Below are positions 1-64,000 of a stretch of 64,000 nucleotides of DNA, in pieces. Positions within the stretch are counted from its first letter, which is position 1. The number at the start of each line of letters is the position of its first letter. The translations under genes and the position numbers were made by a program. This DNA comes from Leptospiraceae bacterium (GTDB lineage: Bacteria; Spirochaetota; Leptospiria; Leptospirales; Leptospiraceae), in the NCBI GenBank assembly GCA_024233835.1, contig JACKPC010000001.1:1285442-1349441 (forward strand), in the 5' to 3' direction. The notes under the pieces are model-generated. The model did not search any database. It saw nothing but the letters and a program-made list of their open reading frames with translations, and had not been told where the DNA came from.

Positions 1-1
1 G

Positions 2-3000
2 CCTACCGTATCGGGTCTTCTGGGAAGTGGCTTACAGCTTTCCGATGGAACGAATACGATAAGCCCCACAGCCAATGGTAGCTGGGCTTTCCCGGCAAGG
101 GCTTCCGGTCTCAGTTATAACGTGACAGTGGCAACACAGCCAACAAATCCCTGGCAGACCTGCTCAGTTACAAACGGTAGCGGGACTTTAACCGTTTCTG
201 ATGTGACGAATGTAACAGTCAGTTGTGTTACCAACACCTATACGATGGGAGGCACAATCAGTGGTTTTGGTTCGGGAACGGACTTAAGTATAACGGATGG
301 AGCCGGTAATACATTGACCCTGCCTGCAGGAAGCAGCACCTTCACTTTTCCCCTGCGGGATAGTGGCAGTAGCTACAGTGTGACTATTGCGACCCAGCCG
401 ACTTCTCCCTGGCAGACCTGTACGGTGACCAATGGTAGCGGTAATTTAACAAATGCGAATATAACGAATGTAAGTATTAGCTGCACTGTGAATACCTATA
501 CCATGTCGGGTTTTATATCGGGACAGGCAAATACTTCGACTTTAATCATCAATAATGGTACAGCCAATGTGACTCTTACCGGTCAGTCGAGTGACTACAA
601 TTATACGGAAAATCTAAACAGTGGCACTTCGTACAACTATACAATAGTGCAACAACCTCCGGGACAGTACTGTGTATTTGTCATGCAGACCCTACTTTCC
701 GGGACTGTGACAAACTCGAACCTTAACAACTTCGGCATCAACTGTGTGAACGGCTATCTGGTGAGTGGTCATATACAACAAAATCCACCGGCTCCGATTA
801 ATATGCACCTGTATCAGGGAAATGTGACTACCCTTGCGGGTAATGGAGTAACCGCAGGTACAGCCGACGGAACGGGTGCTGCGGGACAATTCAATACACC
901 TTCAGGAATCACATTCGATGGAACCTATTTTTATGTTGCTGATACAGGTAATCATAAGATAAAAAGAATTGATTCGAGTGGAAATGTAACTTCTATAGCA
1001 GGAAATGGAATTGCAGGTAATACCGATGGATCCGGGACTTCCATCTCTTCCTTAAATAGTCCAAGAGGGCTTACTACCGATGGAACCTATCTTTATATTT
1101 CAGAATCAAGTGGTAACAGAATCAAAAGGATGCGAATCTCAAGCGGATACGTGGAGACTCTTGCGGGTGATAATTCCGTTGTCTCACCTGCTGCGTCAAC
1201 TCTTGATGGCATAGGAACAGCGGCAAAGTTCAATACGCCTGCGGGAATTGTGGTAGATGGAAATTCTTTGATTATCGTGGAACGAGGTTCCAATGCTATT
1301 CGAGAATTAAATTTGAATACACTTTCTGTAAGCACACTAACAGTCTCAGGAGCAGCATTAAATCAAGCAGAAGGTATCGCACTTGTTGGGAACTACTTGT
1401 ATATTGCTAATTTAAATAGTCATAATATACTAAAAGTTGATAAAACTTCGGGTGTTTCCGTGGTCCTCGCCGGTGGAGCTGCGGGAGAGGTCGGGTATAT
1501 CGATGCTGTAGGTACCACTGCAAGGTTTAATCATCCACATGGGATTGTATCTGATGAAGTTAATCTTTATATAGCCGATTTTGATAATAACCTGATTCGG
1601 CAGCTAGAAATCAGTAGTGGAAGAGTAACAACTCTTGCCGGTACGGGAACAGGTGGAACATCTACCGATGGAATTGGTATCGCAGCTACTTTTAATAGTC
1701 CCAAATTTATGACCAGTGATGGAAAGAATCTGTATGTTGTCATGCATCATGCTATCCGCAAGCTCACCAACAACGGACTTGTGGGTTACTGGCCGCTTAC
1801 TACAAGTGCTGCTGACCATGCCGGAACAAACAACGGAACTTTATATAATTCGCCCGCTTTTACCGCTGCTGATAGATTTGCTGTGGCAAACTCTGCAATC
1901 ACTTTCAATGGCTCAAACCAATTTATTGAAGGTTCTGACTCCGGTTTGCCTTCAGGAGGAAATCCAAGAACAAGTTGTGCCTGGATAAATCCACAGGCAG
2001 TTATTAATGGACTGAGTCTTGTTTTTACCTATGGAACAAATACAGCTTACGGTGGACATGGTATTGCTATAGCAGGAAATGGAACTAAGTTAACCGGAAT
2101 TATGAGTTCCAATTTTGGTGGTTCTGATTTTACAGCACCTTATAACTTAGCAACAAACCAGTGGACACATATTTGTACTACTTATTCCGGCAGTTCAGCA
2201 GGAAATGTTGTGGGAGTTTATGCAAACGGAAAACTCATAGGACAGACTACAACAGGAAACTGGAATACAACTTTATCCGGTCTAATGCGAATAGGTAGCC
2301 AGATCACTAATGCACAGTATTTTAACGGCAATATTGCCGATGTTCGAATCTACAGCCGTGTGCTGAATGAAGGCGAAATCAACGAGCTGGCACAGAATGC
2401 TGCACCCGCACAGGTAGGTTCTACCTACAGCACAGGGGCAACGGGGCTATTGGCAGACTTCCATCTGGATGGTGGTAGTAACAATAGTAGTGGTGCTATT
2501 CCTGATCTGGGTCTTACGGGTTCAACTGGTGGTAATTTCCTCGGTAAGGATGGTGATGCAAATGGATCACGGATGTTTGATATATCCAGTAGTAATACAC
2601 TTAGCGGAACTACGCTCGGCCTTCCTCTTGGTGGAGCCCCTAGAACATTGTGCACATGGATAAATCCTGTATCTTACCCTCCTCCCGGAGGTGGTATTCC
2701 CGGCTGGTATTTTGCTGCCGGTTATGGTGGAACCAGTACAAGCTCTGCTTTTATGGTAGGTGTTTATAATAACTCAGGAATCATCAATCTAACCCTGGAT
2801 TTTGGAAATGATTCAGTTATGGCAGCCTATAATCCGGCACTGAATACCTGGACTCATGTTTGCGGAGTTTACGATGGCAGCACCGCTTATCTTTATGCTA
2901 ACGGTATGTTGTTGAATTCTGCTGCAAAATCCATCAATACAACAACGGGAAGTTTTACTATTGGAGCAAATACAAGTGGCAGCAGTTTTTTCAATGGAAA

Positions 3001-4405
3001 GATAGACGATGTTCGCATCTATAACAATGCACTCAACCAAACGCAAATCCGCCAACTTGCTACACAGGTTCCGACAGGACTTGTGGCCAGATATGATTTC
3101 AATGGAGACGCGAATGATGTAAGTGGATTTGGTGCTAATGGAACTGTATATGGAGCAACACTGACAAGTGACAGGTATGGAAACAGCAATTCAGCTTATA
3201 ATTTTAACCACAATAATCAAAACTACATTGAGGCTCCTCAACTGTTTTTACCTACCGGTTCAAGTTCCAGAACATTATGTGCTTATATTAGACCTCAAAA
3301 TTTACCTCCTACTGCACCGGATCCTCAAAGAGCTGTTTTATATTATGGCACAGCAACTACCAGCGGTGCCAATGGTTTAATCTTTGCATTTGATTATGAA
3401 GTGGCTGTTGCAGGTTATGCAGATGATTTAAGCTTAACCTATCGAACATCTCAAAATACCTGGAATTTCTTTTGTGGTACCTTTGATGGGTCTACAGCAA
3501 GATTGTATTATAATGGAAGGGAATTAATTAATGGAACAAAATCCTGGAATACGGGAACTGGAAATTTCTTTATTGGTAAAAGCTTAAGTACGGTTTATTT
3601 TAATGGAGATATAGACGATGTTCGCATCTATAATCGTGTCTTAACCGAATCGGAAATCCGTGCTTTAAGCGGCTATCATCCGATGCAGGTGACAAGCTGG
3701 AATCCGACGGTTGCCAGTAGTAGTTTACAGTTCCACGTTGCTGCTGATAGTTTTAGTAACCAGGCCGATAATACTACTGTCGGAAACTGGCCGGATATAA
3801 GCGGAAATGGCTTTTTAGGCACCCAATACAACGGGCCAGTTTTTAGAACTGGAGCTAATGGCTTAAATGGTAAACCGGCGATACAATTTAATGGTACTAA
3901 TCAATATTTTGATTTCGGTGCTCAATCAATAGCTTATAATGGTGCAACAGTATTCGCTGTGGCGAAAAATTCCATTTCTGATTATATTGGTAGACCGATA
4001 TTAAGTTATGAACTTGCTTCCGGAGGTTGTGTGACCAGAGTAAATTTGGAAAAAGATTTCACCAATCCGACAAATTATTATTTTGAAGGGCCGGCAAGTA
4101 GTGCGACAATTTCTGCAACTTTAAATGAATCACTTATATTAACCGGTATTCTTGAAGGAACATCCGCGCCAATTAAATTAGCTAAAAACGGAAACGCAGC
4201 TACTTCTGGAGCAAATGTTTCCCTGAGTGGGAATAATTCGTGTAATTTGCGTGCAGGTGGGAGAACAGACACAGCAGATAGATTTCAGGGACTCATTAGC
4301 GAGATCCTGTTATTTAAAGAGGCACTCGGTGTTCCCGACAAAGACATCGTCGAGTGTTATCTCTCTTCTAAATACAATATCCCTATCGGGCATAGCTGTC
4401 CGTAA
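2..4405 (+). CDS. Very large secreted multidomain protein, 5' partial. The reading frame is open back to the window edge. It has N-terminal Ig-like tandem repeats (TxATQPTxPWQTCxVTNGSG), a 6-blade NHL beta-propeller and 4-5 LamG / concanavalin A-like (Laminin_G_3) domains.
   Basis: The frame upstream of the ORF-track Met at 122 translates as ...LSYNVTVATQP, matching the internal repeat SYSVTIATQP, so the protein is truncated at the window edge. NHL motifs appear as FNTPxGIxxDGxYLYxAD..NxIxRxD, six times. LamG signature D(D/A)VRIY(N/S)RxL(T/N)xxEI appears four times, each preceded by YxF/LxGDxxDxSG. Confidence 0.8.
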   Translation, partial: PTVSGLLGSGLQLSDGTNTISPTANGSWAFPARASGLSYNVTVATQPTNPWQTCSVTNGSGTLTVSDVTNVTVSCVTNTYTMGGTISGFGSGTDLSITDGAGNTLTLPAGSSTFTFPLRDSGSSYSVTIATQPTSPWQTCTVTNGSGNLTNANITNVSISCTVNTYTMSGFISGQANTSTLIINNGTANVTLTGQSSDYNYTENLNSGTSYNYTIVQQPPGQYCVFVMQTLLSGTVTNSNLNNFGINCVNGYLVSGHIQQNPPAPINMHLYQGNVTTLAGNGVTAGTADGTGAAGQFNTPSGITFDGTYFYVADTGNHKIKRIDSSGNVTSIAGNGIAGNTDGSGTSISSLNSPRGLTTDGTYLYISESSGNRIKRMRISSGYVETLAGDNSVVSPAASTLDGIGTAAKFNTPAGIVVDGNSLIIVERGSNAIRELNLNTLSVSTLTVSGAALNQAEGIALVGNYLYIANLNSHNILKVDKTSGVSVVLAGGAAGEVGYIDAVGTTARFNHPHGIVSDEVNLYIADFDNNLIRQLEISSGRVTTLAGTGTGGTSTDGIGIAATFNSPKFMTSDGKNLYVVMHHAIRKLTNNGLVGYWPLTTSAADHAGTNNGTLYNSPAFTAADRFAVANSAITFNGSNQFIEGSDSGLPSGGNPRTSCAWINPQAVINGLSLVFTYGTNTAYGGHGIAIAGNGTKLTGIMSSNFGGSDFTAPYNLATNQWTHICTTYSGSSAGNVVGVYANGKLIGQTTTGNWNTTLSGLMRIGSQITNAQYFNGNIADVRIYSRVLNEGEINELAQNAAPAQVGSTYSTGATGLLADFHLDGGSNNSSGAIPDLGLTGSTGGNFLGKDGDANGSRMFDISSSNTLSGTTLGLPLGGAPRTLCTWINPVSYPPPGGGIPGWYFAAGYGGTSTSSAFMVGVYNNSGIINLTLDFGNDSVMAAYNPALNTWTHVCGVYDGSTAYLYANGMLLNSAAKSINTTTGSFTIGANTSGSSFFNGKIDDVRIYNNALNQTQIRQLATQVPTGLVARYDFNGDANDVSGFGANGTVYGATLTSDRYGNSNSAYNFNHNNQNYIEAPQLFLPTGSSSRTLCAYIRPQNLPPTAPDPQRAVLYYGTATTSGANGLIFAFDYEVAVAGYADDLSLTYRTSQNTWNFFCGTFDGSTARLYYNGRELINGTKSWNTGTGNFFIGKSLSTVYFNGDIDDVRIYNRVLTESEIRALSGYHPMQVTSWNPTVASSSLQFHVAADSFSNQADNTTVGNWPDISGNGFLGTQYNGPVFRTGANGLNGKPAIQFNGTNQYFDFGAQSIAYNGATVFAVAKNSISDYIGRPILSYELASGGCVTRVNLEKDFTNPTNYYFEGPASSATISATLNESLILTGILEGTSAPIKLAKNGNAATSGANVSLSGNNSCNLRAGGRTDTADRFQGLISEILLFKEALGVPDKDIVECYLSSKYNIPIGHSCP

Positions 4406-4415
4406 GGGAATAAAT

Positions 4416-4443
4416 GCAGACGAGAAAGCATTTTCTCGCCTGC
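4416..4443. terminator. Bidirectional hairpin terminator between the two convergent giant genes
   Basis: GCAGACGAGAAAGC-ATTT-TCTCGCCTGC imperfect inverted repeat (about 10 bp stem). It lies exactly in the 58-nt gap between the stop at 4405 (+) and the stop at 4464 (-). Confidence 0.5.
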
Positions 4444-4463
4444 ATAAGAAGAATTTTAGCTCT

Positions 4464-7400
4464 TTATAATTCTCCCTGATACAGGGAGTATATTTCTGCC
4501 TCTGTGAGTTCTCTATTATAAATTCTCACATCATCTATACTTCCGATGAAATAATCAGTATTCACCGGGTCACCGGCAATGTAGAAAGTAGTAGCAGCTG
4601 AGTTAAAATCTTTAGTACTGTTAAATATGGTTGATCCATTTACTATAATTTTTCTGTTGGTTCCGGTATATAGAAAGCAGGTGTGATACCATGTTCCGTT
4701 GGTACAGGAATAGGAATTATACCAGGTTCCATTTAAAATATTTCGATTTAAACCTATCTCAGTGGAAGATAAACGAGCTGCAAAGTTTGCATTACTATTA
4801 TCTCCACTAAAAAAGATGGCACGATTGGTTGCACTTAAAGAGGAGGGTTTAATCCAACCGCAAACAGTACGGGCTTCCGCAGCCGAAGGAAAATGTGCAG
4901 CAGATGTGGTGATCCAATTGGTTCCACTAAAACTGTAGGCTCTGTTGGCTGTGCCGTATCTGTCTGTACTTGTTGTAGGAGTATTTACAGGAGTCCCGTT
5001 GTCGCTAAACCCGTCTCCGGCATACTCATCGGTAAGGCTTCCTGAATTAAAGGGGTAGTAAGCGAGCATTCCCTTATCCGGATCGGCAGAAAGGATTTTA
5101 ATTTCATTCGCAGTCAGGGAGCGATCATAAATTCGAAGTTCATCGATACTTCCATTCATGCCGATTCCTCCGAGGTCAGCTCTGAGACCGATTCTTACTA
5201 CCGATGTGTTAACCGTTCCGGGGCTTATCGTTCCATTTCCATCGGCAACACCATTGATGTAGAGTTGATAGGATTCTGAAGTCTTGACTACCGCCACATG
5301 TGTCCAGGTAGAAGCCGGAATGGTAGCTGTGCTATCTACGTTAAGACCGGTTCCGGTATTAATTAAGAACTGTAATATATTCGTTCCCATTATACGAAAT
5401 TCAACATGGTGTCCGGAAGTTGCATCATGCCAGGCAATAATCTCATCATCGGTTCCGGCTGCTGTCCTGTAGATCCAGGCGGAAATTGTCATATTCGTGG
5501 GTAAACTAAAATGGGTACCGAGACTGATGTAGCTCGAAGTACTTCCATTGAATGTAGCTACTGTAGAAGTATTCGAGTATCGATTGGAACCTAAGGAAAC
5601 CCCCGTTGCGGTTCCATGATTGGCATTAACGCTGGCATCATCATAATTCGAATCAAAAGGATAGTAGGCATATAAATTAGAAAAAGTATATTCTCTTTTT
5701 TGAGTATATAAGGTTTTCTTTCCGCTGAGATCCGAGACGACTATATTAAAGTAATAAGCTTTTTCTGCACTGAGTCCTGTAATATTTGCAGAAGTAGTTC
5801 CTGTATACGTATTAAACAGGGTTCCGAGTGTTTCGGTTGAAGAAAGCGAAGTAAGGCAGGGGTAGGTTGCATAGTAAACCTTATAGCTTAAACTTCCCGC
5901 TGCGGTAGCCAGGTCGGAAGCTGCATTCCAGCTTAAGGTAAGAGAAGTGGATGCCACATTGCTTGTAAATATATATCCGTTGGCTACAGTAGGGTTTGTG
6001 AAATCATATTGAGCAGAGGGAGAACTTTGAACTGCGGTTCCTGCGAGATTATATTGATCTTTGGGGGTGACTTCAAAGCGTATGTATTTACCATCGTCTC
6101 CGGCTACAAGGGTATAGGTAGTATTTGTAGCTCCTGATATAGCAGAACAGGTGCCGCTTGTAGTATCGGTACAGCGATACCACTGGTAGGCATGAGTTCC
6201 GGGAAGATGTCCATCCACATCGTTATAAGTAAAGGTTCCGCTGAGCACAGAGCCAATGTTGCTTCCTCCGCTAAAAGCTACCAAACTGGCAGTTGGAGGG
6301 TTATTGGCAGCTACAGTAACGCTTACTGTATAGTTCTGGGTGCTGGCATCAGCGGCTGTTACCACGTAGCTCAGGGGAGTTGAAAAGTTATTGGCTGTAG
6401 TTCCTGAAACCTGGTTGACTCCACCCACCGTAATGCTACTTCCGGAAATAGAAAAATTGGCTACCAGAGCCGTCACATTGGTGTTGTAAGGAACGGTAAT
6501 TGCGATATTCGTTCCGCTGATAATACCTGTAGCTGTGGGGGAACTGAAACCAAACGATATAATTTCTTTGGCCGATAGACTATTGGTATCTGTAATAGCA
6601 AGACTAAAGGGATTTGTGCTTTCTCCTGCCGAATTTTTAGTAAAAACCAGAAAGTGTGTGGCCCCTGAAGGGATGCTTGTATTGGTATTGAAAGTGTAGC
6701 TGAGGTTTGTACCTGTCGCCGCCAAATCAGTAATATGACTTAACTTCGTGCTACTATTCGTTCCCCAGTAGAGGGCGTAGGAAGTGATATTGGATTCATC
6801 AGAAGCTTTTCCTATAGTTAAAATTCCTCCGATTTTTCCAACAGAAACATCCGAGTCTGAAAAGTTTAAAGAAGAAGCAGTTAGAGTAGGTGGACTGATT
6901 AGATCCGAAATAGCCGTACTGACTCCTGTTGACATTTGAACGGTTCCATTTTTAGTAAAAGCAAGCAGGTGAGTTGCCATTGCGGGAATAGCAGTAGAAG
7001 CTAAGGTATAGCTAATATTTTGATTTGTTTTGGAAAGAATTGCGATGGGGTTTCCAATTATTTCTGTAGCGGAACTTCCAAAATAGACCGCATAGGTTGT
7101 GACATCTGTTTCATCAGAAGCTTTTGTAATAGAAAGATTTCCTGCAATATAACCCTTGTTTCCATCTGTATCGGTGAAGTTGAGGGCTTCAGCCGCATGG
7201 GTCGGAGAAGTAAAAACAACAGGTTTTGCATCGCTTCCATCTTCTCCAAAAGCAGTAACGGTCATGACCATAGTTCCTGAGGTAGCCACAGGAGTTGGTG
7301 GAGGTGTATCTGCTGTAATTGTTTCAGGCAGAGAAACCGAAATTTCACCTAACTCTACTCCTGACTCACTGACTATAGTAACCTTAAAACTTCCCGGATT

Positions 7401-8027
7401 AAGTTTCATTTCATATTGACCGTTTTCATCCGTAAGAAATTTGGCCTGTGTGTCATTAATAAGTTTATTGGATCCACTTGTTTCTTCTCCCTTCGTGTTG
7501 TTACCGGAGACTGCCAGAAGGTATTTGGCACCATTCGGGGGACTGGTTCCGAGGTTGAGCATATATATATAAGAGCTTGCCCCGGTTTTCCAGAGTTTTG
7601 TAATACGGGAGAGTTTTTGGTTTTCGGCAGATGCCCAATAAAGGGAGTAAAAATTTATTTCTGTTTCGTCTACAGCTTTTGCAATTTTCACTGGTCCGGC
7701 AATTTTTCCCTTCGTAGGATCAATGTCCACAAAGTCCAATTTACCCGGAGCTTTTTCACTAACAACGGAAGTTCCACCAGTAATTTCTTTTTTTACAGAG
7801 GTTGTCGTGGATAAACTTCCGGCACTCACATTTAATGAGGCATTCTTTACAGTTTCTCCACCAGGAGAAAGTAAATTACCTTTTATTGAATACACGGGTT
7901 TTGGAGAACTTTTTTGTGTATTAAAAGCGGTGATTCGTATTAAGTTATCCTTGCTACTGCCTTCCGGTAGAAATGGATTACAGTGGATTATGAATAAAAA
8001 AATTATATTGAAAACTATAAATTTCAT
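4464..8027 (-). CDS. Large secreted or lipoprotein adhesin-like protein. It has a signal peptide, three tandem Ig-like repeats of about 85 aa, a BIG-like domain, an Ig-like domain, FN3 and two C-terminal LamG domains.
   Basis: The ORF-track start at 8057 is probably 10 codons too long. An AAGGA RBS precedes the ATG at 8027 (MKFIVFNIIFLFIIHC...). Repeat units contain FxDxDxxKGxIAGxxxIxKAxDExxxTxYAxYxG ... THxLxFTKN. LamG signatures are DELRIYDRSLTANEI and DDVRIYNRELTEAEI. Confidence 0.8.
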   Translation of the reverse strand: MKFIVFNIIFLFIIHCNPFLPEGSSKDNLIRITAFNTQKSSPKPVYSIKGNLLSPGGETVKNASLNVSAGSLSTTTSVKKEITGGTSVVSEKAPGKLDFVDIDPTKGKIAGPVKIAKAVDETEINFYSLYWASAENQKLSRITKLWKTGASSYIYMLNLGTSPPNGAKYLLAVSGNNTKGEETSGSNKLINDTQAKFLTDENGQYEMKLNPGSFKVTIVSESGVELGEISVSLPETITADTPPPTPVATSGTMVMTVTAFGEDGSDAKPVVFTSPTHAAEALNFTDTDGNKGYIAGNLSITKASDETDVTTYAVYFGSSATEIIGNPIAILSKTNQNISYTLASTAIPAMATHLLAFTKNGTVQMSTGVSTAISDLISPPTLTASSLNFSDSDVSVGKIGGILTIGKASDESNITSYALYWGTNSSTKLSHITDLAATGTNLSYTFNTNTSIPSGATHFLVFTKNSAGESTNPFSLAITDTNSLSAKEIISFGFSSPTATGIISGTNIAITVPYNTNVTALVANFSISGSSITVGGVNQVSGTTANNFSTPLSYVVTAADASTQNYTVSVTVAANNPPTASLVAFSGGSNIGSVLSGTFTYNDVDGHLPGTHAYQWYRCTDTTSGTCSAISGATNTTYTLVAGDDGKYIRFEVTPKDQYNLAGTAVQSSPSAQYDFTNPTVANGYIFTSNVASTSLTLSWNAASDLATAAGSLSYKVYYATYPCLTSLSSTETLGTLFNTYTGTTSANITGLSAEKAYYFNIVVSDLSGKKTLYTQKREYTFSNLYAYYPFDSNYDDASVNANHGTATGVSLGSNRYSNTSTVATFNGSTSSYISLGTHFSLPTNMTISAWIYRTAAGTDDEIIAWHDATSGHHVEFRIMGTNILQFLINTGTGLNVDSTATIPASTWTHVAVVKTSESYQLYINGVADGNGTISPGTVNTSVVRIGLRADLGGIGMNGSIDELRIYDRSLTANEIKILSADPDKGMLAYYPFNSGSLTDEYAGDGFSDNGTPVNTPTTSTDRYGTANRAYSFSGTNWITTSAAHFPSAAEARTVCGWIKPSSLSATNRAIFFSGDNSNANFAARLSSTEIGLNRNILNGTWYNSYSCTNGTWYHTCFLYTGTNRKIIVNGSTIFNSTKDFNSAATTFYIAGDPVNTDYFIGSIDDVRIYNRELTEAEIYSLYQGEL

Positions 8028-8209
8028 GATTGAGTTTTCCTTTGAATTGTATAGCATATAAGACTATACTTTTTTTTATATTTCTATTTTTTTGACAATT
8101 ATTTTTAAAACTAAAATGCCCTAAATATAAATATGATTCGACACCTTAATGCTCGTAGAAAAATATTAGTTATCAACTGATTTATGAATTCAGGTGTTAA
8201 GGGATAGAA

Positions 8210-9038
8210 ATGAAAGAATTTTTCTTTAAAGAAGGAATTCACCCCAGTGCTATAGTGGAAGATGGAGCGAAAATAGGGAGTGGTGTTTCGATTGGAGCCT
8301 ATTCCGTTATAGGTCCCAATGTTGTACTGAAAGACGGTGTGAAAATTGCTCAAAATGTAATGGTTTCCGGGTTTACAACTATAGAAGAGGAAGCTGAAAT
8401 ATATCCATTTAATATAATAGGTGGCCCGGCTCAGGATCTGAAATACCTGGAGTATGAAGGAAAATTGAAGATTGGAAAAAAAGACTATTGTTCGGGAACA
8501 TACCAGCATACATGCAGGAACTCCTCATTCCGAACATCAGACGGTAATCGGAGATAGTGTCTATATCATGGCTGCCACTCATATCGGTCATGATGTTATG
8601 ATTGGTAATCATTCTATTATTGCAAGCGTTGGTATTGCCGGGCACGTAGAAATTGCAGACCATGTTGTTCTTGGTGCCAGAGCAGGTTTTCATCAGTTTG
8701 TGCATATCGGTCGCTTTGTCATGACGGCCGGTGTAGCAGCCTTCACCAAAGATGTACCTCCCTTTGCCATATCCGAACATGAAAGACCAAATGAATTTTC
8801 CGGCTTAAACGTTATCGGTTTGAAGCGTAATGGGTTTAAGAAGTCGGATATCCAGGAAATCAGGGAAATTTACAAGTATCTGTATTCTTTAAAAGGAAAA
8901 ATAAAAAATAGAACAGGTCCTTTACTGGAGAAATTTCCCGGAAGTGCTTACGCAAAAGAGATTGCGGAGTTCATTAATAAATCAAAAATGAATATCTGTA
9001 CTCCGGGAAGAAGGGGAGTCTCCTCGGAAGAAGAATAA
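8210..9038 (+). pseudogene. lpxA: UDP-N-acetylglucosamine O-acyltransferase LpxA, split into two overlapping frames by a 1-nt insertion in an A7 homopolymer at 8476-8482
   Basis: The left-handed beta-helix hexapeptide repeat protein aligns end to end with LpxA (IHPSAIVEDGAKIG...; ...IVREHTSIHAGT...MAATHIGHDVMIGNHSIIAS...FSGLNVIGLKRNGF). Deleting one A gives the continuous sequence KLKIGKKTIVREHTSIH, which parallels E. coli RVEIGDRNRIRESVTIH. Confidence 0.8.
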
Positions 9039-9053
9039 ATATATTCAATAAAG

Positions 9054-9087
9054 AATCTCAGGGAAGAAGTTCAAACTCCCTGAGATT
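9054..9087. terminator. Strong bidirectional hairpin (11-bp perfect stem) between lpxA (+) and the convergent membrane-protein gene (-)
   Basis: AATCTCAGGGA-agaagttcaaac-TCCCTGAGATT, followed by a T-rich tract on the + strand (tttactctttttctg). Confidence 0.55.
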
Positions 9088-9091
9088 AAAT

Positions 9092-11476
9092 TTACTCTTT
9101 TTCTGAACGTATATATAAGAAAGAACCGAAAATTAAGAGTCCTCCTAAAATTAAAAAAGCGAATATTCGAACAATCGCATCCATTCTGGCCAGGTCGACA
9201 AAGAAAACTTTTAAAACTACTACTAAAAAGAGGGCAAGTCCTGTGTAGCGAAGAGCTTTTTCTTTTTTTTGAATTCCGTAGGTAATACAGGAAATGGCAT
9301 AGACCGACCACAAAACACTCACCGCACCTTTTTGCAAGCGAGGCATGAAATGTTCAAAAAACTGCCTTACTTCTAGAGATAAAAATTGGAATAAAAATAA
9401 AAGACCGATTACAGCAAAGTAGGATGGTCGTACTTTAGAATCTGAAGAAGTAAATCTTCGAAAGTTGAATATACTGAAAGCTATTACGAAAAAAGTAAAC
9501 CAGCGCAGGATAAATTCAAAGAAAGTATATTCACCCTTATACATTCCCATCCCCTCTCCGAACCAGACGGAAAAGAAAAGAACTGTAAAGCGAAATAATA
9601 CAAGAATAAGTAGTAGAATACCGATAGCGGAAAATAAAGGATTCTTTGTAGCTGTAAAATAGAAGTATATAAGGAAACCAAAAATACACCAGGTGGAAGT
9701 TATAAATAATTCTTTTACAGAAGAATTTATAAAGAAAGCATCGAACTCAGCGTTTAAGAATAAGAAAAAAGCAATGATTCCCATCCAGAATAGAATGGGT
9801 TTCCCCCTACCTTCCAGTTTTTTTAGAGTATGTAAATCATTTTTGTTATCAAAAATTGTTTCCCCGTATTGTTTGTGTTCAAGATACAAGCCAAGGAAAT
9901 AAGAAAGGATACTCGAACCGGTTCCGAGCATTCTGCCGATAAAACCCTGCCAGTAATTACCGGGTAGAGTATCAAAGCTTGCCGGAAGGTCGAGAAAAAA
10001 AGTGCGAAAGCCAAGGATTGTATAAGAAATATAAGATAAGGTAGAGAGAAAGGAGCTTCCAAGTTTTTTTCCAAGCCAGAGGAGAATAGCAGAAAACAGG
10101 GCCCAGGCAAAGGTTAAAGCTCTTTCTTCCAGGAATAAAGGCAGAGTTAAGCCGGTAAAAAAAACAGCCAGACCTAAGAGAGAAAGTGAAAGTGCTTTAT
10201 CTTCTATATTTTTCTTATAAAAGAAGTAGACATGAGCTATGTAGTATATTCCTAAAATATTACTGACAATAGAGGGATATTTACTTCCGTAGAGATGGTT
10301 AATATGGGAATAAGCGAGAATAAAAAATAGAAAGGCATTGCTGATAAGATGGATGATTTCCAGGGTAGTGCTTTTTTCTTTTTTTAGAATTTTGTAATAA
10401 TACGCAAGAGCAGAGTGTATTAGAAAAAAGATACACAAGAAAACCATATTTAAAATGAAATTTTCCTTTTGATTCTGATGGCTTCCTCCCGCATACAAAA
10501 GATAGGTAAAGAAAAATGCGAGGTAATTTAAAAGTCTCCAATTTTTAAAATGGGCGATACTCAAAATTCCAATGTTCAGAAGTAACATATACGTATAAAG
10601 AGTCGGAAGGTTGGCATTGCCGGTGCTTAAAAGGATGGGTGTAAAAAAGCCTCCGATAATTCCAAAAATCGCTACCAGCATAGAATTAGTATAGACCGAA
10701 ACTACCCCCGCTCCTACTGTAATCAATGCCATGAAGAGAAATTCCAGACCTACGGGAATCATTTGATAAAAGTGTCCGGCTGCATAGGTGCTAAAGTAAA
10801 AGGTCGCGATACCTCCACCCAATAGCCCTTGAGCTATCAGATGGTATTTTTTATTAATGAGCTTAATACCTCCTAAAAGCATCGCGGAAGCAGAAAGAAG
10901 ACCTATGAGTAGCCTTGCTGAGGGACCTATAAGGTTTCGTTCAATACTCCAATTCAAAACATAGACCAGGGCACTTACAATCGCAATGATTCCTATGCGT
11001 AAAAGCCAGGTGGTAGCTACTGCATATTCCACCGAACCTACCGGAACTTCTTCCTGTCCGTATAATATCCAACTTTTTATTTTAGATAAAGCTTTACTAC
11101 CGGTTTCCGGTTTCTCTTCCAAAATTTCCTGCTTAAAGAATACAGGTTCTCTTGAGACAGATTTTTCTATTACCTCAGGTTGTTTCTCTTCAAGTTTTTC
11201 TTCTTGAGGAGTAGCTTCAGCTTTTAAACTAACAAGCCCTGCAGGTGGTTTTGCTCTCACAGGTTCTTCTGAAGGAGGGCTGTATATTTTGGCTTCCGGA
11301 ACTTTTCTTGTTTCCGTTTTTTCTTCTTTTGGAATAGAGACTCCATTTTTTTTGAGCAGGGTTTCAATATCCCTTAATTGTTCCCTTTGTTTTCGTATTT
11401 CCTCTTTTAGTTGGCTTATCATAAAAAGAAGAATTACAAAAAAGATAAATAAAACTACAAAATATACAGCTTCCAT
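9092..11476 (-). CDS. Polytopic inner-membrane protein, DUF2339-like. It has one N-terminal TM helix, a coiled-coil segment and then about 20 TM helices.
   Basis: The hydrophobicity pattern is clear. The N-terminus reads MEAVYFVVLFIFFVILLFMISQLKEEIRKQREQLRDIETLLKK. Its ATG at 11476 abuts the stop of the upstream flotillin-like gene at 11477. Confidence 0.5.
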   Translation of the reverse strand: MEAVYFVVLFIFFVILLFMISQLKEEIRKQREQLRDIETLLKKNGVSIPKEEKTETRKVPEAKIYSPPSEEPVRAKPPAGLVSLKAEATPQEEKLEEKQPEVIEKSVSREPVFFKQEILEEKPETGSKALSKIKSWILYGQEEVPVGSVEYAVATTWLLRIGIIAIVSALVYVLNWSIERNLIGPSARLLIGLLSASAMLLGGIKLINKKYHLIAQGLLGGGIATFYFSTYAAGHFYQMIPVGLEFLFMALITVGAGVVSVYTNSMLVAIFGIIGGFFTPILLSTGNANLPTLYTYMLLLNIGILSIAHFKNWRLLNYLAFFFTYLLYAGGSHQNQKENFILNMVFLCIFFLIHSALAYYYKILKKEKSTTLEIIHLISNAFLFFILAYSHINHLYGSKYPSIVSNILGIYYIAHVYFFYKKNIEDKALSLSLLGLAVFFTGLTLPLFLEERALTFAWALFSAILLWLGKKLGSSFLSTLSYISYTILGFRTFFLDLPASFDTLPGNYWQGFIGRMLGTGSSILSYFLGLYLEHKQYGETIFDNKNDLHTLKKLEGRGKPILFWMGIIAFFLFLNAEFDAFFINSSVKELFITSTWCIFGFLIYFYFTATKNPLFSAIGILLLILVLFRFTVLFFSVWFGEGMGMYKGEYTFFEFILRWFTFFVIAFSIFNFRRFTSSDSKVRPSYFAVIGLLFLFQFLSLEVRQFFEHFMPRLQKGAVSVLWSVYAISCITYGIQKKEKALRYTGLALFLVVVLKVFFVDLARMDAIVRIFAFLILGGLLIFGSFLYIRSEKE

Positions 11477-13207
11477 CTACGCCTCGTCTTTTACTTTTAG
11501 AGCCTGTATATAGCTCAGGGTTTTTTGTATAAACGATGCCATATTATCAAAAAGAGGATCTGTTTTATCTGTTTGTAATACTCTAAATTCCTTGATTTCA
11601 GGCATGTTTTCTGCAATGCGGGGTAATTCTTTAATCAGTCTTAGGGTTAACTGTTCTGCATTCACTTTATTTCGGGCATCTTGTTTTAGGTTCTCTGCCC
11701 TGGCCATTAATTCTTCGTATTGATAATTAAGCTCATTTTCTTTGCGCTTGAATTCAAATTCTACATCTTTTGAGAGTTTTTCTTTTTCAAGGTTCAGGTT
11801 TAATTGCAGTAGTTCTAAGTCTTTCAGTAAATTTGTTTTGAATTTTTCAAAATCCAAGTTTTTTTCGTGTAGAATTTTTTCTCTTTCGAGTTTTTCTAAG
11901 TCTGCTTCTTGCCTAATTTTTTCGAGTCTGCGGTTTTCTTCTATGACAAAAAGCTCACGTTCTGTTTCTGCACGTTTTTCTTCCTGTTCTTTTACTTCTT
12001 GTTGTTTTAGTTCTTCAAGACTACGTTTTAGTTCAATTTCTTTTTCTCTACTTTTTAACCTGTTTTCCATTTCCTTTTTTGCGGTAATGGTTTCTTCTTC
12101 AAGCTTTAGTTTATGTTGTTCGTTTTTCTTTATGTCTTCATGCCGCTTGGAATCTTCCCTGAGACGGAGTTGTGTAGCTTCAGTTTCTTTTTCCTGCTTT
12201 GTTTTTTCAATTTCCAAATTTGTTTCGGCTGCTCTTGTTTCTTTTAACTGTCTTGTTTCCGCTTCTTTCTTATGAATTTCATTATCCATTTCTAATTGAC
12301 TGATGCGGGCTTTCTTTTTCTGTTCATTACGATAGGGGCTCTGCAAATCATTCCAGAGAGAGGCCGAACTAACAAGGGCTTCTCTGATTTGTACAGTTAT
12401 AATTTTTATTCCCAGACCTTCTTTTCCTTCGGCTACTCGGCTTAAACGAGAAGTTAATTCTTCAATCACAGGAGCTTTATCGGTTAGCACCTCTTCCACA
12501 CTCATCGTTGCAATTTTATCTTTAATTGCGGCCTCAGCCTGCTCGCGTAACTGTGCATTCACAATTCCTAATGGATCGTTAGAATTACTCAGGTCTAATT
12601 TTTTATAGGCTATAGAAAAATCATCAATTTGCCATTGCACATAGGCTAATATATTAATTCCCTGTTTTTCTTTGCTAATGCAGTTGGCCACTACACCTAT
12701 GGTTTGCATGGCAGCGGGGATAACTAAATAGGCATCGGTGCGAGGATTATAACGAAAGGAAATTCCAAGGCCGAGTGTAACGGGTTCTTTTCTATGAATT
12801 CGTGTATGAACCACATAGGCATTGGGAGGAACTATGACTCTTCTCCAAAACCATCTGCCTGTAATCCGAACTCGAATCGGTTCTTTTTCTAATTGTAATT
12901 CTTCGGATGATTTAATTCCTGAGTCAGGGAGATAGTTTTGTTTTCTGGGCATGGGTTTCCTCTCTTCACGTTTTTCTTCAATGTCATTTCTAAGTCTGAA
13001 ATCCGCAGCACCGCCGGGTGCGGGTGAATAAGCGATATTTTCGTTTACCGAAGCAGGCATATCCATCATAGCTTGCTGATAATATGGTTCTTCTGTAGCG
13101 GGCATTGGTTCCGGCATCGGTGCCTCGTCGTATTCCTCAAACGTATCTTCCATCGCTTTTGATTGCTGTTCGAGAAAGACTTCTTTTGCAGCTTTTCGTT
13201 TTTGCAT
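11477..13207 (-). CDS. SPFH / band-7 (flotillin-like) protein with an acidic, Pro-rich N-terminal extension and a C-terminal E/K-rich coiled coil of about 250 aa
   Basis: Band-7 core motifs: RVIVPPNAYVVHTRI..., QTIGVVANCISKEKQGINILAYVQWQIDD, ITVQIREAL. A long heptad-like EKxxEE region follows. Confidence 0.65.
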   Translation of the reverse strand: MQKRKAAKEVFLEQQSKAMEDTFEEYDEAPMPEPMPATEEPYYQQAMMDMPASVNENIAYSPAPGGAADFRLRNDIEEKREERKPMPRKQNYLPDSGIKSSEELQLEKEPIRVRITGRWFWRRVIVPPNAYVVHTRIHRKEPVTLGLGISFRYNPRTDAYLVIPAAMQTIGVVANCISKEKQGINILAYVQWQIDDFSIAYKKLDLSNSNDPLGIVNAQLREQAEAAIKDKIATMSVEEVLTDKAPVIEELTSRLSRVAEGKEGLGIKIITVQIREALVSSASLWNDLQSPYRNEQKKKARISQLEMDNEIHKKEAETRQLKETRAAETNLEIEKTKQEKETEATQLRLREDSKRHEDIKKNEQHKLKLEEETITAKKEMENRLKSREKEIELKRSLEELKQQEVKEQEEKRAETERELFVIEENRRLEKIRQEADLEKLEREKILHEKNLDFEKFKTNLLKDLELLQLNLNLEKEKLSKDVEFEFKRKENELNYQYEELMARAENLKQDARNKVNAEQLTLRLIKELPRIAENMPEIKEFRVLQTDKTDPLFDNMASFIQKTLSYIQALKVKDEA

Positions 13208-13372
13208 ATCAAACCCCTGTGTATTAATGAGTATGAGTATAACGGGAGGGAATTTTTATGTCAATAGGGAAATCAATATTTCGATTACTGTCAGGATAAA
13301 AAATAGTTCAAAATCTGATTTGGATTTTTAGGAACTTATATCAGGGTATGAAATATATTAGAAAATTTATTA

Positions 13373-14845
13373 TTACTTCTTTAAAAACCAGTCATTTTTT
13401 AATCTTTCCTTGTAAAGTCCTGAACGGAAATTGAAAGAGCAGTGTAAGCCATTCTCAGAGAAAAACTGAATATTTCCATAAAGTTGTTTCTTTACAAGAT
13501 TAAAGATTGTATTCATACCGAAAGAGGGAATATTAGAAAAATCAAAGTTATTCGGTACTCCTATTCCATCATCTCTAACTGTGACAAAAATAACTTCATT
13601 TTTCTTAATTAAGTCTATAAACAGAGTCCCGTTCCTGTCGGGGAAGGCATGTTTTAGCACATTCGTAAATAATTCATTTAATACCAGACTGAGTGGAGTA
13701 GCGATATCAATTAGTATATCAATATTTTCTATATTAGATTCAACTTTAATTTTATCCGATTGTACGTTATAGCTTTCAAATAAGTAATTTAACAATTCAT
13801 TTATATAATCCTTGACGTTTATTTTGGAAAGACTTTGAGATTGATACATTTTTTTTTGAATCAATGAAAATACATAAATTCGATTTTCTGCTTCTATGAG
13901 TTCATTTCTTGATTCTTCAGAATCTGAATACAAGCATTGTAAATGTAACAAAGAGCTAATAACTTGTAAGTTATTTCTGGTTCTATGATATAGTTCCTGT
14001 AGTAATAAAGATTTTTCGTGCAAAGCATTGTGAATGTTTCGTTCATTTAGTTTTTGCTCAGTAATGTCCTGGGCAAATCCAAGCATTCGGTAAAGTTTTC
14101 CACTTTCATCAAATTCTACCTCACCGAAACTTCTCAAGTATCGTATTTCTCCATCTGAACGAATGATTCGAAAAGTAACGGGAATTGTTTTTTTTTCAAC
14201 AAAAGCCTTATAGGAAAGTTCTTTAACTTTCTCTAAGTCTTCGGGGTGAATCATCTGAAAAATTTCTTCAATTTTTCCGCTAAATTCATCCTTTCTTAGA
14301 CCGTATAATTCTAACCACTCAGGAGAAACTGTATATAAATTATTCTGTGCATTATATTCCCAGGCACCCATACGGGTTAATTTTGCTGCATCATTTATTA
14401 AAAGTCTCATACGGCTCATTTCTAATTCTTGTTTTTTTCTCTCTGTTATATCTCGAAAGGTTCCAATGGCTTCAGGTCTTGAAGTGTATTTATTTTTTTT
14501 AAAAGAGGATATAACTTCTATCCATCTAACAGTTCCATCATTGTGTAGGACCTGAAGAACGTCTGTATATTCTAATTTTTTCTTATTATTTTGTAAATAC
14601 TCATGGTATTTTTTAAAACGGGATATAATCTTTTTTGAATATTTGATAGGAATAATATCTGAAAGAGAAAATTTTAAAAAATTTTCAGGACTATAACCTA
14701 AAATTTTTTCGATTGAGGGGCTAACAAATGAGAATACCTGTTTTTCGAGATCATAAGCCCAGATTACATCGGAAATGGTTTCTAATAAAAAATCATATTG
14801 CTGATAGTTATGAAAATTTTCTATGTTTTCCAAGTTATTATCCAT
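13373..14845 (-). CDS. PAS/PAC sensor histidine kinase, HisKA_2-type
   Basis: Two PAS-like segments are followed by the H-box ELYHRTRNNLQVISSLLHLQ and an HATPase_c region (LNELFTNVLKHAF...DDGIG). Confidence 0.75.
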   Translation of the reverse strand: MDNNLENIENFHNYQQYDFLLETISDVIWAYDLEKQVFSFVSPSIEKILGYSPENFLKFSLSDIIPIKYSKKIISRFKKYHEYLQNNKKKLEYTDVLQVLHNDGTVRWIEVISSFKKNKYTSRPEAIGTFRDITERKKQELEMSRMRLLINDAAKLTRMGAWEYNAQNNLYTVSPEWLELYGLRKDEFSGKIEEIFQMIHPEDLEKVKELSYKAFVEKKTIPVTFRIIRSDGEIRYLRSFGEVEFDESGKLYRMLGFAQDITEQKLNERNIHNALHEKSLLLQELYHRTRNNLQVISSLLHLQCLYSDSEESRNELIEAENRIYVFSLIQKKMYQSQSLSKINVKDYINELLNYLFESYNVQSDKIKVESNIENIDILIDIATPLSLVLNELFTNVLKHAFPDRNGTLFIDLIKKNEVIFVTVRDDGIGVPNNFDFSNIPSFGMNTIFNLVKKQLYGNIQFFSENGLHCSFNFRSGLYKERLKNDWFLKK

Positions 14846-14856
14846 CTGTTTGTGAA

Positions 14857-16299
14857 CTAATATTCCTTAAAACTTATGAATTTTTCCTGCATCATTTCCC
14901 TGATAGCATACCGTATACCCTCTTTACCAAAGCCACTATTCTTTATCCCACCGTATGGCATATGATCTACTCGAAATGTAGGAACATCATTGATATGAAT
15001 TCCAAATACTTTAATTGTTTTGATAACTTTCAATATATGGGAGAAATTATTAGAGAAAAAACCGCATTGCAGTCCGTAAGCAGAGCGATTAACTTTTTGA
15101 ATGGCTTCATCTAAACTATCATAAGTTTCAATTATCAGAATAGGTCCAAATGCTTCTTCGCAGTATATACGACAAGAATTTGGTACATTACTGAATACAG
15201 TGGCCTCCATTATGGTATTCGTTTTAAGTTTTCCTCCGATATGTAAATTGGCTCCCTTTTGAATACTTTCTTCCATCCAGTTTTGGATCCTCTCAGCTTC
15301 TTTTATTGAAATTAAAGATGAGATTTCGGTTTCTTCCTTAAGTGGATCTCCATAAACAAGTTTTTCTATCCTTCCACAGAGTAGATTTAAAAATTCCTCA
15401 AATCTTTTTCTCGGTAGATGCAACTTTTGAATCGAAATACAAACCTGTCCGGAATAAGCAAAAGCACCACTCACAATCTTCTCCATCAAACTCGGACTGA
15501 ATTCTATATTTTCATCCAGAATAAGGGAAGAGTCCGAACCCAATTCCAGGGTAAGTTTTTTAAAACCAGCTTTTTTCTGGATTTCCTTACCCACTCTCAA
15601 ACTTCCGGTAAATGAAATCTTTTGAATTAAATCAGATTCCACCAACTTTTTTCCGATAACATCTCCTCTTCCGGGTGCTAATTGGACTACTCCGGGAGGA
15701 AGACCGGCTTTCTTCAAAGCTTCTATCAAAGCAAGTGCAGATAAGCTTCCCTGTTCGGAAGGTTTTAAAATAATCGTATTACCGGCGGCAAGTGCCGGGC
15801 CGACTTTGTGAGCCACCAGGTTGAAAGGAAAATTAAAAGGTGTAATGGCACCAACAAGTCCGATAGGTTCCCGGATTGTAAAGCCCAGGCGTCCATTTCC
15901 ACCTTTCGCTGCATCCATGGGAATGGTTTCTCCCCGAATCTGTTTTGCTTCTTCTGCCGAAAAACGGTAAGTTTGAATACAACGATCTATTTCTCCTTTT
16001 GCATAACGTAAAGGCTTTGCTGTTTCGATACTAATTATTTCTGAAAAAAGTTCTTTTTTCTCTTCGAATATACGAGATAGCTTATATAATATTTCAGAAC
16101 GTTCAAAAGCGGGAAGATTTTTATAATCATCAAAGGCATCCTGTGCTACTTGAATTAGCTCGTCTGCTTCTTCGTCTTTTGTATCTGCTACTTTTGCAAT
16201 AATTTCTCCGGAATACGGGTTCGAGATAGGAAAGTAGGATTTGGCTTCTTGCCATAAGCCCTTAGAGAATATTGAAACTTTTTGAAGAGAGTTCTCCAT
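14857..16299 (-). CDS. NAD(P)-dependent aldehyde dehydrogenase family protein
   Basis: ALDH motifs: ITPFNFPFNL, LELGSDSS (ELGGKSP variant), catalytic-Cys region GQVCISIQK, EEAFGP. Confidence 0.85.
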   Translation of the reverse strand: MENSLQKVSIFSKGLWQEAKSYFPISNPYSGEIIAKVADTKDEEADELIQVAQDAFDDYKNLPAFERSEILYKLSRIFEEKKELFSEIISIETAKPLRYAKGEIDRCIQTYRFSAEEAKQIRGETIPMDAAKGGNGRLGFTIREPIGLVGAITPFNFPFNLVAHKVGPALAAGNTIILKPSEQGSLSALALIEALKKAGLPPGVVQLAPGRGDVIGKKLVESDLIQKISFTGSLRVGKEIQKKAGFKKLTLELGSDSSLILDENIEFSPSLMEKIVSGAFAYSGQVCISIQKLHLPRKRFEEFLNLLCGRIEKLVYGDPLKEETEISSLISIKEAERIQNWMEESIQKGANLHIGGKLKTNTIMEATVFSNVPNSCRIYCEEAFGPILIIETYDSLDEAIQKVNRSAYGLQCGFFSNNFSHILKVIKTIKVFGIHINDVPTFRVDHMPYGGIKNSGFGKEGIRYAIREMMQEKFISFKEY

Positions 16300-16300
16300 T

Positions 16301-17758
16301 TCAAGAAAATTCTGTTCGAAACTCTTTATCTAACTCCTCAAGGTATTCATCAAGTACTTCGATGGAGGGAATATTATATTTTAATAAAATATCTTTATCT
16401 ATAGCAAGATAATCGATCTTTTTCTCATAGTAATTAACAAGCATATTAGATAGATAAACAATTTCTACATAATCAGCGAAAGCCTCCTTTGAGGACACAT
16501 TTTTCTGATGATAGTAAATCATAGAAACCAATTCGGGAGGGAAATTCCACTTCTTCGCTAATTTAAAACCAATGTAGTCGTGTCCCATTCCGATACTGAC
16601 TTCTTCCACAAAACGAGAATTTGGAGAAGGTTTGGTCAATTCGTGGATTTTTGTTAATGCGTGTCCCTCTAATGAAATTAGAATTAATTTTCCCATGTCA
16701 TGTATTAAAGAGCCAATAAATAAGAGATCCAGGTTGGGAATTCCAACTTTGCGGCCAATTTCCTTTGAGATGAAAGCAGATCTCAGACCATGTTCATATT
16801 CTTTTTCCAGTTCCTGTCCTATCTCATGAGAGCAGGGAACGCTTATAAGGTTCCGAATAATCTTTCGTAGCTCTTGTTCATCATATGAGTTTATAATATC
16901 ATCCAGATTTCTAATAGAGCCCGGATCTTTTAAATAGCGAAAAGCTTCAATCATGAAGGATATATTTTTTTGAAGTCCTGCTTTGACTTGAGTCCGAAAT
17001 TCTACCGGATCTTGAGTTTCCAAAATAGACTGTAGAGAGTCCGGTAAACAGTAAATCTGTCCGAGACCGGTATAGATATATTCTAAGACTTTGTTGCTTA
17101 CTTCCTGCGGAATGATAACTTCCGGAATAGATAAAAATGTAGTCGTATGACCGTTTTCGGAGTGGATTTTTAAATTATCTTTCGAAAGATGAATACTTCT
17201 TAAGAATAGAATCATCATCACGATCCCGAGGCCCGCACTTTCCTGGTAGTCAGCCACTTCCCGGTAAGCAGTGATAATATCATCATATTTGTCTGAAGCG
17301 AGGATCCGGGAATGAATCCTATCTTTTTCGATTTCGATCAGTTCTGAATTGTTCGCTATTTGAAAATGAAGGCAATTATTTTTCCTGTGGATGATAAGTT
17401 TGATGTAAAAATCTGAATTTTCTAATAAAGGCTGAAAAGACTTCCACTCTTCAAGTACTACTTTCTTGAAAAGGGAAATTCCTTCTTCGTAATCTTCACG
17501 GGAATTTATATCCAGATTTTTCTGACCGAAAAAAACTCTTTTTGCATTGGCGCGGTTGGAATTAACGAGGATTTCTTTTAAAACCATGAATACTGCTTCG
17601 ATAAGGTAGGCTCTTTCCAGAGCTACCATAACATACTGAGTTAAACAGAATAAATCCTGATAGTCCAGATCGGTGATAAAGCTATAGATTAACTCTATTT
17701 TTTCACCAGAAAGAATTCTGTTACTTAAACTCTTCAGTTCAATCATTTTAGTTTTCAA
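16301..17758 (-). CDS. HDOD-domain signalling protein
   Basis: HD-like C-terminal region IGSLIHDMGKLIL...MGHDYIGFKLAKKWNFPPELVSMIYYHQ. Confidence 0.7.
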   Translation of the reverse strand: MKTKMIELKSLSNRILSGEKIELIYSFITDLDYQDLFCLTQYVMVALERAYLIEAVFMVLKEILVNSNRANAKRVFFGQKNLDINSREDYEEGISLFKKVVLEEWKSFQPLLENSDFYIKLIIHRKNNCLHFQIANNSELIEIEKDRIHSRILASDKYDDIITAYREVADYQESAGLGIVMMILFLRSIHLSKDNLKIHSENGHTTTFLSIPEVIIPQEVSNKVLEYIYTGLGQIYCLPDSLQSILETQDPVEFRTQVKAGLQKNISFMIEAFRYLKDPGSIRNLDDIINSYDEQELRKIIRNLISVPCSHEIGQELEKEYEHGLRSAFISKEIGRKVGIPNLDLLFIGSLIHDMGKLILISLEGHALTKIHELTKPSPNSRFVEEVSIGMGHDYIGFKLAKKWNFPPELVSMIYYHQKNVSSKEAFADYVEIVYLSNMLVNYYEKKIDYLAIDKDILLKYNIPSIEVLDEYLEELDKEFRTEFS

Positions 17759-17922
17759 AAAAACTTAACCCACTTAAAAATTCCCGTGTGCCTGTAACAC
17801 ATCTTTTTTTCCAGAAATCAGGAATCTATAATTTTTTATCAGTTCTATGATTATTTACTTTTATAATATATATTCCAAAAGAAAAGGATTTTTTTTTCGT
17901 AGGTTTCCATAAAATATCGGGA

Positions 17923-19272
17923 ATGGTAAAAGAAAAGCAATCAAAAAATAGTCTTTTACAGCATCCTATTTTAGAAATAAAAGTGGAAAATATTCTCCTT
18001 ATGAATAACCCTGAAATGGAAAGAATGGATCTTGAAAATTTTATACCTGAATCTTTAAACAGCATCATCAACGAAGAGTTGTATGTTCCTCATTACCAGC
18101 CTATAGTGAACGCTATCAATCGCAAAATACTGGGATATGAGGTATTGGGAAGGCTTTACTCGATAACCCATGATCAATTTCTTTCTTTAGGTCCTTATTT
18201 TCACGGAAAGCGTTTTAATCTTACCCAAAAAGTCCAGGTGGATAGGATTATTCGGGAAAAAGCCATTAAATACCTGAAGAATTCCGGCAATAATACCAAA
18301 CTCTTTTTTAATTTTATGCCTAATATTCTCTCCAGTGTGCACCAGGATGAGCTTTTAGACCCCGGACGTTTCCACCTGATTCAGCTTATTGAGAAGTATG
18401 AGATTGACAGGAAAAATATAGTAATTGAAATTACGGAAGATGAATTCGATGGAAAGACCGAAAGACTTCTGATGATGGTAAACATTTTCCGCAATTATGG
18501 TTTTAAAATTGCCATTGATGATATGGGAGCAGGGTTTTCTAATCTGGAAAGAATAGGTTATATACACCCGGATATCATCAAAGTAGACATAAGAATTATG
18601 CGAGAAAGCCTGAACCGAACTTCTTTTCGGCACGTTTTAGATGCTATTTCAGAAATGTCTTTAAAACTCGGGAGTGAGCTTTTATTTGAGGGAATAGAAA
18701 CCGAAAAAGAGTTAACCCTGGCCCTTTCCATGGGAGCAAACCTTCTTCAGGGTTTTTATTTTTCCAAGGCCATGTCGGAGTTTCAGAACACTTCCCTCTT
18801 TGCTGATGATTTAAGCATTATTTTGGAAAAATTTGGTGGAATACGTTTCCTGGAGCTCGTAGAGGATTATTCTACTCAACAGGATCTGGTGGATCACCTG
18901 AGTTCAGTTCTGGAATCTATTGAAATTTTAGAGACAGAAACCAGTCAGGTTCATGTATCCCGGGTAGAAAAAATTCTTCCGAGTTTACCATCCGGTATTC
19001 TTGAGGTTTTTCTGGTTGATATGCACGGCTACCAGTTATCTCCCAGTTATGTTCATAAAGAAGATAACTCCTGGGAAGAAGATTTTAAACATATTGGGAA
19101 TAATTACGCCTGGAAACCCTATTTCATGAGACATAAGGCCGAGGCATATTATTTTAAAAAGAAATGGGGGGTAACCAAGCCATTTTATGATATGGAACAT
19201 CAGCTCCAATATGTGATTTTCACGTTTAACTTAAATGCGAATTTAATTCTAATCGCAAAAGTTAAATGCTAA
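17923..19272 (+). CDS. EAL-domain c-di-GMP phosphodiesterase with an uncharacterised C-terminal region of about 160 aa
   Basis: EAL catalytic motifs are conserved: YQPIV, EVLGR, ITEDE, IAIDDMGAGFSNL, IKVD, EGIETE, LQGFYFSKA. Confidence 0.8.
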   Translation: MVKEKQSKNSLLQHPILEIKVENILLMNNPEMERMDLENFIPESLNSIINEELYVPHYQPIVNAINRKILGYEVLGRLYSITHDQFLSLGPYFHGKRFNLTQKVQVDRIIREKAIKYLKNSGNNTKLFFNFMPNILSSVHQDELLDPGRFHLIQLIEKYEIDRKNIVIEITEDEFDGKTERLLMMVNIFRNYGFKIAIDDMGAGFSNLERIGYIHPDIIKVDIRIMRESLNRTSFRHVLDAISEMSLKLGSELLFEGIETEKELTLALSMGANLLQGFYFSKAMSEFQNTSLFADDLSIILEKFGGIRFLELVEDYSTQQDLVDHLSSVLESIEILETETSQVHVSRVEKILPSLPSGILEVFLVDMHGYQLSPSYVHKEDNSWEEDFKHIGNNYAWKPYFMRHKAEAYYFKKKWGVTKPFYDMEHQLQYVIFTFNLNANLILIAKVKC

Positions 19273-19312
19273 GAAAAGCTTGTCACGATAAGCCAGTATA
19301 AAAGTCTAATAA

Positions 19313-19327
19313 TTAGAATGATTCTAA
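19313..19327. promoter_or_regulatory. Perfect 7-1-7 inverted repeat TTAGAAT-g-ATTCTAA about 30 nt upstream of the sufC start. It is a candidate Fur/PerR-family operator.
   Basis: The palindrome is seen directly. It has the same architecture as the PerR box TTATAATnATTATAA. Confidence 0.3.
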
Positions 19328-19354
19328 AAAATATAAGTTGTTCGGGAGGGAGTT

Positions 19355-20092
19355 TTGCCAGAATTACTGAAGATTGTTAACCTACATGCGAATATAGAGG
19401 GTAAGGAAATTTTAAAAGGGGTCAATTTAGAGATTCAGGCGGGAGAGACCCACGCTATTATGGGGAAAAACGGTTCCGGCAAGAGTACCCTTTCCAATAT
19501 TATCCTGGGACATCCTTCTTATAAGATTACAGGAGGTGATATTCTTTTTAAAGGTGAGTCCATACTTTCTCTCAGCACCGATGAAAGGGCTAAAAAAGGT
19601 ATTTTCTTAAGCTTTCAATATCCTACGGCCATCCCCGGAGTCAATGTAGCCAATTTCCTGCGAACCATTTTACGAGCCAAAAGGGGTGCTGACATACCGG
19701 TTCGAGAGTTTCGTAAAGAACTGAACGAAGCAATGGAGGCCTTGCACATGGACAAATCATTTACTTCCCGTTATGTGAATGATGGTTTTTCCGGTGGAGA
19801 AAAAAAGCGGAATGAAATTTTACAACTCAGTCTCCTACAACCCTCGCTCAGTATACTCGATGAGCTGGATTCCGGTCTGGACATAGACGCTTTAAAGCAG
19901 GTCTGTGAAGGCATTAACCGTTATAAAAATGAAAATAATGCTCTTCTTCTCATTACCCACTACCAGAGGATGCTGAATTATGTGATTCCTGATTTTATCC
20001 ACGTTTTTGTAGATGGAAAAATTGTCATGAGTGGCGATAAACATCTGGCTCTTGAATTGGAAGAAAAAGGTTACGATTGGGTGAGTAAATAA
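19355..20092 (+). CDS. sufC: Fe-S cluster assembly ATPase SufC
   Basis: Walker [13 protein letters not shown] signature [13 protein letters not shown], SufC-like length and N-terminus. Confidence 0.9.
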
Positions 20093-20102
20093 GGAGACCC
20101 GG

Positions 20103-21332
20103 ATGAGTACAGCAACCCTAAAAAATCCTTCCTTACATGCTGAATTAGCAGTTCTCTTTCAAAGAACGGAAGAGATAAAGGAACCTTTCTGGTTGAAAGA
20201 ATTCCGAAGAAATGCTTTTCATGTTTTACAAAGGGTTCCGATTCCTAATGCAAGCCTGGAATCCTGGAGGAAGCTTTCCTTATCTAACTTAAAACTGGAA
20301 AAGTTGATCCAGCACTGGAAGTATTCAGAAACTTATTTTACGGAAAACAGAGGAAATTGTCTGAAAAGGTTCTCTGAATTGAATCCCGGAGAAGAAGAAT
20401 TTCTTAGGAAAAAACTCGATTTTCTTCTGGAATACTATTCGGAGAGTTTTTTTAGCTTACTTAATTTTAGTTTTTTCACCTCGACCTGTTTTTTGGAACT
20501 TTCTGAAAAGAATCATATAGCCGGTATTTTTTCAATTTTGGAAAATCATTCCGAAGCCCCCTTTCTTCCTTTAAATATCATTAAAATTGGAAAGTTTGCG
20601 AAAGCAGTAGTGAAAGAAGAAACCAGACTTCCTGCGAATGAAGATTTAGAACTTTACTGTCCTTTTACGGCTCTTTTCTTAGAAGATTCTGCTAATATAG
20701 ACTTCATAAGCTTAGAACAACTTTCCGATTCAAGCTTTCACTTTAAAACCTTTTATTCTTCCCAGGAACAAAATTCCCATTTAAATCTTTCCTACTTTAA
20801 CCTGGATGGATATAGAGGGAAAACCTTTTTTGATTCGGACCTCAGGGGAGAAGGGGCAAATATTTTTTCTTTTGCTGCGATTGGCACCATACAACGCGAA
20901 GTGCAGGATGTGGAATTCAGTATTCGTCATCTGAAAAGTTATACAACAAGCAAGCTTTTGATGAAGGCAGTCGTGCGGGATAAGTCGCACCATATTTTTA
21001 CCGGAAAGCTCTGGATTCCTGCCGGCTTAAAACATGTACAGGCCAGTCAATTAAATAATAACCTGATTTTGGACCCAAAAGCCCGTGCTGAATCCATTCC
21101 CTGTCTGGAAGTTTTTTCGGAAGATGTGAGTTGCTCTCATGGTGCTACTATGGGAGAGATAAAAGAAGAGGAATTATTTTACTTAATGTCGAGAGGACTC
21201 AATGAAGAAGAAGCCCGCGCCCTGATACTGGAGGGATTTTTAGCTTCTATAACCGACAAAATTCCGAATGAAAAAATTTCCTCCGATATACTTGAGTCCT
21301 TACTCGAAAAATTGAACTCTAAGGGTAGATGA
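20103..21332 (+). CDS. sufD: Fe-S cluster assembly protein SufD (SufBD family)
   Basis: The C-terminal SufBD beta-helix region includes GATMGEIKEEELFYLMSRGLNEEEARALILEGF. It sits between sufC and sufS. Confidence 0.75.
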   Translation: MSTATLKNPSLHAELAVLFQRTEEIKEPFWLKEFRRNAFHVLQRVPIPNASLESWRKLSLSNLKLEKLIQHWKYSETYFTENRGNCLKRFSELNPGEEEFLRKKLDFLLEYYSESFFSLLNFSFFTSTCFLELSEKNHIAGIFSILENHSEAPFLPLNIIKIGKFAKAVVKEETRLPANEDLELYCPFTALFLEDSANIDFISLEQLSDSSFHFKTFYSSQEQNSHLNLSYFNLDGYRGKTFFDSDLRGEGANIFSFAAIGTIQREVQDVEFSIRHLKSYTTSKLLMKAVVRDKSHHIFTGKLWIPAGLKHVQASQLNNNLILDPKARAESIPCLEVFSEDVSCSHGATMGEIKEEELFYLMSRGLNEEEARALILEGFLASITDKIPNEKISSDILESLLEKLNSKGR

Positions 21333-21333
21333 A

Positions 21334-21645
21334 ATGGCATTTGTAAAACTGGCAGAGACAACAGATTTTGAAGATATAAAAATGAAAATTGTGGAAACAA
21401 AATTTTTTCGTGTTGGCATTTTTAAAAACACAGATACCTATATTGCTTTTGAAGATGTCTGCACTCATGATGGAGAACCCATTTCAGAAGGGGAACTCGA
21501 CGATTGTATCCTGACCTGTCCCAGACATTTTGCCCAGTTTGACTTAAAAACTGGAGAAGCTCTCTGTATGCCGGCTACAGAACCCATAAAACTTTTCCCG
21601 GTTCGGGTGAATAGAACCGATATTGAAGTAGACCTGGAGGATTAA
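21334..21645 (+). CDS. Rieske [2Fe-2S] ferredoxin-like protein embedded in the suf operon
   Basis: CTH...(17 aa)...CPRH, the Rieske CxH/CxxH pair. There is a 1-nt gap to sufD and to sufS. Confidence 0.7.
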
Positions 21646-21646
21646 T

Positions 21647-22888
21647 ATGAGTCTTGACCCTTACAGACTGAGAACCGATTTCCCTATTCTTTCTACCAAA
21701 ATGAACGGAAAACCTCTGGTTTTTCTCGATAGTGCAGCCAGTTCCCAGAAACCTTTTCAGGTTATCGATGCCCTGGATCGGTATTACAAAGAGGAAAATG
21801 CGAATATTCACCGCGGAATTTATTATCTATCCCAAAAAGCGACCGAACTCTACGAAAAAACGAGGATTAAAGTTGCCGACTTCATAAATGCTCGCTGTGC
21901 AAAGGTTATTATTTTTACAAGAAATGCCACCGAAAGCATCAATATGGTAGCTCAGGCCTGGGGAAGGGAGAATATCGGTCGGGGCGATGAAATCGTTTTG
22001 AATGAACTCGAACACCATTCCAACCTCGTTCCCTGGCACATGCTGGCAAAAGAAAAAGGAGCCGTCTTACGGTTTATACCCTTAAAAGAAGATTCAAGTC
22101 TGGATTACAGTCAATTAGATGAAATTATCAACTATCGAACCAAACTGGTAGCTATATCTCAGATGTCCAATGTTACCGGAACCATGCATGACATTAAAAC
22201 GGTCGTAAAAAAAGCTCATTCCGTTGGAGCCAAAGTCCTTTTAGACGGAGCCCAGGGAGTCTGTCACATACCGGTGAATGTTCAGGAATTGGATATAGAT
22301 TTTTATGCTTTTTCTGCCCATAAGATGCTCGGTCCAACCGGTGTGGGAGTTCTTTACGGAAAAGAAAATGTGTTGGAAAGAATGTCCCCCTGGATGGGAG
22401 GGGGAGATATGATACTCGATGTAGAAAAAGACCGTTCTACCTATGCCGACCTTCCCGCTAAACTGGAAGCCGGAACGCCTAATATAGCCGGAGTTATTGC
22501 TTTTGCCGAGGCGATTGACTATCTTGAGGCGGTTGGACTTGAAAATATTCAAAAACATGAGCAAAAACTTACCCAATATGCCCTCGAAGAACTTTATAAG
22601 TTCGGAGGAATTGAATTATACGGAGTGGAAGATCTTTCTAAAAGAGGAGGGGTCATTTCCTTTAATATGGAAGGGGTTCATCCGCATGATGTGGGTAGTA
22701 TTTTAGACGAACAGGGAATTGCCATTCGAGTGGGACATCATTGCTGTCAGCCTTTTATGAAGAAATGCAAAATATCCGGTACGGCCAGATTGAGTTTCTA
22801 TCTGTACAATACCCTTGAAGATATAGATGCCTTTATTCATGGTTTAAAAACGGTGAAGGAGATCTTCGGCCGTGTCCTTAGAAAGTAA
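21647..22888 (+). CDS. sufS: Cysteine desulfurase SufS (class V aminotransferase, group II)
   Basis: PLP-lysine region [17 protein letters not shown] and the active-site Cys loop RVGHHCCQP. Confidence 0.9.
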
Positions 22889-23291
22889 GCTTTATTCTGA
22901 TTCTTTATTAGATATTTATAAGAATCTGGTATATAGAAAAGCAATGGAAAGCTATACTCACTTCAGCTCGAAAAAGAATCAGCTTTGTGGTGATGAAATA
23001 ACCGTTTATTTTACACTTCTCGAAAATAGAATAATCGATGCCTCATTTCAGGCAGAGGCCTGTATGCTCTGCACGGTTTCCGGAGAGATTCTTTGCCGGG
23101 AATCTATTGGAAAAACTTTTAAGGAACTAAACGAGATAAGTAAAAATTTGAAAGCTTATTTTTCAAACAGGCTGGAACTCGACCTGGAGCTCTCCCGGTT
23201 TCGGGCCCTGCTTACGGCCAGGCCTTATTTGAATCGGCATCGTTGTGTTTTTTTGGCCTGGGAAACTATAGAAGAAGTATTTCATACGTAG
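22872..23291 (+). CDS. sufU: SufU/IscU-like (NifU N-terminal family) sulfur-transfer or scaffold protein
   Basis: [24 protein letters not shown] and [11 protein letters not shown] align with B. subtilis SufU NPTCGD / EGCSIS / KCATLSW. Confidence 0.65.
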
Positions 23292-23306
23292 AAATGGAGA
23301 TATAAT

Positions 23307-23627
23307 ATGCTAATAGAACCTACAGGGGAACTGGAAAAGAAAGTTTTTGAAGCTATAAAACCTATAGAAGACCCGGAATTATATATTTCTTTGGTGGATC
23401 TGGGTTTGATTTATGAAATTCGCGTCGAAGGAAAAAAAGCTTTTATAGACATGACTCTTACCAGTATGGGCTGTCCGGCCGGCCCTTACCTGAAAACATC
23501 TATAGAAAATGAGGTTTTACGATTGGAGGAAATCGAGGAAGTGGAAGTGGAAGTTGTCTGGTCTCCTCCCTGGGATCCAAGAACCATGGCCTCCGAAGAA
23601 GCCAGAATGGATATGGGAATATTTTAA
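23307..23627 (+). CDS. sufT: DUF59 / SufT-like Fe-S assembly factor
   Basis: DPELYISLVDLGLIY...MTLTSMGCPAGP is a typical MIP18/DUF59 signature. Confidence 0.6.
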   Translation: MLIEPTGELEKKVFEAIKPIEDPELYISLVDLGLIYEIRVEGKKAFIDMTLTSMGCPAGPYLKTSIENEVLRLEEIEEVEVEVVWSPPWDPRTMASEEARMDMGIF

Positions 23628-24172
23628 GATTTTTCAGGGATTTCTTTTGGTTTGTCCGAGTTAGAACCGGAAGGCTCCGGTCTGGAAGAATAATACCTCC
23701 AGATAGCCAGAAAAAGATTCACAAGGCAAATTCCGGCAAAAAAATAGGCGTAATTATTAATTCTGTAATCGGTTTTTAAAAGCATATCTGTAAAAATGGG
23801 TCTGGGAAACAAAAAACCGGCAATAAACAGCAGACTCAGAAAGATCTGGGAGAAAACGTAATAATGTTTAAACCAGGTATGGTTCCAGAAAAAATGCAAA
23901 AGCGGAAGAGAAATGGCTATCATGAAAAAAAGTAAGTTTACATTGGTTGAAATATAAATGGTTTCTTTTATGTTTAAAAAATTAACCTCGTAGCTTATCC
24001 ATTGCTTAAAAGTGAAATAAACCTGGATTATCATAGAAGCAATGGAAATCTGCTCTAAAATACTTTTTTTCCACCAGAAAGTGAAAAAAGATTTAACTGC
24101 AAAAATAGAAGCCCTGAACCAACCGACTATAGAGAGATAAAAAAGGCTAAAAAACAGAGCAAGATTCTTCAT
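23624..24172 (-). CDS. Hypothetical integral membrane protein (about 5 TM)
   Basis: ORF with a hydrophobic profile. It overlaps the SufT stop by 4 nt in the convergent orientation. Confidence 0.4.
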   Translation of the reverse strand: MKNLALFFSLFYLSIVGWFRASIFAVKSFFTFWWKKSILEQISIASMIIQVYFTFKQWISYEVNFLNIKETIYISTNVNLLFFMIAISLPLLHFFWNHTWFKHYYVFSQIFLSLLFIAGFLFPRPIFTDMLLKTDYRINNYAYFFAGICLVNLFLAIWRYYSSRPEPSGSNSDKPKEIPEKS

Positions 24173-24630
24173 TACTTCAATAACAGGATCAATTCTAACT
24201 CCAGGCTGGCGTTTAAAGGGAGGCTGGAAACTCCTACCGCAGCTCTTGCATGTCTTCCATCTTCTCCAAAAATTAATTGTAAAAGTTCACTGGCCGAATT
24301 TGCAACGAGGTGTTGCTCGGTAAAGGAAGGCTCTGAGGCAACGAAAACATTCATTTTTAAAACTTTTTCCACTTTATCGAGGGTTCCCAGCAGGGCTTTT
24401 GCAGCTGAAAGTGCATTTAAGCAGGCCTGTTTACTGGCTTCAAACGCTGGATTCAAATCCATCCCGGCACGTATAGGGCCTTTGGAGAGCATTTCACCAT
24501 TTCTTACAGGTAGTTGCCCGGAAGTAAAAAGTAAATTTCCTGATTTTTGAGCGGGTATGTACGAAGCGATAGCTTTCGGTGCATCAGGTAGATTAAGTCC
24601 CAGTTCCAAAATCCTTTTTTCAAAAGACAT
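24172..24630 (-). CDS. RidA/YjgF-family (Rid) protein
   Basis: Size and motifs FTSGQLP...VFVASEPSFTEQHLVAN...ARAAVGVSSLPLNA. Confidence 0.65.
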   Translation of the reverse strand: MSFEKRILELGLNLPDAPKAIASYIPAQKSGNLLFTSGQLPVRNGEMLSKGPIRAGMDLNPAFEASKQACLNALSAAKALLGTLDKVEKVLKMNVFVASEPSFTEQHLVANSASELLQLIFGEDGRHARAAVGVSSLPLNASLELELILLLK

Positions 24631-24756
24631 ATCACAAGGATTTTATTCCAAGGCAATCTTACAATTATAATTTCTGTTAGATGAAACATTTCAATGTAAC
24701 TAAGGCCCCTACAAAAAAATTGATAATCTAAGTTCTATTCTTTCCTTGCATTTATC

Positions 24757-25164
24757 ATGGATATAAGTTTTTTTGGAATTGTGAACTTTCGTTCTATAAT
24801 AGCTTTTTACTTCTTCATTGTCCTTGTTTTAGGAGAATTGAGCTTTGCTCAGGAGAGAATACAAGTCCATCCCTGGGGATTGGATATTACGGAAAGGGTG
24901 ATTAACAGGAAAAATGTTAGTCATATTGTTATAGAAAGTAGAAAAGATCATTACAGGGTGACTCTTCTAGTTTCGGATCGTTTCCCTTACAATTATAAAT
25001 CCCAGTCTTACCCATTTTTTTTTCGAAAGAAAAATAGTGAAGAGGCCCAAAAACTTGTTTCTTATTTGGATAAATTTCTTCAATCTGGAGAGAATCTCTA
25101 TATTCGTTTAAATGGTTCCGAGATTGTTTATCATTCTGCTTTGCACCGGGGAACTCAGAGATAA
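24757..25164 (+). CDS. Hypothetical exported protein, immediately upstream of and abutting the PP2C phosphatase gene
   Basis: N-terminal hydrophobic segment. Stop at 25164 and next ATG at 25165. Confidence 0.35.
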   Translation: MDISFFGIVNFRSIIAFYFFIVLVLGELSFAQERIQVHPWGLDITERVINRKNVSHIVIESRKDHYRVTLLVSDRFPYNYKSQSYPFFFRKKNSEEAQKLVSYLDKFLQSGENLYIRLNGSEIVYHSALHRGTQR

Positions 25165-26472
25165 ATGCTTCTAGAAGAAAAATTATTTAAAGAAAAAGAG
25201 GTTAGTCTTGATAGATTAGGAGTAAAAATAGGGTTTTACCTGCATTTCCTTTTCTATCCTTCTTTATTTCTTTTTCCAATTGAACACAGCCCTTCTTTAA
25301 TTTTTTTAACTATCGGTTATAGTTTTGTTCGTTTTTTTGGTTTTATCTTCAGCAAGGGAAATAGAAACCTAAAACCGATTTTATATTCTTCTTCTATTTA
25401 CTTGATTGTTCTATTGCATTACTATTTTTATTCACTTGATTTTAATGTAATTTATAGAGAGAATTTATTCAGCAATAATGGATACTATATCGTTTTTTGC
25501 CTGGTAATCATCATGCAGGCTACCCGTCTGGATAAAAATAGTATTATAATTTCCAGTTTATCATCTTTTTTAGTTTTCCTAATATTTTACTTTATTAATC
25601 TTCATTTTTATAACTTAAAAATATTATGGAACGAAGTAATATTTAATTTTATTATCTTTTCTGCATCAGGCTTTATTGCATTTTTGGTTTATGACTCCAG
25701 AAAAAATGCGGTTATATCTTATATACAATTATTTAAAGAAAAAATTTCCTTGCAGAAAGATATAAAGCTCGCAAGGAATGTCCAGGAGTGTCTTTTCCCG
25801 GCTAATCGTAAACTCAATCGTCTGCGCTTTGAAGTGTTTCGGAAAACCCATAAACACATTGGTGGAGACTTTTACGACTTTATTCAGTTGAGAGAAGGAA
25901 ATGTGGGTATATTTCTTACAGATGTTGCCGGTCATGGAATTTCTTCTGCCATGGTAGCAGCCATTCTAAAAGTAATGGTATCGAATATGCCCTATATTTT
26001 AAAACTCACACCGGACAGATTTTTGACGTACCTTGATGATAAATTATATTCTGATTTTAATAGCTACCATGCTACAGCTATTTACATGTTCTTAAATTTC
26101 CATGAAAATGAGATTTTAATTGCCAATGCAGGTCATCCTTATATTCTCTATTGTCCGAAAGAGGGGGAGTTTAGAGAGATAAAAACTCTGGGAACCCTTC
26201 TGGGTTTTAAAATTCGAGAACCTGTAGCCGACTGCTTTCAATTTGCATTAAATTCCGGGGATCGTTTCTTTTTGTATACGGATGGTATTATTGAGTGTAT
26301 GAATAATAAAGAAGAACAACTCGGGGCTGAAGGTCTCTTAAAAATACTGAATGCTTATAATCATTTAAGTTTAGCTGAAATAAAAAGGAATGTGCTACTG
26401 GATGTACTCAGTTTCCAGGGTAATAGTGATTTCACCGATGATGCAATGTTTTTAATATTTGAGATAGAATAA
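25165..26472 (+). CDS. Membrane-anchored PP2C-family Ser/Thr phosphatase (SpoIIE/RsbU-like) with a multi-TM N-terminal sensor region
   Basis: About 6-7 N-terminal TM helices, then GGDFYDF, FLTDVAGHGISSAMVAA, YTDGIIE. Confidence 0.75.
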   Translation: MLLEEKLFKEKEVSLDRLGVKIGFYLHFLFYPSLFLFPIEHSPSLIFLTIGYSFVRFFGFIFSKGNRNLKPILYSSSIYLIVLLHYYFYSLDFNVIYRENLFSNNGYYIVFCLVIIMQATRLDKNSIIISSLSSFLVFLIFYFINLHFYNLKILWNEVIFNFIIFSASGFIAFLVYDSRKNAVISYIQLFKEKISLQKDIKLARNVQECLFPANRKLNRLRFEVFRKTHKHIGGDFYDFIQLREGNVGIFLTDVAGHGISSAMVAAILKVMVSNMPYILKLTPDRFLTYLDDKLYSDFNSYHATAIYMFLNFHENEILIANAGHPYILYCPKEGEFREIKTLGTLLGFKIREPVADCFQFALNSGDRFFLYTDGIIECMNNKEEQLGAEGLLKILNAYNHLSLAEIKRNVLLDVLSFQGNSDFTDDAMFLIFEIE

Positions 26473-26486
26473 ATAAGAGGAACCAT

Positions 26487-27257
26487 ATGGAATTTCAATT
26501 TCTGAAGATAGAAAAAAAAGAAAAGTATAGTATAGTAGAAATAAATAGACCGGAAGCTTTAAACGCTTTAAATGAAGAGGTCTTAAAAGAGCTGGAAAAA
26601 TGTGTGGAGTATCTGGAATCTGATGCTAACATGAGATTATTTATCCTTACAGGAAGTGGAAAGTCCTTTGTTGCAGGTGCCGATATTGCAAGGATGAAAA
26701 ATTTCAAAGCAGAAGAAGCCTATGTATTTTCCAATCTCGGCCAATCCGTTTTTAGAAAAATCGAGCATTCTCCACTCATTTCTATTGCCGGGATAAATGG
26801 TTTTGCTCTTGGAGGAGGCCTGGAATTGGCTCTTGCCTGTGATATGAGAGTTCTCTCCGAAAAGGCCAAAGTTGGACTTCCGGAAGTGAGTCTTGGTTTA
26901 ATCCCCGGATTCGGAGGAACTCAGAGGTTGGGAAGACTGGTAGGAAAAGGAAAAGCTATGGAAGTGGTCTTATCGGGAGAAATGTATTCCGCAGAAGATG
27001 CTTATCAAATGGGAATTGCCAATGCTCTTGTCAGTCCGGAAGCTTTAATGGAAACCTGTGAGAAGTATGCCGCTTCCATCTTAAAAAGAGGTCCGATAGC
27101 AACTCGAGAAGCAAAAAATGTAATCAATAGAGGACTGGATCTGAGTATGGAAGAAGGGCTTTACCAGGAAAAAGTTAGTTTTGCTGCACTATTTCAAAAA
27201 GAGGAAGCAAAAGAGGGCTTAAGTGCGTTTTTAGAAAAAAGAGCGCCCAATTTCTAA
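26487..27257 (+). CDS. Enoyl-CoA hydratase / crotonase family protein
   Basis: GSGKSFVAGADI, ISIAGINGFALGGGLELALACD, LPEVSLGLIPGFGGTQRL. Confidence 0.85.
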   Translation: MEFQFLKIEKKEKYSIVEINRPEALNALNEEVLKELEKCVEYLESDANMRLFILTGSGKSFVAGADIARMKNFKAEEAYVFSNLGQSVFRKIEHSPLISIAGINGFALGGGLELALACDMRVLSEKAKVGLPEVSLGLIPGFGGTQRLGRLVGKGKAMEVVLSGEMYSAEDAYQMGIANALVSPEALMETCEKYAASILKRGPIATREAKNVINRGLDLSMEEGLYQEKVSFAALFQKEEAKEGLSAFLEKRAPNF

Positions 27258-27290
27258 GAACGAAATAATAATTCAGGTAAACTAAAAATT

Positions 27291-27737
27291 ATGAAAAAGC
27301 GAATTCTCTATTTTCTTTTATTCTTTCTTCCACTTCATTTAGTTCCGGAGCATATTCTGCGAAATCCACTTCTGGATATTTCCATAGGCGGAAAAAGACT
27401 GCGAGTAGAAATAGCAGCCAGCCCCGAAGCCAGACAAACGGGGCTTATGTTTCGGGAAACTATGGAGGAAAATACAGGAATGCTATTTATCTTTCCTACA
27501 GAAGAATACAGAACTTTCTGGATGAAAAATACTTACCTGCCCCTGTCCATTGCCTATTTCGGGAAGGACAGGATTCTATTTGAAACCATGGACATGCGAC
27601 CCCTGCAAACCAATGAAGTTTATCCATCTTCCGGGAAAGCTATGTATGCACTCGAAGTGAACCAGGGTTGGTATGATAGAAATGGTATTAAAAAAGGAGC
27701 TGTTCTGAATATTCCCGATGGAATCAGGGCGTATTAA
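27291..27737 (+). CDS. DUF192-domain protein with signal peptide
   Basis: RLRVEIAASPEARQTGLMFRETM...GMLFIFP...FWMKNTYLPLSIAYF. Confidence 0.55.
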   Translation: MKKRILYFLLFFLPLHLVPEHILRNPLLDISIGGKRLRVEIAASPEARQTGLMFRETMEENTGMLFIFPTEEYRTFWMKNTYLPLSIAYFGKDRILFETMDMRPLQTNEVYPSSGKAMYALEVNQGWYDRNGIKKGAVLNIPDGIRAY

Positions 27738-27761
27738 GTACCTTTTTACGGGGCAGGTTGA

Positions 27762-28799
27762 TTAGTAATTCAGAATAATTCGATTGATTACACCTGCTCC
27801 TTTCTTCTTGAGTTCTCCGGTAAGCTTTTGTCTTTTCCAATCAAATTGAATAGTTCCATAATTTTCTCCGGAATAATAATTTCCTAATCGATATCGATTA
27901 TCTGAAACTACGTAATCGCCATAGGGCTTATTTAAAGAACTCGAAGTTAGTTCCAAAAACCGAAAACCATTCTGATTTTCAAAACGGGAAATTTCAGCAA
28001 AATGCCTGTCTCCGCTCAAAATAAGAAGGTTTCTTTTTTGGTATTTTTCCAGAAGGTTTAAAAGCCTGAGTCTTTCGAGAGGAAAGTTTTCCCAGCGTTC
28101 AAAATGATGTTCATAGGGCAAAACCTGAATTCCGGAAATGAGAAGCAAAAACGCCTCTTCTTTTTGAAGCTCCGATTCCAGCCATTCCCACTGTTTATTT
28201 CCTAAAAAAGTAGCTCCCGTTTCCCAATTTTCTATATAAGGAGAGAAGAATCGAAAAAAAAGAGGTCCTTTTTTTAAAGGAGTTCGGAAGGTTCTGGTAT
28301 CTAAAAAAATAATTCTAAGTTTTTCCTGTCCTTCTCCAAAAACCTCTGAGTAGTATAAGCCTTTCCGATTTCGAAGAGGATGTTTTGGTGGAAATGAAAA
28401 TGTTTCTAAAAAAAGTTCTTTGGATGCTTCCTGAAACGGATTTTCCGCTCCTCCATCATTGATTCCGTAATCATGGTCATCCCAGATGGCAAACATTTTA
28501 GCTTCTCTCTTTTTTAATCCTTTCCAGAAAGGGTGGATGTTTAGCTGCTTGTAGGCCAGACTTAAAGCTTCAAGATTCTCTCCTTCTGGATAGACATTGT
28601 CTCCCAAAAAAAGGTAAATATCCGGTTTTTCTAAAAAAATATACGAAGCTAAGTCTACAGCTTTCTTTTGCTGAAAGCAGGAAAAGAAAAGCAGTTTGTC
28701 CACTCTCGGATGAGTTCGGATAGAAGATGTGAATCCCAGTATAAAGTATAATGGAATTATATAAGAGATTGAACGAAAAGATTTCCTGATATATTTCAT
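27762..28799 (-). CDS. PhoD-like metallophosphatase (alkaline phosphatase D family)
   Basis: FLGDNVYPEG, WDDHDYGINDGG, LSGDRHFAE. Confidence 0.6.
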   Translation of the reverse strand: MKYIRKSFRSISYIIPLYFILGFTSSIRTHPRVDKLLFFSCFQQKKAVDLASYIFLEKPDIYLFLGDNVYPEGENLEALSLAYKQLNIHPFWKGLKKREAKMFAIWDDHDYGINDGGAENPFQEASKELFLETFSFPPKHPLRNRKGLYYSEVFGEGQEKLRIIFLDTRTFRTPLKKGPLFFRFFSPYIENWETGATFLGNKQWEWLESELQKEEAFLLLISGIQVLPYEHHFERWENFPLERLRLLNLLEKYQKRNLLILSGDRHFAEISRFENQNGFRFLELTSSSLNKPYGDYVVSDNRYRLGNYYSGENYGTIQFDWKRQKLTGELKKKGAGVINRIILNY

Positions 28800-28879
28800 A
28801 GCTACACCTTCATTTTTTTCTATGAAAATTACCTTACCTTATAATGGATATACAGTAAAATAATTGATAGGGGCAGATC

Positions 28880-30730
28880 ATGAAGAAGACTTTAATTAAA
28901 CCCAGTGCGAGGATACACAGTGAATTTATGGTGAATCAGGAAGAGATTTTTATTTTCCCGGTTCCAAATTCCATCTATAAATTTCTCGAACAGGTATGGT
29001 CTTCTTTTGTAAATAAGATGGTGGCTCTTCGCCTATCTGATGAACAACCCATGTTTCATTATTCCATGTTTGAAGTCATTCAAAATACGGATACAAAAGT
29101 AGTTGCCTCTTCCACCTTTTTTAAACTAAGAGAAATTGCTGATAAAAAAGGCGACAAATCGGTAGAGGAGTTTAATTCCAAAGCCAAACCCACTCCTATT
29201 GGAGATGAGCTAAACATTACCACAAAGATCCTGCAAAAAGCTATCATTGATTTTACAGCCGGACACAGACCCGAAATAGAATTTCTCAATATCCGTGATG
29301 AGAAAATGCACGAAAACATGGAGTCTCTCAGAACTCCTACTATGAACTATGCAGTAGGTCTACCACTTTTTGTAAAAGATAATCCCATCGGTGTTCTCTG
29401 GGGAATTCGTAAAGATCCTCTCAATCACCTGCAAAGAAGAGAAGTTATACGACAATTAAGTTCTCTTTTTGAGGTAATTGAATTTGTTGTAGCAAAGGAG
29501 TTGGATGGAAATCAGGACGCCTATATGGCAAGAAAGAACATAGAAAAATCAGATTCGAATTCTATGTCCCGCTATCTGTTCTATACGAAGATTCCCCATC
29601 AACAGGAACCTGTTACCTCTATTATCTTTCGCTCACACAGCTATAAGAAAAATTACCGTCTCGATGCAAGTTTCATTGTTCCCACCACGAACGGCTACTC
29701 GGTCAGCTTAAAGCGCTTCATACCTGAAAAGCAGAATGATACCAATATAGTTCTTCTTATGATACCGGGTTTCTTCTGCCGGCGTTCTGTTATGGATAAG
29801 CTTGCAAGAGAGATGTGCCTTAGTTATGGATATAAAGTTTTTTCCATGGATATGAGGGGACGTTCGAGACAGACCCTTCCTCCCCACGGAATACGCGATG
29901 GTTGGACGGTAGATGATTATGTACAGGATGATTTCCCGGCTGTACTAAAATGGATAAAGGAACATCATCCGGATGATAGACTGGTAGTAGTCGGTCACAG
30001 TATGGGAGGCATGATTCCTCGCTTTTATACTTCAAGCTATAATATTATACGCCGTATCAAAAGAGATGCAACGCTTCCCGATCCGGAAAAGTATATCGAA
30101 GGAATCGTATCCATTACTTCCCCGAATTATATTACTCTCAAGTCTAACTTCATGGGTTTTGATACTCTTAAGAAAGGTGTGAATATGATTCCGCCTAATT
30201 TCTTACTTGATTTTCTTATAAATTTTACCACCACATCTGTGCACACTGCCTTTACAACAATCGACTTAAATAAGTTCTTTAAATTTCTCTTAAATATGCA
30301 TTCTTCCTTACGTCAGTTTTCCTTTACCATCGGAACCAAGGTTGTAAACATAAAAGACTTTGTGGGCTACAAACAGATCTCTCCTTCCGAGTGGTATTTT
30401 TTAATTGAAGATGTTTTTTGTGAAGAGTCTACCAAGGTTATCCTTCAGTTTATTCGTTCTCAGCTCAGCAGTGAGAAGGCTTTTCTTTCTTATGATGGTA
30501 GAATTAATTATACCGCTGAACAACGAAATTTTCGTCTTCCCCTGTATTCTGTAGTAGGAACGGTGGATGCCATTGTGCCGGCAGAAATTCTAGAAGAAGA
30601 CCTGCAATATTTTAATACAAAAAATAAGGTAACAGTAAAATACGAACAGGGGCACTTAGGAATCGTGTTTCACATGCCTACTGTGAAAAAAATCTGCAAA
30701 GGTGTGGACGAGTGGATCCGGGCTTTATAA
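28880..30730 (+). CDS. Two-domain protein: an uncharacterised N-terminal domain of about 250 aa fused to an alpha/beta-hydrolase (lipase/esterase-like) domain
   Basis: GxSxG nucleophile elbow VVVGHSMGGM. The C-terminal region is consistent with an alpha/beta fold. I do not recognise the N-terminal domain. Confidence 0.5.
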   Translation: MKKTLIKPSARIHSEFMVNQEEIFIFPVPNSIYKFLEQVWSSFVNKMVALRLSDEQPMFHYSMFEVIQNTDTKVVASSTFFKLREIADKKGDKSVEEFNSKAKPTPIGDELNITTKILQKAIIDFTAGHRPEIEFLNIRDEKMHENMESLRTPTMNYAVGLPLFVKDNPIGVLWGIRKDPLNHLQRREVIRQLSSLFEVIEFVVAKELDGNQDAYMARKNIEKSDSNSMSRYLFYTKIPHQQEPVTSIIFRSHSYKKNYRLDASFIVPTTNGYSVSLKRFIPEKQNDTNIVLLMIPGFFCRRSVMDKLAREMCLSYGYKVFSMDMRGRSRQTLPPHGIRDGWTVDDYVQDDFPAVLKWIKEHHPDDRLVVVGHSMGGMIPRFYTSSYNIIRRIKRDATLPDPEKYIEGIVSITSPNYITLKSNFMGFDTLKKGVNMIPPNFLLDFLINFTTTSVHTAFTTIDLNKFFKFLLNMHSSLRQFSFTIGTKVVNIKDFVGYKQISPSEWYFLIEDVFCEESTKVILQFIRSQLSSEKAFLSYDGRINYTAEQRNFRLPLYSVVGTVDAIVPAEILEEDLQYFNTKNKVTVKYEQGHLGIVFHMPTVKKICKGVDEWIRAL

Positions 30731-31404
30731 AAAAAGCCCGGGCTCTTTTAGTTCTCAGCCTTTCCGAAGAAGAACTTAAAATATTAAATACTTATAATTT
30801 AGAATCTGTTGATATACTTGAAGTGCGTTTTGACCTCTGTTCAACAGATTTTATCAAAAAAGAACTTACGAGTATATTAAAAAATATTAAAAAACCTCTT
30901 ATCTTTACCTATAGAGTTCCTGCTGATTCCAGCTTAGAGGGAAACCGGGATTTAAAACTGGAAGATGTTTTGTCTCTTTTAAAAGACAATGATAGTGAAA
31001 GGAATTATCTCGATCTGGAGCTGAATCTGAAAGAATCCTTCTTTGACGATTTCAAAGGGGAAAAGTATAGCTTTATTTATTCCTATCACAATTTTGAGAG
31101 AGCCATTACCCTGTCGGAAATGCAGACACTTCTCTCTGAAAGAGAAGCGATCCGGGGAAGAAGCATTGTATATAAGTTTGCAGTTAAAGCCAGGAACATT
31201 TCTGAGTTTTATGAATTCTTTTCGGGGGTAAAACAACTATCTCTCGAGAAAAAGATAGCCGCTATTTCAATGGGAGAACTGGGGATGATGGCAAGAATTT
31301 TTCCGGAAAAGTTTTCTTCTGTTTTCACCTACGCCTGCCTCGGTGAACCGAAAGCACCGGGACAGGTATCCATAGAACTATATCAGAAAATTAGAAAGTT
31401 CTAA
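30712..31404 (+). CDS. aroD: Type I 3-dehydroquinate dehydratase
   Basis: ILEVRFDL, SYHNFE, KFAVKA, AISMGELGMMARI align with the AroD catalytic Lys/His regions. Confidence 0.7.
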   Translation: MDPGFIKKARALLVLSLSEEELKILNTYNLESVDILEVRFDLCSTDFIKKELTSILKNIKKPLIFTYRVPADSSLEGNRDLKLEDVLSLLKDNDSERNYLDLELNLKESFFDDFKGEKYSFIYSYHNFERAITLSEMQTLLSEREAIRGRSIVYKFAVKARNISEFYEFFSGVKQLSLEKKIAAISMGELGMMARIFPEKFSSVFTYACLGEPKAPGQVSIELYQKIRKF

Positions 31405-32827
31405 AACTTAGAAAAGTAGGTTTACCCGCCTCTACCGTTTCTGTTACTGAAGGTGAATTGGATACAGTTGCTCCCATATTTCTCAGGCTAAACTGGTATG
31501 TCCCCGGCTCAATAAAGATTCGCTTTACCTGGAAATTAGAAGGTATTAACCTCCAACAACGCAAATCCGGTTTTATGGTAGTCGACATAGTGGCCGAAAC
31601 TACAAGCCCGGCAGCGAGACCCACCACTTCTCCGGCAAGCTCCAGACCGGCCATAGCAGCTCCGTCCCGCTTATTCTTTCCGCCTTTGCTTTTTGACATT
31701 TTAAACGCTTCTTTGGCTGCATAGGCAGTAGCAGCAGAGGCCACAAACTTGGTTGCAATAGAAGCCACATTCTTTGCTACAATTTCTGAATAATTTTCTT
31801 CGAAACTGGCTATAGCCGTTTCCGAGTAATTGTTTAGAACTGTAGTTTTACCGAGTGAGGTCCCATTTATATATACTTCTCCTTCTCTTGCAGAAGCCGT
31901 ATCTCTTGTTTCATATTTGGGAATCGGGTTTTCAGCCGTTGCAAACATGGCAGTCACTCCCCCGAGACTTAGACCCGTTCCTCCCATACGAAGGGAACCC
32001 TCTATGGCAGAACGCAACATGGGTCCGAAAACCTTATCTTCAAATAATCGTCCTCTCGAGACCTTCACCGCAGACTTACCGGCTTGATGTATTATGATTA
32101 CTTCCGCAAGCCCTTCTCTGTACGGAATGGGCTGCATACCGGCATCATAGGCTTCTATATAGTTTTGACCCTCCGCAAATTCCTTCTGATCGGCAAGGTC
32201 TTTCTCTTTAAGAGCCAGAATGTAACGGTCTCCTAATACTTTTTTATATTCCGGGTTTAATTGACTGATAAGCTTATATTGCACTCTGGCATCGTTATAT
32301 TTACCGAGGTATTCAGAAACAATTGCGTTTATATACCTTGCTAAAAGATTTTGTCTGTAACTGGCTGTTGAAAATTTCATCTCTTTTAGCTCATATTCGA
32401 CTTTTTTAAAGTATCTTTTGGAAGCCTCATGGTCTTTCAGCATCAACTTGTTTAATCCCAGATAAAACTTTATCAGAACTCTTTCGAAGTCTTCTCCCCG
32501 GAAATTTGCTTCTTCATCACTCATAACAAAAGATAGACCCTGTCGAAGTGCACTGACCTGTAAAGTATCCGCAATGGCTTCTGCCTGTTCAAAAACAATT
32601 ACGCTTTTTTCATAATCACCCTTGGTATGAAAAATGATTCCTGCTTCCATAAGATATAAAAGCCTGTCCTTGTTTTCCGAATCCTGCACAATTTCGCGTA
32701 TATCAGGTATCGCTTCTTCATAATTTCCCGAATAAAAAGCTGTTTCGGTCTTTGCAATCCTTTCCTGATAAGAAGCGGAACAGGAAACAAAAAGAGGTAG
32801 AACAAAAAGAGATAGAAAGATTTTCAA
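31391..32827 (-). CDS. TPR-like lipoprotein
   Basis: Lipoprotein signal LPLFVSCSAS. The N-terminal half is helical-repeat-like. Confidence 0.45.
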   Translation of the reverse strand: MKIFLSLFVLPLFVSCSASYQERIAKTETAFYSGNYEEAIPDIREIVQDSENKDRLLYLMEAGIIFHTKGDYEKSVIVFEQAEAIADTLQVSALRQGLSFVMSDEEANFRGEDFERVLIKFYLGLNKLMLKDHEASKRYFKKVEYELKEMKFSTASYRQNLLARYINAIVSEYLGKYNDARVQYKLISQLNPEYKKVLGDRYILALKEKDLADQKEFAEGQNYIEAYDAGMQPIPYREGLAEVIIIHQAGKSAVKVSRGRLFEDKVFGPMLRSAIEGSLRMGGTGLSLGGVTAMFATAENPIPKYETRDTASAREGEVYINGTSLGKTTVLNNYSETAIASFEENYSEIVAKNVASIATKFVASAATAYAAKEAFKMSKSKGGKNKRDGAAMAGLELAGEVVGLAAGLVVSATMSTTIKPDLRCWRLIPSNFQVKRIFIEPGTYQFSLRNMGATVSNSPSVTETVEAGKPTFLSFRTF

Positions 32828-32832
32828 AGTAT

Positions 32833-33402
32833 TTACCAGCCTACACCCGAATTGCTCCTGGCTTTTTTACGAAAGGCGACCTTATCTGACCAGGCTACAA
32901 GAGTGGTTTCTACACTTCGAAGCTCAACGTTTATCACCTGCTCTACGATTTTGTCACCATCCTGTCTAAAAACGGATTCATCTATCTGGGTTTTTATAAA
33001 ATAATTAGGAGATTTTAGTTCACCGGCTGAAAGATTTCCTCCTAATTCCTGATCTTGCTTTAGTTTTTCGAGTGCTTCTTTCAGATTTTCCGAACGAACT
33101 GTGTAAATCCCTTTGGCCAGTAAAGTATTTACAAGTGCATTATCAAAAATATCAGTAGGTATTTCTTCTGTAGTTTCATTTTTAGTGCGTAAGAGCTCTA
33201 CAAAAACCCCGGCTGCCGGTTTATTTTTCTTAAAATGTTTGGATATAGAAGAGGCTAATTTGACAGCAGCCTCCTCCATTTCAAGTCTGGTTAGGCTTCC
33301 GCTATCGGCTACCAGGTCTTTCTTTTCATTTAAGCGCTTTGCTCCTGAACTACAGGAAACAATAAGACTGAAGAGTAAAAAAAGTAAGGATAGATATTTC
33401 AT
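32833..33402 (-). CDS. Small lipoprotein, LpoB-like (COG3417 family)
   Basis: Lipobox LIVSCSSG. The segment VFVELLRTKNETTEEIPTDIFDNALVNTLLAKGIYTVRSE...VINVELRSVETTLVAWSDK follows the E. coli LpoB pattern LLVDSVNNRTNGSLNAAEATETLRNALANNGKFTLVS...LQMQLMLVQTGEIIWSGK. Confidence 0.4.
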   Translation of the reverse strand: MKYLSLLFLLFSLIVSCSSGAKRLNEKKDLVADSGSLTRLEMEEAAVKLASSISKHFKKNKPAAGVFVELLRTKNETTEEIPTDIFDNALVNTLLAKGIYTVRSENLKEALEKLKQDQELGGNLSAGELKSPNYFIKTQIDESVFRQDGDKIVEQVINVELRSVETTLVAWSDKVAFRKKARSNSGVGW

Positions 33403-33517
33403 TCCGATTTTCCTTTTATCTATATTAGTTGCAGTATATTTCTAAATTACCGATTTTTTCAAACAGGTTTCAAGAAAAAATCTTGTCTTTTCAGAAAAAT
33501 ACTTCTTGTATGGGTGA

Positions 33518-34303
33518 ATGGAAACTTTAAGAATTGCCGCTGTTCAACCCGACATTCTCTGGGAAAAACCGGATGAAAACCTGGGGAGAATGGAAAAACT
33601 TCTGAACGAATTACAAGACGTCGACATGATCCTTTTCCCGGAAACCTTTCTTAGTGGTTATACTATGAATAGTCGCAGGCTGGCAGAACCCCGCGGAGCC
33701 AGGGCGGAGACTTTCTTAAAAAAGCTGGCAGAAGCAAAAAAGGCTGCTGTAGGAGGTGGTTGGATACAGGAAAATGGAGAAAAGGCCCCTTTAAATACCT
33801 TTTCCTTTTTTTTTCCGAATGGAGAAGTCAAGCATTACCTGAAAAACCATCCTTTTTCTTTTGTAGGCGAAGAAAAGTTTTATACAGCCGGAGAAGAGCT
33901 TTGCTGTTTTGACTATAAAGGTTTTTCTCTCAGTCTGCTGATTTGCTACGACCTGCGGTTTCCGGAAATTTTCCGAAGAAGTGCGGGACAAACGGATCTG
34001 TACCTTTTAATTGCCAACTGGCCGGATGAAAGAATTGAACACTGGGATACACTTTTAAAAGCGAGGGCTATAGAAAACCAGGCTTTTGTGCTCGGAGTAA
34101 ACCGGGTAGGAAATACCGGCAAGCGCAATGTAAAAAATTTTCCGGGACATACCTCTCTATATGATCCCTTCGGAAAAAATTTGATACAGGATACCGGCAG
34201 AGAGGAAATTTTTATCGTTGAAATCTCCAAAGAAACTCTTCAATTCTATCGGAACAAGTTTCCCTTCTTAAAAGATAGAAAGCCCGTGCATAATCCCTGG
34301 TGA
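33518..34303 (+). CDS. Carbon-nitrogen hydrolase (nitrilase superfamily) amidohydrolase
   Basis: ILFPETF (catalytic Glu), catalytic Cys region LLICYDLRFPE, and NRVG. Confidence 0.8.
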   Translation: METLRIAAVQPDILWEKPDENLGRMEKLLNELQDVDMILFPETFLSGYTMNSRRLAEPRGARAETFLKKLAEAKKAAVGGGWIQENGEKAPLNTFSFFFPNGEVKHYLKNHPFSFVGEEKFYTAGEELCCFDYKGFSLSLLICYDLRFPEIFRRSAGQTDLYLLIANWPDERIEHWDTLLKARAIENQAFVLGVNRVGNTGKRNVKNFPGHTSLYDPFGKNLIQDTGREEIFIVEISKETLQFYRNKFPFLKDRKPVHNPW

Positions 34304-34313
34304 ACCAAATGTT

Positions 34314-35291
34314 TTATGATGCTTTTCGATAATATCCATCTCCCAGGTTTTGAAGTTTCCCCTGCATTTCTTTTTGAACTACAGAAGCCAACTCGGAAGG
34401 TATCCGACAGTATTCTTCTCCGACTAAATCACTGATATGTAAAATTTGCTCAGAACCACTTCCTATATTTTCAATCTGAACCCGATTGGCTCCCTCTGAA
34501 AGTAGCTTTTCTCCTCCTGCATTGTTCTTTTGTTCCGGATGAGTAAAAATGTATATATCACGATTTTGAGATAATGCATGGTAAGCAGAGGAAATAGCTC
34601 CACTCTTAGCCGGGGCTTCCATAATATAAACCGAAGAACAGAGCCCTGTAATGATGCGGTTTCTTCTCGGAAAAGACCAGCGGTTTGTATTTTCTCCGTA
34701 GAACATTTCACTGATGAGCAAGGAAGAATTACTCTTATTCATCTTTTCATACAGATCGCGATTGGAGGATGGATATTCCTTATCCAGACCCGTTCCGAGA
34801 ACTCCTATTACGGGCATGTCCCCTTCGAGAGCTGCCAACATAGACGCTCTATCTATGCCGGAGGCCATCCCGGAAACAAGACCCTCAAAACCTTTCGTCC
34901 TGAGGTAAGAAGGCAGGAAATGACAGGCGAGTCTGGATATATGGGAAGGTTTACGGGTTCCTACAATTGCTACATAGTTTTTCAGGAATAAGTCTTTATT
35001 TCCTTTGTAAAATAAAACAATAGGAGGGTCGTAAATCTCTTTTAAAAGAGGAGGATAAGACGTATCATAGTAATCTATAAAAGATAAATTTAGGGCCTTA
35101 CACTTTTCGTAGACTTCACTTGCAATTTGTAAGTATTTTTCTCTTTTGATTTTTTGCAAGCGGGATAGGGCCAGTTCTGCCAGTTCTTCAATTGACCGGG
35201 CAATTAAATGTAGATTTTGTTTGTAAACTACTTCGTATATTCCATAAAAAGAATATATTAAGGGGTAAAGATTTTGCATATTTGTTTTCAT
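34314..35291 (-). CDS. dprA: DNA processing protein DprA/Smf
   Basis: VAIVGTRKPS...GLVSGMASGID...VIGVLGTGLDKEYP...SGAISSAYHAL. Confidence 0.8.
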   Translation of the reverse strand: MKTNMQNLYPLIYSFYGIYEVVYKQNLHLIARSIEELAELALSRLQKIKREKYLQIASEVYEKCKALNLSFIDYYDTSYPPLLKEIYDPPIVLFYKGNKDLFLKNYVAIVGTRKPSHISRLACHFLPSYLRTKGFEGLVSGMASGIDRASMLAALEGDMPVIGVLGTGLDKEYPSSNRDLYEKMNKSNSSLLISEMFYGENTNRWSFPRRNRIITGLCSSVYIMEAPAKSGAISSAYHALSQNRDIYIFTHPEQKNNAGGEKLLSEGANRVQIENIGSGSEQILHISDLVGEEYCRIPSELASVVQKEMQGKLQNLGDGYYRKAS

Positions 35292-36163
35292 TTCATTCCT
35301 TCTCTTTCTTTTATTTGGTCGAGATTTTTTAATACATTTTTATAAGACTCATATTCTTCTAACTTACCTTTGATTACCTTTCGACCGTGTAATTCTTCAA
35401 TCAGGGTTTTAATTTGCATATACTCATTTCTGGCTTCCGAAACCCTATTTAACTTATATAAGAAATTTGCCCTGGCAAATCTTGTCGGTAAATTTGCCGG
35501 TTGCTTTTTTAGAATTCCATCAAGGAGAAATATGGCTTTTTGAGGTCTATCCGAGTAAGCTTCTCCTAAAACCTGCCTGCCGGTAGATGAGCCGAAGTAA
35601 ATCAGGGCTAACTCGAATGGATAACGGTTATCTTCAGGACTTTTTACCAGTAAAGATTCAAAAATTTGAATAGCCACTTCGGTTCGCTTGGGTTCCCAAC
35701 CCATGTCTCTCGCTGCATTTGCATAGGCAAGGCCCGCCTCATATAAAAGCTGTTCGTTCAGGGATTTATAGAGCAAAGTTTTGTCCCAGTAGGCTAAAGA
35801 GGTTTCGTATTTATGAATTAAGCTTTCCTGCGTGTCTTTTTTAGCGACATCTTCTTTGAGAGACTGGGTGTAATAAATACTTCCCATTTCGTAATTCCCC
35901 ATTCGCATATAGGCCCTGGCAATCCTCCAGGAGAGACTTCCGGCTTTGTTTGTTTTCTTTATCAGTTTGTGGATTTCTCTATCGAGGAGTTTTATTTCCC
36001 CTTCGGTCATGTTCAGACGTTCTTTCCACTCTTCTATATCTTTCTCTGTTATTTTCTTGGGTTGAAGTTTTCGTAAGGTACGTTTTCTTCCCCAATCCTG
36101 TAAGCGTTCACAGGACAGAAGGCTAAACAAAAGGATGAGGTTTATAATAAATTTCATGAACAT
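35288..36163 (-). CDS. TPR-repeat lipoprotein
   Basis: Signal with lipobox LFSLLSC. TPR-like AYxxxG/Y patterns are present. Confidence 0.45.
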   Translation of the reverse strand: MFMKFIINLILLFSLLSCERLQDWGRKRTLRKLQPKKITEKDIEEWKERLNMTEGEIKLLDREIHKLIKKTNKAGSLSWRIARAYMRMGNYEMGSIYYTQSLKEDVAKKDTQESLIHKYETSLAYWDKTLLYKSLNEQLLYEAGLAYANAARDMGWEPKRTEVAIQIFESLLVKSPEDNRYPFELALIYFGSSTGRQVLGEAYSDRPQKAIFLLDGILKKQPANLPTRFARANFLYKLNRVSEARNEYMQIKTLIEELHGRKVIKGKLEEYESYKNVLKNLDQIKEREGMK

Positions 36164-36373
36164 AAACTCCCGAAGAAATCTGTATGGATTATCTTTTCAC
36201 CATTCTTTTTTAAGCGAATAAAAATTGAAGTGGAATTCTCTTTCCCTTTTTTAAGAGTTTCTTCAAAACCGGATAAAAGGGATAATTCATGGAATTTTTT
36301 TTCTTTCATACCCGGATAAAAACTCTTTCAAAAACTTCTGGACAGGCATTGACTATCCAAAGAAATAAACTCT

Positions 36374-38344
36374 ATGAAAAGTCTATGGAATGATGACGAT
36401 GCCAAAAATTTTAAGGGAGACCTGGGTTTACGAGTTTATACAACCCGACTCTTAGGGGCGGACGATACCCTTGTTTTACACGGAGGAGGAAATACTTCCG
36501 TCAAAATAAAAGAGAAAAATCTTTTTTCCGAAGAAGAAGAGATTCTTTATGTAAAAGGAAGCGGCTGGGATCTGGCAAGTATCGAAGAAGCCGGTTTTTC
36601 ACCGGTCAGCTTGCAGCATTTAATACGACTTGCCGGACTTTCGGAATTATCCGATCCGGAAATGGTCAACGAAATGAAAACCCACATGACCCGCGCTTCT
36701 GCTCCTTCCCCTTCGGTAGAAGCTATCCTGCACGCCATCCTTCCTTTTAAGTACGTGGACCATACCCATGCCGATGCAGTAGTAAGTATTACCAATACAG
36801 AGAATGGAAAAGAAAAAATACAGGATATATATGGTGATTCTGTTGTTATTATTCCCTATATTATGCCCGGCTTTGACCTTGCAAGGCTTTGTAACGAACT
36901 TTACCGGAAAGAAAGTAAAAGTTCTACTATAGGAATGATACTTCTTAATCACGGAGTATTTAGCTTTGGAGATACAGCAAAAGAATCTTATGAAAGGATG
37001 ATTCACCTGGTTTCTCTGGCAGAGAGTTATTTGCAATCTAAAAATGCATACTACCTGAGTTCTTCCAATAATTATGAAAAGAAATTCATAGGACTCGAAT
37101 TGGCCTCTTTGCGTAAAAAAGTATCCGAAACCGCGGGTTCTGCCATGATTCTTTATTCCGATAGATCTGATAGATGTTTGAATTTTACGAATAGACCGGA
37201 CTTGCAAAAAATCGCTACACAGGGACCTGCAACCCCGGATCATGTTATCCGCACGAAGCGTATTCCTCTTATCGGAAGAGATGTGGATTCATTTGTAAAG
37301 AATTATAAAACCTATTTTGAAACGAATGAGCCCCATGCAAAAGAAAGAAAAACCATGCTGGATCCATCTCCCCGTGTCATTCTTGACTCGGAATTAGGTC
37401 TCTGCACCGCAGGACAGAATGCAAAAGCAGCTTTTATAGCAGCCGATATCTACCGGCATACTATGGATATAATCGAACGTTCTGAATTATTAGGAGCTTA
37501 TAAAGCCTTATCCGAAAAAGATATTTTTGACATGGAATACTGGGATCTGGAGCAGGCCAAGTTACGTTCCGGAATAATTCCCCCTATTTTTTCCGGAGAA
37601 GTAGTTTTAATTACAGGATCTGCTTCCGGCATCGGAAAAGCCTGTATAGATTCTTTTTTAAAAAGAGGTGCAGCTGTAATCGGACTCGATCTGCAAGCAA
37701 GCGTGGAGACCCTGTATAAAAGACCTGAGTACATCGGGATAGCCTGCGACCTTACAGAAGAAGAACAATTTAAGAAAGCTCTACAAAAGGGAGTGGAACG
37801 ATTTGGTGGCATTGATATGCTTGTATTAAATGCAGGAATATTTCCGAAAAGTTCAAGAATTGAAACCTTAAGTACCGCTGATTGGAAAAAAACTATGAGC
37901 ATAAATTTAGATGCCAACCTCAGTATTCTTCGAGAAACCTATCCCTTCCTGAAACTTTCTTACAGGGGAGGAAGAGTCGCAATAGTGGGTTCTAAAAACG
38001 TTCCGGCTCCGGGACCCGGGGCTGCTGCCTATTCGGTATCCAAAGCAGCTCTGAATCAACTCATGCGGGTAACTGCTCTCGAATGGGGACAGGATAATAT
38101 ACGGATCAATTCGGTTCATCCCAATTCTGTTTTTGATACGGGCATCTGGACGGATGAAGTCCTAAAAGCGAGAGCCGAGCAATATGGTTTAAGCGTGGAA
38201 GAATATAAGAAAAATAATATATTAAAAACTGAAATAAAAAGTAAAGATGTGGCAGAGTTACTGGCAGAGCTTTGCGGCCCTACTTTTTCTAAAACTACCG
38301 CGGCCCAGATTCCTATAGACGGAGGGAATGATAGGGTTTTATAG
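36374..38344 (+). CDS. Bifunctional class II aldolase/adducin-domain plus short-chain dehydrogenase/reductase fusion (rhamnulose-1-phosphate aldolase/alcohol dehydrogenase-like)
   Basis: N-terminal aldolase_II-like region (about 220 aa). C-terminal SDR region with TGSASGIGKAC, NAG and YSVSKAA (YxxxK). Confidence 0.8.
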   Translation: MKSLWNDDDAKNFKGDLGLRVYTTRLLGADDTLVLHGGGNTSVKIKEKNLFSEEEEILYVKGSGWDLASIEEAGFSPVSLQHLIRLAGLSELSDPEMVNEMKTHMTRASAPSPSVEAILHAILPFKYVDHTHADAVVSITNTENGKEKIQDIYGDSVVIIPYIMPGFDLARLCNELYRKESKSSTIGMILLNHGVFSFGDTAKESYERMIHLVSLAESYLQSKNAYYLSSSNNYEKKFIGLELASLRKKVSETAGSAMILYSDRSDRCLNFTNRPDLQKIATQGPATPDHVIRTKRIPLIGRDVDSFVKNYKTYFETNEPHAKERKTMLDPSPRVILDSELGLCTAGQNAKAAFIAADIYRHTMDIIERSELLGAYKALSEKDIFDMEYWDLEQAKLRSGIIPPIFSGEVVLITGSASGIGKACIDSFLKRGAAVIGLDLQASVETLYKRPEYIGIACDLTEEEQFKKALQKGVERFGGIDMLVLNAGIFPKSSRIETLSTADWKKTMSINLDANLSILRETYPFLKLSYRGGRVAIVGSKNVPAPGPGAAAYSVSKAALNQLMRVTALEWGQDNIRINSVHPNSVFDTGIWTDEVLKARAEQYGLSVEEYKKNNILKTEIKSKDVAELLAELCGPTFSKTTAAQIPIDGGNDRVL

Positions 38345-38401
38345 ATTTGAAAGAAGCCGAGGATACAAGAATATCTCTTGACATAGGATAAGAAAAGAAA
38401 A

Positions 38402-39568
38402 ATGTTTCTTATTAAATTGAAGACACATCCTTTCTTTTCTCTCGGCTTTCGTTCTATGTTTTTTTTCGCTGCCCTTTCTGCGTTTATTATGCCGGCTCTC
38501 TGGGTTTCCTTTTATACCGGGAAAACAGCCTTCCCCGGTGGAATCTTTTCACCTATGGACTGGCACGGTTTCGAGATGTATTCGGGTTTCGCTTCTGCCC
38601 TGGTGGCAGGCTTTTTGCTTACGGCTTCTGCTAATTGGTCGGGCAGTCCTGCCGTATCAGGTTATCCTCTTTTCTTTCTCAGCCTGTTCTGGCTTTTAGA
38701 AAGGATTATCTTTTTGATACCTCATCTACCGTATCCTGTTTATGTAATTTCTTCTCTGCCTTTTCCTCTCTTATTTTTAGTTATATTAACGATTCAATTA
38801 AAAACAAACACGAAAAATCGTAACATTTTTCTTCCCTGGCTTATCCTCTTCTTTTTTGCCAAGTTTTTATATATATATTCCGGAATATATAAAGATGCTT
38901 TCAGACTCTTATTTGCGAAAGAGCTATTTGTATCTTCTCTCCGAATTATTATTGTTGTGATTACAGGAAGAATTATTCCCTTTTTCATGGAAAAACGAAT
39001 TGGCTTTCGTCCTAAGGTTCCGCTCTTACTTGAATATGGAAGCATCATTTCCGTTTCTTTTCTTATCTTTGCAAATATAACAGTGCTTCCGGCTTTTACA
39101 GAAGCAATTTTATATTTATTCGCTGTACTTATGAACTCTATAAGATTTTTCTACTGGAGACCTTTGAAGACCATTAAAGTTCCGATTCTTCTAATCTTAC
39201 ATATTGGTTATTTATGGCTTATCTTACACCTTCTTTTAAGTTTTTATGGAAAAGCTTTTCAAAATCCGGGTCCGGTTACTCTGCATTTTTTTTCTACAGG
39301 AGCTCTCGGTACTTTTGCCATAGGAATGATGACGAGAGTTGCTCTCGGTCACAGCGGCCGCATTATACACGCGGATAAATGGATTCTGTTTATGTATGCC
39401 TGCGTGCAAATTGGAGCTATACTCAGAACTATCATTCCTCTTTTCTTTAACGAAATCTATTTTAAGAGTTTACACTATTCGAGTGGTTTCTGGACTCTTG
39501 CTTTTATGATTTACTTGATTCGCTTTACACCCATTCTTTATAAGAAACGAATGGATGCAGAATCATGA
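38402..39568 (+). CDS. nnrS: NnrS-family membrane protein (haem-copper protein linked to NO response)
   Basis: About 12 TM helices, conserved His-containing helices, and the C-terminal RVALGHSGR motif typical of NnrS. Confidence 0.55.
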   Translation: MFLIKLKTHPFFSLGFRSMFFFAALSAFIMPALWVSFYTGKTAFPGGIFSPMDWHGFEMYSGFASALVAGFLLTASANWSGSPAVSGYPLFFLSLFWLLERIIFLIPHLPYPVYVISSLPFPLLFLVILTIQLKTNTKNRNIFLPWLILFFFAKFLYIYSGIYKDAFRLLFAKELFVSSLRIIIVVITGRIIPFFMEKRIGFRPKVPLLLEYGSIISVSFLIFANITVLPAFTEAILYLFAVLMNSIRFFYWRPLKTIKVPILLILHIGYLWLILHLLLSFYGKAFQNPGPVTLHFFSTGALGTFAIGMMTRVALGHSGRIIHADKWILFMYACVQIGAILRTIIPLFFNEIYFKSLHYSSGFWTLAFMIYLIRFTPILYKKRMDAES

Positions 39569-39879
39569 TGAAATTATATTTAATATTTATTGTTTTTTTT
39601 ATTCTAAGTTCCTGTGTCTCTGTACCGCCCGGAACCGGTGGAACTTACTTTTATAATGATTTCTCTTCTACTCATATATTATTTAATATCCCGCAGGGAG
39701 AGGAAGTTGGTTCTACTGAAGGTGCCTGTTATTTGAGCCTTGTTTGTATCGGGGATACGAGGGTGTCTACAGCCGCCAAGAATTCAGGTATAAAAACCGT
39801 ATCCGCTGTAGAGTATCGTTTTCAAAGTATCTTATTTTTCTACTCCAAAACCACTCTCATTGTCTATGGAAGTAAATAA
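39565..39879 (+). CDS. Small TRL-like lipoprotein
   Basis: Lipobox ILSSC. PPGTGGTYFYNDFSS core. Overlaps nnrS by 4 nt (ATGA). Confidence 0.4.
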   Translation: MMKLYLIFIVFFILSSCVSVPPGTGGTYFYNDFSSTHILFNIPQGEEVGSTEGACYLSLVCIGDTRVSTAAKNSGIKTVSAVEYRFQSILFFYSKTTLIVYGSK

Positions 39880-40346
39880 TGTTTGATCCCATATTTTTCT
39901 TATATGGTCTTTTTATTTCTTCCTATATCCCTTCTTTTACTGATAACTACATGCCACCACCGGCAGATGAACGATTGGGTTATTATTACTATGACAATAC
40001 CTCTCTTTTCCGATACAAGAAAAATACAAACCTCTTTGATGCGAGTCAGAAGAAACGTAACCGCTTTCCGATTTTCTTAGGGAATTTAAAAATGACTCTA
40101 TATTCGACACCGCTGCAAAGTTACACAAAATTATATGAATACAAAATTATTTGTCTATCTGTTTATCTCTGTATGGATAGAGATAAACAGTTTTATCATA
40201 AAAAAGGAGCAGTCACTGCGGTGGAACTCGAACACTTTAGCCTTGTATCTTCTGTGAATATAATAAAATACATATATTATGGAATTCCAATAAACTCTAC
40301 CGAAAATCGAACAGAAATCCCGCTTTCAGAACTGCTTCAAAAATAA
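39879..40346 (+). CDS. TRL-like paralog (tandem duplicate of the preceding gene), translationally coupled through TAATG
   Basis: Shares PPPADERLGYYYYDNTS and AVTAVELEHFSLVSS with PPGTGGTYFYNDFSS and KTVSAVEYRFQSILF of the upstream ORF. Confidence 0.3.
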   Translation: MFDPIFFLYGLFISSYIPSFTDNYMPPPADERLGYYYYDNTSLFRYKKNTNLFDASQKKRNRFPIFLGNLKMTLYSTPLQSYTKLYEYKIICLSVYLCMDRDKQFYHKKGAVTAVELEHFSLVSSVNIIKYIYYGIPINSTENRTEIPLSELLQK

Positions 40347-40430
40347 AAAATCAAATTTTTGTAAAAGAAAAAAATCTTGCTTTTTATGAAAATTTTGTAA
40401 TTCTTGTAACTATTCGGTAATATTCCTGAT

Positions 40431-41309
40431 ATGGAACTAGAGTATCATAAACACGCATTTGAACTTGCAGGCCTAAAGCCTGAATGGAACGAAGAGAACC
40501 TCAAAATTTTGGATGAAAAAGAGTCACTTTTCGATATACAATTTCCACAGGCTCTTCGGGAGTGGTATGCTCTCGAAAACCGTGAAGATTTACTCCTGTC
40601 TCACTCTTTGATAGATTATTCCGAGAGTTTACAGGAATTTGGCAATCATTCCAGCTGGGATGAACTACCCGACCCGGAAGATGTTCCGGAGGCTGTGTAT
40701 AACCGCCTTTTACGTTATAACGAACTGTTTGCGAAAAGGAAGGTTTTGAGTATTTTCAGTGAACAGCAGGGCATGATAGGCTGGTTTTTGAAGCTAAACC
40801 ATAAAGAAGACCCGGAAGTTCTCGTACAGCTCGAGGACAATCGACATGAACTCTATTCCTACAAGAATACTTTTTCAGAGTTGATTTATACTTCTGTCTG
40901 GGATGGAATCATTGTTTACGGGCTGGGTAATTTCAGTGGTTATTATGTAGAAGCTGTAGGAAAGAAACTTTCCAGAAAAGCTTTGAAATATATAGAAGAT
41001 AAACTCGGTTTACTTCCTTCTTCTCAGAATCCAGGTACAAAGCGTATGATACTCAGGGCCGGGCAAATCGGCGAAGGTCTTACTTCCTGGCAGGATAGGG
41101 ACTCTGCAAGGTACTTTTTTCATGCTTCGGAACTAAAGCCTTTGCAGAGATTAATGAATCATTTTTTTCGACTTAATTTGCTTACAGGGGATTTTACATG
41201 TAATTATGTAGCCTTTGAAGGGGAAGAAGACTACAAAAGAAAAGAAGAAGAAATGCAGGATTTTCTTAAGAAGAGTTTTTCTCTTTTACAAAAAGAATCT
41301 GTCTATTAA
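40431..41309 (+). CDS. Hypothetical cytoplasmic protein, no recognisable domain
   Basis: Long ORF with normal codon usage. No motif recognised. Confidence 0.35.
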   Translation: MELEYHKHAFELAGLKPEWNEENLKILDEKESLFDIQFPQALREWYALENREDLLLSHSLIDYSESLQEFGNHSSWDELPDPEDVPEAVYNRLLRYNELFAKRKVLSIFSEQQGMIGWFLKLNHKEDPEVLVQLEDNRHELYSYKNTFSELIYTSVWDGIIVYGLGNFSGYYVEAVGKKLSRKALKYIEDKLGLLPSSQNPGTKRMILRAGQIGEGLTSWQDRDSARYFFHASELKPLQRLMNHFFRLNLLTGDFTCNYVAFEGEEDYKRKEEEMQDFLKKSFSLLQKESVY

Positions 41310-41362
41310 CTTTTTACTACTTTTTGTTTGTCTTTTACTTATTTATTTTTTAGGCTTGTTGT

Positions 41363-42559
41363 ATGAAGTCATACAATAATATGCCAAATCATAATCATTC
41401 TCAAAAGCTTTCTCGAAAAGCCTTCATAGAAACAGTAGTTAAGACAGGTCTTGTCTTTTCAGCATCCGACTTTCTACTCTCCTGTTCTTCTCCCGGAAGT
41501 TATAGACGGATAGAAAAAGAGAACTCAGAGACTGATATCTTTTCTTTCCTTCGCTCCGGTATCTATGCTCCGAATCCTCATAACACCCAGGCCTGGAAGT
41601 TTCGACTTATAGGAGAGGATACATTGGAGCTCTTTATTGATGAAAAGAGACTCCTGCCCGAAACGGACCCTCCTGCACGTCAAATTCATATCGGAGCCGG
41701 TTGTTTTATCGAGCAATTTTGTCTGGCGGCCGAAAAAAAATCTTACAAAGTTAAACTGGATTATTTTCCTACGGGCGAATACGGGATAAAAGATTGTGGA
41801 AAAAAACCGGTGGCAATTCTGAAATTATTAAAATCCGAAATCGATTTCAAAGAGGATAGACTTTTTCAGGCGATTGCTGAAAGAACTACAAATCGCTCTG
41901 TTTACTCAGGTAATTTTACTGAGAGCGACTTCCTGAGTTTGAAGCAGGTCATGGGTTCTACGTATTCAGAGCTCAGGCCGATATTGGATGAGTCGAAAAA
42001 AGAAGTTCTAAAACGCATCCTGTATTCTGCCTTTGAAATAGAAATGATAAGTGCGGAAAAAAGTGAAGAAAGTCGTATCTGGTTTCGATATGGAGACGAG
42101 GAAATTTTTTCTAAAAAAGATGGCATTTCCTTAAGAGGTAGTGGTATTAGCGGCTTAAAATTATTTTTTGCCGAGACATTTTTTTTCAAACCCGGAAAAG
42201 AAAGCTGGTACAGCAAGAGTAATATCGAGGCCGGTTTATCTGCATTTAAAACCCAGTTAGAAAGTAGTCCTGCTTTTATTTACTTAAAGACAAAAAATAA
42301 TCAGATGCTGGACTGGGTTCTTTCCGGAAGGGATTATGCACGTTTGAACCTCGCCACGTATGCAATGGGTTTTGCCATGAGTCCTATGAGTCAAATACTA
42401 CAGGAATACCGGGAAATGGAAAAGCTTTTTTCTGAGTTTAATACCCTTATGGAGGTGAAAGAAAAAGAAAAGATCCAGATGATAGTGAGAGTAGGAAAAA
42501 GTGATTATAGATTCTATTCACCCAGAAGAAACCTGAATGAGTTTTTGTTGGATACTTGA
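41363..42559 (+). CDS. Exported (Tat-like signal plus lipobox) nitroreductase-fold family protein
   Basis: N-terminus SRKAFIETVVKTGLVFSASDFLLSC (RK Tat-like motif plus lipobox). APNPHNTQAWKF resembles the FMN-binding nitroreductase motif. The size suggests a tandem nitroreductase-like fold (Acg-like). Confidence 0.4.
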   Translation: MKSYNNMPNHNHSQKLSRKAFIETVVKTGLVFSASDFLLSCSSPGSYRRIEKENSETDIFSFLRSGIYAPNPHNTQAWKFRLIGEDTLELFIDEKRLLPETDPPARQIHIGAGCFIEQFCLAAEKKSYKVKLDYFPTGEYGIKDCGKKPVAILKLLKSEIDFKEDRLFQAIAERTTNRSVYSGNFTESDFLSLKQVMGSTYSELRPILDESKKEVLKRILYSAFEIEMISAEKSEESRIWFRYGDEEIFSKKDGISLRGSGISGLKLFFAETFFFKPGKESWYSKSNIEAGLSAFKTQLESSPAFIYLKTKNNQMLDWVLSGRDYARLNLATYAMGFAMSPMSQILQEYREMEKLFSEFNTLMEVKEKEKIQMIVRVGKSDYRFYSPRRNLNEFLLDT

Positions 42560-42571
42560 AAAAGGCTTATT

Positions 42572-42594
42572 CAAGAGGGCCGAAAACCCTCTTG
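42572..42594. terminator. Bidirectional hairpin terminator (8-bp perfect stem) between convergent genes
   Basis: CAAGAGGG-ccgaaaa-CCCTCTTG. Confidence 0.5.
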
Positions 42595-42605
42595 AAATAT
42601 TTAAT

Positions 42606-43391
42606 TTAGTCTATTTCTTTGCCTTCATCTACATTGCTTTCTTTTCCTTCGGAGTCGGACTCGGAACCGCCACCACCGGATTCTGTATCGATAATTTTAA
42701 ATGTGACTCTTCTTTGCAGGGCGCTTCTATCATCTACATCGGGAATTAGTTCATCACTGGCTACTCCAACTGTAACCATTCTATCGGATGAGAATCCTGC
42801 ATCTACCAGAGCTTTCATTACAGCTTCTGCTCTTTTTTTAGAGTAATAAATATTTCCTTTTTTTGAACCTTCAGCATCTTTGGGTCCGGAAGCATCGGTA
42901 TGACCTTTTAATTGCAGCTTATATTTTTTAGGTAATTTACTTAAAGCAAGGTTAATTTCATCTTTATGTTCTTTTACCCAGCGGTTTAAAAGGGCTTTAC
43001 TGGGAAGGCTTACCATTTTATATCCAAAACCTTTTACTACCTCACCATCCGGATATCTCAGTTTTTCAAGCTTGGTATTTACTCTTTCAAGAACTTCTTT
43101 ACTGATATTGCCGGGAATGACATCGGTCAGGTCGGTGCCTTCTTTGGTAGAACCGTCTTCTTTTGTACCCTCAGTACCTTCTTTAGTATCTGTTTTATCA
43201 GTAGCTTCGTTAGTTCTTTCTTTAACCTCATTACCATCTTTGGAATCTTCGGTTTTACCTTCTGTACCTGTATTTTCTTTATTATCAATTTCACCGGGTT
43301 TGTCTGCTTTTTTGGTTGAGGATTTACAAAAGCCCAGAGAAATAGTAATAAAGATTATTAAGATTATACTAAGATATTTTTTTTGTTTCAT
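42606..43391 (-). CDS. OmpA-family lipoprotein with a T/E/G/K/D-rich low-complexity linker (Loa22-like architecture)
   Basis: Lipobox SLGFCKSS. The C-terminal OmpA_C-like region is LKGHTDASGPKDAEGSKKGNIYYSKKRAEAVMKALVDAGF...RRVTFKI. Confidence 0.8.
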   Translation of the reverse strand: MKQKKYLSIILIIFITISLGFCKSSTKKADKPGEIDNKENTGTEGKTEDSKDGNEVKERTNEATDKTDTKEGTEGTKEDGSTKEGTDLTDVIPGNISKEVLERVNTKLEKLRYPDGEVVKGFGYKMVSLPSKALLNRWVKEHKDEINLALSKLPKKYKLQLKGHTDASGPKDAEGSKKGNIYYSKKRAEAVMKALVDAGFSSDRMVTVGVASDELIPDVDDRSALQRRVTFKIIDTESGGGGSESDSEGKESNVDEGKEID

Positions 43392-43597
43392 AATGTTCGT
43401 CCTTAATACTGTGTGTATTCGACAATACCCATTTTGAGGAATAAAAGAAAAATATAAAAATTTTTCTTATCCTGAAAAAATGTGAAATTATCCTCATATT
43501 TTCAGGTATGGCATAAAAAATAAGCCGGGTACCTGTCTTATCAAATGTAAAGAAATACGGTAAACCTTTCAAGATTTTATTTTTTTTAATAGAAAAT

Positions 43598-44530
43598 ATG
43601 ATTCTAAAAACTATAGTTAACGAAGAATTTGCAGGAATGCGCCTGGATCGCTTCCTTTCCGCTTATACGGGGGATGATATTTCCCGAACCAGTATTCAGA
43701 AATGGATTAAATCCGGGAATATTTTCCAGATACCGGCGAAGAAGGCTGTAAAAGCCAGTTATATCGTCAATTCGGGGGATGAGTTTGAAATCCATATTCC
43801 CAGGAAAAAAGAAATCGGCTTAAATCCGGTAGAAATGCAAATCCCGATTGTCCGGGAATGGGAAGATTTTTTGGTTATCAATAAACCGGCAGGTCTGGCG
43901 TCTCACGGGGGCCCTGGTGATTCAGAACCGAGCCTTGTGAATGGGCTTCTCTTTTTATTTAAAAATCTCTCTTCTGTGGGAGGAGAGGATAGGCCGGGCA
44001 TTGTCCACCGTCTCGACAAACCAACTTCAGGGCTTATGATTGTAGCAAAAAATGATAGGGCTCATATTGCCCTTTCCCGTATGTTTCAGGAAAAAACGGT
44101 TTATAAACGATATTACGCCTGGCTTATACAGGCACCGAGAGAATCCGGTGGAAGAGTAGAATCTCCTATAGGTCGTCATCCGCTTGAACGCTTAAAAATG
44201 TGCATTCGAAAAGATGGTCGAAAAGCTATTACGAATTATAAGATCTTAAAAACAGTTTCATCCCGGAAAGGAAGAAATTACAGCCTTGCCGAGGCTGAGA
44301 TTGAGACCGGTAGAACCCATCAAATACGGGTTCATTTTCAGAGTTTGGGTTGTCCGGTGGTGGGTGATAGGTTATACTCCCGTTCGGGAGATGAATTTAA
44401 GAAATACGGACTTTTACTTTTTGCTCAAAAACTCAGATTTCAACATCCCTTTACGGGAGAAGAAATCGAAATTGAGCTTCCTTTTCCTTCTAATTTTATA
44501 GAGTTTGAAAAAGATTCAGAGTTGAGGTAA
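43598..44530 (+). CDS. rluD: RluA-family 23S rRNA pseudouridine synthase (RluD/RluC-type with S4 domain)
   Basis: S4-like N-terminus (RLDRFLS...). Catalytic motif HRLDKPTSGLMIVAKN. Confidence 0.8.
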   Translation: MILKTIVNEEFAGMRLDRFLSAYTGDDISRTSIQKWIKSGNIFQIPAKKAVKASYIVNSGDEFEIHIPRKKEIGLNPVEMQIPIVREWEDFLVINKPAGLASHGGPGDSEPSLVNGLLFLFKNLSSVGGEDRPGIVHRLDKPTSGLMIVAKNDRAHIALSRMFQEKTVYKRYYAWLIQAPRESGGRVESPIGRHPLERLKMCIRKDGRKAITNYKILKTVSSRKGRNYSLAEAEIETGRTHQIRVHFQSLGCPVVGDRLYSRSGDEFKKYGLLLFAQKLRFQHPFTGEEIEIELPFPSNFIEFEKDSELR

Positions 44531-44531
44531 T

Positions 44532-44828
44532 ATGTTAGCTACTATTCCGCAGGATATAAAATACGATTCAGAGAAGTTATATATCACCTGGAAAGATGGT
44601 TTTCGTTCCGAATATTCACTTTTGGAACTACGAAAAAATTGTCCCTGTGCAAGTTGTCGGGGAGGACATGGTGGAGAAATTGGCTCTGCTACAGGGCATA
44701 TAGAATCTATTTCCCTGATTGCTTATAGAAAAGTAGGGCGCTATGCACTAAATTTCACCTGGTCTGATAACCATGATTCAGGGATATACACTTATGATCA
44801 TTTAAGAGAGATTTCAACTATAAGTTAG
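44532..44828 (+). CDS. DUF971-domain protein
   Basis: WKDGFRSEYSLLELRKNCPCASC...GIYTYDHL. The start is 2 nt after the rluD stop. Confidence 0.6.
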   Translation: MLATIPQDIKYDSEKLYITWKDGFRSEYSLLELRKNCPCASCRGGHGGEIGSATGHIESISLIAYRKVGRYALNFTWSDNHDSGIYTYDHLREISTIS

Positions 44829-44923
44829 ATCTTTTAATAAGAGAGTATAAAATGGCTTATAAACCGTAGAAGTGGTGTATCTAAAAGCTTTAGCTCAAGG
44901 TTTATGTGGACATCGTGTTAAAC

Positions 44924-46801
44924 CTAAAACTTTCGACTCTTCTTATAGATTTCTTCAAATTGTTTTACCAGTTCCGGATGTTCTTTAGATAGGTTATTTT
45001 CTTCTTTTGGATCTTTTTCTATATCGAAGAGTTTTACCTGGTTTTGTGTGAACTTTTTAATGTATTTCCATTTTCCCATACGAATTCCAAATTCTCTCCG
45101 GATCATATAGGAAATCATAGTTTCGAAAGACTTGGCACTGTCTCCCCAAATAGGCACTCCTTCAAATTGAGGAGCCAGGGAAATCCCGGAAATTTGGAAA
45201 AGAGTAGGCATAAGATCCACAAGACCTGCAATTCTCTTGCTTCCTTTGTAGACCATATATTTGGTTCTGGACATATTTTTTCCAATATAAAAGAATAGGG
45301 GAACTCGAACCTGAGATTCATAAACCGAAGTTTGGTGATAAAAAGAACCGGGATGTTCTTCAAATGCCTCTCCGTGATCCGCTGTTATGGCTACAACCAG
45401 ATCATCCATCAGCTTGTGTTCTTTGAAAGAATCAAAGAGTTCTCGAACGGCATCGTCTACTCTGTAGATGGCATTGTCATAGGCATTGACCATGGGCTTC
45501 CAGGGCGGTGCTGCCCGGTACCGGGGCAGGGGTTGGAAAACTTCATATTTTTTCGGAACCTCATAGCTATAATGAGCCGAGTGTAAATGAACAATCAAGA
45601 AAAATGGCCTGGGTAGATCCATTAACCATTTCTTAACTTCCTGTACATTAAAGCCATCATCAACACCATAGTTATAGGTAGCTTCTTTGTTATGCCCCCA
45701 GATATAATGTTTCTCTGAAACTTTACCTGCGTGAAAAACTCGTTTTACACTTTTCTCCTGGAACAAACGAATGATAGAAGCCCAGTGCAGGTCCATAGAA
45801 CTCGAAACTGCAACGGTATAGCCTGCATTCTCAACCTGCTTAAAGATTCCCCAGTTATAATTTGTTTTATCCATTCTCGGATATTTACTCAGGATAAGAG
45901 AAGGAAATGATTTGGCAGTGGCATTTGCCTGGGCATAACAATAATCTACTTTTATAAAGTCATTGGACATGGATTTTATAAAGGGAGTTGTGTTTCGATG
46001 ATAACCGTAATCCGGGAGGTGATCGGCACGTATCGAGTCCATAAGAATCAATACTATATTTGGCTTTGGACCTGGGAAGCTTGTTTTATCAATAAAAACT
46101 TCCGGACGAACATCCGTACTCCCGCTTTCACTTGCATCCAGTTTTAAATGTCCGAGTCCCGCAACATAAATATGGGATGCGATTGTCCCGGAAGTCTTCA
46201 TTTCTTTTGCTATAGTAGGATTGGCAAGACTTTTGTTATAGAAAAAAATACTTATACATATAAAAAGAAAGAAGAAAGCCAGGCCAAGTTGATGAAAGAT
46301 AAAATTTCTTTTCTCTTGGAAATCTTTAGTGAATTTTTTAGATAAGTAAACATAAAGTGCAAAAACTGAAAACCAGGTGAGGTTACTTAAAACTACTTGG
46401 ATAATAAGACCTCTCTGCGCTTCTCCTATTCCTGTTTTAATCATATGACTTACTTCTCCACGGCTTTGTAAAAAAAGTTCCAGTCCTTCTTTACTAATAT
46501 ATACGCCATACTGAAAAAAATGAAAAAACTCACTCGTCGATATAATTGTATGTAAGAGAAGAAGCAAAAATGAAAAAATGATAAGGTAGCGTGAAGAAAA
46601 AAATACCAGAAAAAAAGCAAATAGTAATAGGTAATAGGCTATACTTAAACTTACCGGGAAATACAGGGATGGTAAACTTACCTTATGAAAAGATAGTAAT
46701 TCTATCCATTGCCAGTATTCATAGGATAAGGCCAGAAATAGTAAAATAAGAATCAATAATATATAGGTAATATTTAGCTTTTTCATGTATGCTCCATACA
46801 C
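44924..46801 (-). CDS. Membrane-anchored sulfatase / LTA-synthase family (alkaline-phosphatase superfamily) protein
   Basis: 5 N-terminal TM helices. The periplasmic domain has ILMDSIRADHL and ITADHGEAF. Confidence 0.7.
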   Translation of the reverse strand: MYGAYMKKLNITYILLILILLFLALSYEYWQWIELLSFHKVSLPSLYFPVSLSIAYYLLLFAFFLVFFSSRYLIIFSFLLLLLHTIISTSEFFHFFQYGVYISKEGLELFLQSRGEVSHMIKTGIGEAQRGLIIQVVLSNLTWFSVFALYVYLSKKFTKDFQEKRNFIFHQLGLAFFFLFICISIFFYNKSLANPTIAKEMKTSGTIASHIYVAGLGHLKLDASESGSTDVRPEVFIDKTSFPGPKPNIVLILMDSIRADHLPDYGYHRNTTPFIKSMSNDFIKVDYCYAQANATAKSFPSLILSKYPRMDKTNYNWGIFKQVENAGYTVAVSSSMDLHWASIIRLFQEKSVKRVFHAGKVSEKHYIWGHNKEATYNYGVDDGFNVQEVKKWLMDLPRPFFLIVHLHSAHYSYEVPKKYEVFQPLPRYRAAPPWKPMVNAYDNAIYRVDDAVRELFDSFKEHKLMDDLVVAITADHGEAFEEHPGSFYHQTSVYESQVRVPLFFYIGKNMSRTKYMVYKGSKRIAGLVDLMPTLFQISGISLAPQFEGVPIWGDSAKSFETMISYMIRREFGIRMGKWKYIKKFTQNQVKLFDIEKDPKEENNLSKEHPELVKQFEEIYKKSRKF

Positions 46802-47679
46802 TAAGAATGAAATGAAAGAAAGTCTATAATGATAACTATATTGATTGCAAAAAGATGTACAATACTATAGAAAAAGAATTTTTTTGCCAGCGCTTTGGTT
46901 TGTTTTTTATATAAATCAATCGACATATACAACATGTATAAGGATAGTACGATAGAAAAACCTAAATACAAGAAGCCCACTCGATTAGTTGTAAAATAAA
47001 AACCGATACAACAGGCAATATATAAGAGGGTGTATTTTAAAATTTCACGGGTGGTGATGGCAACTCCCTTAATAACGGGCATCATAGGGAAGTTAGCTGC
47101 ATCGTAATCTTCTTTTAGAAAAATTGCAAGGGCCCAGAAATGAGGAGGAGTCCAAAAGAAAATGATAAGAAAAAGTATCCAGCCGGGAAGGGGGAGGCTA
47201 TTTGTGCTGGCAGCATAACCAATAAGAGGACCCACGCAACCGGCAATGCCTCCGATAACAATATTCTGATCCGTTCTGGGTTTTAGCAAAATAGTATATA
47301 TGAAAATGTAAAACAACATCGATACAAAAGCGCAAATAGCAGTTAAGAGGTTTACATAATAATATAAAAGAAAAAAAGAAGATACAATAAACAAGAAGGC
47401 AACTATAGCAATTGTAGTCGGACGTATATCACCGCTCGGAAGTGGCCGGTTTTTTGTTCTCTCCATTTTTGCATCCAGATCTTTCTCTATATACTGATTC
47501 AACATAAAAGATGCAGAGGACATTAAAAAAGTTCCAAAAAGAACAATGGAAATAAAACCGGCACCGGGTCGTGTATTGGAACCAAGATAAATACCGGGTA
47601 AAACGGTAATCAGGACGAGAGAAGACACTCTCGGTTTTAGAAGTTTATTCCAGATAGAGATATAACGTAACATAATCAA
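46801..47679 (-). CDS. ctaB: Protohaem IX farnesyltransferase (haem O synthase)
   Basis: UbiA-family motifs NQYIEKDLDAKMERTKNRPLPSG and FFWTPPHFWAL. Confidence 0.85.
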   Translation of the reverse strand: MIMLRYISIWNKLLKPRVSSLVLITVLPGIYLGSNTRPGAGFISIVLFGTFLMSSASFMLNQYIEKDLDAKMERTKNRPLPSGDIRPTTIAIVAFLFIVSSFFLLYYYVNLLTAICAFVSMLFYIFIYTILLKPRTDQNIVIGGIAGCVGPLIGYAASTNSLPLPGWILFLIIFFWTPPHFWALAIFLKEDYDAANFPMMPVIKGVAITTREILKYTLLYIACCIGFYFTTNRVGFLYLGFSIVLSLYMLYMSIDLYKKQTKALAKKFFFYSIVHLFAINIVIIIDFLSFHS

Positions 47680-48602
47680 GATTGCTGCTCCTTTAAATTG
47701 TGATAGAGAGCTATATATACCATAATAAATAGTAGAACACCAAGCCCGGAATGAAGAGCTGTAAGGAGGATGGGTAGGCGTAATATTACATTTAAAATCC
47801 CTAATATAACCTGTAGAACAACTATCAGAACTGCAAAATTGAGATACTTTAGGCTCTGATTAGAAAAGGAGGTTTTGTTTTTCTTCGCAAATGCAAAAAG
47901 AAGGAAAATTAAAAGAAGAATAAAATATGCCATGAGCCTGTGTTGTACATGAAAACCTACCGGTCCCGCAAAGCTGGGAAACCAGAGTCCATTGTTACAG
48001 GTTGGCCATTCGTAACAAACAAGTCCCGCATAATTAGAGCTTACTCTTCCTCCCATAAAAAGTTGGAGATACACGCTAAAAACAGTAAGGAGAAGACCTG
48101 AGTTAAAAGGAAGGAAAAGACGATTTTTATTGGGACCTTTTATTCCCTCAACTTCATCCTTCGCTTTTAAAGAAAGATTCACAAGGAAGAAAAAAAATAA
48201 AACTGCGTTTAATAGATGTAGATTGACTGTAGTTGGATCCAGCAGCCTGGTAACCGTCAAGGCACCTAAGATGATTTGGGAGATAAGAGCCAAAAAGGAA
48301 AGTCCTGCCATAATCCCAAATTTATTTCTAAGTATTTTATGTGAAAAAATGAAAAAAAGAATATAGGCGAAAAGTAAGGAAATGATCCCCGAATAGAACC
48401 TGTGACCGACTTCCATATAGGCTGTGAGTTTAGGGGGAGGAACTACTTTTCCATAACACAAAGGCCAATCCGGACAGCCAAGCCCGGAATCAGTTGCCCT
48501 TACCAGCGGGCCAAAAAGAATATTTAAGAAAATAAGAATAGATAAGAGGAAAGTGATTCTGTAGATTTTTTTAGCCTGAGCCGGAAAAGAATGTTCTGCC
48601 AT
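47676..48602 (-). CDS. ctaA: Haem A synthase (COX15/CtaA)
   Basis: GCPDWPLC motif, paired His-containing TM helices. It overlaps ctaB by 4 nt. Confidence 0.8.
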   Translation of the reverse strand: MAEHSFPAQAKKIYRITFLLSILIFLNILFGPLVRATDSGLGCPDWPLCYGKVVPPPKLTAYMEVGHRFYSGIISLLFAYILFFIFSHKILRNKFGIMAGLSFLALISQIILGALTVTRLLDPTTVNLHLLNAVLFFFFLVNLSLKAKDEVEGIKGPNKNRLFLPFNSGLLLTVFSVYLQLFMGGRVSSNYAGLVCYEWPTCNNGLWFPSFAGPVGFHVQHRLMAYFILLLIFLLFAFAKKNKTSFSNQSLKYLNFAVLIVVLQVILGILNVILRLPILLTALHSGLGVLLFIMVYIALYHNLKEQQS

Positions 48603-48777
48603 GGTTTTATCTTCTCTTTTAAATTAGGTTTATTTGACAGATTTTTTTAGATAGTTTTTGTGTATAGTAAAAGGAATGAAAGAACAAAAAAAATACCAGG
48701 CTCCTGAAACAAGAAAGCCGCTTCATCCTGAATAGGAAGAAACGGCAATGAAAAATCTGAGTATAAACCAAGAAAAA

Positions 48778-49197
48778 TTAGCTGGCGGATTCTTCTTTTT
48801 TTGTAGTGGCTTTTTTAATACTTTCAGAAACTTCCTGAATTTTTTCTTTCACTGCTTCTATTTTACCTTCTGGCATTTTTGTTTTGATTTCTTCTGTGAT
48901 TTTATTGAAGTTTTCTACGATTTTGGCTCTGGTTTCTTCATAGTTTTTGCCGGCAACACTTGTAAAGTCTTTAATGTCAGCAATGATTTTATCCAGTGTA
49001 TCTCTTAATTTAACAGCATTTTCAGAACTATCCTGCTCACCTTTAGCTTTCATATCACCATAGATTTTCTCTAATTCAGCTTTGGCGTTTAAAAGGCCAT
49101 CTTTTCCTGATTGAAAGATACCGATTCCTGCATTTAGTAAGTCCATAATTTGCTTTTCCATTTTGATTACCTCTAATTTTATTGAGCTTACGACCAC
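48778..49197 (-). CDS. Small helical, phasin-like hypothetical protein. The start is probably the internal Met MEKQIMDLL.
   Basis: Amphipathic K/E-rich helices with no TM segment. Confidence 0.3.
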
Positions 49198-49375
49198 TCT
49201 TTTTCAAGGCTCTCCTTTGTCAATTACAATATGGTTGTAAACCTCTCCTAAGAAGCCGCTCCTGAAGCCCTCAAGCACATCTCTTCAATTTTAAGGATAT
49301 GTTACAAGCAGGAATTTACGAAATTTCTGGTTTTTTTCCATTGATCCAGGCGGTTTTTAAAAATACAGGTGAATT

Positions 49376-50173
49376 ATGAGTATTGAGATTGAAAAACGCT
49401 TTGAACACATGCTCGCTTTTTTACCTTCCGTAGCCAGCTTTGTTCTTGAGATACAGTCCAAAGTGGAGTTTAGTATTTCCAAGAAAGGAGATATTGATAT
49501 TGTTACCGAAGCCGATCTCGGAGCTGAAAAAAGGATCATTGAGGAAATTCAAAAATATTTTCCGGAAGATAAAATTTTAGGGGAAGAAACTGGTTTAATA
49601 GGAGGAGAAGGGGGCTACAAGTGGATTATTGATCCGGTAGATGGCACAACTAACTTTGCCCACAGACTTCCCCTTTTTGCCATAGCCTGCGGACTCGAAG
49701 ACACCCGGACAGAAGAAGTAGTTCTGGGAATTGTCCTGACTCCGGCCCTGGGGGATGTATATTATGCAAAAAAAGGTTCGGGTGCTTTTAAAAACGGTAA
49801 ATTGATTACAGTTTCCGGAGAAGAAAAAATGATAAATTCCTTACTTTGCACCGGTTTTCCTTACAATTTAATGCAGGATATTGAAGGACTTGGAAATAAG
49901 TTTAAACATTTTCTTTTAAAATCGAGAGGAGTCAGAAGAACCGGTTCTGCCTGCCTCGACCTCTGCTGGCTTGCTGAAGGCAGGTTTGATGGTTTCTGGG
50001 AACAAAACCTGAAACCCTGGGATACAGCCGCCGCAAGCCTAATTATCAGGGAAGCAGGTGGTAAACTCAGTGATTTTTTTGGAGATAAATTTAACCATTA
50101 TGGAAACACCATTCTTGCCTCTAATGGAAAAATACACGAGGATATGCTAAGCGAGTTAGGAAAACTTCTTTAA
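49376..50173 (+). CDS. suhB: Inositol monophosphatase family (SuhB-like)
   Basis: WIIDPVDGTTNF and WDTAAASLIIREAGG. Confidence 0.85.
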   Translation: MSIEIEKRFEHMLAFLPSVASFVLEIQSKVEFSISKKGDIDIVTEADLGAEKRIIEEIQKYFPEDKILGEETGLIGGEGGYKWIIDPVDGTTNFAHRLPLFAIACGLEDTRTEEVVLGIVLTPALGDVYYAKKGSGAFKNGKLITVSGEEKMINSLLCTGFPYNLMQDIEGLGNKFKHFLLKSRGVRRTGSACLDLCWLAEGRFDGFWEQNLKPWDTAAASLIIREAGGKLSDFFGDKFNHYGNTILASNGKIHEDMLSELGKLL

Positions 50174-50673
50174 TTCTCCCTCTTTTCTGCGGGCAGGAAA
50201 TCTTCGGGTTTTATCTGAAATTCAGCTTCTATGACGACTTTTTTTTCTTCATTTAATATACTGATTTTCCATTTCCCATCCCGCAGGTATTTTTTCTCAA
50301 CAAAATCCCGGTAATTCGTACTCAGATATCGATAATCAAATATTCTTCGAAATAGGGGTTTAAACCGAAATTCATGAATTCTCTCATCTCCCGGCTTCTC
50401 CAGGTTCTCCCATTTAAAGAATACAATCTCAAGTTTATCGGAAGGGTGGATGCGGTGGTAGCGGGCATAAATCCGAATTTGTTTGTAATCATTCGAAACT
50501 TCTGTCCAGGCCTGTAAAATGTCTCCATTAGAAGCAGTAAAACTCTTTTCTCCTAATTGCTTTATCCAGCGCAGGGGAAGTTTCTGCTCGGTTAATTTTC
50601 CTTTTTCAATATGAATTCCCCCTAAAAACAAAGGAAACAGGCAAAAAATCAGGAATTTATTTCTATAATTCAT
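50170..50673 (-). CDS. Hypothetical exported protein
   Basis: Signal-peptide-like N-terminus MNYRNKFLIFCLFPLFLGG. No recognised domain. Confidence 0.35.
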   Translation of the reverse strand: MNYRNKFLIFCLFPLFLGGIHIEKGKLTEQKLPLRWIKQLGEKSFTASNGDILQAWTEVSNDYKQIRIYARYHRIHPSDKLEIVFFKWENLEKPGDERIHEFRFKPLFRRIFDYRYLSTNYRDFVEKKYLRDGKWKISILNEEKKVVIEAEFQIKPEDFLPAEKREN

Positions 50674-50804
50674 ACGACTTACCTCGCAAGCAGTGTAGTC
50701 AAATCATAAGCGAAGCAGCGATGGTTCGCTTACTTACCGGAAAAATAAAGGTTCAAAGTTTTTTTGCTATAAAAAAAACTACTTCTTAAAAAAAACTGAT
50801 AAAT

Positions 50805-51569
50805 ATGGAGCTTTTTTGCAGGGAGATAGGAGATGAAAAGAGTCCCGGGCTGATAGTTCTTCACGGACTATTTGGTTCGTCTCGAAACTGGATTAGTAAT
50901 GCAAAAGCTCTCTCCAATCATTTCCGGGTCTATTCTCCGGATCTTCGGAATCATGGGGAATCTCCACACGATATAAGTCATCGCCTTGAAGATATGGTTT
51001 TGGACCTCAAAGAATTTTTTTCCCAAAAAAAGCTTCTCAGGGCAAGTCTTATAGGTCATTCTATGGGGGGGCTCGTTTCTATCCTTTTTGCCAATCAATT
51101 TCCCACCCTGATCGATAAACTCGTTATAGTAGATATAGCTCCCAAAAGCTATAGTTTGGATTATAGTTCTGAATTTACTGCGCTTTCTATGGACGTGAGT
51201 CAATACCATTCCCGCGAGGCTCTTGATAAAGATATGTCAAAAGTTTTAAGTTCTGAGTTTATTCGGAAATTTTTGCAGATGAATCTCGAAAAAGTAAGCA
51301 GGGGGTATCGGTGGAAAATAAATGTGGATGCTATTCGAAATACTCCGGATCGTTTTATTTTTCCAGAGCTTTCCGAACCCTATTTTTCCGGAAGAAGTCT
51401 GTTTGTATTGGGGGAAAAGAGCTTTTTTGTAGAAGAAAACGATAAACAGAACATTAAAAGATATTTCCCGAATGTGGAAATTCAGACCATACCTGGAGCC
51501 GAGCATTATCTTCATTATAGTCATAGCTCGGAATTTCTGCAAATAGTGGAGGATTTTCTTTTAAAATGA
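50805..51569 (+). CDS. Alpha/beta hydrolase
   Basis: LIVLHGLFGSS and LIGHSMGG (GxSxG). Confidence 0.75.
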   Translation: MELFCREIGDEKSPGLIVLHGLFGSSRNWISNAKALSNHFRVYSPDLRNHGESPHDISHRLEDMVLDLKEFFSQKKLLRASLIGHSMGGLVSILFANQFPTLIDKLVIVDIAPKSYSLDYSSEFTALSMDVSQYHSREALDKDMSKVLSSEFIRKFLQMNLEKVSRGYRWKINVDAIRNTPDRFIFPELSEPYFSGRSLFVLGEKSFFVEENDKQNIKRYFPNVEIQTIPGAEHYLHYSHSSEFLQIVEDFLLK

Positions 51570-52870
51570 AGATCCGTCTTCCAGAAACCTGTCTTGTTTT
51601 TCTCATAGGTGCTTCCGGTTCCGGTAAATCCAGCCTGGCTAAAAAGCTGTTTGATCCCTATGAGATCCTTTCTTCCGATCATTTCCGGGCTGTTATTTCA
51701 AATGATGAGAGCGATCAGGAAGCGAGCACCGATGCTTTTGAAGTTCTTCACAGGTTGGTCGAAATGCGTCTGAAGCGGGGGCTTTTTACGGTGGTTGATG
51801 CCACCAATGTAAAACGGGAAGCCAGAAGACCTTTACTGAAAATAAGTCGTCAGTATCATTTTTTAACGGCTGCGATTATTTTAGATTTCAATGAAGACAA
51901 ATGTATTCAGCGAAACCAGGAAAGAACTTATAGAATTGTTGACTCTGAAGTTATACGCAAGCAAATTGATGATCTGCAATTTTCTCTCAGAGTTCTAAAA
52001 AAAGAAGGTTTTTCGTTTATCTATCGATTTACTTCTCCTGAAGAACTCTCCGAATTGAGCCTCGAAAAGTTTTCCTTGAAAAATAATCGCCGAAAAGAGA
52101 AAGGCCCCTTTGACATTATAGGAGATATACACGGTTGCTTCGATGAATTATATGAACTTTTACACAGGCTGGGTTATCAGATACGATTGAATATTCATGG
52201 TAACGAAGAAAGTTTTTCTATACGCCATAGCGAAAATCGAATTCCCGTTTTTTTAGGAGATCTGGTAAATAAAGGACCGAAAAACATTCGGGTTCTACGC
52301 TTTGTAATGGATCTGGTAAATGAAAATATGGCTTACTGTGTTCTGGGAAATCATGAGAAGAAGCTTCTTTATTATCTGCGCGGGAAAGATAGCCGATTGC
52401 GGGGTGGCTTACAGGATACAATAGAACAACTTTCAGGCTATAGTGCAGAGTTTCGAAATTCGGTGGTTGAGTTTATTCGCCGTCTGAGTGATCACTATGT
52501 ATTTGACCATGGAAATTTGGTGGTAGCCCACGCGGGCTTGCGAGAAGAAATGCAGGGAAGAACTTCTATGGGTGTACGAAACTTTTGTATGTACGGAGAA
52601 AATTCGGATGATGTGGATGAATACGGAATGCCCGTTCGATACTCCTGGGTTCAAAACTACCGGGGAAAAGCGAGGGTAGTGTTTGGACATACACCTATTC
52701 TCGAACCTGAATGGTATAACAGAACCATAGATATAGATACCGGTTGTGTTTACGGTGGAAGACTTACGGCCCTACGTTATCCGGAATTAGAAATGGTATC
52801 GGTACAGGCGAGAAAAATCTACTATCAGAGTAGAAGTCCTCTACCACAGCACCTGTCATTACAGAGTTAA
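51566..52870 (+). CDS. Polynucleotide kinase-phosphatase-like fusion: an N-terminal P-loop kinase (AAA_33/PNK-like) plus a C-terminal calcineurin-like metallophosphoesterase (PrpE/lambda-phosphatase type)
   Basis: Walker A GASGSGKSS, then FTVVDATN. The phosphoesterase has GDIHGC, GDLVNKGP, GNHE and GHT. It overlaps the upstream hydrolase gene by 4 nt. Confidence 0.6.
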   Translation: MKIRLPETCLVFLIGASGSGKSSLAKKLFDPYEILSSDHFRAVISNDESDQEASTDAFEVLHRLVEMRLKRGLFTVVDATNVKREARRPLLKISRQYHFLTAAIILDFNEDKCIQRNQERTYRIVDSEVIRKQIDDLQFSLRVLKKEGFSFIYRFTSPEELSELSLEKFSLKNNRRKEKGPFDIIGDIHGCFDELYELLHRLGYQIRLNIHGNEESFSIRHSENRIPVFLGDLVNKGPKNIRVLRFVMDLVNENMAYCVLGNHEKKLLYYLRGKDSRLRGGLQDTIEQLSGYSAEFRNSVVEFIRRLSDHYVFDHGNLVVAHAGLREEMQGRTSMGVRNFCMYGENSDDVDEYGMPVRYSWVQNYRGKARVVFGHTPILEPEWYNRTIDIDTGCVYGGRLTALRYPELEMVSVQARKIYYQSRSPLPQHLSLQS

Positions 52871-52896
52871 AATTCAAAAATATTTTTTAATCGCAG

Positions 52897-52921
52897 GCGA
52901 GTCGTTATGGGCTCGACTGGC
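52897..52921. terminator. Possible hairpin in the gap between the convergent pnkp-like and hisE genes
   Basis: GCGAGTCG-ttatgggct-CGACTgGC, an imperfect stem with 7 of 8 pairs. Confidence 0.3.
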
Positions 52922-52936
52922 GACCGTAAAGAAAAT

Positions 52937-53218
52937 TTATTTCGAATGTCTTTTCTTGAGTTCGTTTATGATTTCCTGAAAGGGAAGTTCTTTTTCTACC
53001 ATTAAAACCTGCATATGAAACAGCAGATCTGCCAGTTCATGTGTAAGCTCTTTTCTGTCCGTATTTTTAGCGGCAATAATTACTTCTCCCGCTTCTTCTC
53101 CAATTTTCTTTAAAATTCTATCAACCCCTGCCTTAAAAAGCCCTGAGGTATAAGAATTTTCCGGTAACTCTTCTTTCCTTTTCTGTAGAAGTGCTTCTAA
53201 TTCTGATAAAAAATCCAT
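52937..53218 (-). CDS. hisE: Phosphoribosyl-ATP pyrophosphohydrolase (MazG-like HisE)
   Basis: LEELxxxxxxRK...EEAGEVIIA...[13 protein letters not shown]. Confidence 0.8.
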
Positions 53219-53308
53219 GATTGCTCCCGATGATGAAAAATAAAAATTTACGATAAACCCCTGCGAGAAAGACTCTAATAAAGAAACTGCACGAAATGGT
53301 TTAATACT

Positions 53309-54130
53309 ATGAAAAAAATATTTTATCTACTGACAATCTTTTTGTTTCCTTCTTTTCTCTTTGCTGAAATCCCCTGGAAAACTTCTATTCTCGAAGCTTT
53401 GAAGGAAGCCAGAGAAAAAAATCAACCTATTATATTGGATTTATACACAGACTGGTGTGGATACTGCAAAGTTTTGGAAAAAAAAATTTTCCCTCAGGAA
53501 CCTGTGCAAAAAGCACTAAAAGAATATATTCCCGTTCGTTTGAATGCTGAAAAATTTCCCAACCTGGTTAGCCATTATGGGGTGAAAGGTTATCCGACTG
53601 TTTTACTCTTAGATAAAAGTGGAAATCTTATCGGCAGGATTACAGGTCTTCCGTCTGAGGATATGCTGGTTAAAAAGATGAAAGAAGCTTATGAATACAG
53701 GGACACGGAAAAGGTTCTTTTAGGGCGTTTAAAGGACAAGCCGGATGATACGGTAAATAACTTCAATCTGGGTGTATATTATTATCGTTCTGGCGAAAAG
53801 GAAAAAGCAAAGAAGTATTTCTATAATTCCTATGGCTCTAAAGACAGCAGCCAATATCCGGAACAAAAACACGATTCTTTGTATAACATGGGTATTATTG
53901 ATATTGAAAGCGGCAACTATTCAGAGGCAGTAAAAACCTGGACTTATTACATGGAACAGTATCCGAAACGGGATCATACAGCCAGCCTGTACTACAGGGG
54001 AAAGGCATACAATAAATTAGGAAAATATAAAGAAGCTAAAGCCGATTTTCATTCAGCAAATACTTTAACCGGTAATGAGGAAGATAAAGAAAAAATTGAC
54101 GAAGCATTAAATGGTTTACCGGTACATTAA
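53309..54130 (+). CDS. Exported thioredoxin-fold protein (CGYC active site) with C-terminal TPR repeats
   Basis: Signal peptide. [17 protein letters not shown]. Confidence 0.65.
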
Positions 54131-54879
54131 TGAAAAAGTTCATATACAAGGTAATTCTCATATTATCTTTAATTAGTTTTTTCCAATGTTGCAGGAGTCT
54201 GTTTTACAGAAGTATGAAAGTCGAAACCTTTGTTGAAAACAAGTTTGAAAAAAAGCCTCTGTCTTATATTCTCTATCTACCCGATACCTATGAAACATCC
54301 AAGAAAAAATGGCCTCTATTGCTTTTTTTACACGGAGCCGGTGAAAGAGGTGCCGATTTAGAACTTCTAAAGAAACATGGCCCTCCAAAGATGATTCGGG
54401 AAGAAAACTTCCATGAGCCCTTTATTATTTTGGCCCCTCAGTGTCCCAAGGGTTCCTGGTGGCCGGATAGAATAGACGAACTCAAAGAACTAATAGATGA
54501 GATACAACAAACGTATCGAATAAATCCCCGCAGGATCTATTTGAGTGGCATGAGTATGGGAGGATACGGCACCTGGGCTATGGCAAAAAAATATCCCGAT
54601 AGTTTTGCTGCCTTCAACCCCATTTGCGGTGGTGGAGAAACAGAGAATCTTTGTGTTTTGAAAGATAAGCCTATCTGGGTGTTTCACGGGGCTAAAGATA
54701 CAGTAGTACCTCTCCAAAAATCGGAAGAGATGGTGAAGGCTCTAAAAGATTGCGGAAAAGAGGATACTATATTTACCATTTATCCGGAAGCAAAACACAA
54801 TTCCTGGGAAGAAACCTATGAGAATCCGGAGCTGTATCGCTGGTTACTGAAATATAAGCTTCCAAAAACTGAGAAGTAA
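54130..54879 (+). CDS. Phospholipase/carboxylesterase-family alpha/beta hydrolase
   Basis: LLFLHGAGERG, LSGMSMGGYG, VFHGAKDTVVP. Confidence 0.7.
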   Translation: MKKFIYKVILILSLISFFQCCRSLFYRSMKVETFVENKFEKKPLSYILYLPDTYETSKKKWPLLLFLHGAGERGADLELLKKHGPPKMIREENFHEPFIILAPQCPKGSWWPDRIDELKELIDEIQQTYRINPRRIYLSGMSMGGYGTWAMAKKYPDSFAAFNPICGGGETENLCVLKDKPIWVFHGAKDTVVPLQKSEEMVKALKDCGKEDTIFTIYPEAKHNSWEETYENPELYRWLLKYKLPKTEK

Positions 54880-54896
54880 TAGAGACGTTTTTCACT

Positions 54897-55634
54897 TTAT
54901 CCTTTTTTAGAAATATCTAAAAAAGGATAGGGTTGTATTAGCTGTTCTACGAGAACATGATTAGGATGCCGAAAAACTTCCTCAATCGTATCATCCTGCA
55001 AAATTCTTCCTTCTGAATAAATTATTACTCTGTCTGCAATTCTACGAGCTTCCAGAATGTCATGGGTAATCAGGACGATAGGAATATTATAATTATCCCG
55101 AATATCTCTCAATAAATTTTGCATTTCTATTCGTATGGGAGTATCTAAAGATGAGAAAGGTTCATCGAGTAGGAGAAGCTCCGGTTTTCGAACAAGGGAA
55201 CGTGCGAGAGCTACCCTTTGTTTTTGCCCTCCGGATATTTCCTGTGAAGAACGATGCAGTAGCGATTTGAGCTGCATTTGTTCAGCAATTTCCATCACTC
55301 TTTCTTTTTTTTCTTTCTTGGGTAAGTCTTTTAGCCCATAACAAATATTTTCTTCGACTGTCATATGAGGGAAAAGAGAATTTGTCTGGAATACATAGCC
55401 GAAAGGTCTTTTTTGCGGAGGAATATCTATTTTTAGATCCGAGTCGTAATAAACTTTATCTCCATATATAATCTGTCCGGTATCGGGCTTTGAAAAGCCG
55501 CTGATATGGTTAAGAGTCATGCTTTTTCCGGCTCCCGAAGAACCAAATAATACGCTTATCTCATTATAGGCATCCCAGCTTACATCGAGGGTAAAGGAAG
55601 GAAATTTTTTTTGAACCTTTACGGATAGCTTCAT
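54897..55634 (-). CDS. modC: Molybdate (or tungstate) ABC transporter ATP-binding protein. It is a short form without a C-terminal TOBE domain.
   Basis: GSSGAGKSM, LSGGQKQRVALAR, LLLDEP. It lies last in the modA-modB-modC order. Confidence 0.7.
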   Translation of the reverse strand: MKLSVKVQKKFPSFTLDVSWDAYNEISVLFGSSGAGKSMTLNHISGFSKPDTGQIIYGDKVYYDSDLKIDIPPQKRPFGYVFQTNSLFPHMTVEENICYGLKDLPKKEKKERVMEIAEQMQLKSLLHRSSQEISGGQKQRVALARSLVRKPELLLLDEPFSSLDTPIRIEMQNLLRDIRDNYNIPIVLITHDILEARRIADRVIIYSEGRILQDDTIEEVFRHPNHVLVEQLIQPYPFLDISKKG

Positions 55635-55635
55635 C

Positions 55636-56310
55636 TTATATTACCTTTTTTGTGAGTCGATTGGCAAGATAAAGAAAGCTTCCCGATATGAGGGTAAAGA
55701 AGATTACTAATATATTAGCCTCCCTATAATCTCCGCTGCTATTATATGTATAAATAGCCAGGGGCATGGTGTTGGTTTTTCCCGGTATATTTCCGGCTAT
55801 CATTAATGTTGCACCAAATTCTCCCATTGATCGTGCAAAGGATAGAATTGCACCTGCTATAATCCCTTTTTTAGATAAAGGTAATATAATTTTAATAGCT
55901 GTATCAAACTCCGATCTACCAAGGGAGTAAGACACATTAATCAAGTGACTGTCTACCGATTCGATAGCAGCTCTGCTTGTTTTAATCATTAAGGGAATAG
56001 AAACAACAAAAGAGGCAAGTACGGCTCCCTGCCAGGAAAACATAAAACTAAACCCACTGATAGCATATAAACTTTTTCCTATGTATCCATTTCGACCAAA
56101 AAGTAAAATTAAATAGTAACCGGTTACGGTAGGAGGAAAAACCAGGGGAAGAGTAAAAAGTATATCCAGAAATTCTTTACCAAAAAAAGATTTTCTGGCC
56201 AGAATATAGGCTATGATAATTCCCACGATCAGCACGAATAGAGTAGAGAAAAAGGAAACTTTTAAAGAGAGTTTTAAGGAAAATAGAGTCGACTCATCAA
56301 ATAAAAACAT
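55636..56310 (-). CDS. modB: Molybdate ABC transporter permease
   Basis: ModB-like N-terminus and the EAA loop region ESVDSHLINVSYSLG. Confidence 0.8.
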   Translation of the reverse strand: MFLFDESTLFSLKLSLKVSFFSTLFVLIVGIIIAYILARKSFFGKEFLDILFTLPLVFPPTVTGYYLILLFGRNGYIGKSLYAISGFSFMFSWQGAVLASFVVSIPLMIKTSRAAIESVDSHLINVSYSLGRSEFDTAIKIILPLSKKGIIAGAILSFARSMGEFGATLMIAGNIPGKTNTMPLAIYTYNSSGDYREANILVIFFTLISGSFLYLANRLTKKVI

Positions 56311-56311
56311 A

Positions 56312-57061
56312 CTATTTTATCCTGAAGCCATACTTCTTAAATATGGTTTTTCCTTCCTCGGAATCGAGAAATTTTATAAACTGTTCTGCTTTTATAATTT
56401 TTGCAGAATCTTTTATAATGGCAATCGGGTAAGTAATGGGTTTATGTAAACGTGAAGGAATCTTATATGCCAAATTTGCTTTATTCTCGGATTTGTAGAG
56501 GTCCGAATAGTATACAAAGCCGGTATCTACTTCTTTTGTTAAAACGTAATTGAATGCCTGTCTAACATTTTCTGCATAAATTAAATCAGATTTTATTTTT
56601 GCATACAGATTTAAAGACTGCAAGGTTTCTACTGCATACTTTCCGGCAGGAACTGTATCCGGGTTTCCTATAACTATTTTTAATTGTGGGTATTGTAAAA
56701 TATCTTCTAATTTAGATATTTTAAAACTACTCCCTTTGTGAGTAACGAGAACTAAATCATTCTCAAGTAATATTTTTCGAGTACCGGTAAGAATGTGACC
56801 TTCATTCTGAAGAATATCCATAAATTTCTCAGAGGCTGAGATATAAATATCCACAGGTGCTCCGGCAGAGATCTGTTTTTGAAGGGTTCCTGATGCACCA
56901 AAATTAAAATAGAGTTTTTGGGGATACTTTTTTTGATAAAGAATTGTAATTTCTTTTAAGGAGTCTTTTAAACTAATGGCAGCCGAGACAGTTAAAGAGT
57001 CTTCTTTTTTTATATTACAACTAATAAAAAAAAATAAAAAAGATAGGATTATTCGCTTCAT
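56312..57061 (-). CDS. modA: Molybdate ABC transporter periplasmic binding protein
   Basis: SAAISLKDSLKEI...FNFGASGTLQKQISAGAPVDIYISAS. Confidence 0.8.
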   Translation of the reverse strand: MKRIILSFLFFFISCNIKKEDSLTVSAAISLKDSLKEITILYQKKYPQKLYFNFGASGTLQKQISAGAPVDIYISASEKFMDILQNEGHILTGTRKILLENDLVLVTHKGSSFKISKLEDILQYPQLKIVIGNPDTVPAGKYAVETLQSLNLYAKIKSDLIYAENVRQAFNYVLTKEVDTGFVYYSDLYKSENKANLAYKIPSRLHKPITYPIAIIKDSAKIIKAEQFIKFLDSEEGKTIFKKYGFRIK

Positions 57062-57092
57062 TACATTTTACTTAATCAGGGATAAAGGAAGT

Positions 57093-57785
57093 TTATCCTC
57101 TATTTCCAAATACTGCCGAGCCTACCCGAATCAGACTGGAACCTTCTTCTATGGCCAGTTCCAGATCGGAAGACATTCCCATAGAAAGAATATCCATAGA
57201 TACACCTTCTATACCTTCTTTTATAATTTGTTTTTGTAAGTTTTTTATAATTTGAAAACTTTTCCGAATGAGAGTTTCTTCTTCCGTATTGGCTCCAATA
57301 GTCATGAGTCCTTTTATCCTGAGACAGGAGAGTTTAGAAACAGAGCGAAGTAGTTCGATAGCTTTTTCCGGCTCCATACCGAATTTACTTTCTTCGTATG
57401 AAGAGTTAACCTGAATCAAAACATTTATAGAACGTCCTTCTTTTTGCAGGTGATTCTCCAATTTTTCGGCTATGCTTAACCTATCTATAGACTGAATCGT
57501 ATGTGCGTATTTTAGAATATCTTTCACTTTGTTGGATTGCAAGTGGCCGATGAAATGCCTTTCAAATGGAAAGTGCTCGATAGCTTCTAACTTTTCTACT
57601 GCTTCCTGGACTCTATTTTCTCCGATTAAGTTTTCACCACATTCGCCTGCTATCAAGATTCTTTCTGCCGGGACGGTTTTAGTTGCGAGGAGTAGTTTGA
57701 CTTCTTCTTTTTTTCTTCCCGCTTTTCTACAAGCTTTTTCTATACGAGCATGGATAGTGGTTAAATTAGATTTAATGTCTTGCAT
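57093..57785 (-). CDS. yggS: YggS-family PLP-binding homeostasis protein
   Basis: LLLATKTVP (PLP-Lys), HFIGHLQSNK, GMSSDLELAIEEGS...VGSAVFG. Confidence 0.85.
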   Translation of the reverse strand: MQDIKSNLTTIHARIEKACRKAGRKKEEVKLLLATKTVPAERILIAGECGENLIGENRVQEAVEKLEAIEHFPFERHFIGHLQSNKVKDILKYAHTIQSIDRLSIAEKLENHLQKEGRSINVLIQVNSSYEESKFGMEPEKAIELLRSVSKLSCLRIKGLMTIGANTEEETLIRKSFQIIKNLQKQIIKEGIEGVSMDILSMGMSSDLELAIEEGSSLIRVGSAVFGNRG

Positions 57786-60334
57786 CAGTTTCCCTTTTTC
57801 TTTAGAAGATCCTGTTGGAGGCGGTTTAGAACCGAAATAGCTTCAAGAGGAGTCATTTTTTCAATCTCCAAAGAAAGAATTTCTTGTTTCAGAGTATCTT
57901 CTTCTGCCTCCTGCTTGATAGCATCCATATTAAAAAGAGTTGGTTCATTTGATTTGAACTGTATTGTTTTTTTACGGGATTCTAAACCTTCCAAAATTTC
58001 TTTTGCTCTCTGTATTGCTGATACGGGAACTCCGGCAAGCCTTGCCACATATATTCCAAAGGATTTCCTGGCCCTACCTTTCCGAACCTTTCTCATGAAG
58101 ATAATTGTATCTTCTTTTTCTACTACATCCATGTATAAATTAAAAATTCCGGTTTCTCTTTCTAACTCCGTGAGTTCATGGTAATGAGTGGCAAATAGAG
58201 TTTTCGTTTTGTCTCCCGGTTCAGAGTTATGATTTAAATATTCAATAATCGCCCAGGCAAGGCTCATCCCGTCATACGTGGAGGTTCCTCTTCCAATTTC
58301 ATCAAAAAGAATGAGGCTATCTTTGGTTTTATTTTTCAAGATGTAAGCTGTTTCTTTCATTTCCAGGAAGAAAGTAGATTCGCCGGAAGTCAAATTGTCT
58401 CCGGAACCAATTCGTGTAAAGACCTTGTCTACCAGGGCTAACTTCGCTTTTTTGGCCGGGATAAAGGAACCCATCTGGAATAAAATCTGGCAAATGGCCA
58501 CCTGTCTCATGAAAGTCGATTTGCCCGCCATATTGGGACCGGTAAGAATGGCAATGCTTGCATCGTAGCGATTCAGTTCAAGGGTATTCGGAACAAAACG
58601 CTCTCCCGGAGGAAGATAGGCTTCTACGACGGGGTGTCTTGCATCTTGTAGGGAAAGACTGCCATCCTCGCAAATTTCCGGTTTTATCCAGGAATATTTG
58701 TCATTGCAGATACAGAGAGATAAAATAAAATCCAGCTCTCCCACCTGTTTGGAAAGATTCAGGAGTGTATGAAAAAATTCGAGACATTTATTTAGCATAT
58801 TCTCAAATTCTATTTTTTCAATTTCCAGTATAATATCATCTGCTTCTAAAATAGTTCTTTCGATCTCATCTAATTCAGAAAAGGAAAAGCGCTCCGATGT
58901 AACCAGGGTCTGTTTTTTTATATAATTAGCCGGAACTGATTTGGCCTGAGCTCTGGAAATTTCTACAAAGTAACCCACTACCTTATTGTATCGAATTTTT
59001 AAGGTGTTGAGTCCTGTTTTCTTTTTTTCTTTTTCTTCTAAGTCTAAGATCCAGTCCTTACCCTTAGTCCTGGCCTCCCTGGCTCGATCCAGGGCTTCAT
59101 TAAAACCTTTACGTATAAACTCTCCCCCGGAACCTAAAATGGCCGGAAGTTCTCCCTCGGAAAGTCTTTCGGCGATATAAGAGTCTAATTGTGAAAGTTC
59201 CGATTCAGGGAAAATAAAACCATATTGCTTTTCATTTAAAAGATTATGAATAGAAGAAGCTATATCTATATTTTTTCTGATAGTCCTAAAATCTCTGGGT
59301 AAAGCCCTACCGGCACGAAAGCGGTTTAATATCCGTTCTGTATCAGCAAAAGAGGATAAAAATTCAGCGAGGGCTTTGCGAGTTTTCTTGTCGGTTTGTA
59401 GTTTTTCGATTTTATCCCAGGTATCTTCGATCATGAGTCGGTTTCGAAATGGAAAGAGAATACGATTCACAAGAATACGTTTACCGATGCCTGTAAAGCA
59501 GTGGTTCAGAACAGAAAAAAGGCTAAATTGCTTGTCTCTTGAAATCTGGTTTTCTACTAAGTCAAGATTTCTCGCTGTTTGTTCATCAATTTCCAGATAT
59601 TCTTTATCATCGATGATAACCGGACTTTTAAATTCAAAGCTATGATTTTTAAAGTTTTCATCGAGAACAAAACGGATAATGTTTTTCAATCTATAAAACT
59701 TACTTTCCGTTTCTCCATCAAAAGAAATTAAATTGGTATTGATATAAGAAAGGAGACAGGGAGGTTCTGTTAAAAACTCTCGAAATTTTTCTTTCTGGTG
59801 TTGGCAGAGGATAATTTCGCTTGGAGAAAACTTGGCAATAACTCCCAGAGCTTTAAGATAATTATCTTTACTATAGTGGCAGTAGTACAGGTCTGAGGTA
59901 GAAACATCGGCAAATCCTAAAAATACCGAGTTTTCCTCAAAATAGATAACACAAAAATAATTATTAGAAAAACCTTTTAAAAGGTTTTCTTCAACTACTG
60001 TCCCGGGGCTTAAAACCCGTACAACCTCTCTCTGTAATAACTTGGAATTACCTGTTGTATCTTTTATTTGTTCACAAATAACAACCTTACGGTTGGCCGA
60101 AATAAGCCTTGATATATAGTTTTCCGTTGCATGATAGGGGATGCCGCACATGGGAATCTTATTCTGTCGTTTTGTTAAAGCAATATCAAGGATAGCAGAG
60201 GCTTCTACTGCATCATCCCCGAACATTTCATAAAAATCTCCCATCCGAAAGAATAAAATGGCATCAGGATATTTGGCCTTGATTTCTTGAAACTGCCTCA
60301 TGGCAGGAGTATTCATGGGATCATTTTTTTGCAT
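57785..60334 (-). CDS. mutS: DNA mismatch repair protein MutS
   Basis: TPAMRQFQEIKAKYPDAILFFRMGDFYEMF, Walker A GPNMAGKST, STFFLEM, FATHYHEL. Confidence 0.95.
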   Translation of the reverse strand: MQKNDPMNTPAMRQFQEIKAKYPDAILFFRMGDFYEMFGDDAVEASAILDIALTKRQNKIPMCGIPYHATENYISRLISANRKVVICEQIKDTTGNSKLLQREVVRVLSPGTVVEENLLKGFSNNYFCVIYFEENSVFLGFADVSTSDLYYCHYSKDNYLKALGVIAKFSPSEIILCQHQKEKFREFLTEPPCLLSYINTNLISFDGETESKFYRLKNIIRFVLDENFKNHSFEFKSPVIIDDKEYLEIDEQTARNLDLVENQISRDKQFSLFSVLNHCFTGIGKRILVNRILFPFRNRLMIEDTWDKIEKLQTDKKTRKALAEFLSSFADTERILNRFRAGRALPRDFRTIRKNIDIASSIHNLLNEKQYGFIFPESELSQLDSYIAERLSEGELPAILGSGGEFIRKGFNEALDRAREARTKGKDWILDLEEKEKKKTGLNTLKIRYNKVVGYFVEISRAQAKSVPANYIKKQTLVTSERFSFSELDEIERTILEADDIILEIEKIEFENMLNKCLEFFHTLLNLSKQVGELDFILSLCICNDKYSWIKPEICEDGSLSLQDARHPVVEAYLPPGERFVPNTLELNRYDASIAILTGPNMAGKSTFMRQVAICQILFQMGSFIPAKKAKLALVDKVFTRIGSGDNLTSGESTFFLEMKETAYILKNKTKDSLILFDEIGRGTSTYDGMSLAWAIIEYLNHNSEPGDKTKTLFATHYHELTELERETGIFNLYMDVVEKEDTIIFMRKVRKGRARKSFGIYVARLAGVPVSAIQRAKEILEGLESRKKTIQFKSNEPTLFNMDAIKQEAEEDTLKQEILSLEIEKMTPLEAISVLNRLQQDLLKKKGN

Positions 60335-60953
60335 TCTGTATAAACTCTTTGATAAGATTCCTATCTTTCTTTCCGGGGAGTGATTCTACTCCTGAAGCTA
60401 CGTCAACACCAAAGGGTTTAACTTTTTGGATAGCTTCTCTTACATTACCCGGATTTAGACCGCCGGCCAGGAAGTATTTTCTTTGAATACCTCTCAGTAA
60501 ATCCCAATTAAAAGTTTCACCGGTGCCACCACCCGCATCTTTACTGTAGCTATCCAGAATCATGTATTCATTTGTAAATAACTCTATGTCCTCTACAATG
60601 AAATCATCCTTTACCTGAAATTGAGGAAGAAGCGGAATTCCAAAGCTTCCTAAAAAAAGGGGGAGTTCAAAGGATTCCTGAACAACATATTGAACATAGT
60701 CAAAGGAAAATTCGGAGAGAATGCTGGTAATTTCCTCTTCTGAATTTTTGTAAAAAAGAGCCACTAACTTCGCAGACCTTTCTTCTAAACCGGTAAAGAT
60801 AGAAAAGATTTCGGATAAGTTATCGGGTTCAATTTTGCGCTTACTAAAGGGAGAGAAATTAAAGCCAATGAAATCAGCTCCATATTCGAGGCAGGCCATG
60901 GCTATATCCGGGTCTTTTACGCCGCAGATCTTTACCTTAGTGTTCTGTTCCAT
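60321..60953 (-). CDS. trpF: Phosphoribosylanthranilate isomerase
   Basis: KICGV...ADFIGFNF...GGLNPGNV. It overlaps the mutS start by 14 nt. Confidence 0.8.
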   Translation of the reverse strand: MEQNTKVKICGVKDPDIAMACLEYGADFIGFNFSPFSKRKIEPDNLSEIFSIFTGLEERSAKLVALFYKNSEEEITSILSEFSFDYVQYVVQESFELPLFLGSFGIPLLPQFQVKDDFIVEDIELFTNEYMILDSYSKDAGGGTGETFNWDLLRGIQRKYFLAGGLNPGNVREAIQKVKPFGVDVASGVESLPGKKDRNLIKEFIQNAKK

Positions 60954-61041
60954 ACCTCTGAACAGATTTTTATATCAGGTTTTTTTGAAAATAGATTTTT
61001 AGAAAGGAAGGTGGCGTACACCACCTTCTGAGGATTGTTTT

Positions 61042-63228
61042 TTACACGATGAAAAGCATTTCCGAATAAGTAGGGAGAGGCCAGAGAGCTGTATCTACCA
61101 GGAGTTCGAGTTCATCGGCTATCTCTCTTGCTGTGTTCATAGCAGGGATGATCTTATCTTTGCAATAAGTAGCATGTTTCAGAACATCATCACTACTATC
61201 TTCGTGAGCGAGAATTTTATTTAGCTCGTCTAATTTCAACTTGAGCTTGCTGGTTTTCAGGCTAACTTCTTTTAAGAGTTCAATTTGAGGTGCCAGATCT
61301 GCATCCGAAAGAACAGATTTAGAAGCATTGATACTATCAGCGAGGTCTTTTTGATACTTGATACAGGCAGGAAGAATCTTAGTCTTTCCTATATCATGAG
61401 TAGCAATTCCTTCTCTTACGATAGACTTGTTGTAGTCTTCGAGGATAATATTATAGCGGCTTTCCACTTCACGAGCAGAAAGAACACTGTATCTACCAAA
61501 AAGGTTTACAATTCTATCTTCTTTTAGAACAGGAAGGGCATCTACGAGAGTTTTTAAATTAGGAAGACCTCTTTTAGCTGCTTCTTTTTGCCATTCTTCT
61601 GTATAGTTATCCCCGTTGAAGATGATTTTCTTGTGCTTCTTGATTTCATCAGCCAGAACAACCTCTACAGCTTTCTCAAGTGTCTTACCGGAAGACATTT
61701 CTTTTTCGATAGCGGTTGCCATGAGATCCAGTGTATAAGCTACAGCTGTATTCAGGGCAAGGTTCGGACCGCCAATAGAAAGAGAAGAAGGAACTGCACG
61801 GAATTCAAACTTATTACCGGTAAAAGCAAAAGGAGAGGTTCTATTCCTGTCAGTAGTATCCTTGGGTAAAGAAGGAATTGTAGAAACTCCAACCTGCATG
61901 AAGCTTCCTTTTTTAGAAGACTTGGCTCCACCTGCTTCCGCAATTTGCTCGATGATGTCGTTAAGCTGGTCTCCTAAGAAAACAGAAAGGATGGCCGGAG
62001 GAGCTTCGTTTGCACCGAGGCGGTGGTCGTTACCGGGGTTAGAAATCGATACACGGAGTAAATCACCAAACATGTCTACAGCTTTAATGGTCGCTACAAG
62101 AAATACGAGGAATTGAGCGTTTTCGTGGGGATTATCACCTGGCTCTAAAAGGTTATGTCCGTCAGTAGTAGCCATTGACCAGTTATTGTGTTTTCCACTA
62201 CCGTTTACCCCTTTGAAAGGCTTTTCATGGAGAAGGCAGGCCAGACCGTGCTTATTTGCTACTTTTTTCAGGATATCCATTACTAACTGGTTATGGTCCA
62301 TAGCTACGTTAGTAGTGGTAAAAATCGGAGCAATTTCGTACTGAGCGGGTGCTACTTCATTGTGTCTGGTTTTAACTGTTACACCTAAGGCCCAGAGTTC
62401 AGATTCTACATCTTCCATATATTCCTGGATTCTATCTTTGATAGAACCAAAGTAATGGTCTTCAGATTCCTGTCCTTTAATCGGTCTTGCACCGTATAGA
62501 GTTCTTCCGGTTGCAATCAAGTCCGGTCTTAAATTGTAGAAATTCTTATCGATTAAGAAATATTCCTGCTCGGGTCCTACTGTGGTTACTACACGAGGGC
62601 TGGTTGTATTTCCAAAAAGCTTCAGGATACGAAGAGCCTGTTGAGATAGAGCATCAATAGAACGAAGAAGAGGAGTCTTCTTGTCAAGAGCTTCTCCAGT
62701 ATATGAGCAGAATGCTGTAGGAATAACCAGTGTAGTGCCTCTTATAAAGGCAGGTGAGGTACAATCCCAGGCGGTATAACCTCTTGCTTCGAATGTTGCC
62801 CGAATTCCTCCGGAAGGAAAAGAAGAAGCATCCGGTTCGCCTTTAATTAATTGATCTCCACCAAAATCCATAATCACCTTACCACTTCCGGTAGGGTTAA
62901 TAAAAGAATCGTGTTTTTCAGCAGTAAGGCCTGTTAATGGATGAAACCAGTGGGTATAGTGGGTAGCTCCATGCTCAATTGCCCAGTCTTTCATGGCAGT
63001 AGCGACAACATCAGCTACTTCCGCTTCCAGGGGTAAACCCAGGTCTATGGTCTTTTTCAAAGACTTATAGATATTCTTGGGCAGGCGCTCTCTCATTACT
63101 ACATCATTAAATACCTTACTACCAAACAGTTCCGTAACAGGAATTTCTGTGTAATCAATCTCCGCTTCCCTTACTTCAGTGTTTGTGATGATTGAAATAG
63201 CTTCCTGTCTTGCTGTAATTTGCTCCAT
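61042..63228 (-). CDS. glnN: Glutamine synthetase type III
   Basis: 728 aa. GS catalytic regions are present (…[10 protein letters not shown]…, …[12 protein letters not shown]…). The length and N-terminal extension are characteristic of GSIII. Confidence 0.85.
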
Positions 63229-63354
63229 ATTGTTTCCTTCTTCCTTATTAAAACTTCTATATACCCCATCTTTTTTTGATGGCTTATATTTTCAATCAAC
63301 CGGATCCAAAATGTCCGATTTTCTTTTCTAATATATTAGCAATAACCATGCCAA

Positions 63355-63882
63355 TTATTTTTCAAGCTCAAGTAATTCTGCTTTTAAGCCTTTTTCAGCT
63401 CGCTTTATAAGTGGAATAATTGATTTTACACTTACCTTTTTTTTTGTAGCGGTTAAAATCCTTTCGGATAGCTTAATTTTACGACGGATGTGGTTAATAG
63501 CTGGTAGAGTAGTCTGAAAATACTTTGCCAGCTCATGATCAGACATAGAAGAATTTTTACTTAAGAAGTCTTTAAGCATTTCATCCGTCCAAATAAGGTT
63601 CGCTGCACCTTTTTCGCGAAAATCAAATTTCTTTAACCTTTCCACCTGCCTTTCCGAACTTCCCTTACTTTTCTTTTTTTTCCAGTAGGGATGCCTGTTT
63701 CTTGCATACTGAATATCTTCTATTGTATATCCTGTTTTTTCTAACCATTCCCTTGTAATTTTCGCCCTCATCCCCCGACTTAAGCGGGATTGAATGGTTT
63801 TATCGATGTATTTATCCGGAGTTTTAGCAGAAAATAGCTTCTTCTTCTCGGCTTTATATTCCGATTCCGTTAATTCTTGCAT
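63355..63882 (-). CDS. Hypothetical basic (K/R-rich) protein
   Basis: ORF only. No recognised motif. Confidence 0.3.
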   Translation of the reverse strand: MQELTESEYKAEKKKLFSAKTPDKYIDKTIQSRLSRGMRAKITREWLEKTGYTIEDIQYARNRHPYWKKKKSKGSSERQVERLKKFDFREKGAANLIWTDEMLKDFLSKNSSMSDHELAKYFQTTLPAINHIRRKIKLSERILTATKKKVSVKSIIPLIKRAEKGLKAELLELEK

Positions 63883-64000
63883 CTGGCAACCTCATAGTAT
63901 TTTACTCCGAGAATTGCTTTCTTTTCGTTATGCGCATTTTCAGCTCAATAAAAGCAACATTCTCGGTTTTTTCTATCTGTAAATAGAAAAAAGGATTGTT

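Follow-up and report, generated by a model that had tools for sequence, protein, structure and literature searches.

The window, i.e. the 64-kb stretch of Leptospiraceae DNA that was analyzed at its full length, contains a two-gene unit on the forward strand in which a gene for an α/β-fold hydrolase overlaps the gene for a protein of 434 amino acids (aa), here called Pnkp-N, that combines a polynucleotide kinase with a metallophosphoesterase and lacks a ligase module. The features of the locus, in coordinates of the window, are:

50805..51569, + strand: α/β-fold hydrolase gene, 254 aa, upstream partner of the two-gene unit (open reading frame; Abhydrolase_1, E 9e-25)
51548..51552, + strand: GGAGG, Shine-Dalgarno-like sequence read within the hydrolase gene, 13 nt 5' of the Pnkp-N start
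51566..51569, + strand: ATGA, 4-nt overlap of the hydrolase stop codon (TGA) with the Pnkp-N start codon (ATG)
51566..52870, + strand: Pnkp-N gene, 434 aa, polynucleotide kinase and metallophosphoesterase without the ligase module (TIGR04075 positions 1-426 of 851; PDB 4gp6 and 4j6o)
51566..52075, + strand: 5'-OH polynucleotide kinase domain, residues 1-170 (by the CthPnkp kinase, 4gp6)
51608..51634, + strand: P-loop GASGSGKSS, residues 15-23
52076..52840, + strand: binuclear metallophosphoesterase domain (2',3'-phosphoesterase), residues 171-425 (by the CthPnkp phosphatase, 4j6o)
52121..52135, + strand: GDIHG metal-binding motif, residues 186-190
52256..52276, + strand: GDLVNKG, residues 231-237, with Asn-Lys for the Asp-Arg of the family (alignment of homologs)
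52346..52357, + strand: GNHE motif, residues 261-264, with the Asn metal ligand and the phosphate-binding His
52592..52648, + strand: "Cth-loop" segment YGENSDDVDEYGMPVRYSW, residues 343-361, with the tip changed from ETTGE to ENSDD (alignment)
52841..52870, + strand: C-terminal tail, residues 426-434 (...PLPQHLSLQS), and stop codon, ending where the ligase module of relatives starts
52871..52936, no strand: 66-nt spacer ahead of hisE, with neither room for a ligase module nor a trace of one
52937..53218, - strand: hisE, the neighboring gene, convergent with the Pnkp-N gene

The hydrolase scores 88.2 bits against the Abhydrolase_1 model (cutoff 25.8), and the nucleophile-elbow G-x-S-x-G motif is present in its translation as GHSMGG. 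Its top NCBIfam match, the esterase PRK10673, reaches 121.6 bits against a cutoff of 399, such that no equivalog is assigned; its orthologs across Leptospiraceae are 43-56% identical. The first-pass annotation had reported an α/β hydrolase overlapping a kinase-phosphatase gene by ATGA, and this is what the two reading frames and their overlap display, except that the end coordinate it gave, 52921, falls 51 nt beyond the Pnkp-N stop codon, inside the 66-nt spacer. The GGAGG sequence together with the ATGA overlap indicates translational coupling of the Pnkp-N gene to the hydrolase, an esterase gene that is inherited vertically in Leptospiraceae. In three other Leptospiraceae genomes the hydrolase orthologs have unrelated neighbors and never adjoin a Pnkp-like gene. 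Given this lack of a conserved pairing we rejected a functional link between the two genes, as there is no detectable functional linkage behind their overlap; the pairing is lineage-specific and probably reflects the place where the gene landed rather than a common pathway. The GC content, GC3 and codon usage of the Pnkp-N gene are host-like, being indistinguishable from those of neighboring genes, and a recent horizontal transfer was rejected on these grounds. The stop codon of the gene is real, as six contigs, each assembled independently, match the window base for base and yield an identical protein of 434 aa. Being identical at every base, these contigs give no signal for dN/dS or polymorphism; they represent a single clonal lineage, the only one in which this protein was seen. 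No structured RNA or tRNA was found in or near the locus, a scan for promoter and terminator consensus sequences gave fewer sites than in shuffled sequence, and a PADLOC search for defense systems returned only a sub-threshold P-loop match.

The 434-aa protein had been described as a P-loop kinase joined to a calcineurin-type phosphoesterase and likened to the healing half of bacterial Pnkp. Both domains are recovered by HMMs (AAA_33, E 3e-28; Metallophos, PF00149, E 1e-15), and the top family model is TIGR04075 (bacter_Pnkp), matched with 602.7 bits and E 1.2e-180 over model positions 1-426 of 851; this score stays under the curated equivalog/trusted cutoff of 750 bits, as the match extends over just half of the model. 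Residues 1-167 align with residues 2-168 of the kinase of Clostridium thermocellum Pnkp (CthPnkp; 4gp6, E 8e-46), and residues 171-422, including the Cth-loop segment, with residues 3-255 of its phosphatase (4j6o, E 2e-84), which makes the CthPnkp structures the best matches by sequence as well as by predicted fold. Structure prediction, which the annotation had proposed as a check, gave a kinase domain that superimposes on that of CthPnkp with a TM of 0.96-0.97 and an rmsd of 0.9 Å, and a phosphatase domain with a TM of 0.89. The AF2 model has a mean pLDDT of 82.9, with low confidence in the region 324-357, which includes part of the Cth-loop, and a pLDDT below 50 at residues 424-434. In the kinase, residues S17, K21, S22, D38, R41, D78, T80, R116, R120 and R123 are all present, and the P-loop corresponds to the GSSGSGKST of CthPnkp (PMC3902929). 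In the phosphatase, the metal ligands D187, H189, D232, N262, H322 and H375 are present along with H263 and D391, so that every one of the CthPnkp counterparts (Asp187, His189, Asp233, Asn263, His323, His376 and Asp392) has its equivalent. Altogether 18 of the 19 catalytic residues equal the family consensus, the exception being R236K. The alignments and the predicted fold establish a P-loop polynucleotide 5'-kinase that is intact in every catalytic and NTP-binding residue known from CthPnkp, followed by a binuclear metallophosphoesterase that is likewise intact in all its metal ligands. Of the motifs previously listed for the phosphoesterase, GDxHG (as GDIHG), GNHE and GH (as FGHTP, residues 373-377) are there as described, but GDxxxRG is not, the site reading GDLVNKG with Lys in place of Arg. 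A better HMM assignment of the kinase to small-molecule kinases had been named as the observation that would overturn the Pnkp assignment. The closest kinase matches after Pnkp are AAA_33, KTI12 and PSTK (the latter two at E 1e-7 to 1e-8), and no gluconate or shikimate kinase models are found among the HMM matches of the kinase domain; with no such model close, the Pnkp assignment is not refuted. Such proteins are presently labeled just "AAA family ATPase".

The GDLVNKG site aligns with GDLVDRG of CthPnkp, in which Arg237 binds phosphate; its Asp236 and Arg237 are replaced by N235 and K236 in the window protein. The Asp-Arg pair is found in 180 of 185 homologs scored, and in all 32 sequences of a separate alignment (A1), while Asn-Lys is found only in the window protein. 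In CthPnkp the R237K mutant keeps the 2',3'-cyclic phosphodiesterase activity and loses the phosphomonoesterase activity (PMC2190708, PMC3675462): its kcat for 2',3'-cAMP is up 3-fold and its Km up 6-fold, whereas D236N lowers the Km (PMC2190708), and mutations of Arg237, including R237K, abolish the Mn-dependent monoesterase, with no ribonucleotide phosphomonoesterase regained by conservative substitutions (PMC3675462). Given that the natural changes are the equivalents of R237K and D236N, the window enzyme is predicted to keep the cyclic phosphodiesterase and to have a weak or inactive 2'/3'-phosphomonoesterase. It is thus possibly diesterase-biased by analogy to CthPnkp, an enzyme 53% identical to it, and the co-occurring N235 and other changes could compensate for K236. 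With the window protein being more divergent than any other family member, the alteration of a near-invariant active-site Arg is just as compatible with a lost phosphatase function. The Cth-loop, as described for CthPnkp (PMC3675462), has also changed, with T346N, T347S, G348D and E349D all at columns in which 95% or more of the sequences agree.

At its other end the protein stops, as placed by alignment, exactly where the phosphatase module would give way to the ligase module; its tail lines up with the conserved "LSAQQxxDDLLD..GKRII" at the start of the relatives' ligase module. A CthPnkp fragment of comparable extent, CthPnkp-(1-425), is on its own an active kinase and 2',3'-phosphoesterase (PMC3675462). 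Ligase and Hen1 HMMs built from 70 full-length homologs and their neighbors were run on a six-frame translation of the whole window, thus covering 64 kb out of a genome that exceeds 2 Mb. Within this stretch the Pnkp ligase/adenylyltransferase module (PF16542) had no match by tblastn or HMM, Hen1 (PF12623 plus a methyltransferase domain) had none at E <= 10, and no other RNA ligase families are present among the genes. The gene upstream of Pnkp-N is the α/β hydrolase and not a co-oriented hen1. The earlier remark that the protein has neither a ligase domain nor an adjacent Hen1 thus holds across the window.

Pnkp homologs number about 4,700, and a comparison with 80 related genome loci places this architecture in perspective. 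The gene is full-length in 70 of them and hen1 is directly upstream in 76. The length of a homolog alone was rejected as evidence of truncation since eight of the ten short genes result from frameshifts or internal deletions or lie at contig ends, with DNA coding for the ligase still present. Checks of genomic context uncovered four further Pnkp-N orphans lacking both ligase and Hen1, one decaying cassette (L095) with Hen1 and ligase in fragments around an intact Pnkp-N, and two split systems (L089 and L096) in which Hen1, Pnkp-N and ligase are encoded by three adjacent genes. This set of loci suggests that orphaning is a recurring evolutionary path. The orphans keep their catalytic residues and depart from the family at 8-23 of 143 conserved columns, whereas full-length proteins depart at 1.6 on average and at 6 at most (Mann-Whitney p 8e-5). 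Residues 74, 150, 309, 345 and 349 are recurrent sites of change in orphans. With 23 departures the window protein has diverged further than any other family member; the Pnkp-N proteins of the split systems have only 2-3. Its terminal branch in a neighbor-joining tree is 0.44, versus a full-length mean of 0.13 and maximum of 0.26, and due to this long branch its origin is not resolvable by that tree; no spirochetes occur among the closest 120 proteins or the 80 genome loci. The fraction of its residues matching the family consensus falls with column conservation (0.84, 0.60, 0.42 and 0.21). No natural orphan Pnkp-N was found in the openly accessible literature searched; there the cassette is described as conserved and natural ligase-less forms are not mentioned.

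Sequence and structural model together make it likely that the 434-aa protein is an orphan Pnkp-N, which has lost its ligase and Hen1 and is retained as a stand-alone nucleic-acid end-healing enzyme; of the two readings offered in the first-pass annotation this one now becomes the principal one. Its ancestor would be a trifunctional Pnkp from the Hen1-Pnkp cassette for bacterial RNA repair, with both Hen1 and the C-terminal ligase module lost since. The kinase is predicted to phosphorylate 5'-OH ends using an NTP donor, and the phosphoesterase to yield ends with a terminal monophosphate in place of a 2',3'-diol. Lacking a ligase of its own, the enzyme would hand its products to a ligase from another locus or, just as plausibly, to 5'-monophosphate-dependent RNases for decay. 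The enzyme's role is probably to trim the ends of broken RNA or DNA, not to seal them itself. Retention under selection is supported by the open reading frame remaining intact despite the branch of 0.44, the consensus gradient, the host-like codons and the coupling signals.

Of the competing explanations, the one that survives best, though we regard it as quite unlikely, is that Pnkp-N participates in canonical repair with a Pnkp-type ligase and Hen1 encoded elsewhere in the genome, of which 64 kb were examined. Dispersal has parallels in the split systems; the unrelated Pnkp1-Rnl-Hen1 system, too, has its hen1 at a great distance from the remaining genes (PMC4411300). However, the genes of the split systems are adjacent, and their small number of departures contrasts with the 23 of the window protein, which resembles orphans and not partnered proteins; moreover, hen1 is directly upstream in nearly all related loci (76/80), and the 64 kb hold neither ligase nor Hen1.

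We consider it more unlikely still that the gene is a non-functional relic of a decayed Hen1-Pnkp cassette, without a selected function and on its way to becoming a pseudogene. Such a fate would fit the loss of the partners, the longest branch in the family, the substitutions at otherwise invariant residues (the phosphate-binding Arg among them), the restriction to a single lineage and the decay intermediate known from L095. Yet at an amino-acid divergence of about 49% a frame of 434 codons is still open in a genome of 39% GC, catalytic residues are retained at 18 of 19 positions, the substitutions track the conservation gradient of the family, and codon usage is host-like and translation apparently coupled. 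At least four independent lineages retain an intact Pnkp-N after loss of the partners, which argues that the healing half is useful alone.

Lastly, we hold highly improbable the Ap4A-hydrolase-kinase fusion raised as an alternative in the first-pass annotation, in which the phosphatase half would be an Ap4A hydrolase or a PrpE-like protein phosphatase with dinucleoside polyphosphates or phosphoproteins, and not polynucleotide ends, as substrates: PrpE and ApaH models do match the phosphatase domain, Ap4A hydrolase structures are among the PDB matches, and partner loss with a changed active-site residue leaves room for a substrate shift, but the matches stay below cutoff (NF010148 for PrpE, 218.8 against 340 bits; NF001204, 92.1 against 176; TIGR00668, 59.4 against 222.85) and far below the collinear Pnkp match of 602.7 bits, the fold is closer to the Pnkp phosphatase (TM 0.89) than to the Ap4A hydrolases (ApaH; 0.59-0.74), and the accompanying kinase matches polynucleotide kinase at 0.9 Å with its acceptor-site residues D38, R41 and T80 intact.

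Returning to the orphan end-healing enzyme as the preferred reading, its wider meaning derives from the fact that Pnkp has so far been studied almost only within the Hen1-dependent heal-methylate-seal machine. The presence of the healing half alone in at least four independent lineages, along with a decay intermediate, suggests that a 5'-kinase/2',3'-phosphoesterase is useful outside repair-with-immunization, possibly, for instance, where RNAs cleaved by toxins and metal-independent ribonucleases are turned over. As a natural experiment, the window protein also reproduces the laboratory separation-of-function mutation R237K, and the positions that drifted after the loss of ligase and Hen1, most clearly the tip of the Cth-loop, are candidate sites of inter-module contact or hand-off in the unsolved full Pnkp-Hen1 complex. 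A bolder proposal, which we hold to be possible though on balance doubtful, is that orphan Pnkp-Ns constitute a recurrent, undescribed class of stand-alone end-processing enzymes arising from repeated decay of Hen1-Pnkp cassettes and serving a job other than Hen1-dependent repair, with the Leptospiraceae member having gone furthest. If so, the latter would be solely a 5'-kinase and cyclic phosphodiesterase, producing ends with a 5'-phosphate and a 2'- or 3'-monophosphate; it would either make cleaved RNAs eligible for decay that depends on a 5'-monophosphate, or supply a ligation pathway of the yeast or plant type in which a 2'-phosphate is left behind, and the recurrent Cth-loop changes in orphans would mark the surface from which methyltransferase and ligase normally receive the healed 3' end.

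Among known systems, the bis(5'-nucleosyl)-tetraphosphatases PrpE and ApaH and the lambda phosphatase share with the window protein the binuclear metallophosphoesterase superfamily and its metal-binding motifs, but are single-domain proteins without the kinase, Cth-loop or β-hairpin. Pnkp1 of the Pnkp1-Rnl-Hen1 system and phage T4 Pnkp are, like the window protein, ligase-less kinase-phosphatase polypeptides for RNA repair; their phosphatase is however of the DxDxT/HAD type, a "completely different" superfamily from Metallophos (PMC4411300), no chains of either were recovered in a PDB sequence search with the 434-aa protein at E <= 0.001, and the Pnkp1 gene adjoins Rnl. Pnkp1 was rejected as a precedent for a ligase-less Pnkp on account of this T4-like HAD-superfamily phosphatase. 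A functional analog is HD-Pnk of Runella slithyformis and Deinococcus radiodurans, which is also a bifunctional 2',3'-phosphoesterase and 5'-OH kinase without a ligase domain (PMC6097658). Its phosphoesterase is an N-terminal HD domain rather than a calcineurin-type one, with the domain order reversed, whereas domain HMMs detect no HD domain in the 434-aa protein and its kinase is N-terminal; further, Runella HD-Pnk is clustered with a ligase, Tpt1 and a methyltransferase, neighbors that the window gene lacks. Bacterial Pnkp itself (CthPnkp, TIGR04075) is homologous to and collinear with the window protein throughout the kinase and the metallophosphoesterase, with about 47-54% identity, and shares its fold and catalytic residues; the window protein differs in lacking the C-terminal ligase/adenylyltransferase module (PF16542) and an adjacent hen1, in having Asn-Lys for Asp-Arg at the phosphate site and an altered Cth-loop tip, and in its much faster sequence evolution. 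The nearest parallels are engineered: the window protein ends within about 9 residues of the autonomously active kinase-phosphatase fragment CthPnkp-(1-425) (PMC3675462) and has equivalents of both R237K and D236N (Keppetipola & Shuman; PMC2190708, PMC3675462). Those constructs were made in the laboratory from a 53%-identical enzyme, whereas in the window protein the truncation and the substitutions are natural and occur together, along with about 20 other changes at conserved positions.

The 434-aa kinase-phosphatase lies directly downstream of a 254-aa alpha/beta hydrolase gene. In the database records of this uncultured Leptospiraceae bacterium (MCB1158005/6, MCP5499464/5) the pair goes under the names 'alpha/beta fold hydrolase' and 'AAA family ATPase'. 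The kinase-phosphatase gene is termed here Pnkp-N, after the kinase-metallophosphoesterase half of bacterial Pnkp. The relevant genes of the window are:

122-4405, + strand: very large gene (1427 aa), multiple Laminin_G_3 (concanavalin-like lectin) domains
4464-8057, - strand: very large gene (1197 aa), convergent with 122-4405, multiple Laminin_G_3 domains
40431-41309, + strand: 292-aa ORF, no Pfam match at E <= 1e-5
48778-49197, - strand: 139-aa ORF, no Pfam match at E <= 1e-5
50170-50673, - strand: 167-aa ORF divergent from the hydrolase, no Pfam match at E <= 1e-5
50805..51569, + strand: alpha/beta hydrolase gene, 254-aa ORF
51566..52870, + strand: Pnkp-N gene, 434-aa ORF, same direction as the hydrolase
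3' of the Pnkp-N gene after a 66-nt spacer: hisE, convergent

As the first-pass annotation had noted, and as the ORF coordinates and sequence bear out, the hydrolase stop and the Pnkp-N start share an ATGA; a GGAGG is found 13 nt 5' of the Pnkp-N start codon. An identical 434-aa product is encoded by six contigs that were assembled independently, come from several sequencing runs and match the window in DNA, hence the Pnkp-N stop codon is real. Over stretches of up to 21 kb the window is matched with 100% identity by contigs (L001-L006) of at least five different sequencing runs and of one GenBank MAG, and this identity between runs suggests that one and the same clonal population was sampled several times. 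The 167-aa ORF 5' of the hydrolase has an N-terminal hydrophobic segment resembling that of a lipoprotein or secreted protein. Both Laminin_G_3 proteins are probably surface or secreted proteins, one of them also having NHL repeats and a pentaxin-like match.

The hydrolase itself is an ordinary alpha/beta-fold esterase-like protein (Abhydrolase_1, GHSMGG nucleophile elbow) that reaches no equivalog; orthologues 43-56% identical to it are spread across Leptospiraceae, and L. interrogans is among the species that have one. In three related genomes no Pnkp-like gene was found 3' of these orthologues and the downstream neighbors are unrelated, so the pairing is lineage-specific. We read the ATGA overlap as translational coupling gained where the Pnkp-N gene settled, rather than as evidence of a common pathway.

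The proposal that the 434-aa protein is the healing half of bacterial Pnkp was upheld by family models, solved structures and a predicted structure. Pfam places AAA_33 at residues 10-142 and Metallophos at 181-379, and the NCBIfam bacterial Pnkp equivalog TIGR04075 matches with E 1.2e-180 and 602.7 bits; the score falls under the 750-bit cutoff because model positions 1-426 of 851 alone match. A search of solved structures aligned residues 1-167 with the kinase of the reference enzyme from Clostridium thermocellum, CthPnkp (4gp6, E 8e-46), and residues 171-422 with its phosphatase (4j6o, E 2e-84). The AlphaFold model (mean pLDDT 82.9) superposes on the CthPnkp structures with TM 0.96-0.97 (rmsd 0.9 A) for the kinase and 0.89 for the phosphatase. 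A small-molecule kinase, which had been named as the assignment that would tell against Pnkp, did not emerge from the family-model search.

The kinase residues whose roles were assigned by structures and mutagenesis from the Shuman laboratory (PMC3902929) are all in place (Ser17, Lys21, Ser22, Asp38, Arg41, Asp78, Thr80, Arg116, Arg120 and Arg123), as are the metal ligands, phosphate-binding histidine and Asp392 equivalent of the phosphatase (D187, H189, D232, N262, H263, H322, H375 and D391). The GDxxxRG motif initially reported was misread: the actual sequence is GDLVNKG. Asp-Arg occupies this site in 180 of the 185 homologues scored, and Asn-Lys (N235, K236, equivalent to Asp236 and Arg237 of CthPnkp) is found in the window protein only. 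In CthPnkp, R237K raises kcat on 2',3'-cAMP 3-fold and Km 6-fold, while D236N lowers Km about 3-fold (PMC2190708); conservative substitutions did not restore ribonucleotide 2'/3'-phosphomonoesterase activity (PMC3675462). By analogy, the window enzyme is predicted to retain ring opening of 2',3'-cyclic phosphates while removing the resulting monophosphate poorly. With no ligase, Hen1 or Arg237, and a score under the cutoff, the protein falls outside the strict Pnkp equivalog; it is clearly a derivative of the Pnkp family and should work like the healing half.

The reported absence of a ligase domain and an adjacent Hen1 stood up across the 64-kb window. The C-terminus ('...SPLPQHLSLQS') aligns with 'LSAQQxxDDLLD..GKRII', the conserved start of the ligase module of its relatives. 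Tblastn with 40-odd queries detected no ligase-domain DNA in the window (best E 0.057, scattered matches), and its six-frame translation had no match to ligase and Hen1 HMMs made from 70 full-length loci and their neighbors. Nor did Pfam recover a substitute RtcB, Rnl-type ligase, LigT, Tpt1 or methyltransferase among the other genes of the 64 kb.

The closest relatives in a collection of 5.8 billion proteins are only 52-54% identical, and most contain the PF16542 ligase domain. The best 80 loci from a species-representative genome collection span many phyla and include no spirochaetes; 70 of them encode 846-901-aa proteins, and at 76 hen1 (Hen1_L + methyltransferase) is directly upstream in the same orientation. 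Eight of the ten shorter genes reflect frameshifts, internal deletions or contig ends, with ligase-coding DNA still there, and the only true loss of both ligase and Hen1 among the ten is the 433-aa gene of a gammaproteobacterial MAG (L061). Genomic context, with classes confirmed by HMM, was examined for six short database hits; these included three further orphans, i.e. Pnkp-N without ligase module and Hen1 (P0064, P0029, P0118), two split systems with Hen1, Pnkp-N and ligase as three adjacent genes (P0010, P0107), and one decaying cassette (L095). Pairwise identities and a neighbor-joining tree point to four or more orphan lineages of independent origin, with L061 and P0029 being sisters (77% identical). 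The informative loci, the two split systems and the decaying cassette among them, are:

L089:4566-8700: split Pnkp system; Hen1, Pnkp-N of 458 aa and ligase module of 423 aa as separate adjacent genes
L096:3604-7569: split Pnkp system; Hen1, Pnkp-N of 441 aa and ligase module of 412 aa as separate adjacent genes
L095:4555-6838 (GCA_041745715.1, JBGTIK010000065.1): decaying cassette; Hen1 fragments 4555-5008, ligase fragments 6330-6838
L027:8001-10292: 763-aa Pnkp whose ligase module lacks an internal stretch (HMM positions about 169-235) through deletion
L043:1824-3254: stop after 476 aa, near a contig end
L024:11248-11529: 94-aa fragment with a match (E 3e-33) to the Pnkp ligase HMM over its final 60 positions

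L095 retains an intact 442-aa Pnkp-N (5001-6329) between the Hen1 and ligase fragments, and is a plausible intermediate toward the orphan state of the window. L027 and L043, both from Candidatus Thiomargarita nelsonii, have no Hen1 neighbor. The L024 fragment follows a frameshifted Pnkp gene at a distance of about 3 kb and seems to be a part of the cassette that was duplicated or has been rearranged. At L061:4720-8424 and L090:2452-12084 the sister orphan genes each lie beside TPR-CHAT proteins, and L090 also has a caspase (Peptidase_C14)-FGE-sulfatase protein and an AAA_15/AAA_21 ATPase. These two orphans may thus belong to loci of a conflict or defence type; no significant match came from PADLOC.

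Departures from consensus were counted at the 143 columns whose conservation across the 70 full-length proteins is 95% or more:

Full-length proteins: mean 1.6, maximum 6
Split-system Pnkp-N: 2-3
Decaying-cassette protein: 9
Orphans: 8-11
Window protein: 23

Orphans thus differ from full-length proteins (Mann-Whitney p 8e-5), and divergence is greatest in the window protein, which has 51% mean identity to full-length proteins, as against 67 +/- 2.4% among the latter, and a terminal branch of 0.44 in the neighbor-joining tree (full-length proteins: mean 0.13, maximum 0.26). A dispersed canonical system, with ligase and Hen1 partners elsewhere in the genome, is disfavored by these counts, since the partnered split Pnkp-N proteins lack orphan-like drift. 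A functionless relic is likewise disfavored by the intact frame and the conservation pattern: agreement with the family consensus drops smoothly with column conservation (0.84, 0.60, 0.42, 0.21), codon usage and GC3 are like those of neighboring genes, and catalytic residues are kept in all orphans, bar R236K in the window and two conservative P-loop changes in P0118. On these sequence features, the divergence is something other than random decay. Fusion of a kinase to an Ap4A hydrolase, the other initial suggestion, or to a protein phosphatase is disfavored by family and fold scores (PrpE 218.8 bits against a cutoff of 340; TM only 0.59-0.74 to Ap4A hydrolases and lambda phosphatase).

The positions drifting repeatedly in orphans are 74, 150, 309 and, in the 'Cth-loop', the phosphatase loop described for CthPnkp (PMC3675462; window residues 343-361), 345/349. 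The acidic tip of this loop (residues 345-349, 52598-52612) is near-invariant in full-length Pnkp and changed in the window protein, L061, P0064, P0029 and P0118 (E345 to Q or D; E349 to D, K or A); in the window protein ETTGE has become ENSDD, in a region (324-357) modeled with low confidence. In a published speculation, the loop delivers healed 3' ends to the ligase or methyltransferase. Relaxed constraint after loss of ligase and Hen1 matches this hand-off idea, but in so small a sample is only suggestive.

On its own, CthPnkp-(1-425) is active as a kinase and as a 2',3'-phosphoesterase (PMC3675462). As a stand-alone healing enzyme, the Leptospiraceae protein would accordingly be expected to phosphorylate 5'-OH ends and hydrolyse 2',3'-cyclic phosphate ends of broken RNA, with DNA 3'-phosphate and 5'-OH ends as possible further substrates. 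Its chemistry may be biased to phosphodiesterase-only because of K236 and N235, and the products would be handed to a ligase acting in trans or enter 5'-monophosphate-dependent decay.

In the freely searchable literature we came across no account of Pnkp-N proteins that naturally lack a ligase. The window protein would represent a natural separation-of-function allele, and it argues for a role of the healing module beyond the Hen1 system. Pnkp1 and T4 Pnkp differ from it in having a HAD-type phosphatase (PMC4411300). In function, the nearest counterpart of the window protein is HD-Pnk, likewise bifunctional in end healing and without a ligase domain (PMC6097658), which differs in its HD phosphoesterase and opposite domain order.
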